This document shows, one piece after another, positions 1 to 64,000 of a stretch of DNA of 64,000 nt. The position numbers and the translations under genes were made by a program. The notes under the pieces are model-generated. The model was not told the DNA's origin and made no database searches. It saw nothing but the letters and a program-made list of their open reading frames with translations. Source of the DNA: Tubulanus polymorphus (taxonomy: Eukaryota > Animalia > Nemertea); NCBI RefSeq assembly GCF_964204645.1, contig NC_134025.1, positions 4,836,001 through 4,900,000 of the forward strand, written 5' to 3'. How positions within the stretch are numbered: the first letter of the stretch is position 1; each line of letters starts with the position of its first letter.

Positions 1-325
1 GCGTTCTATAGAATAAGCTTTAGTAAATATCGAAGAAACGCCATTAGTATGGGGAGTTGGCGTGATTCAATCGCATGAAAATACTTATTTAGTGCCACGA
101 ATTAAATATCTAAAAGTAAATGAAATTATGAAAATCTCCAAATCCCAGACAAGAATCATCATGAACCAAATATAAATTACCTTATATTTCCAATTTGAAT
201 CTGATTTTTAAATTTCAACTTCAAAAACATTTTTTTTTAATTTCTTTATGAAACAAGAGTTTCGAAAGTCGAAATGATTGAGTGATTAAGTCGAAATGAT
301 CGAGTGTATTTCTGTTAAAAGCAAA

Positions 326-357
326 GGTGTCCAGACTAATCTAGAAGTCTGGACACC
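326..357. repeat. Perfect 12-bp-stem hairpin (ggtgtccagact / agtctggacacc)
   Basis: Inverted repeat read directly; 8-nt loop aatctaga. Confidence 0.8.
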
Positions 358-489
358 AGTCGACGTTACGGGTTCTGGAACAACGACGATACTACCCAGG
401 AGTGTTGGCGTAGGTTCAAGTCCCGACCTCACGCTATTCGGCATCTGATTTTAAACAAGTAAATTCATTACCATATACTACTTATATTG

Positions 490-630
490 ACCCACCCGGT
501 CGGTTTTTATCTGCATCATAAAAATAAGAAGGTAATAGGCCCGGTCGGCAGCATTTATTTTTATGATTTTTGTCGTACTTTATGGGACTCGGTCGGAGAA
601 TGGGAAACAGGGTATCATTTTTTGCCTTAA
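490..630. mobile_element. Probable terminus of a non-autonomous DNA transposon
   Basis: Three ggtcgg subterminal motifs followed by gggaaacagggtatcattttttgccttaa, a layout typical of MITE ends; partner end not found in the window. Confidence 0.35.
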
Positions 631-1079
631 ACTGAGAAAATGAAATAATCAATAAATTACTGGTGCAGGTTGATCAAAGGCGAAAACAACAGCAAAATAC
701 GCGAAGTTGAGTTTTATACCAAACATCATATAATTTACGGGTGAATAACCATGGACAGTGGTAATAACTAGCTTTCTTCAAGCATCAGAGAGGGGATTTA
801 AAATCAGTGGTGATTTGGAGAGGGGATTATTTCTTAGCCCTTAACACCAGGAGCAGAATTTTCAGCGCAGCACAAGAGCGCATTTTGCTGTCATCACTTT
901 TGGAGTAATAACGCATGTGCATTGACTACGAATGCTGCGCAAAGGCTTAATTAACTACTTGTCATCGGCTTCTGCTAATTTGTTGCCCACACCTTGCTAT
1001 GATCACCTACAGGCCTACCTCTACTCTCTTTTGCGGATGCATCCATATTACATAGTTTGAATCTAATTCAGACGAAGAA

Positions 1080-1406
1080 TCATCATGTAAAGACTGTAAT
1101 ATGATGTACATCGGCGAAACGGGACGTAATCTTAGTCAGCGTATTAAAGAACACAACATAGATATCCGCACCCAAAAGCCTGAGAGTGGAATAGCAAATC
1201 ATGTCTTTACAACTAATCACCAATTTGACTTTCAGAATTCGAAACTTATTTATCCTTGTAAAGATATTAATAAGAGACACATAGTGGAATCAGCCCTAAT
1301 ATGTAAACTTTCGAAATCCAATTTATCTACTAATTTAAATACTGGTTTTTCTCCACATAACCAATTATTATCCAGACACATCAATTCTTTATTAGATTTG
1401 GGTTAA
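1080..1406 (+). mobile_element. 5'-truncated Penelope-like element, GIY-YIG endonuclease C-terminal fragment
   Basis: CKDCNMMYIGETGRNLSQRIKEH...SGIANHVFTTNHQFDF...RHIVES...LN matches the PLE GIY-YIG with its CCHH motif; no RT upstream; hammerhead downstream. Confidence 0.88.
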
Positions 1407-1621
1407 TGTCACTATGTGTCACTCTGTTATCGCCACCCTCTTCAGTCCACTTCACTTAGTTACATAATTTGTTTTTACTCTGAACTGTTTAGAATTGCTG
1501 TGGTTTCCACGGTACCCCTTGATGTTTTATTGCTTGGTCTGTTTATCTTTAGTTTTGACACACTGCTTCTATTTTAGATCCTGTGAGTTTATATGCTTTG
1601 TAACTTGTTTTTCTAGTCATT

Positions 1622-1663
1622 CCACCTGATGATGGCTGCTAGTCAACAGCCGAAACGTTGTGG
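1622..1663 (+). ncRNA. Minimal type I hammerhead ribozyme of a Penelope-like 3' region (pLTR)
   Basis: ccac-CTGATGA-t-ggctg[ctagtcaa]cagcc-GAAA-cgtt-gtgg: core boxes, stem II, palindromic stem III (acgt), stem I ccac/gtgg. Confidence 0.85.
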
Positions 1664-1792
1664 TTTCGTAATGATAAATTTGATCGTATAATTTTAAATT
1701 CGAAGTGTGAGATTTCTTCATTTATCATCGCTGATATTTATAATGAATTTGTCAACCAAATCATTTGCATTATAAACTGACTTGTGTAATAT

Positions 1793-1824
1793 CAGGGAGG
1801 TGGGAGTGAACTCCCACCTCCCTG
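1793..1824. repeat. Perfect 14-bp GC-rich hairpin
   Basis: cagggaggtgggag-tgaa-ctcccacctccctg. Confidence 0.9.
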
Positions 1825-2909
1825 GTGGAGATGCAAGTTATGTGTGTGTAGTTATTCACTCTTGGTGGACGCTGGGCTGCAGTGGGTCAGCACATCTGTG
1901 ATGGATCATTTGTGTAGCAGCTATCTGACAGCTCACAGCAGTAGCTGCTCTTTGATATGGAGAAAAAGCCGCACGTCAACTCATTATGAATAGACTTTAC
2001 ATCGTGTTTGTCTTTGTGTTTGTTTTGATCATTGCGCGCAGTGGGTGACGTCACGCGGAGCGTCCAAACTTAAATGGTCCAAAAGTCTACGAAACCATGA
2101 AATCGATACTAAAACATATAAACGACCATTCATTTGGCACCAAAAACTTGTTCATGCGTAGCGTACAGACCGCCCCCAACCTGTGACGAAATTTCGCCAC
2201 AAGGCTAAAGGAGCATGGAACTTAACCTTCAGCGATAAAAGAACATTTAACATCATGTGGAAATCGTACATCGAACTTCTGGCAGAAGTGACTTTTAAAT
2301 CACCATCAAACAGGCATAAAATCCGAAAAACCAAGTATCAACTAACACGAATTTCACGCCTGCACGACATTCTTTGTAATTAGTATTAGTAATCACTATC
2401 AATATTCATAAGGACTATACAGTATAAATGTTTTTATACTAGGCATAGATTGTATCTATTCCTCACATTTCGCTGTGTTTTATCGGTCCGCACTTCTCAT
2501 CTGAGGGTGTCAGCTAATCTCAAATAGACATTCCCATTAAACAGCATGTGTAGGTGAAATAGAATGTTATATTCCATCATTTTCAACGCTTTGGTTATGC
2601 GGCAAAATAAATGAACAATATACTTCTTTGAACCTAACAATTATTATCCTGATCTTGAAATTATTAAGTGGCTAACTAAAACGTTGGGATTTTTCCACTA
2701 CATCCTCATTATTCAATCATACGTACATGTAACATTGAATCTTTAAACAAAACTACTTCATGGACGTATAAACATTTTTATAAATCATTGATATTATATA
2801 ATCTTACGTTGCATAACTATCAGTTGCGTAAGCAAAAGTCACTGCTCTAACTAGTTTAAGGCGCGCAACAATTTCAAACCAGTTCTTACCAGATTATTAC
2901 CCGGTTTAC

Positions 2910-4786
2910 ATGAGCGCGCACACATTCAAAATGAAAACGATACTTTTAAGTGATAGCATGGGTCGTTTTTTCCCGGAATCGGAAAATCATAAGACACATT
3001 TTTGGCCAGGAATAGGCATTGACGTAATGCGTAGAATCGTCGGTGAGAAAATAATTGACGACATAAAATACGCGGACGTTCTCATAGTATGGGTCGGAAC
3101 TAACGATTTAAACGAAAATGTTCAACCAAAGGATATAGTAAAGGCATACCAGGTTAGTTACTCAACAGTTTATGCAGAAAATTACAGAAAATTTAAATGA
3201 CTAAATGACGAATGACTAAATTCCTCTTGATACTAGTTTTTTTTAGGTTATCTCGCGCTGATGATGCCATCAACCAAAATCCTTCTGTTGCCGATATTTC
3301 CACGAAATGATTCAAAGGTGAAGGATCAGAAGCGGAAGAAAGTTAATAGGTTAACGAAGAAGCTTCTGCGCGAACCCAGGTTCAAAAGGGTTTCCTTCAT
3401 GAAAACTGAGGTAAATATATATATTCATGAAATGTATACCGTAAACTAATACCATGTTACAGTTGCCAGCCACCATTTTGTTAGGGTACTTTCATTTGTC
3501 CTCTATTGTTTGGTAATTATTTCTATTTTAAATATTATTTGTGATGTGTTTTATCATATTTCATTGGCCTGTAGGTGGATTTTGACATTTTGGCAGCATT
3601 CAAACATTTCTAGTGTTTCTCAAATTCGCAACAATGCGACATGAGAATGATAAAAAAACCCGTGGCCAGTTTTTGCCACATGCGTTGGGATTCGAAGTTC
3701 GTTATTTTTTGTATCTCAGCACGGCCCCTGGACTGGCCAGACAAAAAAACTTGTTTTTTACTCCCTGTATACTACTCGACCAATAATTCGAGTAAAACGA
3801 GTAAAAATCTGTAACTGATGGAATTGAATGACACCTTCCATGATTCTGGGGATTATTTCTGATTAAAGGCAAGAACATGGGTAAAAAACTTCCTTGTTTT
3901 TATTTTAGGTCCGATTTTCTTAAAAATTTGAGGGTTAATCAATCTAGTTATAAGAAACGAATTAAAAATTTATCATATTTCCTTTTTACCAAGTAAACAA
4001 GTTTTGCTCCGAGTAAAAACCATTGCCGGTGAAGGCAATTAATTAACAACAGCTTACAAGATAAAAAACACACAGCTGTTATGTTTACATAATTCAGCAG
4101 GCTTGTGGTCAGTGAGTTGATAACTAAGAAGCTCCTCCTCCAAAGTCAATCAAAGTTTGAATTTGCTACGAAAATGAAGAATTCAAAATTACTCCCTATT
4201 TGCTGGTTTCTAGAGTATTTTTGACTTTTGCAATCATTTATCATCTATAATTGCTCGTAGATTTTAGATAACTGAAAACAAACAAGATACGTATTCCCAT
4301 GGTTTGAATGCTCCTTACATGGCAAAATTCACCTACAAACCAATTAAATATGATAGAACACATCACAAATAATCCTTTAAAAAGAGAAAAAAGTTATCTA
4401 ACAATAGAGGACAAAGTTTAGTACCGTACGCTAACAAAAAGGCGGCTAAAATCTGTAAAATGGTATATTTTCAGAGCCTGCATTTTGATTGTGTTGTCTC
4501 ATTTCAGCGTATTTTCGAAACGAGTCAGAAACGCAAAAACAAAGGAGATCAATTCTCTGTCAAACAAGAAATTTATCGTTTGGATGGGTTGCATTTAAAT
4601 GATCGTGGAATAGAACGCCTGCATCGTTATATTATGCAATACATCAAGGAAAATCTGTCAGCTGACCCCAGAAGTAAGATCGCGGAACGAGTGGAGAGGG
4701 CTAATATTGCGCACGGACTATGTACCGAGGAGACACCGGGGGATCGAAGTTTTGATTTTGAAGAACCAGATGTTTCGATAGATTAG
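2910..4786 (+). CDS. SGNH/GDSL-type hydrolase (TE-associated esterase type), 3 exons: 2910-3152, 3237-3410, 4508-4786 (~231 aa)
   Basis: Block I LLSDSMG, block II PGIG, block III VGTND, block V DGLH; in-frame GT-AG phase-0 junctions; AATAAA near 4988. Confidence 0.82.
3449..4466. mobile_element. Foldback/MITE-like element with ~135-bp imperfect terminal inverted repeats in SGNH intron 2
   Basis: ataccatgttacag...ttgtcctctattgtt...ttatttgtgatgtgtt...tgtaggtggattttg (3449-3585) mirrors the reverse complement of 4321-4466. Confidence 0.75.
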
Positions 4787-5799
4787 ACTCTAAAATCGAA
4801 GAATTCTAGTTCATTACACCTACACATCCTGACGTTTCTGATCACACTCCCGGCCCTGCGTTAATGGATTCGGAGCCACTTTTTATCAGGATCGTGAACC
4901 ACGGATTTTGATGGCAGCGATGTACACAATATATTAAAGAACTATATATATATAACATTGCAGCTATCATGTAATTGACTTTCCACCAATAAAGTGTTTT
5001 GGAAAATGTTTAATTTTTTCAGCTAGATATATGATCTTTTTTTAGGAAAATGATTTTATTTTTTCAGCTCAATATATGTTGTATATGATGGCTATTATAT
5101 GAATGTCCCCAAGGACGGGAACGTAGATTGAGGGGAGAGGAATATTATGATTTGGGTTCCACTTTTTTAGAAATAAATTGAATGAATAATACAACGTATT
5201 ATATGATACGCTAGGACATTAGACTGGGAGAACTAGGATTATTGAAAACAAGAATAATAGAGTGTATATAGTATAGTTAATGGATTATTATTATTATTAG
5301 ACTAGAATAACTCTTGAATATTGGCCTTAAGCCTGGGGGAAAGTGCTCATCAGTGTGAACACTTAAAGACTAGTTTGGATAACAATTCAAGCAAAGCAAT
5401 TATTCTGACACATTGACACTAAAACCTCTCAGCCTCTTGAAACTAAAAAGTTTACATTATACGGATTCTTTTATATTCAATAAAGAAAAAACATATAACA
5501 GAACGCGAGCTTTTATTTGGATTTATTTTTGGAAGTATCGGAAAGTACAATGTACTTGGTATAAGTCATTATCTACATTTGCCAGAATTGATTTGTTCAT
5601 TGCACAGTTCAATTCAAACCCCCATTTTGCGACTTAAAACGGAAAACCTAGCAACAGAAACGTCATCAGAGGAGCGGATACACGTTGGCATAACCAACAT
5701 TTCACTTTCTGCACGTTTTTGTTGAGGCAGTAATATGCGCACTGCTGATTCTAAATCAAAACATAGGTGCAAAATACTAAACTAATGAAAGAGGGCGAT

Positions 5800-8700
5800 T
5801 TTGATTAATAGACTACATCGACATAATTTCCAGTGAATATCGCTAAACCGTTTATCAATATGTTCGTATTTTCAATATTTTCATCAATCATCTTGTTTTA
5901 GAGAAATTTAATTTTGAAATTTAAATTTTTGAATATTCGCGCAATGATGCTTCGAGTATTGAAATAACACCAATTCTTACTATAAACCAATCAATGCAAA
6001 GACATCTTATTTACATCAACTTGAAGAATAGAGTCATCTTATTGATATAATCGTTTTTTCAGGAAACCCCAGGTTTTAGTTTTAGAGAAATTTGAGTTTG
6101 AATTTTTAAATTTTGAATATCGCGCAATGATGCAATCGTGTGTCGCAATAACAGGCAATCTAACTATGAACAAATCAATGCACAGACATGCGCTTTACAT
6201 CAACTCAAAGACTACAGTTTGCTTATTAATATACTTACTTTTCAGGAACCCTCAGGTTTTAGTTTAAGAGAAATTTGATTTTGAAATTTAAATTTCTGAA
6301 TATCGTGCCATGATGCAATCGTGTATTGAAATGACGCGTTTTTTTTACTATGATCAAATCAATGCACAGACATCTGCCTTGAATCAACTTTAAGAATAGA
6401 GTTTGCTTATTAATATACTTAATTTTCAGGAACCCTCAGGTTTTAGTTTTAGAGAAATTTGATTTTGAAATTTAAATTTCTGAATATCGCGCCATGATGC
6501 AATCGTGTATTGAAATGACGCGTTTTTTTACTATGATCAAATCAATGCACAGACTTCTGCCTTGAATCAACTTAAAGAATAGAGTTTCCTTATTAATGTA
6601 CTTAATCTTCAGGAACCCTCAGGTTTTGGTTTTAGAGAAATTTAATTTTGAAATTTAAATTTCTGAATATCGTGCCATGATGCAATCGTGTATTGAAATG
6701 ACGCGTTTTTTTACTATGATCAAATCAATGCACAGACATCTACCTTAAATCAACTTAAAGAATATAGTTTCCTGAATATTATACTGGATTTTCAGAAAGC
6801 CTCAGGTTTTAGTTTAAGAGGAATTTGATTTTGAATTTTAACTTTTTAAATATCGCGCAATGATGCAATCGCGTATTGAAATGACGCGTTTTTTTTACTT
6901 TGATCAAATCAATGCACAGACATCTGCCTTAAATCAACTTAAAGAATAGAGTTTCCTTATTAATATACTTGATTTTCAGGAACCCTCAGGTTTTAGTTTT
7001 AGAGAAATTTGATTTTGAAATTTAAATTTCTGAATATCGCGCAATGATGCAATCGCGTATTGAAATGACGCGTTTTTTTTACTTTGATCAAATCAATGCA
7101 CAGACATCTGCCTTAAATCAACTTAAAGAATAGAGTTTCCTTATTAATATACTTGATTTTCAGGAACCCTCAGGTTTTAGTTTTAGAGAAATTTAATTTT
7201 GAAATTTAAATTTCTGAATATCGCGCCATGATGCAATCGTGTATTGAAATGACGCGTTTTTTTACTATGATCAAATCAATGCACAGACTTCTGCCTTGAA
7301 TCAACTTAAAGAATAGAGTTTCCTTATTAATGTACTTAATCTTCAGGAACCCTCAGGTTTTGGTTTTAGAGAAATTTAATTTTGAAATTTAAATTTCTGA
7401 ATATCGTGCCATGATGCAATCGTGTATTGAAATGACGCGTTTTTTTACTATGATCAAATCAATGCACAGACATCTACCTTAAATCAACTTAAAGAATATA
7501 GTTTCCTGAATATTATACTGGATTTTCAGAAAGCCTCAGGTTTTAGTTTAAGAGGAATTTGATTTTGAATTTTAACTTTTTAAATATCGCGCAATGATGC
7601 AATTGTGTATTGAAATGACGCGTTTTTTTACTATGATCAAATCAATGCACAGACATCTGCCTTGAATCAACTTAAAGAATAGAGTTTGCTTATTAATGTA
7701 CTTAATCTTCAGGAACCCTCAGGTTTTGGTTTTAGAGAAATTTAATTTTGAAATTTAAATTTCTGAATATCGTGCCATGATGCAATCGTGTATTGAAATG
7801 ACGCGTTTTTTTACTATGATCAAATCAATGCACAGACTTCTGCCTTGAATCAACTTAAAGAATAGAGTTTCCTTATTAATGTACTTAATCTTCAGGAACC
7901 CTCAGGTTTTGGTTTTAGAGAAATTTAATTTTGAAATTTAAATTTCTGAATATCGTGCCATGATGCAATCGTGTATTGAAATGACGCGTTTTTTTACTAT
8001 GATCAAATCAATGCACAGACATCTACCTTAAATCAACTTAAAGAATATAGTTTCCTGAATATTATACTGGATTTTCAGAAAGCCTCAGGTTTTAGTTTAA
8101 GAGGAATTTGATTTTGAATTTTAACTTTTTAAATATCGCGCAATGATGCAATCGCGTATTGAAATGACGCGTTTTTTTTACTTTGATCAAATCAATGCAC
8201 AGACATCTGCCTTAAATCAACTTAAAGAATAGAGTTTCCTTATTAATATACTTGATTTTCAGGAACCCTCAGGTTTTAGTTTTAGAGAAATTTGATTTTG
8301 AAATTTAAATTTCTGAATATCGCGCAATGATGCAATCGCGTATTGAAATGACGCGTTTTTTTTACTTTGATCAAATCAATGCACAGACATCTGCCTTAAA
8401 TCAACTTAAAGAATAGAGTTTCCTTATTAATATACTTGATTTTCAGGAACCCTCAGGTTTTAGTTTTAGAGAAATTTAATTTTGAAATTTAAATTTCTGA
8501 ATATCGCGCCATGATGCAATCGTGTATTGAAATGACGCGTTTTTTTACTATGATCAAATCAATGCACAGACTTCTGCCTTGAATCAACTTAAAGAATAGA
8601 GTTTCCTTATTAATGTACTTAATCTTCAGGAACCCTCAGGTTTTGGTTTTAGAGAAATTTAATTTTGAAATTTAAATTTCTGAATATCGTGCCATGATGC

Positions 8701-10490
8701 AATCGTGTATTGAAATGACGCGTTTTTTTACTATGATCAAATCAATGCACAGACATCTACCTTAAATCAACTTAAAGAATATAGTTTCCTGAATATTATA
8801 CTGGATTTTCAGAAAGCCTCAGGTTTTAGTTTAAGAGGAATTTGATTTTGAATTTTAACTTTTTAAATATCGCGCAATGATGCAATTGTGTATTGAAATG
8901 ACGCGTTTTTTTACTATGATCAAATCAATGCACAGACATCTGCCTTGAATCAACTTAAAGAATAGAGTTTGCTTATTAATATACTTAATTTTCAGGAACC
9001 CTCAGGTTTTAGTTTTAGAGAAATTTAATTTTGAAATTTAAATTTCTGAATATCGCGCCATGATGCAATCGTGTATTGAAATGACGCGTTTTTTTACTAT
9101 GATCAAATCAATGCACAGACATCTGCCTTAAATCAACTTAAAGAATAGAGTTTCCTTATTAATATACTTGATTTTCAGAAAGCCTCAGGTTTTAGTTTTA
9201 GAGAAATTTGATTTTGAAATTTAAATTTCTGAATATCGCGCCATGATGCAATCGTGTATTGAAATGACGCGTTTTATTACTATGATCAAATCAATGCACA
9301 GACATCTGCCTTGAATCAACTTAAAGAATAGAGTTTCCTGAATATTATACTGGATTTTCAGAAAGCCTCAGGTTTTAGTTTTAGAGAAACTTGATTTTGA
9401 ATTTTAACTTTTTAAATATCGTGCCATGATGCAATTGTGTATTGAAATGACGCGTTTTTTTACTATGATCAAATCAATGCACAGACATCTGCCTTGAATC
9501 AACTTAAAGAATAGAGTTTGCTTATTAATATACTTAATTTTCAGGAACCCTCAGGTTTTAGTTTTAGAGAAATGTAATTTTGAAATTTAAATTTCTGAAT
9601 ATCGCGCCATGATGCAATCGTGTATTGAAATGACGCGTTTTTTTACTATGATCAAATCAATGCACAGACATCTGCCTTAAATCAACTTAAAGAATAGAGT
9701 TTCCTTATTAATATACTTGATTTTCAGAAAGCCTCAGGTTTTAGTTTTAGAGAAATTTGATTTTGAAATTTAAATTTCTGAATATCGCGCCATGATGCAA
9801 TCGTGTATTGAAATGACGCGTTTTATTACTATGATCAAATCAATGCACAGACATCTGCCTTGAATCAACTTAAAGAATAGAGTTTCCTGAATATTATACT
9901 GGATTTTCAGAAAGCCTCAGGTTTTAGTTTTAGAGAAACTTGATTTTGAATTTTAACTTTTTAAATATCGTGCCATGATGCAATTGTGTATTGAAATGAC
10001 GCGTTTTTTTACTATGATCAAATCAATGCACAGACATCTGCCTTGAATCAACTTAAAGAATAGAGTTTGCTTATTAATATACTTAATTTTCAGGAACCCT
10101 CAGGTTTTAGTTTTAGAGAAATTTAATTTTGAAATTTAAATTTCTGAATATCGCGCCATGATGCAATCGTGTATTGAAATGACGCGTTTTTTATTATGAT
10201 CAAATCAATGCACAGACATCCGCTTTACATCAACTTAAAGAAAAGAGTTTCCTTAATATTATACTCGATTTTCAGAAAGCCCCAGGTTTTAGTTTGAGAG
10301 AAATTTGAGTTTGAATTTTTAAATTTTAGATATCGTGGAATGATGCAATCGTGAGTTGAAATGATACCTGAACAAATCGATGCACAGACATTTACTTTAT
10401 ATATCTACTTGAACAATCGAGCCTACTCAGTAATATACTCAGTTTTTACGAAACCTGGAGTTTTTGTTTCAGAGAAATTTGAGTATCAGT
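5800..10490. repeat. Tandem satellite, 183-184 bp monomer, ~25 copies with degenerate edges and higher-order repeats
   Basis: Marker tcaatgca recurs at 5991, 6175, 6359, 6542 ... 10023, 10205 (spacing 182-184), plus a degenerate copy near 10377. Confidence 0.97.
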
Positions 10491-11124
10491 ATCCGATGCT
10501 ATATACTAACGTTTACGTTAGTTATCATCGCTCCGTCATGCTAAGTTATACATTTCATGTCAACCAGTATCTACAGGCAGCTATACAGTGTGTACACACT
10601 ATATCTGAATACGAGGCTGGAATAACAGGCTCACTTCACGTAGGTTTTTTTTCTGTAGCTCCGGCATTCCAACAATTCGATTCCATCCATGCAACTGGAT
10701 GGAGTTAAGGTCAATTATGCTTGACTGGGTATACTATGCATATTTCGCTTCAGGCATCTGAAGGTACAAAATATACCTATTATAAAGCCATCAAATCAAC
10801 TTGAAAACATCTCAATACGGGTGTGCTCCACAATAAAACGAAGTTGTTTATGGACGACGATACAGTAAACACTACAAGTAGGGCGCGGATACTGTGGTGC
10901 ATAAACGGAAACCGCGGACATGGATATAAATATTGGGACGGTCGCCGCGGCGTCGCGTTTACCCCAGTCGCGTTAAAGCAATCGCATATCTACTTACACC
11001 CCGTATCAAAACCATTCTCAACAAATCCAAACTGACCATAGCCTGACCACAGCTATTGGACTCGTGACGACTGTAGCCAAAAACTATGTCAAGGTTCGCC
11101 TTCCGTCAACCTGGCTGCGGCGTC

Positions 11125-11183
11125 GGCCGCGGTGTGGGTGGAACTTTGCATCAGTATACATCAGTTCGATCCTGCCGCGGGCC
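11125..11183 (+). mobile_element. tRNA-like/SINE-head remnant
   Basis: ggccgcgg...ccgcgggcc closing stem, weak A-box (tgtgggtgg), B-box-like agttcgatcc; too short for a real tRNA. Confidence 0.3.
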
Positions 11184-12211
11184 GGGTCTCTCCACATGCT
11201 GATACAGTAAATTACGGATATCAGTCAGCACCGGGAATTTTTTACAGTTCATTATGATCCAATGAAATATCGATTGCTATGCTTTTGATACGCTCTGGAT
11301 TCTAAATTTTCTGACGCCTAGAAATTTAATTTTCATGACAGTTGATTGTCAGTTCGTAAAAAACTCATTCTCCGATAGGTTAATGGAATTGAAGGAAGTG
11401 TCGAAACGTTCTATTTCGATCGTTGCAACAGTCTGACTGGCGATCCTTAAAAGCAAGCACCACAAAAACGTCTACGCTGCGTCACTAAATCGCTTTATTC
11501 GTTCAACCAAGCTTTTGACATTTTTTATGTACAAGCCAGTAACATCGTGTGTTAGAAATACCCCAACAAAACGCATATTATATAAAAACGTAATATTCAT
11601 AACAGTTTATACTTTTAGTATTTAACCTCTTCTTACATTCCGGTACTCACTATTCATTTTCCTCGCAACCCTCATGCAGCTGAATGCAATTTGTAGAATA
11701 ATCGCTAAAAGTCTATGATTTTGTAGGTTTTATATTCTAAGTACATCGTCTATCTATATTACATAAAATCACATATTCATGTATACATCGGATGAGAATA
11801 CGGCATCAATTCCTCGGCTCTAGGTAAGGAACCTACCGATAGCGATTCACTCTATATCGCGAAAATATTTCCTCAAATTGAGCCGATGAAACTCTGGAAG
11901 TAACTGTTCTTCGAATACGACCACAGTTTGACTTATCAGTTTTGAACTTATGTACAAGAGTTTAAGAGTTGCTGAGTCGAATCGTTTAGTTCAAAGTACG
12001 GGTATAAATGCAGATGAGATATCACTTGGTGATCTGCATAAAACAAAATACAAGGCACGAAAATGTTCAGAGGCAATGTATATAAGTTTTTCAAATTCAT
12101 AGAGCGAAATTCATGAATGAGAATAATTTATTTCACGCAATAAACAATAGTAATCAGTATATATAAGGATACATTAAAGAGATTTGTCGTAGAAACTGAA
12201 ATGCAAACATT

Positions 12212-13576
12212 CTAAAAGCCAATTGTCGTTTGGTATAATAACGTTATAACTAATATCATTGTCGTTAGTATACCAGCAATACTGACGTAAAACGCAAAAT
12301 TAGCCAGAACCTGGCCGGTCTTTTCATCATCTCTGTCGAATGCTTTCCACGCAAGATACGACAGAAAGACAGCAACAACTCCGACTGGAGGATTCATACA
12401 GAGCATCGTAGTAAACGATACTGCGAGGCAAATTGGATAGTTTTTATTCGTCGATCTGAATTTTCGCTTTTTCTTCGATTTAGGAGCCGATTTTTGTTGC
12501 TGCGTCGGAGGCATTGTATCTACGGCGGTTAAGTCTTCGTTGCCATTCGCTGTTTTCACGCTTGTCTGCTCCGGGAAATAAAAAGCGTTTCGGTCAAACG
12601 CATCGCGGTAATACGGCGAGTCTGGTGAACCGATGTTGTTTGTATCATCAGAGGCCTCACCAAAAGAGCGCGTGGCTTTCACGCTTTCTCTGGATGGGTA
12701 AACCTTCACCGGTGAACTACGCCCTGACGGATTATCGAAAGAATCCATCCGAATACTCAAAAGTGGAAGCCTGACGTCTTTGTCTTTCTGTCGAGCACTT
12801 ACATCGGAAAGATTATCACGACTGCGTTGGTTATTCTTACGAAGATCAGGCGAAACGAATCTGATATCACCAGATACAGAATCTGGTGGACTCTGACGTT
12901 TCGTTGGATTAAGATGTTCTTGCAAAAGAGGCGAGTCATCATTGTCCGAAGATTCAGTTTCGGTGTCCATGAAAGGGGACAATCGAGGAGGTGGAATTAT
13001 CAAAGTTTTCTCATGTTGCATTCGGGAATTCTTTTCGGGTTCCTCTTGAGGAATCGGAGATTGCGACCGAAACGGACTCGGTGGATCGGGGAACGAAGAC
13101 GAAGAATCGTGTTCCGATGGACTTATACACTCGTCGGGACCACGCGGCGCTCGAAAACCTTCCGGTAATAACAACGAATTTCGCTTCCAGCCGTCGCTAA
13201 CCATCGGATCGATGTTAACATCCGACATATTCGACGAGTCTGACAACGGTCTATTGCCTCGAACACGGCCTAGATTGTTAATGTTCTTTATACCGGAGCA
13301 GGGGGCTACTGCTCCTTCTAATGAAGAATCATCATTATCGCATCTATAGCCCTGGGAACATCTAGCACGAGAATTACCATTCGACCCACGTAGCTCATCA
13401 TTGGGAGTGACCGAGCTGATGGAAGGTAATTGCTCCATACATGTCGGGGTTATTGATATATTGTTATTTATCTGACTGCGCGCAGTGTTGCCCTTTTCTA
13501 TATCACTATCCTGATCAGATGGATAAAACTCCGAATCTTTATAAGACGGAGGGGGTGGAAGTTCATCGGAAGACAT
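12212..13576 (-). CDS. CD225/dispanin-family membrane protein (PRRT/TMEM91-like) with long disordered N-terminus, single coding exon, 454 aa
   Basis: C-terminal NYPICLAVSFTTMLCMNPPVGVVAVFLSYLAWKAFDRDDEKTGQVLANFAFYVSIAGILTTMILV fits CD225 (two hydrophobic segments); N-terminal PPPPSY. Confidence 0.8.
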   Translation of the reverse strand: MSSDELPPPPSYKDSEFYPSDQDSDIEKGNTARSQINNNISITPTCMEQLPSISSVTPNDELRGSNGNSRARCSQGYRCDNDDSSLEGAVAPCSGIKNINNLGRVRGNRPLSDSSNMSDVNIDPMVSDGWKRNSLLLPEGFRAPRGPDECISPSEHDSSSSFPDPPSPFRSQSPIPQEEPEKNSRMQHEKTLIIPPPRLSPFMDTETESSDNDDSPLLQEHLNPTKRQSPPDSVSGDIRFVSPDLRKNNQRSRDNLSDVSARQKDKDVRLPLLSIRMDSFDNPSGRSSPVKVYPSRESVKATRSFGEASDDTNNIGSPDSPYYRDAFDRNAFYFPEQTSVKTANGNEDLTAVDTMPPTQQQKSAPKSKKKRKFRSTNKNYPICLAVSFTTMLCMNPPVGVVAVFLSYLAWKAFDRDDEKTGQVLANFAFYVSIAGILTTMILVITLLYQTTIGF

Positions 13577-16500
13577 CGTTTCAAATATTTTTAGTTTTAG
13601 TTCACAATCAGCATAAACAATACACGTATGCGACGTTTGATACTCTTCTATATAACTGACATATCTACCCTCGGGGTATTCACTCGTCTGATTTGCTTAT
13701 GATTCAGCGGCGGGTTCGTTCACCACGCACGACATCCATTTGTGGCTTATTACCGCTTGTGTCTTGTCGGCTTTAGAGCGGGGATATTGCGTTATGCTCA
13801 TGTGATACAGCCATCAACCCTGTCGTATGCGACACGAAATGCATACCGGCTGCCACTACAGCGCTTATTCCGTCGTCACAAACAAACGACGCATATATGC
13901 GCGGAAAAACGAATGTTCAATAGCCGCGTCATATTCAGAATGTAAGCTCTCGGCGATAATTAACCGTAAAAAAATCGAATATTTTAAAGTTGTAAATCAC
14001 ATACATCAAACCGCGATGAGCTCATAATCCATCGATAGGTTTTCATAATCGGCAAATCGTTCAATAGTCGATTAGATCACATGTATGTTCAACGCATAAC
14101 GGTTTGATGACGAAATAGACCAATTCTGACACTTAATCTGTCCTTAAGCGGGTAGCAGGAGTAAAAAATCTTGGAAATGTAGATTAACAATCAGTAGTCG
14201 TTGTGAAACCGTTACTTTCCATCGTCTGGGTGGCATCTAACCATGCGCTAGCAGCTACTGCAGCAGTTTATCTACAACGACAATTTATTGTATAATTATG
14301 CATTTCAGACGTCGTTAGGTTCGTTAGGAACTTCCGGCAACGTTGATCAAGGATGAATTTACATGTATGCGTCTCTCTTATGAAAAATGAATATCAAAGA
14401 TAGATTTTCAAAGCAGTATTTACGTAGTCTATCTAGAAATTATCAATCTTGGCTACTGCACCCATCTTCAACAGAAAAAAAACTGTTACTGTGATTGAAG
14501 TTATTACGTCAGAAGATACGAAAATTCTGACAACCAAGCTTTCAATAGTTAATCGTGCGGATAAATTCGACGATAGAAAATGTCCTAAATGTCAAAGTCG
14601 TTCGCAGTAAAAGGCTGGTCTTATGTTTTGCTGTTCCGTAGTCTGGGAGATACCTTTCTGATTGGTCCTTAAATGTAGATGGACGGATAGTAAATTAAGA
14701 TATATGATCGTAGCCAATACGTTCGACATCGTATCACCAAGTGATTTATAGTTTATGGTCTAGAAAAAGTGCAACCAGTCAGATAGAGTTAGTTTTAATT
14801 TAATCTGACAGCTGTATATCATATGGGATAAAACGTATCGCTGTTTTGGAAAATACGACCTTCCAATACGCGAAATATCGAATAAAACTAATTCAATTAA
14901 GGCAGATAATAAGCGCATTTTCTATCCCGTTGAAAGTAAGGCTCGTATTATGGGAGTAATTTATTTACCTCATCTAAGGCGCACGTCAGTAAATTCCAGC
15001 CTTCCAAGCCAGGCATAGCATCATCTAATGTCGTCCTTCGGGTAACATATAACGAGACTTGTTTTTACACCGATAAAGCCCCTTCACTGTGCTCCTTGAA
15101 TGGCTTCAATCTACAATAGCAACGAGTGGAATATTGGATATTTCGACTAAAGGTACATGTGGAAGACCACCGATATTCTGTTAGCGACATAATTCGGCAT
15201 GTTATTTTCGGTACGGTTTTCATCGCCAGAAACGAGACACGCGAATCATGGTGGCATGAAATTTCTGTTATGTGTGTGTTACACATATTTCGAACTGAAA
15301 TAATGAAATTAAAGAAAAACTAGTAATGCTTCGTGTTGATAACATTCCAGAGCATCGTTGAAAGGGGTTCTATTTCATTTTACTCCAGAAAGGAGATACA
15401 TACCGTCGTTCGAAAAATGAAACAAAAATCAACAAATCTTTAAACCAGAAATATGGTAATTATTTTTGATAATGCTCAAAAGAACCAAGATTGGAGATTC
15501 TAAGAGAAAGAACGCCGTATGATCTGCGTGTAAATATTTACTTCTAATCTACTTGTATACACCACAGGCAAACAAATCTCATCAGAACTCACTTATAATT
15601 AAACGGATGAAGCATTTCAAGTGATGGTCGACGCCGTATATGTTTAATTAGACACTGATGTATGTCAACACGAGATAGTTCACTAAAACTTGCGACAGAA
15701 ATAAAAGGAATGGTTGACATGGCAACGGAAAAATGGAAATTGAGATGCGTTTATTGGCAAATAGCCTACGTATTAAATAGCCATCTTTCAGCGCGTACAA
15801 CCGGACCCAAGATCGAAAATGTCAACTTGTTAGCAGAAAAAAATAGACAATAGTTAGATTGCGCAAATCCAGAATACAGAGATGATTGGAAAGAAACTTG
15901 GAAATTTTCCTGGGACGCACGATACAGGTTTAAATGGCCTTCGATTTGGCAATATCATGCAGGGACAGACAACCGAGGGACTGGTAATCTTACTGGCAAT
16001 GCAGTAATCGTTGCGGAATTATATCAGAATTGGTGAAAAACTAAGAAGGACTACTTGTAAGTACGATTATTGCGGTTGTGTTGTCAGCACATCTCTGCTA
16101 TGTTAAAGTGATATCTGTTGTTGTATCTATTTCATTGGTTCTTAGTCAGGAGTATTAAACACAGGCAAAGTGGCACATCGATGTCCTGCGTATGTTACTT
16201 AAAGGGAAACGCTTGAGAACTTAGTGCAACAACGTCCGTACAACCATGTATTGACTGAAACTATTAAATACACTAACCGGGAAACTAGCGGTTGATTTTA
16301 CGTTTATTTTTATTCAACACAGCCAAATTAATCGCCAGCTCAATCATGCAGCATTAGACGTATACCCGGTGTCAGGATCGAGATGTGCCAGCTCCCATTA
16401 CCGACACGGAAGTCCATGTAGAGAGTATATGTTTCTGGTTTTACCTCTTGGGGATAGAGACTCTCATTGCGTCGAATAAACAGGATTAATGATATTATCT

Positions 16501-16914
16501 TCGACGTATTAATCGTGTGGACACGAACAGGCCAGGCGTGATACAAGTATATTCTCTGATAGTGTCATAACCCGACTGATTATAAGCAATATCTAAGTTT
16601 ATTCTTTTTTCGCCACACTTCATTCGTTTTAGAGTCCATGTACAGATCAAGTGATGAGCACGATTTTAGAAACTACGCGTACTTCACTTCTCGATTAACT
16701 ATCGAATATTCTTGAAGTAGAAGCGACGAAGAAGCTCTCTACAAAAATCTTATTCGTCATTCGATATTTGCTATGTCGAATCCATGTATTCGATATTATG
16801 AATCATTGATAATGTAACAATTGTTTAAGAGAGAATTTGTAGATTTCTAATACAAACGTAAACGTATTCTATATAACTTCTATAATGAGGCGACGTCAGT
16901 GGACCTGATGCATT

Positions 16915-16973
16915 CATTGGGCTTAAAAATACAATGAATATATAATATATTTCTTGTATTTCTAAGCCCAATG
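16915..16973. repeat. ~28-bp-stem imperfect inverted repeat
   Basis: cattgggcttaaaaatacaatgaatata / tatatttcttgtatttctaagcccaatg. Confidence 0.7.
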
Positions 16974-19869
16974 ATGCGAGCTAAATTATGTAAAAAAAAG
17001 AACTGCAAAACCTACGACGTGCGTCAAGCCTTTCTTTGCACTTTACTGGGAATATCAAGGATGACCGTGAGAGCAGAGGCAATTAACCGATCACAATACA
17101 AACAACATCTTTTTTTCCAATGAATTGAAGATAAAACGATAGCCAGCGAAGCACAGAATCGAATGTAAACAGAAAATTATTGAAAAAATACATAGGGAAA
17201 TAAATGCACGAAAATAAATCTCCACGGTGTTAGCAGGCAGGCATTCGATAGACTGCAACTTAGCAGTAGCTGCTAATTTCTGAGTTAGTCCCTATATCTT
17301 ATCTAAAGGCTTCTTATCTGGTTTGGTTTTCGTTACTGTAGACGATGATGTTAGAGCAATTAGGTAGGCCACACTGCCTTCTGGGTAACTGAATGTTCAT
17401 TACAGTTAAGTTCCTCAAAATCTAATGAACACCTTCTGCTGATTTGCTGGTTAACTCCGTCTGGAAATAGAAAGTGCCGTATAACGGCGCTTGGCATAGT
17501 TTGGATTGACATTTGTGAGCGTTGTGTGGTTGTTAATTCAATAATTATCGCTTTGAGTGGTCGATCTGTACAGTAACTGATGATGAAACATTGACCCGAG
17601 ACATATCTCGCATTTGAAATACCGATAAGTACCTCAACTCTATTCACATTATACATTATATATGCCTTAATGTTGTTATACATAGATATTACCAGAGAAT
17701 AACGGCTAATATCGTTTGGTAGATTTGTTTGCGTCATACGGGCTAATTGTTTTCGTTATTACGTGCTTATTTACGAGCGGCGCTTCCACAATTAGACGTG
17801 GAAGCAGACCCGCGGGGATTTATAAGTAGTTTGCGCGATACATTGCACATATAAGACGAGCGAGACATACTTATAAAAATTGCACTGGTACTCGTGACGT
17901 CAAAACGATCGAAGTGTCCAAAGACGTTATTTGTTGTCAAGGTTCCAAAGCAGAAAACCGATGATCTACTTTGTCTGACGAAACGAAGAATATTGGAACG
18001 AAAAACATTGACTTCTTTTTAGAAAAGATTGACTAACTCTTTAACATTGGAAAACTATCCAGAATGAATGTGTGATGTGATAATCAAACTTTGATTCCAA
18101 TCGAACGTTCAGGACGACAACGTTGAACGTTTAGGAACTTCTAGAGTGATTATTTACATGAGCTTTTCCTTAAAATTCTCAAAAATTCCTAAACTATTGT
18201 AAACTTTCACAGTAGGCACACGGCCAACGAAGATTGCTTCTCGTTTATTCATCTTGCACGTTCGCAGACCATGGTTAATCTACTGCGAAGAAATAACCCC
18301 TGAGATTTAGATGCAACAATGTATAAGATGTATCGAATCATTTTGAAGATCCTTTCAACACTCGCGTTACATGTCTGGCTAATGTTTTGGCGTATTCAGT
18401 GCAATTGAATAGATCACGAAGTAAGTCTGGACCTGAAAAATAGATTTTCTTCCTTGGAGTACGAAACGGATAATGTCGTCGTAAAAAACGAAATACACTC
18501 TGTAACTGGAAAGAAAAATCCGACGACACGTTTCTCGTAAATTATGTTGACACTCATGACGCTAGAGTGCGACAAATGGGTATTGATTGTCACCAACCTC
18601 GGGATGTCTAAGAAATGGGTAACAAAATTCAATTTATCTTCCGATGCCGTGCACAGATCACACGACGGGTGCAATCAACGCTTACGGGAAAACACGTGGC
18701 ACGCCACAAAAATCAAATTACCGTCACCGTTCTGAGAGAATTTTTACTCGCGTTTGGTTTTTAGCGCAACACACTTTTAATATTATACTAAATGCATGTT
18801 CAGCCGCGATGAATTGATGTCTTGGGTGAGCATCGATTCATGTATGGATTTTGTCACCGTATCACAAAGTCGATCATAATTAACATCTTTGAACAGGGGA
18901 TTATATCAGTCGTGTTGACTTGCGAAGTGAAGTCGATTACAATCATTACAGATATGATTGGCAAATGCAACTTGAAAAATGTCCACGCAATTATTCAGAC
19001 TTTGATTTGGTGAAAAAGATCTCATCCGTCAGAAATTTCAAATTAATGCATCTCAAATAACAAAATTGATGATCTGAACGCATTTAAACACAGTCTGAAA
19101 CATCTGCTTTTCTGTAAAGCGTATGGACTGTAGTTGCAGTTTTTACTAATCTCAAAGCTGATGAACATTTTTCTTTTGAATGAAACAGGTGCTATACAGA
19201 TTTTCAGATTATTATCATTATTAACATTTAGGTAATCAAGCCTTAAATAATGAATAGGTTTTTGTCACCTTGTCGATTTAACTAATACAATCACAATTAG
19301 ATTCTAGATTTGAGTTCGATTAACGAGACTAAACCAGTTGTCAATGAGCGAGATTTTCTATTTGTCTAACGTCATTCACCGGTCGGAGTTCAGTCGAAGA
19401 AGCTCTAACCCGAAGATGCCCTCATCCATTTACTTTAATTGACTATTATCAATGCCTTCAATCTTTTGTATCATGTATACAGGATGTAATATACTGCTTC
19501 TTAGGCATTAATGCACGATGTCGAATGCCAAAATGTCCGCAGAGAATCCCAAGTGCGGATCCCATTATAAATCTCGACAGCTCAAGCAAGTTCAAGTGCA
19601 AATTGCCGCTTGGCCTATAACGAGATGGACAGGAAATATAGAAGATGGAGCTTATTGATAGAATTTCAGCTGACCCGAGCTTAAATAATGCGCTATAAAT
19701 ACCGTAGTAATAAAAGGTGGGACTCGAAATCAAACCCCGTTTCGATCAGCAGGTGTAGTGGGTTTGTAAGGGACGCCAAATCAAACGAAATCTACCAATC
19801 AAATATACAAAAGGGTCATTCCCTATTTCAAGGTCAAAACATAAAAGATGCAACGATTTTTCATCGTAA

Positions 19870-19912
19870 TGATTATTATTATTATTACTATTATTATGAT
19901 CATGATTATCAT
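19870..19912. repeat. (ATT)n-type microsatellite
   Basis: gattattattattattactattattatgatcatgattatcat. Confidence 0.7.
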
Positions 19913-20974
19913 TGGATCATACCTAAGGTGTCCACCACGTTTTGGCATGAAACAAAAAAATTCTGGAAAGGAGTAACTTTCTATCCTGACCTGAAAAGGG
20001 TAATTTATGATTGAGTATCTTATGGCGGCAAAAGACATCGACATCCAAGCAGTAAATAGAAATCTAATAAGTCATATCGCCTTAATATCGAATATTGAAT
20101 ATACCGATAATAACATTATGCTAATATGGTTATGCCGGATCCGATAGTGGAAATAATTGTTACGCTGGTATCGTTCAGCTAATACTGACATAAACGACGA
20201 ACTTTACCAACACGCACGTGTGAACATCCACTCTCTGTAATGCCATTCGTCGAATAACTGTTCTCAAAAATGACATTACTCTCAAAACGTACCTTTTTAT
20301 ACCCGAAACACGTACGGCCCCAATAAATTATTAAAGAGAATCAGTTTGCGTCGCAGTTACGCAGTTCACTTCAGTTCACTCCCAGTCCTACGTTCCTGGT
20401 GGCTGTTTTGGTTTTGTTGCTCCATCAATCGAACGAAGGTGAAATTAATTCACTTATAAATGGCATAAGTCATTCATCCCATGAACGCTTATATCGTAAT
20501 ATGAAAAGCCACTGCCAGTCATTTACTTTTTAAAGAAAGTTTATATAGATTGAATCCGCATCATTAGAAATCATTAAAATGAAAATATCACCGGGGCGAG
20601 AAACAAAGGGAGGGAAGAATCAATTTTTCAAAATGTCTCTTTTGCCCCTGAATGATTCTATTCTGTCAGATTTCTCTAGGAATATCTCGTGATGTTCGTG
20701 AAGATTATGCGCTCGATGTAATGACGTTGTCTACGGCGTGTGCTCCACGCCTAGATTCGCGAATCCCTACTCGTCTTGCGTCGTCAAATAAGACAGGCGA
20801 AATTTATCGAACATTTTATGAACGCATACAATTCGGCACGCCGAATTATCCGTGACAAATGAAGAAAGATCGCTTCCCCCCAGACGAATGAGTATAGTAT
20901 ACACACACTTTTCACAGTCTCTGGTATGCCGGCGTTGAGCAACCCACATGTGACAGTACCATAAAATGATCATG

Positions 20975-21128
20975 AATTCCCAAAAGGAACGTGAGATGTC
21001 GGCAAAGATGCCTGGACTTACCAGCGCCATCAAGATAAATTGTTATAGGTTATCTAACACTCTACTAGCCGGTATCAGTGTCGTCGGTATTGATGTTAAA
21101 CCACGTTCAGGACAACCTCGATTTTCTA
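20975..21128 (-). pseudogene. Possible decayed LRR-protein fragment (LRRNT cap plus first repeat)
   Basis: Minus frame CPERGLTSIPTTLIPASRVLDNL*QFILMALVSPGIFADISRS; a shifted frame gives TYNNLS; in-frame stop. Confidence 0.3.
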
Positions 21129-24100
21129 TTTTCACCTACGTTAGTGCTACGTAATGAAAGTTTACTTTTAAAACAATTTGAATTATTGAACATCTTAAAA
21201 ATTAAGATTTCTAAATCAGATCGTAATTCATCGGAATCACGACGATTGCTAAATGTTTCTGTGTATGAACATTAATACTGTTGTATTGCGTGTTTGTTTC
21301 AAAAATATGAACATCAATAAATCAAGATATCGCCGAATTTTTAAATCCACTCTACCAAAAAATCAATTGAAACGCAAGATTTATACATGTATATTTAATC
21401 CGTTGGGACAAGATTCAAAATTATTGGTTTTAGTTGCAAAGATATTTCCGATATAGATATAGCTCTTCATACAGTCGATTTGATATCGCATTGATCCTAG
21501 ATGTAGCATAAATTCTACAAAATTTATCTGAATACTCATTAAGTAGACCCATCACATTTATATATTTCCATTCCGATCCAAGATTATACATAGCGCAATA
21601 ATGTTTAATCAAACAAACGTATTCGATATCGAAAGCACAATAATCGTGTATATGATGAAGATACCCCAGTACTTCTTGGCTTCGTGTTCAAGCACTTATA
21701 TCGAGTTTTGTGTGCCCTTATTGACGACATCTATTAGTTTAAACACAAGAAAATGATAGATATTAGATTTAACATTGGATGCATTTCCTGTGACATCATG
21801 TCCAGACATATATGTCAAGAATTTCCTTTTGAATCGATGCCTGAGCGGTCATGCTCCTCTTTCGTTATCATGCATACGCCATATGCCACAGCTCAGACAT
21901 TCATAGAATAACGTATGCATCAAACTGCAGAAAATATTCCCACTATCGACGAAAAAATTGACCAGTATCCCAAGTAGATGTATACACATTTGTTTCCCAA
22001 GGGAAAATAATGGATGGAAAATATATTCCTTTTATCTTTATGCCTGATTGTAACGTGACCACCAGACATCGATGATAGTTATCATGTACTGGTTAAGGGT
22101 GAATTTCTTCACGACAAATGTTGCAATCCGTGCGTTTTACAATATTTCCTTCCCTGTATTATTAGACCTAAAAGGATTTTATAGCCTCAGGGATCCAGCC
22201 AGAAATAATTATATAGTTTCATCCTATTTATTTAGTAAGCCATCCGGCAGCAAAAGTTTTGTTTCTAAAGTTAATCGTACAAATAGTGCCCAGCAAAAAG
22301 AAATTTTCGATGAAATTATCAAAATTCTAATGTAATTGAATTTTACGTCGCCACGTTTGTGTATTTCCGAATCAATTTCAACACACTACGATAAAACTCC
22401 CACGGGAAATCTGGTGAAACTTTCAAATTGAATCCTCGTCGTCTTATTCGTGTGTTTGAGCAAATTTATGGCATGGTGTGTTCAACCAAAGTAAACGTGT
22501 GTATAAGAACGGTATGTATATATACACGAACATGCCATGTCGGATGATCAGATGATGAATGTAATCGTGAGTTATCTCGTAGCCAACATCTTGACCGATA
22601 ACATGATGCATGGCGTTGATGCACCTAATATTGAATCTCTAAGCTTGTATGAGCAACTCTTCACAGTGTTATGAGAAAGAATCCATACAACGATAGCGAA
22701 ATGTTTCTACGTAAAATACACAGACTACAAACGTAGATATACACTCATATGAGGGTTTTTGCTACTAATGAACGAGAATGAATATTTGCATCACTATATT
22801 AGACATTTTTTTAAACACAGTGAACAAGTGGAATAAGATCTGCTACAGAATTATCGTCGCGAGATATCCACAACGTCAAAAGTATCGTAAAATAAGGACA
22901 AAGTGCGCGAGCCCTCATTCGGATATTACCACATTCTGGTCGAGAGCGAAAAACAATTTAGGCAAGTCTGAGCTGTGCCTTCGAAGCGCTACAAGTTTTT
23001 TTTACACTAATAGGCGTTCTTGGTATGGAAGCAGTAGACGTCACGACAACGCCGTCTTATTATATTAAAGGAGATGTACGCAGATTATACGAGTCCCAGA
23101 GCTTCACAAAAACGCCGTCCAAAACATGCATAAAACATGAACAACATATAAAAGCGAGTTAATATAATTTGCATCGGATGCGATTGCGGTCCAACTCAGT
23201 GGAACGAGCGAGCAAATTGTATGCATAGATTTTCAAAATGACCCTCGGACGAAAAACGAAATTCATGTAGAATGTGCAGACGGTTTCTTCGGTCGAGCGA
23301 GATAATATCCGCAGTCCATTTACGTAGCTTTTGCAATGATTTACAGAAGAAAATGTGACTACTACTATTACTGATCATCGTCGCGGGTAATTTTCAAAGA
23401 TTTTCGCTTCGAAAATTATCCACGAGAACCATTTTAGCGTCTGAGTGCGCTGAACAGAAAATTCAACAGTGAACAGAAAATTACGCATGCACTTATAACT
23501 GCAACTCCTATCTTTCGTCGTCGTAGTAATTTTCATAATCGTCCAATAGCAGAACGCTTAGACAACCCTCGGAGTATGGATTTATGCGTAGAAATGGCAT
23601 GAAAAAATGAATTGTAGATGAAGTATTGTCGTTTTTGACAAACAAACTAAAACTAAACGTGGAAATGTATTCATCAGTGACACAAATGTATAAATTAGAA
23701 CAGCCGTTGAAAATACTAAATTTTATATTGTATTTCGTGTACAACTATATATCATGCGAACCTATCTTTTGTCAAGATGCGTCACCTTAGCTATAGCAAA
23801 ACCAAATGCAGACTTTGGGTAAAAATAGAAATGCAAATTCTGAACGGATCAAAACTCAGTCTTTCACGAAATCGCTACTGATGATTGGTCAAATGAATAC
23901 GGTCATCGCTAGGAAAGTGGCTAGGTTTGATGCGATCAGATTCGAATCCCCGCTGGGGGAGGATGATTACGGTAATATCTGAACTCTACCATCCTAATGC
24001 TGCGTATGTTACAACACTCGAAAAAAATTAAATCGCTGAGAATGCATGGTATATATCTTCTCGTCCGTTGTCGTCAGAAACCTAGCAGCTGTTTATGTTC

Positions 24101-24166
24101 GCACATTGAGCTGCCTCATCAAATAACCCAAGCCCTTGAATACCGCATATTGGTTTTGGTTTTATA

Positions 24167-24205
24167 AGAAAATTCTAAAAACCGCAGTACGGTTTTAGAA
24201 TTTCT
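24167..24205. repeat. Short inverted repeat, probable MITE remnant
   Basis: agaaaattctaaaaaccg-cagta-cggttttagaatttct. Confidence 0.55.
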
Positions 24206-27200
24206 ACAACCTAGCCCTTTTTGCGACGAGGAATATGGCTAAATACATAATAATGTGCTGGAAGGCTATGACACACATAAACTAATTGTGATCCCCTCTA
24301 TAAAACAAATTGGACGATTTGAAAATATCATTCGGCATTTTTTGTATGCAGCTAGTTTTCTATTCAAACAGAAAAATGTCACCTTTCCATAATATCCGCT
24401 TTCATGCAAAGATTTCTAATTGTGAAGGCGAGAAAATGTTGGATCAGAATGGATGTTGCTCGCTGAAAAAAGCGTTTTATACCATTGAAAACCGATAGCT
24501 GTCTTCGTGAAAGATTTATATCTAATTCTTGGTAAAATGTCTTGGTTCTGCGGGGGCTTCCATTAACGCGCTGAAGCCAGAGTCTAATTTGCAACTGTAT
24601 CAACAGTATTAAGAACTGATACTCTAGCGAACGAGCGCACGTAATTTGGCTCGATTTTAAGAGCTAAGCTAACGACGAGCATCGATATGTGATGACTTGT
24701 CGTTTTAATGCGTCGGCTCGTTTACGGAATGCCCAAAAGCGCAGTCATCCGGCTCATAGAACGAATCCGGCGGATATACAGCGATAGCTGTCGCATTTCA
24801 CTAATTAAACACGTACAATCTCTACAGGTTGTAATTAAAGCGGAGTACAGCTTCATTTTCCATCGCGTCGAAGCGACTATCGCCGACGGAAGTGGCTTTA
24901 TTCATCGCCAGTCGGCGGTGTATTTTACGCCGTATGCGATGGGTTTTTATCATATCATCATCACACGGTGTGACTGCCGGACGGTGAAACGAATCCTTTC
25001 ATACACAGCGTCTGTGGAGTGCTATCAATCCCGCACCGCATCATGATAAAATACACAGCACGAAGGCAGTTTTGAAAAGGAACTCTAATTTCCGAGAAAA
25101 TTGTGATGTTCTTGTGTAATCTTCATTATGTTGGATCTTCCTGAATAGCAATTTGGATTTTTAGAAGAAATGTTACGTAAATTTGTAACCTAACGAACCA
25201 ACCAATGTAAAAAAAAATCATTCAATTTCGCTCCTGATCAAAAGCCATTTCATTTTGCAACCACTGCAATCGGTATCATATATCAAATTAGACTATGACT
25301 TGGAGATATGGAAAAGCGCGAAATATTATCATAGGAATAATTCTGAGAGCACTTATCGCCTGGAGACACGTGACTTTATTAGGAAATTCGAACGGCGACA
25401 AGCTGTCGTCAAAACGGGCTCCCAGTGGGGAATATTCCGCGATAGATTTTGTAAAAGGGAGAGATATATTTCCAGGCAACGCGTACACCGTACTAACTAA
25501 CATTATAGGTCGATGTTTCACATCTTGGTATCGTAATCAATTTGACAAATGTGTTACACTATCTTGATTTTCGATTCAGATAATCCTGCGTGTAGAAACC
25601 TAGTGGAATATCTAGGTGCGTTCGACTAGAAGAACGAGATTAATCAAATATGGCAGTCGTACTTTCAGCTTGTCAATTAAAAAACAATTATGTGTGACAG
25701 TTAGATAGAATGGGTAAGGTGTACAGTTTTCCATACCGCAGTGCAGGCAGCCATATGAGATACACATTATGGCTTAGATAGTTCAGGTCCAGATTCTCAG
25801 AATATGCAAAAATCAGTTAATTCAGTTATGAATGTGCAAAACTATGGTCTATTATGCCCAATGAAGATATATCTTGAAGGTTTGGTTTAAATAGAGAGGT
25901 TCTTTCTGCACCAGACTCTCGCAGCTGTCAACAGCTATGAGGTGAAATTTGCGGACAAAACTGTTGACACACAAGAAAGCAAGAAATCGCATACCATGCT
26001 GCAGTTTTCACTGGTATGAATATATACGTATTAATGAGCAAGCTTTAGAATTTACCACGATATACACGTATTAGATTACATATTGGTGATAGTAATAATT
26101 CAAAAAGAGCCCGTGAAATGAGGAAATCGTCTTTAACATACGAATACCAACCTTTTGTGATTGATACGGTGATATCGTAGAGATGTATTCATACATCATT
26201 GCACTAATCCATGAATCCGCATTTCAGCGCGATGAGGTCTACTCTCGGTGTTTCTCAATTCGTCTCTTGCGCTGATCTGCTGCCGTTGCTGCTTCCAACT
26301 TGATCTCGCCAACTAAACATCCGATTGCGCCCTCTTTCTATTTGCAAACGCCTGGACATCGCCAAAGCGGGATAGGCTAGGCTAATCACGTCATGTAAAG
26401 ACATCAGCGCAAAAAAAACATACGTAAAACAAGTAATTTCTATGGCGATTGATCCGATGGATCGGTGCTTATGTTTAATGCAGCCACTACACTGTTTAGA
26501 TTCCGCAGATGTTCTAATGGTTTTCGCATTCATACATAATGTATTTACCGTACAGCAGCTGGACATAAATGCAGGCAAACTATTTTTATTTATGTACGTA
26601 TGCCACAAAAATTGGGACCAAACAGCTATATATAAGCGAAATAAATTAAGAGTAAATTATCTAGTTAACTCGCCGAGTTGATCATCACTCAAATGCGGTA
26701 TATATTCGGTATGCATGTCATTAAATGCTAAATGCAGCGAAGCCGAATAGTGTTATTCCTAATCATACACTAGACTTGAACATTTTTCAAATCCAAACAA
26801 TAAGCAACGGCAAGCTAGGTAATAAACCTTAGGACATGTTTTGTTAGCATTTTCATCGCGAATGAATTTTTGAAGGATTGTTGAGCCTATCGTTGATCGA
26901 CACGAAATCGTCGTTATCATGCCTACGTGGAACTAGGCAAATTATACATATACTGATAATAATGCGGCATATTTCAAAGCATTTCATAGATTTGTTCGGA
27001 ATGTAACTATTCCCAAAAAATGGACGACGGAGGATGCTATTTATCGACTAAATTATGAAGATCATTTATAGGTTTTTTAGTGAGAAACAATCAATTTTGC
27101 ACTGTATAAATTATATTTTTTTCTTCTCAACCTCAACTTCTCTTCTCAACTGGTTGAAACGTAAATTTCAAAAACATACTAAGATTTTATGCAGACTATT

Positions 27201-27282
27201 CATTAGATTTTTTAGTTCGATGTAGAGGAATACGTAGATGAATATATCAAATTTGATTTACTAAAGATGATGGAAGCGAAAA

Positions 27283-27527
27283 TTATTCCTTGAAATAAAT
27301 GTCAATAAGACCTCCAGCAGTAACCAAATTTGCCCCTTTTTTCATTTGGGCACCATAACACGAATTTCTCTCCTTCACTAGGACTGTGCATAATTTCTCG
27401 TTGGCGCACAATACTAAACAGCTATTGAGATTATCGGCTTGGATATTGCGGCTGATATAAACTACTGTTCCTTTCGGTTGGCGGTAAAAGAAATTGCCTC
27501 GAGACGACTGCGTTCGTGGTGGCGAAA
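27283..27527 (-). CDS. PAN/apple-like terminal exon (phase-1 acceptor)
   Basis: ADNLNSCLVLCANEKLCTVLVKERNSCYG...IDIYFKE*; strong acceptor tttttttctatttcag; probably spliced to the exon at 28014-28259. Confidence 0.55.
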
Positions 27528-27878
27528 CTGAAATAGAAAAAAAGTGCGATCTCTTATTTATCCGTCGTAACACTGCTTGTGATTGGAGTCCTTCGTAAAT
27601 TCGTATTTCATCATTGCGAATAAAAAGAAAAACAAAACATAAGCCAGATCAAAATCCTCTGATATTAGAGAAACAACGCCAGCAAATAGAAACCGTAAAT
27701 ATCCGTCACAGTGGAATTCTTATCAAAGTTGAAGAGATTTTTTAGTTTTTTTTTGTTTGAGATTGTTGGTGGTTTAGAGCCATTTTTGGTCTTGAGCCGT
27801 GAGGTGGCATATGTAGATGGGAGCTGACATCGTAGTGGTTAACCAGGAAGAAGTAAACGAAATCGATACGACGAAAGA

Positions 27879-28481
27879 TCAGAAAGAAAACCCCATTCGG
27901 TATGCGGATATTGTGAGATGTCCTGCAAACTCTCAGAACATTGATTAAGAATACTATTTACACACACCAATTAAGAGACATGAACAAATCTGACAGATTT
28001 TCATGGGAGATACCTTGCAAAGGGGTCGTATTGTATAGTGGATCAGCGCCTTTGGTGTTCGTATCGCATGACAGTATTTTAATACAGTATCCATCCAAAT
28101 AAACAAACGCGTTGCATATTACTGGCGGATCCCACAAGAATACCGTGAATGGTGGCCCAACACCCGCGGTACAAGCGCTCTGACAATCTTTAAAACTCAT
28201 TGAGACCATATTAGATCGATCCAACGAAGCACATTTTACCTGACGAGGTCCGTAAAACTCTACAACACAAATAGATTCCTTTGCAAAAATATGTACGAAA
28301 TTCATATTGAAGAATGCAATTTAGACAGCTTCAAATATATAAGAAATTCATATCGAAGAATGCAATTTAGACAGCTCACAAACACGACGATTTCAAAACG
28401 TGAAAATACGATTTTATATTCACCCTTTGCTTGAATTGAATAGAGAAGCACAAAAAATGAGCCGAAACTAAACAGAACCAT
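27879..28481 (-). CDS. Small secreted 6-Cys PAN/apple-like protein; exons 28481-28424, 28259-28014, then 27922-27879 or 27527-27283
   Basis: Signal-like MVLFSFGSFFVLLYSIQAK, phase-1 intron, EFYGPRQVKC...FKDCQSAC...VICNAFVYLDGYCIKILSC; GT-AG junctions in frame; last exon uncertain. Confidence 0.65.
28296..28382. repeat. ~46-bp direct tandem duplication in an intron
   Basis: gaaattcatat(t/c)gaagaatgcaatttagacagct occurs twice. Confidence 0.8.
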
Positions 28482-28867
28482 TGCGATAACCCTGACGTCC
28501 GCGACAAACAATTTTCAAATATCATTTAGCAAACAGCTTCTATCTAATTAAATATTTCATTATCCATCGACATTTTCTATCCAATATCGCAGAACCCTCT
28601 GTAGCAATTCACAGAACCACTCGATAGCCCCGCTAGAAAATTCCGAATGTAGCAAACATTATTATTGCGATGTCGAGAATATCACCAGCCGAAAAGACGG
28701 GTAATAGGCCTACTTAAAACTTGTGATGATGCGATGAGGAATGATTTGAACCGTTTTAAATACCGGTATATCACAAAACAACAGAAAAAGTATACAATTC
28801 AAAACCGTTTAATTTCTTGAGTTTGTAAGTATAGATTTGTACGGTTTAATCAGAAAGTAAAATTTCC

Positions 28868-29362
28868 TCACTTGCCTGGAACTAATGAAAAGAAGCGGTC
28901 TTTTCCTTCGGGTGAAAGATAGCATTTATTCACTTTGAAGCAGTAACCATTTTGGTAAACGAACTGTTGACATATTTTCTGTTCACCGAGATAAGCAGAA
29001 AATGGAACATCGGCTTTGCGACACGCTTCGGCGCACTGGGCAAACGTAACGACTCGGGCACTGGTATCGAGATTACATCGAGCCGAATACGGCCCGTACA
29101 GTTCTGGAAAATTCCAACGAAATTGAATTAAGTTGACTTTAATTCGTTAAAACTCGATGTATCTAAAATATTAGCCCAGAACTAAGATAATTTCTGAGGT
29201 TATGAAGAAAAATGTACTGAGCTATGAAAATAAGGCTACCGGGAAAAAACTTTTTTCGTGATACGATTAATATATAATACAATAATTATTTTACGCACCT
29301 GCAGTGATAATTGCCACGTATTCCCGACAATAGAATAATAACAAATAGTAAAAAAGACACAT
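28868..29362 (-). CDS. Paralogous small secreted 6-Cys PAN/apple-like protein (~99 aa); exons 29362-29299 and 29103-28868; absent from the ORF track
   Basis: MCLFYYLLLFYCREYVAIITA|ELYGPYSARC...TFAQCAEAC...KICQQFVYQNGYCFKVNKC...PGK*; all six Cys plus YGP, FVY and GYC align with the neighbouring gene. Confidence 0.7.
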
Positions 29363-30847
29363 GTTATATGTCGACTTTTTTCAATTGCATTTGCAAAATC
29401 AAAACCAACTGATAATAGCCGCCTGAACGATTTTGTCTGCAACAATTCCCTTGCAGAATGAATAAGAGAGATTTTGATGGATTGCTATCGTGATTTTGTT
29501 GTTCCTTTTTTTATTGTTCGTCCCGCCAGGAGAGTCGCACTTCCAATATTTGGCCGTTTGATAAATATTAATTTCCTGTCGTACGCGAAATCGCGCTTTT
29601 GAAGACATGCCGATAGTTAATCGAAAGTAAACAGTCGAAGAAACCCCATCAATTCCATTCTTTTTTACCCAAAATTGCACACGTAATGACAGCTCATCGT
29701 CATGATATTATATCTCTGTCTATGGACTGAAAACTCCTATGTCAAAAGAGAGGAGATGTATCAATTTAATTGTATGATACAAGCTCTTCGCACATGGGTA
29801 CTTTCTTCAGATGAAATGGGTTCACAAATATATCACTGAAGCCAGTCTACCAATTAAATAGCCAATCTGTAACCGCAAACATAGGCTGCTGGAGGGATGA
29901 TACTGTTTGGGATGTCGGCAAGGGCGTTGGGTTTTAAGAAGAATCTGCGGCTTCCTTCGGTAAATCTGAAGACGTTTTCCAAACATGTCTAATCTAACTA
30001 GCTTCCATGATCCAGAAAACAAACACCCTCAATAAACAACGCGAACGACGAAGAATTATTGACATATAAAATAATTTTGATTTATTTGACCAAACCAGCA
30101 GATTCTTTTGAAGAACTGCTTTCTCTTGATGGCAGAAAATAAATTGACTTTGTCGATGCTGTGAGCAATATATTGATTACCGGTAAAGACCGAGAACTTG
30201 CAAGTTTTAACCGAACGATTGAAGACAACCGAAACCTGACAAACAGCTCGACAATAAACTATAAACAATATCATATTAAAAATAATCTACAATATCTCTA
30301 AATCTTATTGGAATTTCTAATAAGCCATTCAGAAATGAGTACACACAAAATGTATAAAGCTGTACTAAGTACTGGACAAAGCATTCATTAAACTCGATGA
30401 TTATTATGCATTTCAGTGCAATCACACAGTGTTTTTTTTTAGGTCATCGTAGTAAACAGAACACGATTATCAAGGTCTAACATTCATCATGACAAGTTAT
30501 TATTCAATGAGAGATCAACAATAAAACAATGCATAGTTTAATCAACTGATCACAGTGACCTTGAATTGATATAACGCACAATATACCGGTACATACATAA
30601 TGATTCACTCGAAGATTTTTCAACCCTAAATACAAAATATTGACATGATTTGTAACATTCACAATAAAACACTCATTTTGAACACGTTGCATAGAGAACT
30701 AGATACGTTTTACGTCATGATAATAATAAATACATAATTACGTATAATATTTGCATTGATACTGCATGAAAATTTTCTAAAAAATTAACACTTGGCACAA
30801 GATTTTTTTAAAGGAACTAGAAAGCAAGCAAATGGTTCTACCTGTTT

Positions 30848-33800
30848 CTAACCTAACTCGGTTGGTTTTATGTCTGTTAAAGTCCACCCACCCTTGCCGT
30901 CCAGATGCAGCTGACAATCATGATATTGTTTCAAAGATTCGCGATGTCCAACTGACAGTACTGTTATACCCAATTCACGACATAAGTTATACATAGTGCT
31001 TTCAGCCTGTAATCCTATCTGACTAGTCGCTTCATCGAGAGCTGAAAGGTACAAAACAAAATCAGATATCAAAATATATCCTCTTAATGAAGTCTTACTT
31101 AATCAATGTTTTCCCTTCAATAACCTTCTACCCAAATATGCGATACCAGTTATCAAGGTAGTTAAATGTGGGTTATCTATTTGTAATATAAAATTTTCCA
31201 GGACTTATATAAGAAAGAAAAAATTAATTTGCGGTAAAAACCTATGTGCCCCAGTAGGCCGTAAGCATTTTTGTACCTATAGTAATTATGTACGTACCCG
31301 CAAAATGTGGCTTATGGTAAAAAAGCCGTACAAACGAAAGTCTTTGCATCTCACCAGGAGACAAAACATCGAACCTAATCAGAAGAAAAACGCATTCATC
31401 AAAAAATAAATAAGGGTTAACTAACTGGATTTCGCCAGTTACAGCAGTAGGGATTGAATCAGCATACCAATTAATATCCTGTGAAGTATCTAAACCACCA
31501 ACTCTGCCAACAACAGCCGTAAGATCAGCACATTCCAGATAATGATTTATATCTTGATCTGAAAAGATATCATTTCACTTTCTAAAACTCAAATCTCACT
31601 GAACCTTTAAACACTACTTTCCTATCTATATAACGTCATACTTTACCTTGCGATGGTTTCTTTATTTTGGCTGGAAATACAATCTGTTCTCGCAATGTTC
31701 CATTCGTAAAATAAGGCTTCTGTGGTAGATAAAACATACCATTCGGTCCAATCGGCACAAACCGTTCTACTGACCCTGTAATAGAGTCAAGCACCATCAG
31801 ATCCAGTTAAGTCAGATTACGTTTAACCTTTTGAATCAAATAAAAAATTTTTTCTGAACTTATTTGGTACGGAAAATTACTAACCTGAGTAATTCGTCCA
31901 TAGTTGGCCCAGAACTCGTAACAATGAACTTTTGCCACAACCACTTTCTCCAGTGATGAGAATGTTTATTTTAGGGGATATCGTTAGATCTAACCCTGAA
32001 ATAGACAATTCACTATGGGACATTTGAGTTTGACATGTCAAGCCCATGCTTTAAGTTTGACATTAAGAAGTGCAAATGTTCCTCGGTTTGCACACTTTCT
32101 GTCAAAAAGGGTCAACACTACTCCCTAACAATTACAATACTAATGTTAATCTAGAGAAATATTCATGTACCTTTGAGCATTACTTCATCAGTGGTTGGAA
32201 GACAGTACATTAAATCTTTAATTCGATATCCGACTGTAGTTATTTCTTCTATGCTAACGACAGAGCTGAAAATTTAGGTTAATTACAAATTCCATTTGTA
32301 CAAAAACATTTCCAATAATTTGATAATAGCATTAGAACAAAATATACGTACTTAGTATTTGCACTAATGAGAGTAGAAGTACTGTTTACCGCTTGTGCCT
32401 CATCAACTGTATAAACTGATTCCTTTGGTCCATAACTATCATCCTCAAATGTGTACTCGTTCAATGACTCAATTAGCTGACATATACTGCAAAGCAACCA
32501 ATTGTGAAAGTTTATTTTCTAGAGGCTTCTGAATTGAGTTATAAACAAAAAGCTTGCACGTACCGGTGGGCGGCTCCAGCAATATCACTAACACTGATGG
32601 ACATGTCAATAAGCTTTGTGAAACAGCTGATCAGATAAATGGATACAAATGCATTCTGAAAATAATAAGATAATTTCAAAGTATTTGTTGAAAAGCAGAA
32701 TTACAAGTATTTCTGTAAAATCTAAAAATATTTTGGGAAACCACTATTTGTCAGAAAATATAGTTCTTAAGTCTAATCATCTTAATACGATAACTTACCT
32801 TGCTTATCAATGCACTAAGGTCTGCATTACTCAATGCATCATACTTGCCAGCAAAAATAGGAACCGCAATCGCGACATAGCTCAGAATACTGCCGATATA
32901 ATCAGCAAGTTGAATGGAAACTGCAATTCAAGAATATATGATGGAATTGGAGAGATTTATTTCGAACTTGATAAATCAAATATCTGAAAGATACTTACAG
33001 TTGAGTGCATATTTTCGGTTCATTAATCTATGCTGAGTTGTTATTAGCTCGTCCATCTTATGATTTGCTTTACTCCATTCGATATTTCCAGCACGATAAA
33101 ATGCAACAGCTTCAGCGTGTGACCTAATTTGCATGTGTTTGTATCTACAGTGAGAAATCATTTACACACAATCAAGTCAAGTATTGAGTTATACAGTGTA
33201 CATGTACAAACGTTGCATAAACATTCAACTTAGATAATTGAACTCACCTGAAGTCACCTTCTTTCTTCTCTTGTTTGACAAAGTATCTAATGACTGGACT
33301 CATGAGAAAGCGATTAATTGTAGTCATAATGAGGAAAAAGATGAAAACGCTCAACGGACCAATGTAACCAGTACTAGAAAAACACAGTAACAACATGTGA
33401 TGGTTAGAACCATTAGACTACCCCTCATCTATTTCAAGCATCCCCCTATCTAATTGCTACAAAATATTCTCAGTCACACTTATTAGTATTTCAACGATAC
33501 CAAGAAATGTAACCTCCAAAATTCTGACCTTGCACGACACTAGCATTAGCATTGAATGCATAGTGACAAAGTTCTTCATTGTTAATGAAATGAAATATAT
33601 GTATATCGTTGTCTTGAAGATATTCTTAGAAAGATCATGATGATATTCTGAGAAATTATCAGGTCACATTCCTTAGAAAACTGATGTAAACCCAGTTTTT
33701 AGATCAACATACTAGCTGGTATTATATATTGCTGAAATCAACAACTAACCATTAATGTATTGCTGCTTTTCCTTACCTTGTCCAGGCTTGATAAATATAA

Positions 33801-34835
33801 TAGCCTATAGTAAATGGTGAAATAAGAAGCACTGCTATGATTTGGCTCAATGTATTACACATCTTATCTACATCTTGCGTTATTCTTTGATCTCTGAAAT
33901 ATTGAAAAGAAGTTGTCAGACTACAAACTTCAAAGATACTCAGGAGAGGTATCTTAAGGTAAATAAAATATCATAAAATGACAAAATGGAAAAAAGTTCA
34001 AACTTACGGATTATCAATACATTTGTCACGTATGTTGACGTTATAGAATGCAGTTCCTTTGAAGTATAAATTGTGTAAAAATCTTGTGATCAGTTCCCGC
34101 CATCGAATATACAAAATTGACGCCATGTATAACATAGTACTATGAATCTAAAATAAAGAAAGACATTGGAAATAAAATGGAGAGAACTTAGGCTACAAGA
34201 ACAGAAGATTGAACAATCTTTCATAAATTCCTGAGAATATAACTTCATTGATAAGAATAAACTTACGAAAGCAATGGATACAATTAGTATCGACGCCATT
34301 ATCAATTCGTGCTGAAATCCTATATTGTCTTTTTCACTCAGCGTCTTATAAAACTTGCTCGGTATGATTCCGATTTGATAAATAACGACTTGTTCTAAAA
34401 ATGCAAAAATTGATTGATCATACTGTAGGAAACTGCTGAAGGAATGCCATACTAGCAATAAATCTATTATGGGATTCAATAATGAATTATCGTTAACAAC
34501 AAACTCAAAATTCAGCTGTTGAAAAATACACTACTCATTTAGAATAATTCAATCACAAAATCATTTAAATTGAGTTTTATTACCCTGGACCCAGTTCCAC
34601 AGTTGTGAGTTAGAGTTAACTCTGAGTTAAAGTTAGTTCATTTTCAATGTTTTAGGCCTAACCCAGGGTCAAATCTTAACTCAGAACAGTGGAACTGGAC
34701 CCTGGGTACTAATGATCTCGTACCTAGTAGCGAAGTGCATAATAATAAGAGGAACAGCAGAGAGGTCGGAGAACAGACTGATGGAAACATCAGCTTCAGT
34801 AGAAAAAACAGCCTCTTGATGAACTTCATTACCCT
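30848..34835 (-). CDS. ABCD4: ABC transporter D family member 4 (lysosomal cobalamin exporter), ~15 exons; first coding exon uncertain
   Basis: [48 protein letters not shown] (EAA), Walker [17 protein letters not shown], signature LSPGEMQR, Walker B ALDEATS, SVGHR; collinear with ABCD4 as I recall it. Confidence 0.93.
34581..34708. mobile_element. MITE (~128 bp) in an ABCD4 intron
   Basis: TIRs taccctggacccagttccacagtt / aacagtggaactggaccctgggta; internal gagttaa repeats. Confidence 0.75.
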
Positions 34836-35597
34836 AAAAAACAGATTCGTTGCATTGCATAGAATAAAGACCCTAAAATTATCTAGAAATCAAAATAATT
34901 TTTTGAAGAACAAAGCGGCCCACTCAATTGTTTCCTCACATTTACGATGCCATGTATTAATAATAAGTGACAACATTTCATTCAGTCTTGCAAACCCAAT
35001 CAATGATTCCCTAATCATAAATTCCCTAAACTATCATCCTTGTAAGTTAGTTGTGTGTGGGTAACCTTCAAACTTTTTGTTGTAGTAAACTCTTGGTAAT
35101 CTATTTTGTAGTAGGGTTAGCGCAACAATTTAACTTGATTTATTATCATGTTTCATATCACTCACGTAACGTTATCAATAAATCGGTTGCGTCCACTGTT
35201 CGAATTTAAATGAGATATCATCTCTCAAACGACCGTCCACGACAGTTGTACGTGAGCATGCACGTCCGAGACAGAAATGACACATGTTGCACTGTTGACA
35301 GCATATTTATATGCCCCCGAGAATCACCGCTACGTGGCGCTCAAACTATATTCAATAAAACACGGATTGGGTCCGATTACCTAAAGCACGGTTAAGGATC
35401 AATACATATATTCCTCACGGCGGTATAGTCGCATTCTTGAAAATGAATACCAACACAGAAATGTCTCCCACTTTTGCAAAATGAATCTAGTAATTCGCAA
35501 TTCGGTTGGTTTCAATCAGGCGTGGAACAGGGGGGACCGTAGTTTATAACCCACTATATACAGAATCTAAAATATTGAAAACGAATTCTATTTCAAA

Positions 35598-35644
35598 ACA
35601 CGATGTTTCGCCGCGAACTCTCGCTAGACTCATCTGCCGGGTGA
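35598..35644 (-). ncRNA. Degenerate hammerhead-like motif
   Basis: Minus strand CAGATGA-gtctagcga[gagt]tcgcggc-GAAA-catc-gtg; U4 replaced by A and stem I weak. Confidence 0.35.
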
Positions 35645-36338
35645 TAAGCCTTCCGATAATTCACCAAGAAGCCGTAGAGTCGATGTTCTCGGGTATGTTA
35701 GGATCGAAGGGCGCTGTAGGAGGAAACAACATTTCTCATCCAGGACCGACTTGGTGACTCAAGCCGATACAACGAGATGATGCCTGCGGACTCTCAAGGC
35801 AGAGCAGCCCGACTGGGTGCGATTGAAAGACGGATATCCAAATAAGAAAAACTAGAACGACTGGTTTTTTCCGTGAAATATGCAATAACATGGAATGACA
35901 TGTTTTTTCTTGCTTGTGAACAACATTGACTAGAAAATAATATGTAAACTACTACATACTTGGATTTTTTAGATTCACATACACAATGCAGTCGCTGAAA
36001 CATAACTATTTATCATAATTTTGGCAAAAATACTGAAAACATTTCAAAACAGAATATTTTTATAAACATTTCAACATTGAAACAATAATGGAATATCTAG
36101 ACTCTATCTAAACCTTGGTGGGTCGTAGTCACTTCTCCGTTGAGCGTGGAAGAATGACTTCGATTGCTACAGGCGTTGCTTCGCTGATAACAGCTAAGTT
36201 ATAGTAGGACAGAATAATGATGATTGTGATACGCGTTCGAACACAAAACATGTTGAAATAGAGGATTAATTTGGTTATATCCATCTGATGCGCAACGGTT
36301 CTTTGTTCCATCCACCACGCCCATCGATTCCAGACAGA

Positions 36339-36923
36339 TCACAACCAGCCGCTGTCTAACCCCACATTATCATCGTATACAGCCTTTTCTTTGGCGCATT
36401 TCTCTACCGATATTCCCTGTAACTTTGATAAAGTTCGGTAGACTTCACCAAATCTTGCATTCGCCTCTTCCCAGGCGCAGTTGTACAATCGCAGCGTTAA
36501 AATGCGGTACGTCGTTTCGACCGTGTCGTCTTTACGGCCGCTTTTTTTCAAAGCCGATCGCGACAGACGACACGACGGCTGCACTTTCGCTTCGATATCA
36601 TCGAACATTGCGGCTCTGTCACCGCGCAACGTGAAATGAAACTCGTAGTATTGCGCACCGGTTAGCGCTACTCCTTTATTAGCGTGGAACGGTTCTTCGA
36701 TTTTTTTACGCACCGGAATTAGTCCACGAGCGGTTGCATCGTCTGCGAATTTTTCGGCGAGTTTTAGCGGGTCCTTTGTACACCACAACGAACACATCAA
36801 CTGCCGTCTGTTCTCGACGTCCGGTGGCAATTCAATCATGATCATTTTACACAGCGGATATTCATCGCACAGTCGTTGCATAGTCTCAACGTCGCCATCT
36901 ACCGTAACGTGTATTTCAAACAT
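36339..36923 (-). CDS. Intronless 194-aa protein resembling an uncharacterised bacterial/giant-virus family (twin ExH motifs, C-terminal D-x-N-x-x-LD-x-GW)
   Basis: MFEIHVTV...RKKIE...YYEFHFTL...LSRSA...ILTLR...EKAVYDDNVGLDSGWL; intact ORF, visibly more GC-rich than the flanks. Confidence 0.8.
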   Translation of the reverse strand: MFEIHVTVDGDVETMQRLCDEYPLCKMIMIELPPDVENRRQLMCSLWCTKDPLKLAEKFADDATARGLIPVRKKIEEPFHANKGVALTGAQYYEFHFTLRGDRAAMFDDIEAKVQPSCRLSRSALKKSGRKDDTVETTYRILTLRLYNCAWEEANARFGEVYRTLSKLQGISVEKCAKEKAVYDDNVGLDSGWL

Positions 36924-38295
36924 TTACTTAAACGTCTTTCCTAGATGAAATAAATCAATTGTTTTATCACAGACTCTCACCGTCCCAGAATGATTCGTTT
37001 TTTTGTAGATTATGCAGTCACATAAAATTCCTAATGATCCTCGTGATATTCCTCCCGCTTGAAATGAGCGAGCGTCGAGCGGTCAACCGTTTATACATCG
37101 TAAAATTTCACCATGTTGTTGCAATACGTTGCATCAGATTCTGAATCTGCCAGAATGTTCTAGTGTGCCGCGCCTCCTCCGCATTGAAATGATGCGCTCC
37201 CAGTAATAGATATTGCTAAACAGAGATACATACATACAGTGACCGATTTGTACTTCGATAACGAGAGAAATCCCACAATAAATTCAGCCAAAACTTTGTA
37301 CTTCGATACTTTCAAGGAGGCACGAATAGAGAAATAAACGATTGATATCTTGTTTCGATTGTTTGAGTTGAATATATTGTTGAATCAACAATGAAAGCTA
37401 GTCTGGAATTTTCAATTGCAGAAGCTGACCATTTTTTCCAAAGGAGGAAGCCATCTGCGATACAGTAACGAACAGTACATGTTCAGATGCGTACCGTGTT
37501 TACGAACAGCATGCGTTCTGCGAACAAGATCTTGCGTAAAACAATTCGCGCTCGAAACCTCACCTCCGAAAATAGCTACTAAGAGCCTATCAGAGACCCA
37601 TCAAAACCCTCTAGTGGTCCTTTCGTCTCAGAAGGTCAGAAGCAAAAGAACTGTGTTACCCGTTTCAGACATATTTTGGAACCAAAACAAAGCGCCTCTT
37701 AAAAACACCAGTGCAGCGGTCAAGGACATACGTATGGACAACAATCTCTTCGAGTTGTTTCATGAAAATTTTGTGACTCAAAATGCGTAAACCGATGGTT
37801 TGGCTGGGAATCTCATGAATAGGAGTATTTAGCCCCAGTAATTCCAGTTGCGAGCAATGCACGCTAGTAATAGGCTATTTTGAAAAAAAGAGTTCCGGTG
37901 ACTACAGTTAGGAAATCTGTCGAACCTATACTAAGGTCTACAAGGAAAGATTTTCCTTCGCGACAAATGATGAATCATCCGCTAAACCGAAAATAGCTTT
38001 GATTGAATCGAGTCCGGCATTAGAAATCTTGCGAACGAACGTAATCAATCTTCTTCAATCAGAGCGGTGTCCCTTAATCAGAAAGCGTGGGTAAATTTCA
38101 TCCAGTGGAATAGGCATTCCTTCAGTTTCTTATTTCATGTTTCATGATGTCAAAAATAATCGTCGACATTTTTGTTTTGACATTGAAATCTTCCAATTGT
38201 AGAAAACAAATTTGGTTAAGATTGATCACCAATTTATTCATATTGTTTTTAACAACTTTGTTGGTTTAAATGCACTGTGTCCTTTTCAATTTTAT

Positions 38296-40614
38296 TCACG
38301 AGTTTATTGCAGATGTGGATTCTTTCGTCGTCTTTTTGGCATCATGTTGCTTTTTAACTGCCTGCCGAATTCCCTCACCTATTTTGCTGATAAGAAATTC
38401 GAAAACGATTTTCCAAGCTTTCTCAATTTCATCGGTATAGCAGTCTTGTAATATTTCTTTGAAGGCAAATCGCACTGCAGGCCACATTCTCTGGAAATAC
38501 ATAGAAGTTTTTATTGCATTACCCACAATCGATACCCATGGTATTGCCATTTAATGGTATTGCCTTTTAATGAAAACCATGATGCACAATCACAGAGATT
38601 ATGCAGTATTTTTGCCGTTTAAATGACCAGTTTTCCCGGTGTCTAAAAACTTAAATACTCACTGGGAGCATGTGCTCTTTGACGTGATGTTGTGCATGTT
38701 TTTCACCTATTGCGATCAAGACATTAGTTAAGAATAAGGAATCTTCCAGGCTTTCGACTGCAGCACCCAGAGACTGCATGACTATCAACGAATGCTGGGA
38801 TAACTTCTCCTCGTCCACGTCGCTTTCATCATAAATTTTGTTAGTCGTTAGAATGCTCTTAAAGACACGGAGCAAATCTCGATCGAGTTGAAATAGCCTG
38901 GAATATATTTGTGAGAGAGAAAATGAACACGATGAAATTAAAAACAAATCGTTTATCGAAATAGGTACGTCTGTACTAATCATAATGTATTAATAATGTG
39001 CTTATACTCCTTACTTGTACTACTATATATAATGCTTTAATCAATCGTCTATTTCTCGAAGATTTTAAATCCTGTGCGTTATAGAAATAGTTTGAGGATA
39101 TAGAAATACAGTAAAATGATATGCGTATTCTAATAATTCAATATATTTAAGAGTTCAAAGTGTTTTTGATACTCAGGGCAGACAGACACTTGATCGAAAT
39201 CATACTTCCTAGAGAGAGAGAGAGAGAGAGAGATGAAATAGCACAGTGAAAATCAACAATGTTATCAGTATTACCATCATCATCTTATTTCTTTTTTAAT
39301 TTTAGATAAGTATTGATGCAAGATTATTTTCACAGACATACGACAATTACATAGTACGTACAATCACACGACATTTTAACAAAGTTAGTTATTTTGAGTT
39401 ATTTCGTCTAGATTGTTCCAAATTATGGGTCCTTTAATGCTCAAATATTGGTGTATATATATATATATATATACGTTTATATCGAGGAGCGTCTAGAGAT
39501 ATTCACAAGGGCACGACTGCCAAGAATCTGAATCCTTCCGATATACTATAGCTAAAATGAATTTCATCAAATCAATCGGCTGATTACCTAAATGACCTTA
39601 TATTTTCCAATAGATGTTGACTTAACGTACGCTTTGAACTGGATTCAATACATAATCTCTGCACCCCGTATAATTGATTTCGTTATTAATAAACACGAGC
39701 AAGGAAGGATATTCTATATTCGGTACTTCTATGATTGAAAACCGCTAGGTGAAGGCTGGAGCATATTTTTATATTTTGCCTCGGGGGATTTCGATTTTTG
39801 ATTCGGAAAAATATGCATACATATATATGCCTTAAAACACGGGTGGGGATTAAATCAGAGAATGAAATGATAGCTACAAATATTGTATTCATTCGTGTTA
39901 CAAATTCTAATTGGTGGGAATTAATGATGTATATATTTCGATTGCGCTAATTGATTCGCAGTGAAATTGAATGCTTCCACAAGTGAATTTCATTACAATT
40001 CATTTTATTCGCCGTTATCCATACCACATATTGTACCGGGCAAAATTAGTTTTGTAGGATTCAGACGAGAAAGCATTTATTTCAAGATTCGCAATTTTAT
40101 CAGCAGTTAAACGATTTCTTTTTGTAATTAGTGTTTCTTCGAATACACAACTTAGGTCCATATATAAGACCAGCATCAATGTCTGAAATCGTTAGTTTAT
40201 GTCAACTTCGAGGTATTCATCTCCTTGATGGAATTATCTTTGTCAATGCACACTGGTATGTGTTTCTGACATGATAATTGATTGATGATGGCAAAAAACT
40301 GGCAATATAAGATGTTTTTAAGTGGCGTTTGTGTCATTTTTCATTTAACATATTGAAAAAGAGGTTTGACAGATGTGGCTGCGTGGAAGAAAATCAATGT
40401 AGAATCAATTATATACGAACGTGCGTAATGAATGAAGTGACAGCGTTCAAAAAATTCGTGAAACTTACCTCATAAATATCATCATTCCATTATTCTGTAA
40501 GTTATCCGATACTATTTCCCATGACATTCGTATTAGGTCGATTTGTTTTTGATCCAAGTGAATGTGAATTTGTGAGCCTTCCAGACGAACTTGTTTGTGT
40601 GCGGCGCAACCCAT
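38296..40614 (-). CDS. Globin (globin X/neuroglobin-like, N-acylated), exons 40614-40469, 38897-38663, 38490-38296 (191 aa)
   Basis: MGCAAHK...LIRMSW...IFMR|LFQ...RVF(CD1)...SQH(E7)...EKH(F8)...AWKIVF; introns at phase 2 and phase 0, matching B12.2 and G7.0. Confidence 0.92.
39211..39233. repeat. (AG)n microsatellite
   Basis: agagagagagagagagagagaga. Confidence 0.9.
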
Positions 40615-42454
40615 TTTGACGATTCATCGACAGTTACACACAGAGCGGCGCACTCAGTTCAGGTATCATAACAAGCCTATGAGATACTACATTAATAGAA
40701 ACAACCAGCGAAACTCTTCAAAGTGGAAAAAACGATACATTCGAAGCCATCTTCTGCTGATAACAACGATGAAGTGATTCCGTGTCACGACCACTCCATA
40801 TTTTATCCGATTGAATTGTCTCATGTTACACGGCCATGCGTTGCATTTGGTTGTCGCTTTTACTTACTGTTGACCAAATTTGGATCGGCCTAGTTTACAA
40901 ACGAAAACGCGCAATGAATATCATTGGAAATAATAATAATAGTTAATTGGACTCTAATGACGTATCTTCCGCTCCAATTATTTCAACCATTGAAGCCTTA
41001 GACGAAAATAATTACCACAATTTCTGGAAATTTCAACTGAATACGCGTGACATGTCGCAACATATAAGGTATCATCGTTGAGGCTGTACGTACCTCCGGT
41101 AAAAATGAAAAGCTGATAATCCATGTAAAAACTTTCCTGTTACCTTGGCGACCATTCTCCCTAATTTGCTGCAAATGAATTCTGATCTGACAGACTGACT
41201 ATATCCTAATCACCCTCCCACTACAAATTTCATTCTCTTTGGAAAAAGATGAGGTTTTATAGAAATCATCATGAAACGACTTTCTAAAAATGGAAAATAT
41301 CATTTTGGAAAAGAATGCAGCTACATTCGACTTGCTGCGAGGTATTCTAAATTGAAGTTCATTGTATTTAGTCTTTGGAAGAGATGTCTATAGTCAGATT
41401 ATCGAGAACGCAAAAATTGTCGTCGATTGTGAAAAGAAATTAGAATTCTTGTTTTCAGTGAATTAAGATTGCTTTCGGTGTTTATGCGTGGCGAATGTGT
41501 GTATTACACGTCTATATTTATTCAATATTACCCAAACAACAATTTTCATCATAAAAGATATAGTGTTTTTCGCTTTAAGTCATATGCCCGAATCGAATAC
41601 CGGCAATCTAATTTTGAAAGTGATATCGACATTTTGCCTACGAAATTATATTCAATTCACCCAGCATCCTGGATGATTGAAAAATACATATTATATTTAT
41701 AGCCCGAGATGAGCATAAATAGATTTTTCTACTTCGACACGCGTGTATAAATAACAAAGAGCAAAAAATCTGATGACTTTCAAAACGCATATATAGACCG
41801 ACTAGGCTTTTCTCAATCGGTGTTTTTGCGCAAGGAGCTTAATACTGCTTATCACGGAGATAGAATTCACAGGCTTTGGGAATAACTGCCGTAATCACCG
41901 CAATATTCAATCGTGATTCTTTCCTTTGTGGCTGTTCGCATCCGGACTCAGGATCCTTTTAGCGGCGAAGAAATAACATGGGCGTGTAATAAATGTATCT
42001 CACAACAAACATTTCTGTGGAATTTCCCTCAAGAAAAAATACATAGCCAGAAGGGGATTCGATGAAAAACTGGAGTGGTTTCTTCACACATAGATTCACA
42101 GTCTGATTCGACATTTTTGCATTTTTTTTGTCATGAACGATAAGACACAACAAGCCACACCCGTAGTGAAATTGAAATATGAAACGTCGGATTAGATAAG
42201 CCCCTATCCAGAAATTAATCACAACATTCTAATTTTAGCAACTGGGGTTAAATTTCTAGCAGATGAATAGTAATTTTATTGGTATCGTATAGTTTAAACA
42301 CGTATGTTAATAATTCTCTGTTCATTCATGTTTTTCTAATAAGGTGTCTATCTGTAGCTACTTTGTGTGATAATCTACCAACATATGAATGAACTCAAGT
42401 TGACGTTGTCTATATTTATGGTTCTCGTCACGCTATGTCCTTGTTATGTACCTC

Positions 42455-43405
42455 TCAACCCGACAAAGTATATCGTTTTTGTTCATGGATATTCGCCACG
42501 TTTTCGGGTATTGTACATCGACTATTGAATGTTCTTTGCGACTTCAAAAAATTATAAATCTTCCAGTTCAAAGAGCCTTTATCGACAAATATAACTGTTT
42601 TGTCGTTACACATGGCACCGCGATGAATAACCCCGGTCAACTTGTCCGAATCCATAGGATCGCGAATTTCGTTCTGATATCTAGCGCATTCATCTGGTCC
42701 TATAACCTGCGTCGCATTTGGACCAATGTCCGGTAAACCGGGGGTAGGGTTTGGTTGTTTATTGAGTGATTGTTTGTTTTCTGGACAGTGTCTAGTATGT
42801 TCGAGATAACGTGTGGTTATTTCATGCAATCGTCGATCAATGGCTGATCCCTTGAGTAAATCGACCGAGGAGCTGCTCGTGTTGGGTGTACTACCAAGGC
42901 GTCTACTTAGTGGAGCACTAGCCCGTCTTTCGGTCAGCATCATTCGTCTTATTCCAGCACACATGGTACACATCACTGATGGTGAAAAGTCTTTTTCACC
43001 ATCTTCCGGCAGGAATTTCAAAGAGTTTTTACCATTCGATGGAACGTGTGATTGCAAGCGTGACAAGGAAGACCGAGGTTTTATCTCTTCGGTTTGTTGG
43101 CCATGCTCTGTTGTTATCTTCAGATTAAGACGACCAGCGTTTCTTTTTGCGGCCTTCATCTCGATTCGAAACTGTTTTTCGACGATCATTTTTGCGCGGT
43201 GAATTTCGTCGATTTCGATGTCGAGTTTCACCTGTTCTACGCGATTCATGTGGTGCGCTTTGTTCTCGTGTTCGGTCGAACTCGAGCCGATCAGCAGAGA
43301 ATACTTCCTCGATCTTTCCGTAGCCCCGGGCAGTTCATCGCCGCAAGGACTTTGAACCGCTGGCGCACTTCGGCACCTCCGTTGCTTTTTCCGGTAACTT
43401 GCCAT
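42455..43405 (-). CDS. Uncharacterised 316-aa basic protein with a predicted coiled-coil segment
   Basis: Long intact ORF in AT-rich DNA; helical EQVKLDIEIDEIHRAKMIVEKQFRIEMKAAK; no family recognised. Confidence 0.65.
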   Translation of the reverse strand: MASYRKKQRRCRSAPAVQSPCGDELPGATERSRKYSLLIGSSSTEHENKAHHMNRVEQVKLDIEIDEIHRAKMIVEKQFRIEMKAAKRNAGRLNLKITTEHGQQTEEIKPRSSLSRLQSHVPSNGKNSLKFLPEDGEKDFSPSVMCTMCAGIRRMMLTERRASAPLSRRLGSTPNTSSSSVDLLKGSAIDRRLHEITTRYLEHTRHCPENKQSLNKQPNPTPGLPDIGPNATQVIGPDECARYQNEIRDPMDSDKLTGVIHRGAMCNDKTVIFVDKGSLNWKIYNFLKSQRTFNSRCTIPENVANIHEQKRYTLSG

Positions 43406-44630
43406 AATTCCCCTTAAGCAATAACAGATTACCGATATAAATAGTTACGAATAACACTGGATCTAAACAGAATTTTTCGTACATACAAACACACACTTAC
43501 GACCAACAGCGAACTGAAATTTATATCCTCTTGATACAGAAATACCAATTCACAAATCTATAAAACGAATAAAGTTGTATTTATACGCAGTACTTTTTAT
43601 CAATGTTCTTAACAATAATCCACTCGCAATAATGGCCTCAATTCGTGCTTCAATCGTTTCTATTGGAATATGAGCAATGCGCTGAAAATTTTCAGGAAGC
43701 GAATTGATAAATATTTACACTTTACCTTCACCTATACTGAACCTTTTACTTTTGCTGTTTGTGTGTACGCATTAATTATTTGTTTCCTTACTTGTTTTCG
43801 GAATAACTCGAGTCTCGTTAACCGACCGGCGAAGAATACGTTTTAGATCTGTTTGCCATCGAGATTGCATTCACGGTAGATTTCCTTTTCAAAACCAGTA
43901 TCGCTAGCGAGGTAAAACGCAAACAAGTGTCGGCAGTACTGTGTGCATACTTACTACTTACAGGCAAATGAATATTTAATCGGTTGTGATTGATCAGTCA
44001 GATTTTCTGAGAAAACCAATGGTCATGTCTTTGAATCGTTGAAATTCCGGTCATCTTCTTCGATCTCTCTTTTATTGGCGTGTTTAGTGTCAAGATGTGA
44101 GAAAATGCTTATACGGATCTGGTCTTTGAGAGATGCACCGGTCAGACAGCACTTCTACCGATGTGTTAAAACCAAAAGACAATGCTAATTCATTAATCTT
44201 AAAGAAACCCTTTCGCAGGTAACAGAACTTATTTGGGTTGTTTGCACACGAACTCTGACGGATGATATTCATTGCAGTTCGTGGTCTGCACGATCAAGGT
44301 TGATTGAACGTTTTACATTAAATTTTCATGAACTCTTCTCCAATGCGATACGGTATCTAATCATCAGAATATTATACGCCATCTTTTACACAATGCCACA
44401 CTTACCGGATGTATATATGTTCCACAAAATCTGCTGGAAACTCTTTCTCGTTTTTCTCGTCAAAACATTGATTGCGCATTGATCACGATTATTACTGAAA
44501 AACGGCTGTTTTTACCTTACCGTCATTGACTTCCTCACTTGTTTTAGGTTAGTTGACCTTTCTTTTTAATGAAAAAGAACATTAATGCAATTTCTTGAAA
44601 ATCCAAACGAAGTTACTGGTTACTGGAATA

Positions 44631-44731
44631 CTGGGGCTGGTTTTATAGAGTGGTATTTACCTTGACCCGGGGATTAACTCTGAATTAGCCCGTGGGTTCT
44701 GTTAATACCAGTCGATGAAACTGGCCCCTAG
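44631..44731. mobile_element. MITE (~100 bp)
   Basis: TIRs ctggggctggttttatagagtggtattta / ttaataccagtcgatgaaactggcccctag. Confidence 0.7.
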
Positions 44732-45060
44732 AAATTTTTTTGACCTAACGTTTGTCTAGATAAGGCCGTAATCGCATAAAGCCCCATATATGCCATAAAA
44801 CACCGGATACTAACCGACAATTAGTTTACTGTAGACAACATTTTCTAATTTCGTTGATCCGGATACCGACACTATCCGTCCTCCATACGGAATCATCTGA
44901 CATGACGGAGATGTATACAGAGAGGCTGAAAGGGTTAATCTGAAGTAGCCACATTCCCGGTTAGAGTCACATACGGCTTTACAAGCAGGAATGTCATAAA
45001 TGTGGTAAGCCGATCCAAGTTTATCAAGTTCTAATTTACGTGGTATGTATCGATATCCAG

Positions 45061-45216
45061 ATACATCTAGAAAATAGAGAAGTCGATATGTTCATCAGCG
45101 AAATCAACAAACTTATAAATAGTGACAGAGATTCTTCGACGAATCTTAAAGAAATATTAAATTATTCTGATTTCGCACAAGACACACAGCACAGAGTTTT
45201 CATTGCCGTTTTGCAA
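45061..45216 (+). CDS. Candidate coding exon, possibly an upstream exon of the 49130-50809 gene
   Basis: tatccag|IHLENREVDMFISEINKL...VFIAVLQ|gtacgt; its phase-0 end is compatible with the phase-0 acceptor at 49130. Confidence 0.35.
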
Positions 45217-45939
45217 GTACGTAAATTATTACGTTCCGGGCAATAGGGGGCGTGTTATACTTACGTAGTTTATTCAACATGTATACTTTATACGAATACA
45301 GAAGAAACGGATAAGGTACTGTTTGATTTTTGTACGAAAGCAAGTTGCAAGACGTCGCAGTTTCAGTGGACCCATACACTCGTTGCTTATTGTCGTAGAA
45401 TATGGTTATCCTAACACAATCCGGCATCGAGTCGCAAGTCGTTCTTAATTGTGATATCGATGCTGTTGTATTCGGTACACGTCCACACCAGAAAAACCCA
45501 TATAAGTACGTGTAACCCGGGAGTCCTATGAAATACGTAATAAAGGATAGAAATGTGTACAGTTATTTGTTTGTCAGAAATGAATGTCAAATATCTCAAA
45601 GAATTCGCCGAACTTTGTGATAACGTGAAATATATTCGTTTATCGATACATTACGTTAGTTCAAGTACTATACACTCAATGGAGATCGAAACAAACGTGA
45701 TACACGATGATTTTATAATGTATCTGTTTTATATACAATAAACCTCACCCTAAACTTGGACAAACTGGGGCCGCCGCAAAATTGGTCCGAGGTAATCAAA
45801 GTTACGTAAGGATAGGAGTATACGTTAGGAAGTCAGAAAAACGATTTCGCTTTTGTTCGGGTTGTTAGTCAAAAGTCCGCGTTGGCCATGTCCGAGTAAG
45901 GCGATGTTAACTGTGGAAATGAAACACGTAAAAAGATGA

Positions 45940-48101
45940 CTAACTTAATCGGTCGTAAAAGAATATGGTGTCGTTTGACTGCGTAGTCACAGCGCATGTC
46001 GTATTTCGAGCGCGGCCGGTCAAATGGCCAGTAGTTTCGCTAGCGAACATAACAAATCCGGTGCAGTTTTCATCTACATCACAGGATGCCGCCAAGGAGG
46101 AAAAATTGGTTGCGGTAGTCGGCGGGAGTGTCATTTCATCTGCACACACTCCATTCCGTAAAAGGTAATCTCTGACTGAAGAAAAAAGGAAAAAATATGG
46201 CTCGTGACGACAAACAACAACGTCATGAACGAAAAATGAATTAACGATCGAATGCATCTGTTACGATGGCACGCGTACCATTCTTATCGTAAATGTAGTA
46301 ACCTTGTTCTTGTTTGCTCGGTTCGATACAGGTTGTCTCCAGTAAGTAACCATTAAAAAGTGATTCTGCACCTTGATCGTAGACTCCCGCAACAGTAAAA
46401 CCGACACAACTCGCATGCTTGTTGCATTGCGTTTTAAACCAATCAATATTCTTATTTTCGGTCTTTTTGGTCAAGTCGAAACAGTTAAAGTCCCTTCGTA
46501 AAATATATCCTTTGACATCTAAATGAAGAAAACGAAGAAACAAAGGAGACATCTTGAAGTTTATTTGGATATTTTGTGTTGGTCCCTCGTCGAAGACCTC
46601 GAGTCTCCTGAGATACAAATACATGCGAGGGTTAAACGCTTGAATAAACCATCCATTCAAAAGTTAAAGCTAATAAGAATATGCAGATTCCTGTTATCAT
46701 TCTCATTATATTAACGAATTGTTCTCAGTTTCATTAATCATAAACCTTTTAGAATTTCCTCGACTAATGGGAAATCCTTCCTTTGTCGTTCGAATACAAA
46801 TTGGAGCAAACCAATTTTTCTTTCGAAATGTGTGCTTAGATACCTTTTATTCAAACCCCAGAAAGCTTCCGCTTTTCATGCAATGAATTTATACGTTTAT
46901 GAAAACACTGAAGTTATTAATGGCTTAACGTCGGATTCCGTTTATCACAAGATGAATTGCCTTGTTTAAAAGCGGATGATCGCATCCATACCAGGTAGTC
47001 AGCTAGCTATATTGATGGAATTTATGAAACTGCTGAGTGTCAAGGAAACATTCTAATCTGTTATTCGTGTTTACATTCACACAACATCATGGTCCGCTTT
47101 CTTCTTGTAAAAAAAAGAGTTTTTACCGAGCCGTGGTTAGGAAATGAAATTGCGACGCAGTTTTATTACTAACACGCCTAATAATATTCCGGCGTCTTCC
47201 GGTCGCGTTGAGACTCACAAAAACTAGTGAAAAATTCTCGCCGAATATTTATTTTATGCGGCCATATTCATTTCATCAAATATGGTCGCATAAAAAAGCG
47301 AATGCGAATCAAGTCAACCGAATATTAATGGAACGAGGTTCCTGTCTGTAGTTACGGGGGGGGGGAATCCAACCGCGCACGTTATTTGACGGTCGCTTTT
47401 TAGTGAAATCTAGTTGATTTCATATTGAATAATGTTTTTATAGATGATTTAAGATGCGGCGCCGGTGAAATATCGATTATTCACCATAAGACACTTCACC
47501 GCAAGAAATCATTTCTCCAGAACGTCATTTATCAGCAATAAATTGGCGCGTTGTCATCGCCGCTGATTTGGCGACGCCATAATATGTAGCCGCGTAGAAT
47601 TTCCAGTATTCCGGCGACGATGCTCTAGAAAACCGACAACTTACCTAGTAATCTACCTAAAACTAAATCGAACAATTATACATGATACTGATTTCTAAAT
47701 GCATTGAATTTGCTTCACGGTTTTTGAACTGCACGTGAAGCTAAATACCGTGTGTGAAAATAAGATGAAAATGATTCACATTATCAGCAACAGCAGCCAG
47801 TATCTTCTAGATGAATATATAGTGAAGTTAATGATTTATCAAAAGTATATATGTAATATTCAAATCTTGTAAACTAGATTTTTACCGCTCGTAGTTGCTC
47901 ACGTTTGAGAAAAGAGTTTATCATATTTTTTCTTAATAATGAATACTTGAAACTTTTCAAATTGAGAACCTACGAAATGATGAAATGAGTTGGATAATAA
48001 ATTTCTTTACCTGGAACCGAATTTCGTTGAGGAAATTGTATAATAAACGTTAATACCAAGAAAAATCTCTTACAAGTCAGCCAGTAGGTAGAGAGCACCA
48101 T
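45940..48101 (-). CDS. Secreted protein with two PAN/apple-like modules; exons 48101-48011, 46518-46279, 46175-45940 (~188 aa)
   Basis: Signal-like MVLSTYWLTCKRFFLVLTFIIQF; module 1 GYILRRDFNC...QCNKHASCVGF...TTC...YIYDK; module 2 DYLLRNGVC...SCDVDENCTGF...TTC...FFYDR; all junctions phase 1. First-exon link is inferred. Confidence 0.6.
47252..47295. repeat. 17-bp-stem hairpin
   Basis: ttttatgcggccatatt / aatatggtcgcataaaa. Confidence 0.7.
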
Positions 48102-49129
48102 ATTCATATATCCGACTAGGCTGCGTGCATCCTGTCTCATGGACGACCGAATAATCGCAAACTACACGTTGCCACTAGCACGTGATTCAAGAAATCGAAC
48201 CAAAGATTTCTACGTCCACATAGAAATCGCTAGGTGTTTCAATTCAAGTAACCACTTAGGTGGTGGGACTCGGCTTGTCATAGCAGATACGGCATAATGT
48301 GACAAATACGGCTTCATTATTTGTCCGGCACTAGCGTAGCGAACTCCGACTTAAAATAAATCTAGTTTTAACGTAATTGATCTTTCAAAAACTATACTGA
48401 CAACCTAAACCACATTTTTAACACATGATCGGCGGGCATCTCATTCAGGTCAAACATTATAAATACCCGAGATGTAGATTTTGAAATCTCATTCAATGCA
48501 TTCAATCGATATGTTATATATAATGTATTTTCTATCAAAACCTGTAAATTTGGCTTTTGATGCATGATACATGATACATGATCTTCTAAACAAATTGGAC
48601 TTATCAACTTTGAATTCAACACGATTTTGAACTCGATATCTCGACTTCTTTTTTTGAATCGTTATTTCGACTCAATGTTCTTCCGTACTGTAAATATACA
48701 CGCGGTCGTATTACATGAATGCCGAACCAGTACTTATTATCTACAGGCAATATATTCATGCGAATACTTGAAACGCTTCTGTGATTTCTAATAAAACCTA
48801 GTTACAATATAATTCCCAATACAGTAAATGGCTCTGTTTGTATATGTCCGCCTTGCAGTATTAGTGACTGTTTAAATCTCGTTTCTATGTCGGCATGCGA
48901 GTATGAATAAGTGAAGTAGATAAGTAAGTTAAATAGCATTTTTCCCTTTTTTACTAATGTTTCGAGCTCGTGTTTTCTGAAAATGAATAACTGTTATAGT
49001 TTTAACACAAATCTGATATATTTGAAGCGCTGCATCGATGTTCATAGTTCAGTTATGTACGTACGTACGATCTATTGGTGTGATATTTGGTAAATTGTGT
49101 TGTAATCATCGTCTTCATATAAATTTCAG

Positions 49130-50809
49130 GATCAGGGAAGAAAAAGGTCACCAAGCCACCGTGTCGAAATGTATACGGACTTCGGTTGTGATCTTGAATT
49201 CCGGCGTCAAAAGACATTTTTCTTCGGAGAAGTCAACCATCCACACGTCACGACTAGCCGAAACAATGACCACGTACCGGTTGTGGAGCTGCGACCATTT
49301 ACCAAGAAAGTCTGGCGGCGCGGTCGATCTGTACCAATAGAGCAACCGGGGTTCTTCAGTTCCGATATCGGAGGGCGGCGACCAGCCGCAGGAAACCGTA
49401 GGAAACATCTATACCGCGATATGTTAGTTATAATGTCCGAGTGGGAGACGAAAAAAGAAGCGATGATGCAACAAAGTTCACCAAACGACAGCCGGCCACA
49501 TACCAAGCGTAATCCGGTGCGACTTCCGCAAGTTAAATCATTCACTCAAAAACCACCTTCTGATGGCTTCGCTACGATTATCGACCGGGAAAAAAGCACC
49601 GCATCAGATTTAGTGTATACTTTTGGTAATGAGAAAGTATCAAGCCCGACTGGGGAAATGAACAAAGATACAAAAATGAATTTAGAAGGGAAGTGTATGC
49701 ATCCGATTGGTTCAATCCGCCCAATACCGAAGGATAGGTCACCGACTCGATCAAATACGTTTCCGTTTCACGAAGTAACGCATAGTTTATTTAAACTCGA
49801 GAGAGACACTCCCACGGGCCCGATGTCCAACTTTCTGACTATTGGTAGTGCTATATCTAATAAAAAAGAAGCTCCGCAAAATAGCGAACTGTTTTATAAC
49901 TATAAAACGTCAAACGTAATATCTGATAATAGTTTTCAGCGACCCGAGACTCTTGAAAAGACTCTTACGAAAATAACATTAGGTAAATGTAGTAGACTAC
50001 CCGATATACATGGTAACCTCTTAACCTCACAACGAAACATTATTATGAGGACCATGGGTCCTCCAACTCAGGGAGAACTATCATTACAACTCGGTATGTT
50101 CTCTAACATGGGAATCAGACCTTTACAACACCAGCAGAAATCTTCTACCGCGGCAAAATCGGATGGAACATGTCGGAATGATGATTTGGATGGGTTAATT
50201 ACTCACGTTGAAAACAAGCGTGCCGATAGTAATGTTATTAATGAAAAATCAAATGAGGATGAAATGGTGTTTGGAGATGAGACGTCACCCCCTCCACCGA
50301 CACCCGTCATAAAGAAGGAACCATTCACCAATACGTCGAATACTATTCACCTTGATTTAAGGCTCGATAACGCTGATATAGACGAAGAGTCCGCATGGGC
50401 TAATGATGAACACAGTGATATGATCGAACACGGTGGTAACTCCCCGAGAACCTCGCCAAATAGAAACGCCTGTAAGACATCGGACGTAGACGATTATTCA
50501 ACCGAAGAGACTCTTACGAAAACGAACGATATGCAGGTAGTGACACCACTTGACGAAAATATATATGCTGATAGTCCGACCGACCGGCAATCTGAATCAG
50601 AGATGATCGATGAAACTACGAGTCAAATTGTTACTCCGACAGAAGAATTCGTAGAATATGCCGATAGCTGTATAGATGAGATCGAAGATGAAAAATCTAG
50701 TGAAGTCGACAACAGTGACAATACTGTTGGCAATAGAACTTTCATTACGGCACAACAGGATAACAATGTTTTGGTCGATGAACTACTTACGATCGACGAA
50801 GAAGATTGA
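49130..50809 (+). CDS. Large terminal exon of an uncharacterised, mostly disordered protein with an acidic C-terminus
   Basis: 1.68-kb open frame starting at a tttcag|G acceptor; Pro-rich and D/E-rich tail; no domain recognised. Confidence 0.75.
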   Translation, partial: DQGRKRSPSHRVEMYTDFGCDLEFRRQKTFFFGEVNHPHVTTSRNNDHVPVVELRPFTKKVWRRGRSVPIEQPGFFSSDIGGRRPAAGNRRKHLYRDMLVIMSEWETKKEAMMQQSSPNDSRPHTKRNPVRLPQVKSFTQKPPSDGFATIIDREKSTASDLVYTFGNEKVSSPTGEMNKDTKMNLEGKCMHPIGSIRPIPKDRSPTRSNTFPFHEVTHSLFKLERDTPTGPMSNFLTIGSAISNKKEAPQNSELFYNYKTSNVISDNSFQRPETLEKTLTKITLGKCSRLPDIHGNLLTSQRNIIMRTMGPPTQGELSLQLGMFSNMGIRPLQHQQKSSTAAKSDGTCRNDDLDGLITHVENKRADSNVINEKSNEDEMVFGDETSPPPPTPVIKKEPFTNTSNTIHLDLRLDNADIDEESAWANDEHSDMIEHGGNSPRTSPNRNACKTSDVDDYSTEETLTKTNDMQVVTPLDENIYADSPTDRQSESEMIDETTSQIVTPTEEFVEYADSCIDEIEDEKSSEVDNSDNTVGNRTFITAQQDNNVLVDELLTIDEED

Positions 50810-52559
50810 AAATATAATGGATGACGGAAGAATACTCAACTGCTCAAAGCATAGATTAACAGAAAATATTTTCAATATATTGAAATATATTTGTATTCTA
50901 TTTTCTAAATAAATATATACGTATATATGAATTGCAAGTTAGCATTTTTTGAAAACGAATGTCAGACATTTTCTTGTGTTGAATTTCGATGTGTAAATGT
51001 TTTCATCATTAGCGGATCTTCCTTCCCATACGCGTGATGATAATAATGTGATACCCAAATTTGAATTACCAAAAAACTTACTTCCGTCGATTTCTAACTG
51101 GCTGCGGTGGGGGATGGGTGATTATAGGACGTGCAAAAATTAATTCTCAAGATTTATTTCTAAATCTTTAGATTATAAGATCTTTATGCAATTCAAACAT
51201 TGATTCGATTCCCTTCGGCGCTTATAATGGCTACAAGTGATTAGATATCCATTAATTCGGCTCGGTTATATTTAGTTTATGTTAGTATTTGCCTTATCCC
51301 TTGCTCGAGATAAAGAGCGATCGAAGCAATTTAGAAACGGACGTATGTAATGGACAAAAATGAGACATTGATGCATTCGTTGGATGGCATTTTGAGATCA
51401 TTAATGCTTTCGTTGTCTACGAATTGCCATGCATATCAAATTCGATTCAACATAAAAACAACGCGATAAAGGTTGCAATAGTAAATGGACCGAAGTTATT
51501 TTCTTATAATTTTTCAAGTGCATAAGGATATGAAATAGCATGCCAACGACTGTCGAAAAACAGCAAGGACACAACAAATCTCCAATACCAATACATCCAA
51601 TACGTATCTTTCTCTGTTCTGAATCCATCCATCTACGTCGCTGAAACGGTTTGCCAACTTAATGACCCAACCGTTTTCAAATTCTTATAAGTAACATGAA
51701 GTCATCTTTTCACCAATTCGGTAATACTCAAATAGATTTGAGTTAAATGTTTAGACTCGGGTCTAGTTGCTAGCTGTGCACTTACTACATTTGGATTGAG
51801 TCCTACAATCGTTGGGAGCATAAATCATTCTTTCGTTCGAATCGAACCTTTTTGTCATGGTGTTTTTTTCCAAAGGAATAAACGACATAACTGTCAACTT
51901 TGGCACAACAGGTTGGCTTAAGAAAAATTTCGTCACCGCATAGGGCTGTTTAGTAACTTCATTTTAAGAAAGATTCTTTGTTTGTTGCTGTAAGAATGCG
52001 TGTAATTTATGTATCGAGAAGGAATATTCCACCGAGAAGCTAATCTAACGTACGCCGTTTAAATAAAGCATATCAGAAATCGTACTGACATACATTTTTT
52101 GTCGCAGGAAAAACTACGCCGATCATTTGTTATTTGAATGGCAGACATAATGTAATATAATATAATTCGTTTTTTCGTCCATTATACCTAGATTGTATAG
52201 AACTCTTCTTTGGCAGCTCAATCAAACGTCAGCGTATTTTTCATATATTTAGAAACGCATTCACGTGAATAGCGGCACCTGTACTGATATGTTTTGTCTG
52301 GCTACTAAGTGTCGCTTGGTTAGTCGCGCTGTAATTAATAAATATGTTTCGGCCGACCTGCAAAGATTGTCATTCGGTTGTGTGATTTACCTAGTCGTAA
52401 TAAATGCCACGATTTATGAATGTTGAACCTGTGGGCAATTAATTTTTACTTTTAGTCTATTCGAAAGTAATATACTTCTAGTCGATGACAATATGCGAAA
52501 AGCCAGCAAAGCAAGTAGTTGAATTTGAAAATTGGAAATCTGGCTAAAACTGCGTTATT

Positions 52560-55500
52560 ATGAAAGGAATACGCGGACAAATGCAAAACAGTGAGCTACT
52601 CGAGGATATTATGAAGCAGGATGACTCCAAGGATGCATTCAATTCAGATTTGAAGAAGAAAGTTGGCGATTATGTCATTGGGAAAGTATTGGGTGAAGGG
52701 GCTTTTGCGAAGGTGAGACTTGGAATCCACCTTCCCACGAAAGAAAAGGTTTGTAATTTAAGAGAAATTTTGCATGAAATTTTGAGAATACTATCAGCGT
52801 TTTTTTTAAAGATTTACACTTCTACAAAAGGCAGTATAACTCCTATCTTCACACGATATCGTTGAATTTTCGTTGAAATACTTCCATCGACTTTTGTCGT
52901 ATACAAACCTCTTATTAATTAATAATTGATATATTCGGCTTTTAGCATGTTTTACGCACGGGTAATTTCATTACGGAAAGATAGTTAGTAAATACAATCA
53001 TTCCAAAGTAGGTGATTAGCGGATATTCAACAGTGAATGTCAATCTTCAAGTATACGTGGAGTGGTTTTGTACTTGTGTATTGAGGAACTAAGGGGATTT
53101 TGATATTGAATTACTGTGTCCGTGCCTAAGCTTCTCGACGGATCTGATATCGGTTAAGCAAACATCGCGAAACAATCAAATCGAAAACTGAGGCGAGATT
53201 TTTGTTAAGTATCGTCTAAGCTGAGGTACAAGTGTCAGATAGATTATCCTTTCTTCATCGATCTACATCACCAACAGCTGCCTAGTCGCGACACGTGCAA
53301 CATATCCCCTAGAAAATATCCCTTTTAATATAATATAAATCGAAAAGAGTCCTCTTGCAAAAGAGTCCGTAACTCTTGCAATTGGCATATAGTATCACTA
53401 ACCAGTTATTTGCAAATTGATTCAAAACTGGGCATGGTTAAACGTTTGCACATTCGTTGATGATTTGCAAAATTTTCACGTCCTTTGGATAAGCTCACGA
53501 ATGATGTCTTCACCCTTTGTTGAATTATGGTCGTAAAACTATTGGCGAAATCGTCTGCAGTGATTTAAAGCAATAATCCTCCACGCAGACGTGATGAAAG
53601 GTCAAGGACAAGGCATATTGCGCAGGCCCACGCAATGAGATGACGCTTACCGTAAGTCGGAAATGAGCGGCTCCGACGTCCCGATAAATTTTGAAGAACA
53701 ATAGCGCATTATGTAGAATTTGTCTTCATTAGATTCGCATTATCAAATTTTCTGAACGTCTACATATTCGATTTATCGCGCGGAGAGATATTCGATCGCT
53801 CGCAAAATCATTTTTTATTTAGACTTAATAGCATTCATAGCCTTATTGTTAAAGCCTTCTCACAGTCTTGTATAATGTCAAACAACCAATAGATATATGT
53901 CATATGATAGATTTTAAGGTCATTAATTTAAACAGAGTGCTCTAAGATATTCCGATAGAGCTAATATATAAACTGAAAATACATATAAAGCAATGATGCC
54001 GGAAAATTATTTTTCGATGTTTTCTTTTAAGGTCGCAGTAAAAATCGTGAACAAAGCTAACGTCAAACGACACCCGTATATGAAGAAGCATTTCAGACGA
54101 GAGGCGACGATTTTGCAAAAACTTGACCATCCTAATATCATACAGATTTACGACCTCATGGAAACAGAGAATTGTTTTTATTTGGTGACCGAATGGGCAG
54201 ATGGGGGTGACTTCGTTAAGTACCTCAATTTAAGGTACCGTATACGCATATCATTCTCTGCTATAGGCCTGTTGTATATACAGTCAAACCGGCTTAATCC
54301 GAATCGGCTTAATCCAGATTTTGGTTTAATCTAGGTATTATTTGCTGTTCATTTGTTCATTAACATACACGAAAACTACTTATAATGTGAATTATAATTA
54401 ATCCCAGATACCGGATGAATTCTTGTGGTCTCAAATGATCCAAATTAAGCCGGTTCTACTGTATACAACCAATGTTCAAGAACATAACCATAAATTAGAT
54501 GATTTGAGATGAAGAAGAAACTATGCTCGACAGAAAATGTATTTATAAATTCAGGCGAATATTGAACGAATTTGAAGCTCGTCGAATTATGCGCCAGTTA
54601 GTCTCAGCGGTCGATCATATGCACAAGACCCATGTAGTTCACAGGTATTGAAATATTAGATAATGAATTTTGAGTGCACATTTTCATCCACAATTCTGAA
54701 CTGCATTTATTTCCCTTTGTTAGAGATCTGAAACTGGAAAATGTGATGCTTGATAAAGATATAAATGTGAAGTTGATAGGTAAGTTCTGTTTTCAGTAAA
54801 GTTGGAAATGATAGATAAATGTAGGTGGAGTTTTGTATATATTAACACATTTTATTGCCATTGATAACACCGAACGGTCGTAATGTGAAAAGGTGAACTG
54901 TCAATATACGGTCAGCGGTTTTACCACTGAAGACAACTCCAATCAGTAGAGCTAATGACACTTTATTGTCGCAATAAATTGCATCATCGTAAGATCTTCC
55001 TGATTTGGTCTGTGTATGGTGCGTGTCAGTACAAATAACTACGAACGACACCAACGTCGCAGTGTCAGGTCATTTTGTCAGTAGTCACATTGTAATTAAT
55101 GGCCACGACCTCAAATTATTTCTTTTCGACGTGTTAGCAGGACAAATAGGTTACTGAAACGTACCCAACCCACAAAAAGTATTATTTTCTTCAAAAACAA
55201 CACAATATATAACAAACATTTGTGGTTAACTAACACAAAATCCCTAGCAATCATGTATATATATATATATATAGTTTTGGCTACTGATGAAGTATATGGT
55301 TGTATTATAGATTTCGGTCTTGGGAATGTCTTCAACGATTCGAAGATTTTACTCACAAACTGTGGTTCTCCAGGTTACACAGCACCGGAAGTGCTGACGA
55401 AGAAGCCACACGGACCAGCAGTCGACATATGGGCATTGTGAGTAAAGCAACCTATAGATAAGTAACTAAATACAAAAAGAATTTGACGACGTAAAAACCG

Positions 55501-58500
55501 TTACAATAATATTTATATACATTTCTTTTTACCTATTATGCATTAACTTAAGGGGTTTCGTGTGAGTAGATGAGCAATCATCAATATTGGCATTTCAAAA
55601 TAACAATAACAATTGTGAATTTTGGCGTTTATTTTGTGATTATATGTATTTCATAACTCTTTTGGATAAATTTTGATAATTATGTGAGAATGATAGAAAA
55701 ATGAGAGAATTTTATTAAGTCTATATCTAGTATATACGTTTCAAATATTCTTACCGCCCCCGGACAGAATTTAAAGTTTATGGACACGAAAAAACTGCTC
55801 CACATTACCCCGTTTTCATTGCACCATTCCAGGGGAATAAACCTGTTTGTGATGCTTACCGGAACCCTGCCATTTCTGGTTGACAGTCCGACCAATTATA
55901 CTAAATTACACGCCACCATGCTTAAAGGACCGAATATTCCCAGCCATCTCTCAGACGGTAAGTCAATAAGATTCGTGGAAACCGAGACACAATTAAGCGG
56001 ATCTGCAACGCACGCTTATTTAAGCCGGTAATTCGTTTCATTTCGCGTCTTATTTGCCTTTCAATGATGTCCGCTAAGGGTTCATTGGTGCGGTCATACC
56101 GATTGAAATCGCACCAAATCACGTCGACAGATCGGTTCTCATCAGTAATCAATGTTATAACGATGCCGCCGCCAGAGATCGCAATTCCAAATCATATAAC
56201 ACAAACTGATTAAAAGTGTCGAATCTCAACGGACCAGGAGTCGATATTATGAATGGAAAGCAAAACCAAATTCACAGGAGTCTCTATTTGATTAAACTCG
56301 TGCTGGGTATTCTGATCGCTTTTATCGCACTGACTGGAATCAGTCCGAAACTGACAGCACGAAATTCCAAACTACCATCACAAAACATGTCGAGATATGT
56401 TGTAAAAGAAAATCTTTTCAGCTTCGTCAAAAGCGATATCGAAACTCGGTCAAGGTTGCATTTACTCTCGACTCCTGAGAGCACGTGCATACTGTTAAAT
56501 GTAGTCGGGCCATGATAGTCGGTCCATTTGCAATTAGCCTGAGCTTTGCCTTCTCTTTCTCGTATTCGTCTAATAGCCACCAAGGCTTTAGACCTAATGT
56601 CTTAGATTCCTATAATGACACCTTATTGCTATCATTATACTAATTCACTGTTTCAGAATGTCAAGATTTACTCAACTGTCTTTTGGACCCGGATCCTTCG
56701 CGTCGTATTAAGATGGCGGTACTCCGAGTTCACCCGTGGTTGAACGACGGTTTTAAAACGTTTCCCCAAACTGTTCCACTGAAAAGATGGCCGCCAACTC
56801 TGGACCAAGACATTACCGATTTCATGATGGATGAACTGGATATAGATAGCGAGGATATCCGAATTTCTTTCGCTAATGCTAAGATCAATTGCATTATGGC
56901 AACGTACAGCTTGCTTAAGCGCCGTAAATTAATGAGTTTACCTTTTCCCAAAGGAGAACCGCTAAGTAAAGACGACATAGTAGACGATATCCCACAATTA
57001 GACCGTAGTCCCGGGGTTCGTTTTTACAACATAGATATTTCCGGAGATATTGACTATAAACTCGTGGCTGCAGGTGAACAGACAGGAGAGGGAAGCGAGA
57101 GAATTTTCGATACGGGGAATTCAAAGAAGCCAATATATCCTACGACACTTTATGAGGCCGCTGGCGCAAGGTACGGCGGAGAGAGGCTAGCGCAAAGAGA
57201 CGCGGCCATGTCCGCCTCTTCTCGCTCGAGTTTGCAAACTAAAGATTCAAACAGCGTTGTAGATTATAGGGATTGCCTGAGGAAACTGTACGTTAAAAGT
57301 CGAGAAGGAGCGCATAGTGTTTCCGAGGGCGTGCTGCAATTGGCAACGAAGAGAACACCTTCGCGTGGGTCGGGAACAGCGACCAGCTTGTCAATGTCAT
57401 CTTCTTCCCCAAAACAAAACAAACAGTACGTACGACAAGCACTGCGAAACCAATTCAATGCTTCCAACTCAAAAATCCGGAGCAAAATTGGTGACATCGA
57501 CGCTATGAAAGGTGCGATTACTTATAGAAAATTGAAACCTGGTTACTCTGGTGAATACGATGGGTTTATGAGACGGTCTGGAAACAGCACATCACGATTA
57601 CGCGTCCTCAAAACCCTGTCCTCGAGTAAACGAAGACTACCAGTACCCCCACCTAATTCTGCAGCTCACCGTCAGTTTGATTTGGACAGCGGAACTAATA
57701 ATGGCCGCAGCGAATCGACTGCTGATGAGACATCTAGATGTAACATGTGTGAAAACCTCGCCGAACTGGAGAGAGAATTCTATTGTCGATTCCGAGTACA
57801 GAACGTAGAAGCGGAAAATAATTACAATAGCACTACACCAAGAAAACCAGTTCCCTTGAGACATTCGACTCGCGAGATGCCGAAACAATCGGTACTGACA
57901 GCACGGGAACTCCTTGACCACCAGGGTATCCGAGGTTTGCCCTTCACGAAATACGGAAGGCAGAAAGTTCAAGGTAATTTACGTTTAAGGGATGGTAACC
58001 TTAAAATGCGTTTGGAAACATTTCCGGTATTGATAAGCCTTTAGAAGAATCGATCAGACCGACCGTACCCACACTTTTTCGAGATATCATCGGTGAATGA
58101 TCATAAAATGTGTTTGGACCATCATTCAAAACGCGTTTTCTATACGTTTATTACATACATATCTTCGACCAACATAGTTTATGTCTGTTTTTTGATTGCC
58201 AATTTCTAACGGATACATCTAAATGGATGCATCTTGTGACATGTTTACATGCGTTTTATCGAACTAATTCAACGATCATCCATTTCCCCACACATACACA
58301 CACATTCGCACTATTACACAATATCCAACACCCGGTGTGAATTTACATAAGCCGATTAGTCGGAGGCTTCTAAAGACTAGGAAAACATATTTCTGGTATT
58401 TAAGTCAACTACACCGTTAGCAGCATACCAATATCTATTATCATGAATTCTAATGCCAAAGAATTACATACCAAACTCTAGTGCCACAACGTATTTATCA

Positions 58501-58890
58501 TTAAGACATATATACACATCATTTATCCTTATTCTATGGTTTAATAGACATTTACATCCCGGAGTTGCCAGTTCCTCACAGAAACCAAAAGCTTAAATAT
58601 TGAGAAATTAACAATTTAAATGACTGAAAAAACCTTAATTATCCTAAAGGCTAAAATGCTTTAATTGTCGAAACATTTTCCCTGGGAGGCCATTGCATCG
58701 TGGAAAAGAATGAAATAACTTTCATTTCATAACCGTTTTGTTTATCGTTGAATGCATTGTGTTTTCAGGGTTCATGTTCCAAGGAGAAAACGAGGATGAA
58801 GCGCCGGTTATGCAGCCTATGCCAAAGCGAGTCGTGATTCACATTCCTCAAGTTCCGAATGAAAACATGACCGTCGTCACGTTGCGATGA
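52560..58890 (+). CDS. CAMK/AMPK-related Ser/Thr kinase, HUNK-like; exons 52560-52748, 54032-54234, 54555-54644, 54724-54779, 55311-55437, 55833-55957, 56657-57973 (or read-through to stop 58044), 58769-58890
   Basis: KKVGDYVIGKVLGEGAFAKVRLG, VAVK, HPYMKKHFRREA, HRDLKLEN, DFG, TNCGSPGYTAPE, DIWALG, UBA-like ATYSLL; all junctions in frame. Confidence 0.9.
54281..54461. mobile_element. Tc1/mariner-pogo-type MITE with TA target-site duplication in a kinase intron
   Basis: TA-cagtcaaaccggcttaat ... attaagccggttctactg-TA. Confidence 0.85.
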
Positions 58891-61800
58891 TACACGGTGA
58901 AACAGATCATAGGTTAATCGTGTGGCCCTGAGGATTGTTAGTGATTACGTGTGAATATTCTATATTTTAATGTTCCACGGGGATTTAATGAATAGATCTT
59001 AAAGAATACATTCGGATTTTTTACGACTGTTGCCGAAGACGATACACGAACACTCGCCATAATTTGTTTTCTTCTGAGCTTATTAGTTCCATAGCACTTC
59101 TGGTTACAGTCTCTTCCGTGAATAAATAATATCTCTATTATATATTCAGTGTTTATTTCTGACATTCTTGAGATTTTGGATATTTTTGCGATTCCCAAAA
59201 GAACATTACAAATCCATCACCAAGCTTCCTTTTTACCGAGGCTCCATTTAGATCCACGTCACGCACGGCTTAGTAGTTTTATGAAAGGTTTTCTGACTGC
59301 TATTTTCGGTGATCGGCAAATGTTGAATGCGCCCAAGCATGCTTAATCTACTTTGAAGGCCACACTCAGCAAACAATTAGCGCATAAGAGATGCCCAGCT
59401 CTGTTAAAGGACTCCTTGATATGTATCATACGAGATATATTTACCCCAATATTTGATATAAAACATAACCGCCCTGATCATCTCTGAAACATAAAACATT
59501 CATAAAACGGCAATTGTATCGATAAATTTACCACAAAATTAAGCGTTGAATCGAAAGTATTTTCAAAATCATCGTATTAAAAATACAGGTTGAATACTTG
59601 ATACATATATATATATATCGATCGATATTTTATAAGTTTTCCATTATTCAGGTAATGACGTACTCGAGTTACTGAAAAATACGCTTGACTCAATTTTTTT
59701 TCTTAGTTACTTTTAATTTCGGAAAAGTCTTCAATTGTCACTTTTGGGAAATGAAATCCGCCCAAAGCCGACGGGGAGGATGTTGAAACATATAATGTAG
59801 CATCGAACTTGTCAACTGCACACTTCATTGAGAACATGAAGAGACGTGTATAATGTTCGTGATACTAATTGCTTTACGTATCGCGAACGTCGTTGAGAAC
59901 AACCAATAACTGATGGAACCCCCTCCCTCCACATTGAAAACCCTGCGGAATATATTTGTATTATAACTATTATTTTTCTTTTTTATGTTTGGAATATCCT
60001 AACATTTTTCTAAACATTTTGTTCACTCTCCGAGTACCAAAACAAATGAATGGAATGATGAATAGATCCCTTTGGAACGAAGTATTTCATTTTCCATTTC
60101 TATTTTTTGTCTCGAAAAATATCGATAGAAATTCCCGGGGAGGGAAAATCACAACATGTTGTATAAACTCGTTATGTCTGTTCTGTGCTGAAGAAATGCA
60201 AATGTAACCGAGTTAGATTATTACGATAACAAACGTAATTCTACCGAGAAATGACGACGGGAACGGAAACTCGTCACTGGGACCGATGAAGATTAATCAC
60301 TTTGGACATGTACGGATTCCCTATTCTTAAGATCCAGAAACCAATATCCATACTATGAATACTAGATGCAGCCATATTTGGGACGGACTTTGGCGTCGTT
60401 GTCTTCAAAACCAATTGGCGTCACACGGAAGCGAATACGTCGATAATGATTTCGGAGGAAAACTTCGCTCACTTTTGTTCCTCGCTGACACCAAAACTCG
60501 TGTCGATATCAAGCGAGTCGGGGCCATAAAGTAATGGAAAACTATCGGTAAAATGTCACCTTCTCAAAACAATCGTGATAATGCACAACATTGATCACAC
60601 AATAACCTCCATTTCCATCTCACCATCGAGAAACACTAGAGAAACATTAGCGGAAAGCGTTTTTGGAGGCACGTTCTTATATTCGATCTCGAATTGTATT
60701 TTGCAACCGACGAATTTTCATGTTGAATAAAAAAGATTCGTTGGTACGTGTCTGATAGAATGGAACAGAATAACCGTTATAGTGAAAAATTAAAGAAGTC
60801 TCGTTATAGGAGTCAGATCTAAAAAGTCTCCCATTATGAAGAAACACGAAACGATGACTCATTTTCAAAAGTATTCCCTGGCAAAAGAGGAGAACGTGAT
60901 TAGAATGTATTTTTTTTCAACAGGCGTCTTCAATTTTTATGAATTTGTCTACTTTCATTCACGACTATGTTACACGCTTATTATGGAAAATTGAATTTAT
61001 TTTCACCAAAAACAACGGTAGAATATACAAATGTATTATCAAGACTATGAAATGAACCAGATATTCCGATATATGCGATGTTTTATCGGCGTTGCTTCGG
61101 TATAATTAATTGAAATAATAATGATGATAATTGTAATTGCGATCGTATTTGAGATTATTTTACAGAATATACCAGCCAGTAATGCATTCAGATAAGGGAT
61201 GAATGTACCAATTCGGAACATACATAAACCCAACTACCCAATAAAACGATGTATGTCCACGCGTTTAATGATGATAACGGTAAAGTTAGAACTATAAATA
61301 AGTCGGAGACTAGACAGAGTTACACGTAACTGACATTAATTTATCATGGGCAGTAATATCGTTGTGTCGCGCTTGATTGGATCAATCAAGTTGCCTTGCT
61401 AAATCTGATCACACGGTCCAATTAGCTACCTCCAGTCCATATTACTGATTAGTTGACCTTCTGACAGATTATCGAGGTCTATTCGAGCACGAATCGGAAA
61501 AAATGCTCTCGCATTGACGAAGTTTATACAGTGGGATGGATCAAACGAAATTGGGATACGTCGGCTGCTAAGAAATCAGTACGATAGAGAGAAATAGAGA
61601 TAGATAGAAACAATATATCATCATCCTGGACGATATTAATGTTTGCCATTAAGCAAGCGGACGTCCGTCTTAACAAGCCGCACGGTACACAGCTCACGCA
61701 GTCGAATATTACAATATTATGCTGAATGTCGAAATCGCCGTCTATATTTCACATGATATGCACTATTAATGTTGGACAGACGGACGTGAAGATGTGTCCA

Positions 61801-61936
61801 GTATCGAAACCGTTCCTGTAATAAGTTTCACCACGTTTAGCTCAACTTGTTTAATGGCAATCAATCCGTTTCTTGCGTATACCCGGAAAGAGACAGGCCC
61901 TACGTATAAACGCGTTTATTTTATATACAGCGGAAC

Positions 61937-63927
61937 TTAGTTGGAGTCGATGGTGCTCTCTATCCAATCGTTGTAGCTCTGCACCCTTGTGTAAATCCCT
62001 GGGAAAGCTTTTCTTGCGCAACCATACCCGGTGGAAACGATGCCGACAACTAACCATTGACCGTCTTCCTCGTCTTTGTACATCATCGGGCCACCGGAAT
62101 CAAACTGAAATCAAGTACATAATGTTTCTTGCAAAGTATCACTGAACCGATCGATCGCACGATTCTATCAATCACATATCGTCATCTCAATAGAATGTAA
62201 GATCTTTGATATAAACGAAGCAAACGCCAAATTTACGATTAAAAGAGAAGATGGGATGAAAGTAAAAAATTGTATTGGAGTCCCCACAAATTTAATAGGA
62301 AGTTTTATCCTACCTGACAGGCATCCCGGCCGCCTTTATCAGCATAGCCGGCACACATCATATCGTTGCTGATGTTAAGTACGACTCCCAATTCCTCGAT
62401 TGGCTTGTAAAACCGATTGCAATCAACATTGCTAACGACTGGGACCTGAACGTGACGTACAATTTGCGATACCTCCCCATCTGCAAAAGGAGCGCGATAT
62501 AAACAAATAAATCGTCTACCCCAAGCGATCGTTACAGGACATACAATGTCTAAGTAAAATAGCATCCAGACATTGGGGAATAATTTGTATTGATGCTCCG
62601 TCTGTATCTACTAAATCTATATCGAATATTAGTATATTCCTCTAGACTCGTTTTTTGCATAGCAAGTACAAGCATTTATATAAAGATTCTATCAGTGTTT
62701 GCATTTTCTAGATACATTAATTATAAGTCCTTCATAAAAGTTCGCCATTTTTCTATTCTATTCTATAACTCCGTCCGGTATTTCCGGCATGGAACAACAA
62801 CTGCGAAACTTTCATATTGCGTGCATATAAATCGTGCCGTGATTGCATGGAATAATTGGGTCTCTTGTTATTAGAAACTGAATGTCCCTCCGGCTTCATC
62901 AAGCAGTTTGCGGTCGTATTCACCAATCTTAATATTCGAACAGGGACATCGTAATGTTTGCAATGTTTCGGAAATTAGGTTTGCCGTTTTATCCCGAAAG
63001 CTTTGCAAATGAGGTAAACTAGATCCAACTGATCATCTCCTTCCATTGAGACATCATCCGATGGTGTGAATCACACAGACGCTATAGACAGGTGTAAATA
63101 GTTGTCATAGTTCTTTGCGTGCGTGATCATATTAACAACAAGTTGAAATTACTGCTTTTTATTGCAAACAAAAGTCTCGAAAGCGTTTATCGCAGTGAGC
63201 TTTTTGCTTGGAAAATGAGACGGTATAAAAAACGATTTGCAACCGTTACTTACTTTCTTTCGTATGTCCCCAACCAGCCGTCGTACATAATGTTCCGGGT
63301 GGGAATTTATCTTCCCTCGAGGGTAAACAGGCGACGTTCACGTACTGAGAAAGCTTCACGGGATTTTTCAGTTTCAGGAGTGCAATGTCCATATTCATAG
63401 TCTTCGGTGCTGTGGATGAGAGTAGACATAAAACATACATAAATACAAACACCATTAATCTACGCAACGACAATAACATGACTTAATAAATTATCACATT
63501 CACGTTGGTGTAAGTTCATGGGCAATGCACCTTGTCTCTTAGGGTAGAAGATTATTTTTTCGATGTCGACGTCCATGTGTTTACCGTCATCTTTGAACAT
63601 GTCGTGTTCGCCAACTCTTGCTTTCCATTTTGTCGGATCAGCAGTGAGGAATTCTGCCCAGAATGGTCTGCAATGTAAGTTTGGATTATGTATTCATTCT
63701 GATAGCAGGTTCTAAAAGGTATAGATTTGTCACTATCAGGGTATTTTAGAAAACTTACTCGAAGCAATGAGCAGCAGAAAGTACCCACTGCGGATGAATG
63801 AGTGTACCGCCGCAAAGATGTTCGTGCTTAACGCCATCTTTATTCAGTTGCAAGGTCACTAACCAAGGCCATTCGCCGTACTTTGATTCGACTCCACCGA
63901 CAATACGTTTCTTCACATTTTCGTAAC
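61937..63927 (-). CDS. Trypsin-like S1A serine protease, catalytic domain (5' exons not identified, probably beyond the window)
   Basis: KR-IVGG, WPW, LCGGTLI, LSAAHC (His), MDIALLKL (Asp), AGWG, MMCAGY, RDACQ|FDSGGP (Ser; Asp189), [14 protein letters not shown]; about 5 exons. Confidence 0.93.
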
Positions 63928-64000
63928 CTACAGGCTTGTAATATTTATTTTTTCCGCAATGTTCTAAATCTGCAAAAGCGGCGTAGAAATGAATGATTCG

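Follow-up and report, generated by a model that had tools for sequence, protein, structure and literature searches.

By its sequence, an intronless open reading frame (ORF) of 194 codons in the nemertean Tubulanus polymorphus belongs to an uncharacterised protein family whose microbial members are encoded beside AbiEii-type nucleotidyltransferases and RNA-repair enzymes. The ORF is a real gene within the worm chromosome, and the most informative context for it is the operon of AbiEii and RNA ligase genes around its bacterial relatives, together with a match to models of the PADLOC database. We suspect that it encodes a metal-dependent phosphohydrolase, that it was gained sideways from a microbial-eukaryote or giant-virus lineage and that it is dispensable today, an overall account to which we assign a probability of roughly 0.42.

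Within the 64-kb window, which is the whole stretch of DNA analysed here, the ORF runs uninterrupted on the minus strand from an ATG at position 36923 to a TGA ending at 36339 (Table 1), and its product ends in YDDNVGLDSGWL. An earlier note, made from the letters alone, had described an intact and intronless ORF between animal genes, and this description stands. None of 500 base shuffles of positions 35000-38400 gave an ATG-to-stop ORF of at least 194 amino acids. An exon of the intron-rich gene downstream on the same strand has human ABCD4 as its best match (E 1e-8), and a globin exon upstream is 100% identical to the NCBI neuroglobin-like protein of Tubulanus polymorphus. Also present, as the note had it, are an acceptor-like tttcatctag whose end lies 17 nt upstream of the ATG and, ahead of that start codon, an in-frame TAA; with the closest GT as donor, the candidate intron would span just 40 nt. 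The ORF had further been called GC-richer than its surroundings, which is correct in direction (GC 0.48 and GC3 0.52; four long window ORFs taken as host exons have 0.43-0.46 and 0.40-0.44), but relative to these presumed exons the excess is only modest. The window has one copy of the ORF. From the stop down to 35200 the minus strand has neither AATAAA nor ATTAAA, and Rfam gave no match in 34800-38400. The exact protein is absent from a collection of 15 billion sequences in which the adjoining globin is present, so the gene appears to be unannotated.

Table 1. Features of the locus, in positions of the 64-kb window
Feature	Position	Strand	Basis
Intronless ORF, 194 aa (P0001), PDLC02277/PDLC02279-matched family, predicted tandem ferredoxin-like fold	36339..36923	-	
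N-terminal predicted ferredoxin-like half, residues 1-80 (E3, H5, K26, M43, R72, K74, E76)	36684..36923	-	model and conservation
C-terminal predicted ferredoxin-like half, residues 90-186 (Y92, E94, H96, S121, T143, R145, E179, D184)	36366..36656	-	model and conservation
Tail YDxNxxLDxGW; D184, D190 and W193 invariant in 163/163 rows	36342..36377	-	alignment
Candidate 5'-UTR intron (GT..AG, 40 nt), with its acceptor 17 nt upstream of the start codon	36941..36980	-	sequence
Site of one-base insertion allele, sample S2 (runs X2, X3); frameshift at codon 66, stop at codon 73	36726..36727		
Probable deletion in one S2 haplotype; would remove codons from 133 on	35708..36527		matching loose contig ends
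ABCD4, downstream host gene, intron-rich; coding limits by eye	30848..34829	-	
Neuroglobin-like, upstream host gene, last two exons	38296..38896	-	

A phmmer search of 1.84 billion representative sequences returned 99 relatives with E-values up to 0.001, the closest of which share 45% (P0003), 43% (P0002), 36% (P0004) and 34% (P0005) identity with the worm protein. P0005, the nearest named relative, is an uncharacterised protein of the ascidian Styela clava (XP_039274378, LOC120348324). Its annotated start is the equivalent of M43, through either a mis-called start or a truncated copy, and the first ExH motif (E3/H5), which the worm has, is therefore missing from the annotated ascidian protein. 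The PADLOC-DB 2.0 models PDLC02277 and PDLC02279, both labelled AbiEi, match the worm protein end to end (E 3.9e-21 and 1.4e-20), with the best match spanning 1-194 of 195 positions, and bacterial members score 1e-65 against them. The label seems to derive from gene neighbourhood, and we know of no function for either model. Pfam and NCBIfam gave no significant family for the worm protein, and none for 64 members, one stray S14 match aside.

The family occurs in bacteria, phages and giant viruses, in line with what the earlier note said of bacteria and large DNA viruses, and also in the protists Tieghemostelium, Stenamoeba and Papus. It is infrequent, being found in 2 of 401 genomes of one phylum sample and in none of 14 controls. 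The C-terminal part (positions 309-440) of the MazG-like pyrophosphatase PHROG 1247 is the same domain (E 3e-5); the worm protein has this domain in common with it and lacks the MazG part. On one eukaryotic contig (L007:1-1404), a nucleotidyltransferase-like region is joined to the domain across a GT..AG intron of ~50 nt; the gene adjoining this fusion is F-box-like and, we presume, resembles rotifer genes. Scans of viral contigs for close relatives found none with the queries A4, A3, P0003 and P0050, and with A6 and A7 gave only three giant-virus-type contigs of another clade. The literature covered, mainly titles and abstract openings, holds no account of the domain or of the worm gene; the 2016 RNA-repair survey of Burroughs and Aravind reportedly may describe the domain.

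Transfer into the worm is likely in our view, and an origin by a route other than vertical descent, from a protist or other microbial-eukaryote lineage or from a giant-virus lineage, is a plausible reading towards which we lean. The points counted for it are the lack of introns, the single named animal relative among the names seen and the giant-virus-adjacent position of the clade. That position comes from a tree of 57 rows, made up of 54 of the 163 rows, which span the groups of a first tree, and three loci, with a bootstrap that had not fully settled. The worm protein pairs there with P0003 (98/96) inside a clade of 19 rows (100/98) that holds also Styela, P0002 and 15 further rows; in the best tree the ascidian protein shares this clade, yet is not the sister of the worm protein. 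Bacterial, phage-MazG and amoebozoan rows all fall outside it, and the next clade is the one that contains giant-virus contigs (L070, L072), with moderate support (92/77, and 88/83 in a tree of 32 rows). Most labels in the tree stand for few named members: a single animal, four entries from protists and several from myxobacteria. In AU tests, whose groups were named after inspection of the first tree, the worm protein was rejected as a member of a group with eight bacterial-clade rows (p=0.003) and as the sister of just the giant-virus clade (p=0.013); a single clade of the four animal-like rows (p=0.38) and the worm clade joined to five protist-type rows (p=0.12) were compatible with the data. 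These results on bacterial, giant-virus and protist groupings make a direct bacterial donor appear unlikely.

The earlier note had expected a gene of prokaryote or giant-virus type, nested in the tree among bacterial or viral sequences and patchy among animals. A prokaryote-type origin is not supported in that form: grouping with the bacterial rows is rejected, and protists and Styela clava carry the family as well. The link to giant viruses survives as an adjacent clade but not as an exclusive sister relationship. The remark that the family was unfamiliar from animals is right as to its rarity among named animals but overlooks the ascidian member.

A rival history has no transfer into animals at all. 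The gene would then be an old eukaryotic one, kept in scattered amoebozoans, a kinetoplastid, ascidians and nemerteans and lost elsewhere, and its single exon would reflect intron loss or retroposition. We regard this as possible, if doubtful. It would accommodate the named protist members, the intron-containing eukaryotic member on L007, the closeness of the ORF's base composition to that of the host, and the compatibility of both the animal-like clade and the joined protist-type rows in the AU tests. However, it needs many independent losses, only one other animal is named, and the best trees part the worm/ascidian clade from the named protists and place it beside giant-virus sequences.

The worm protein has kept most of the residues conserved within the family. 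Across 163 domain rows, 24 columns are conserved at 80% or more, and the worm agrees with the consensus at 22 of these; ten positions are invariant in all 163 rows (R72, K74, E76, Y92, E94, R145, E179, D184, D190 and W193), each of them present in the worm, and H5 is found in 157 of 157 rows. The worm protein thereby retains the full series ExH, RxKxE, YxExH, R, E, D, D, W, and the motif chain given in the earlier note is visible in an alignment of 64 relatives. A two-fold internal symmetry, also noticed in the letters, emerges from a profile-profile alignment of the two halves (E 3.5e-5 over 75 columns) that pairs E3/H5 with E94/H96 and E76 with E179.

AlphaFold2, given the 64-sequence alignment, predicts two ferredoxin-like halves, each a strand-helix-strand-strand-helix-strand unit (pLDDT 92.6). 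Structure prediction and fold comparison had been suggested as a check; the model is confident, but solved structures match one ferredoxin-like half at a time, with best Z of 8.2 and 8.9 over ~80-88 residues (the N-terminal half was not queried alone). Foldseek matches reach TM ~0.3, LarC2 (6bwo, Z 6.5) and OxdB (7f2y, Z 6.9, rmsd 4.2, 174 aligned) are leads only, and a sequence search of the PDB gave no significant match. Whole-length matches come from predicted viral structures, where ten BFVD models align at E 4e-6 or better (TM 0.57-0.81); they belong to phages of Aeromonas, Acinetobacter, Rheinheimera and Sinorhizobium and to the giant viruses Fadolivirus, Bodo saltans virus, Yasminevirus and Klosneuvirus. 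These Klosneuvirinae and phage proteins share the domain of the worm protein and are themselves unannotated. In the ESM Atlas, viral and bacterial clusters match at 0.91-0.92 with low recognition value, and no match there is named. The conserved polar residues alternate along the strands, from which we infer that they would face one pocket. We set aside a reading of the paired His residues as those of a 2H phosphoesterase, since the predicted fold is a different one and most members have HxK as their second motif.

The gene neighbourhoods of bacterial homologues, another check that had been proposed, proved telling. They were drawn from 61 loci, in myxobacteria, cyanobacteria, planctomycetes and others, that patterns derived from a single bacterial subfamily picked out of species genomes. 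This subfamily is distant from the worm protein, and because all the patterns stem from it, the counts are not independent events. An AbiEii-type nucleotidyltransferase gene lies directly downstream at 54 of these loci, or 56 by looser clustering, and two of the seven misses have less than 250 bases of downstream sequence. An RNA ligase is encoded within 4.5 kb at 24 loci (37 are without a nearby ligase), and Ham1 is fused to the domain at 18. Neighbour identities were confirmed by Pfam on representatives. No other neighbour recurred across the 61 loci outside close kin, and no end-healing phosphoesterase was recurrent in these operons. Loci found with other queries have similar arrangements: ligase, family gene and AbiEii on a Deinococcus plasmid, family gene then AbiEii on a Kitasatospora plasmid and at L078, and Hen1, RlaP, family gene and AbiEii at L077, where the locus ends inside Hen1, which reaches 294 bits for a cut-off of 340.

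Fusions tell a related story. In 38 of the 99 phmmer hits, chosen mostly by length, the domain is fused to Ham1 nine times, to Pol-beta/RlaP twice, and once each to a MazG-like domain and to AbiEii plus RNA ligase. The last of these, P0007, combines AbiEii, Ham1, the family domain and RNA ligase, and P0069 and P0083 are the other fusions linked to RNA repair. MazG-like fusions number 12 of 74 in a further count, and 10 of 11 fused Ham1 domains are without the SHR motif. Four phage loci were viewed: XacN1 and phiM12 encode an RNA ligase three genes upstream, and no repair gene was seen near the copies of Xoo-sp13 and LAh_8. Linkage to RNA ligase, RlaP and Hen1 is thus recurrent among the microbial members, to which this observation applies; in the 64-kb worm window, tblastn with AbiEii, ligase and Ham1 seeds gave no match at E 0.01. 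Two genes at the phage loci were deposited under other descriptions: ORF260 of XacN1 (L002:1587-2237), entered as a 2'-5' RNA ligase, has its match in PF09414, a family of ATP-dependent RNA ligases, and a "hypothetical" gene of Xoo-sp13 (L001:5642-6784) matches the major capsid protein Gp23 (E 6e-67).

By analogy with the company its relatives keep, the worm protein is probably a metal-dependent phosphohydrolase of some kind: where an operon already supplies a ligase and a nucleotidyltransferase, a third protein with putative metal- and phosphate-holding residues would most simply be a hydrolase. A metal-dependent enzyme acting on a phosphate or nucleotide substrate had also been the guess of the earlier note, and the invariant Glu, His, Arg, Lys and Asp residues, with partners that all handle nucleotides, are consistent with it. 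Among possible substrates we tentatively place RNA 3' ends or nucleotides added to them first, free nucleotides or pyrophosphate next, and a role as a binding antitoxin last. Published work describes how MenT relatives of AbiEii attach nucleotides to the 3'-CCA end of tRNA (bioRxiv 10.64898/2026.01.19.700257), how RlaP adds one or two NMPs onto RNA 3'-OH ends in repair (bioRxiv 10.64898/2025.12.29.696909), and how ATP-grasp ligases partner with RlaP and need end-healing phosphoesterases (PMC7824862). One attractive possibility is that the open sheet faces of both halves form a single pocket, in which Glu 3, 76, 94 and 179 with His 5 and 96 would hold metal and K26, R72, K74 and R145 would hold phosphate. 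In microbes the protein would then strip tRNA 3' ends of a phosphate or an added nucleotide, leaving them ready to be rebuilt by nucleotidyltransferase and ligase, and through the same activity it would hold AbiEii in check from its antitoxin position. The worm copy, for which this mechanism is borrowed from microbial relatives, has no partners nearby and would work on its own in cleaning up RNA or nucleotides.

The Ham1 and MazG fusions, however, favour free nucleotides or pyrophosphate over RNA ends. Ligases, nucleotidyltransferases and Ham1- and MazG-type enzymes all release PPi in their reactions. Since every partner, including both nucleotidyltransferases, uses NTP and releases PPi, the protein might instead be a small pyro- or triphosphatase, or a nucleotidase, that pulls the partner reactions or sanitises the pool. 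We consider this somewhat unlikely, even with Ham1 fusions in both the hit and locus sets, MazG-like fusions that include the C-terminal part of PHROG 1247, and four Glu with four basic residues, a mixture of Glu and basic residues also used by triphosphate-tunnel enzymes. Cells already possess pyrophosphatases, no known pyrophosphatase is among the structural matches listed, and the tight linkage to AbiEii, RlaP, Hen1 and ligase is RNA-specific.

Alternatively, the family could be a non-canonical antitoxin that binds AbiEii, used by phages and giant viruses as counter-defence, with the worm copy a decaying viral leftover that has no partner. Such a role would account for the position directly upstream of AbiEii and the PADLOC label, for phage copies with no AbiEii annotated nearby, for a worm window without similarity to AbiEii, ligase or Ham1 and for the null-like worm alleles described below. 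It is nevertheless improbable, as the ten polar or aromatic residues that are invariant from bacteria to protists, viruses and animals look catalytic, Ham1 or Pol-beta fusions are seen in eukaryotic copies, and the worm copy keeps every invariant residue despite only 45% identity to its nearest relative.

The worm protein is not a canonical AbiEi in any case. The likeness to that family (COG5340, for example in Streptococcus agalactiae) is that bacterial members, including those of PDLC02277 and PDLC02279, also lie upstream of an AbiEii/DUF1814 nucleotidyltransferase, whereas the worm gene, whose whole product matches these models, had no AbiEii adjacent to it in the 64-kb window. In canonical AbiEi the N-terminal domain is a winged helix-turn-helix, and neutralisation works through an auto-phosphorylation that binding induces, as bioRxiv 10.64898/2026.01.19.700257 describes; the worm family, in contrast, has two predicted ferredoxin-like halves with enzyme-like residues. 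In place of the winged helix, the worm model starts with the first strand-helix-strand-strand-helix-strand unit (pLDDT 92-98), the Pfam winged helix-turn-helix profile finds a sub-threshold match at the C-terminus only (E 0.036), the family has no match to Pfam AbiEi, and no solved AbiEi is among the PDB and fold matches listed for the worm protein. A further comparison is with RNA-repair modules built from an ATP-grasp ligase, RlaP, Hen1 and end-healing phosphoesterases. The family shares operons with PF09414 and PF09511 ligases, RlaP and Hen1, and there it would fill the place of the end-healing enzyme, although its predicted fold is unlike those of 2H or HAD enzymes and it is not among the end-healing families named in section 21 of PMC7824862. 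The end-healing phosphoesterases of such modules are of the 2H, HAD and cRec types.

Should the preferred reading be correct and the family undo or prepare the modification of tRNA ends, it would count as a new enzyme class, and the defence-database label would be corrected. The family is of interest as one without a Pfam or NCBIfam model or any solved relative that we found, yet tied to AbiEii and RNA-repair genes in several bacterial phyla and carried by phages and giant viruses as well as bacteria. As the animal copy is small and free-standing, the chemistry can readily be tested on it, and candidate substrates follow from the operon logic. In animals it would add a further case of a microbial conflict gene in distant phyla, drifting between use and loss. 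The boldest version, in which an undescribed class of metalloenzymes heals or de-nucleotidylates RNA ends as partner of a large AbiEii subfamily, entered a nemertean and an ascidian independently via giant viruses and persists as a tRNA-protecting presence/absence polymorphism, strikes us as decidedly improbable.

That the ORF lies in the worm chromosome follows from reads of several samples. In run X1, possibly the source sample, contig depth is flat (ABCD4 33.8, ORF 32.7, globin 31.4), and each of the 30 bins is also covered, if at low depth, by run X5 of a different study; contamination is thus unlikely as the source of the ORF, just as had been argued from its setting. The even depth, along with alleles that vary in three samples, places the ORF physically in the host chromosome. 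We can dismiss an assembly artefact or contaminant sequence as very nearly excluded, for although no single record of the mapped runs bridges ABCD4, ORF and globin, or even the first two, and X1 may be the source sample itself, single-copy depth is flat across 12 kb, and two further samples, one of them from another study, carry SNP and indel alleles in and around the ORF. One run presumed to be RNA has zero coverage of the 12 kb, ABCD4 included, and is therefore uninformative.

The alleles themselves suggest a gene of uneven standing. Frames are intact in X4 and X5, where the differences are N148K, a double change at L142 and a change at G129, both of these silent, and, in X5 only, S128G; none of them is at an invariant residue. 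Sample S2 differs: two of its three runs carry an extra base behind 36726 that is found in 0 of 9 X5 reads, and its contigs have loose ends at 35707 and 36528 that share ten letters not found in the window. We read these ends as a probable 820-bp deletion in one S2 haplotype, no joint linking the two positions being listed among the S2 contigs. Thus, given a frameshift allele and a probable deletion in another sample, the gene seems to be dispensable in some individuals. Indicators of purifying selection are mixed, the invariant residues being kept, yet null-like alleles occurring in S2, and we give even odds that the worm gene is functional today. The term "domesticated", applied to it at the outset, is not borne out, given the null-like S2 alleles and the absence of the exact protein from the 15-billion-sequence collection.

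Several minor features of the locus deserve mention. At 36997, within a T run, the window is one T short of all mapped contigs and of 6 of 8 reads, which is probably an assembly error. A GC-richer single-copy stretch at 35600-35840, between the ORF and ABCD4, has neither a long ORF nor an Rfam match and lies mostly within the deletion inferred in S2. Very deep read pile-ups mark high-copy short repeats at 34585-34700, 35540-35580 and 37257-37294, the first of which lies within an ABCD4 intron and has inverted joints typical of a palindromic element. The observed-to-expected CpG ratio is 0.24-0.64 in most bins of the ABCD4 body (33001-35000; one bin has 1.2), versus 1.75-1.93 at 36501-37000 over the ORF, and this depletion in the one and enrichment in the other suggests gene-body methylation on ABCD4 and none on the ORF. 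Further away, at 27958-29146 and 44810-46663, short exons with spaced cysteines resemble, by eye, repeated PAN/apple-type modules.
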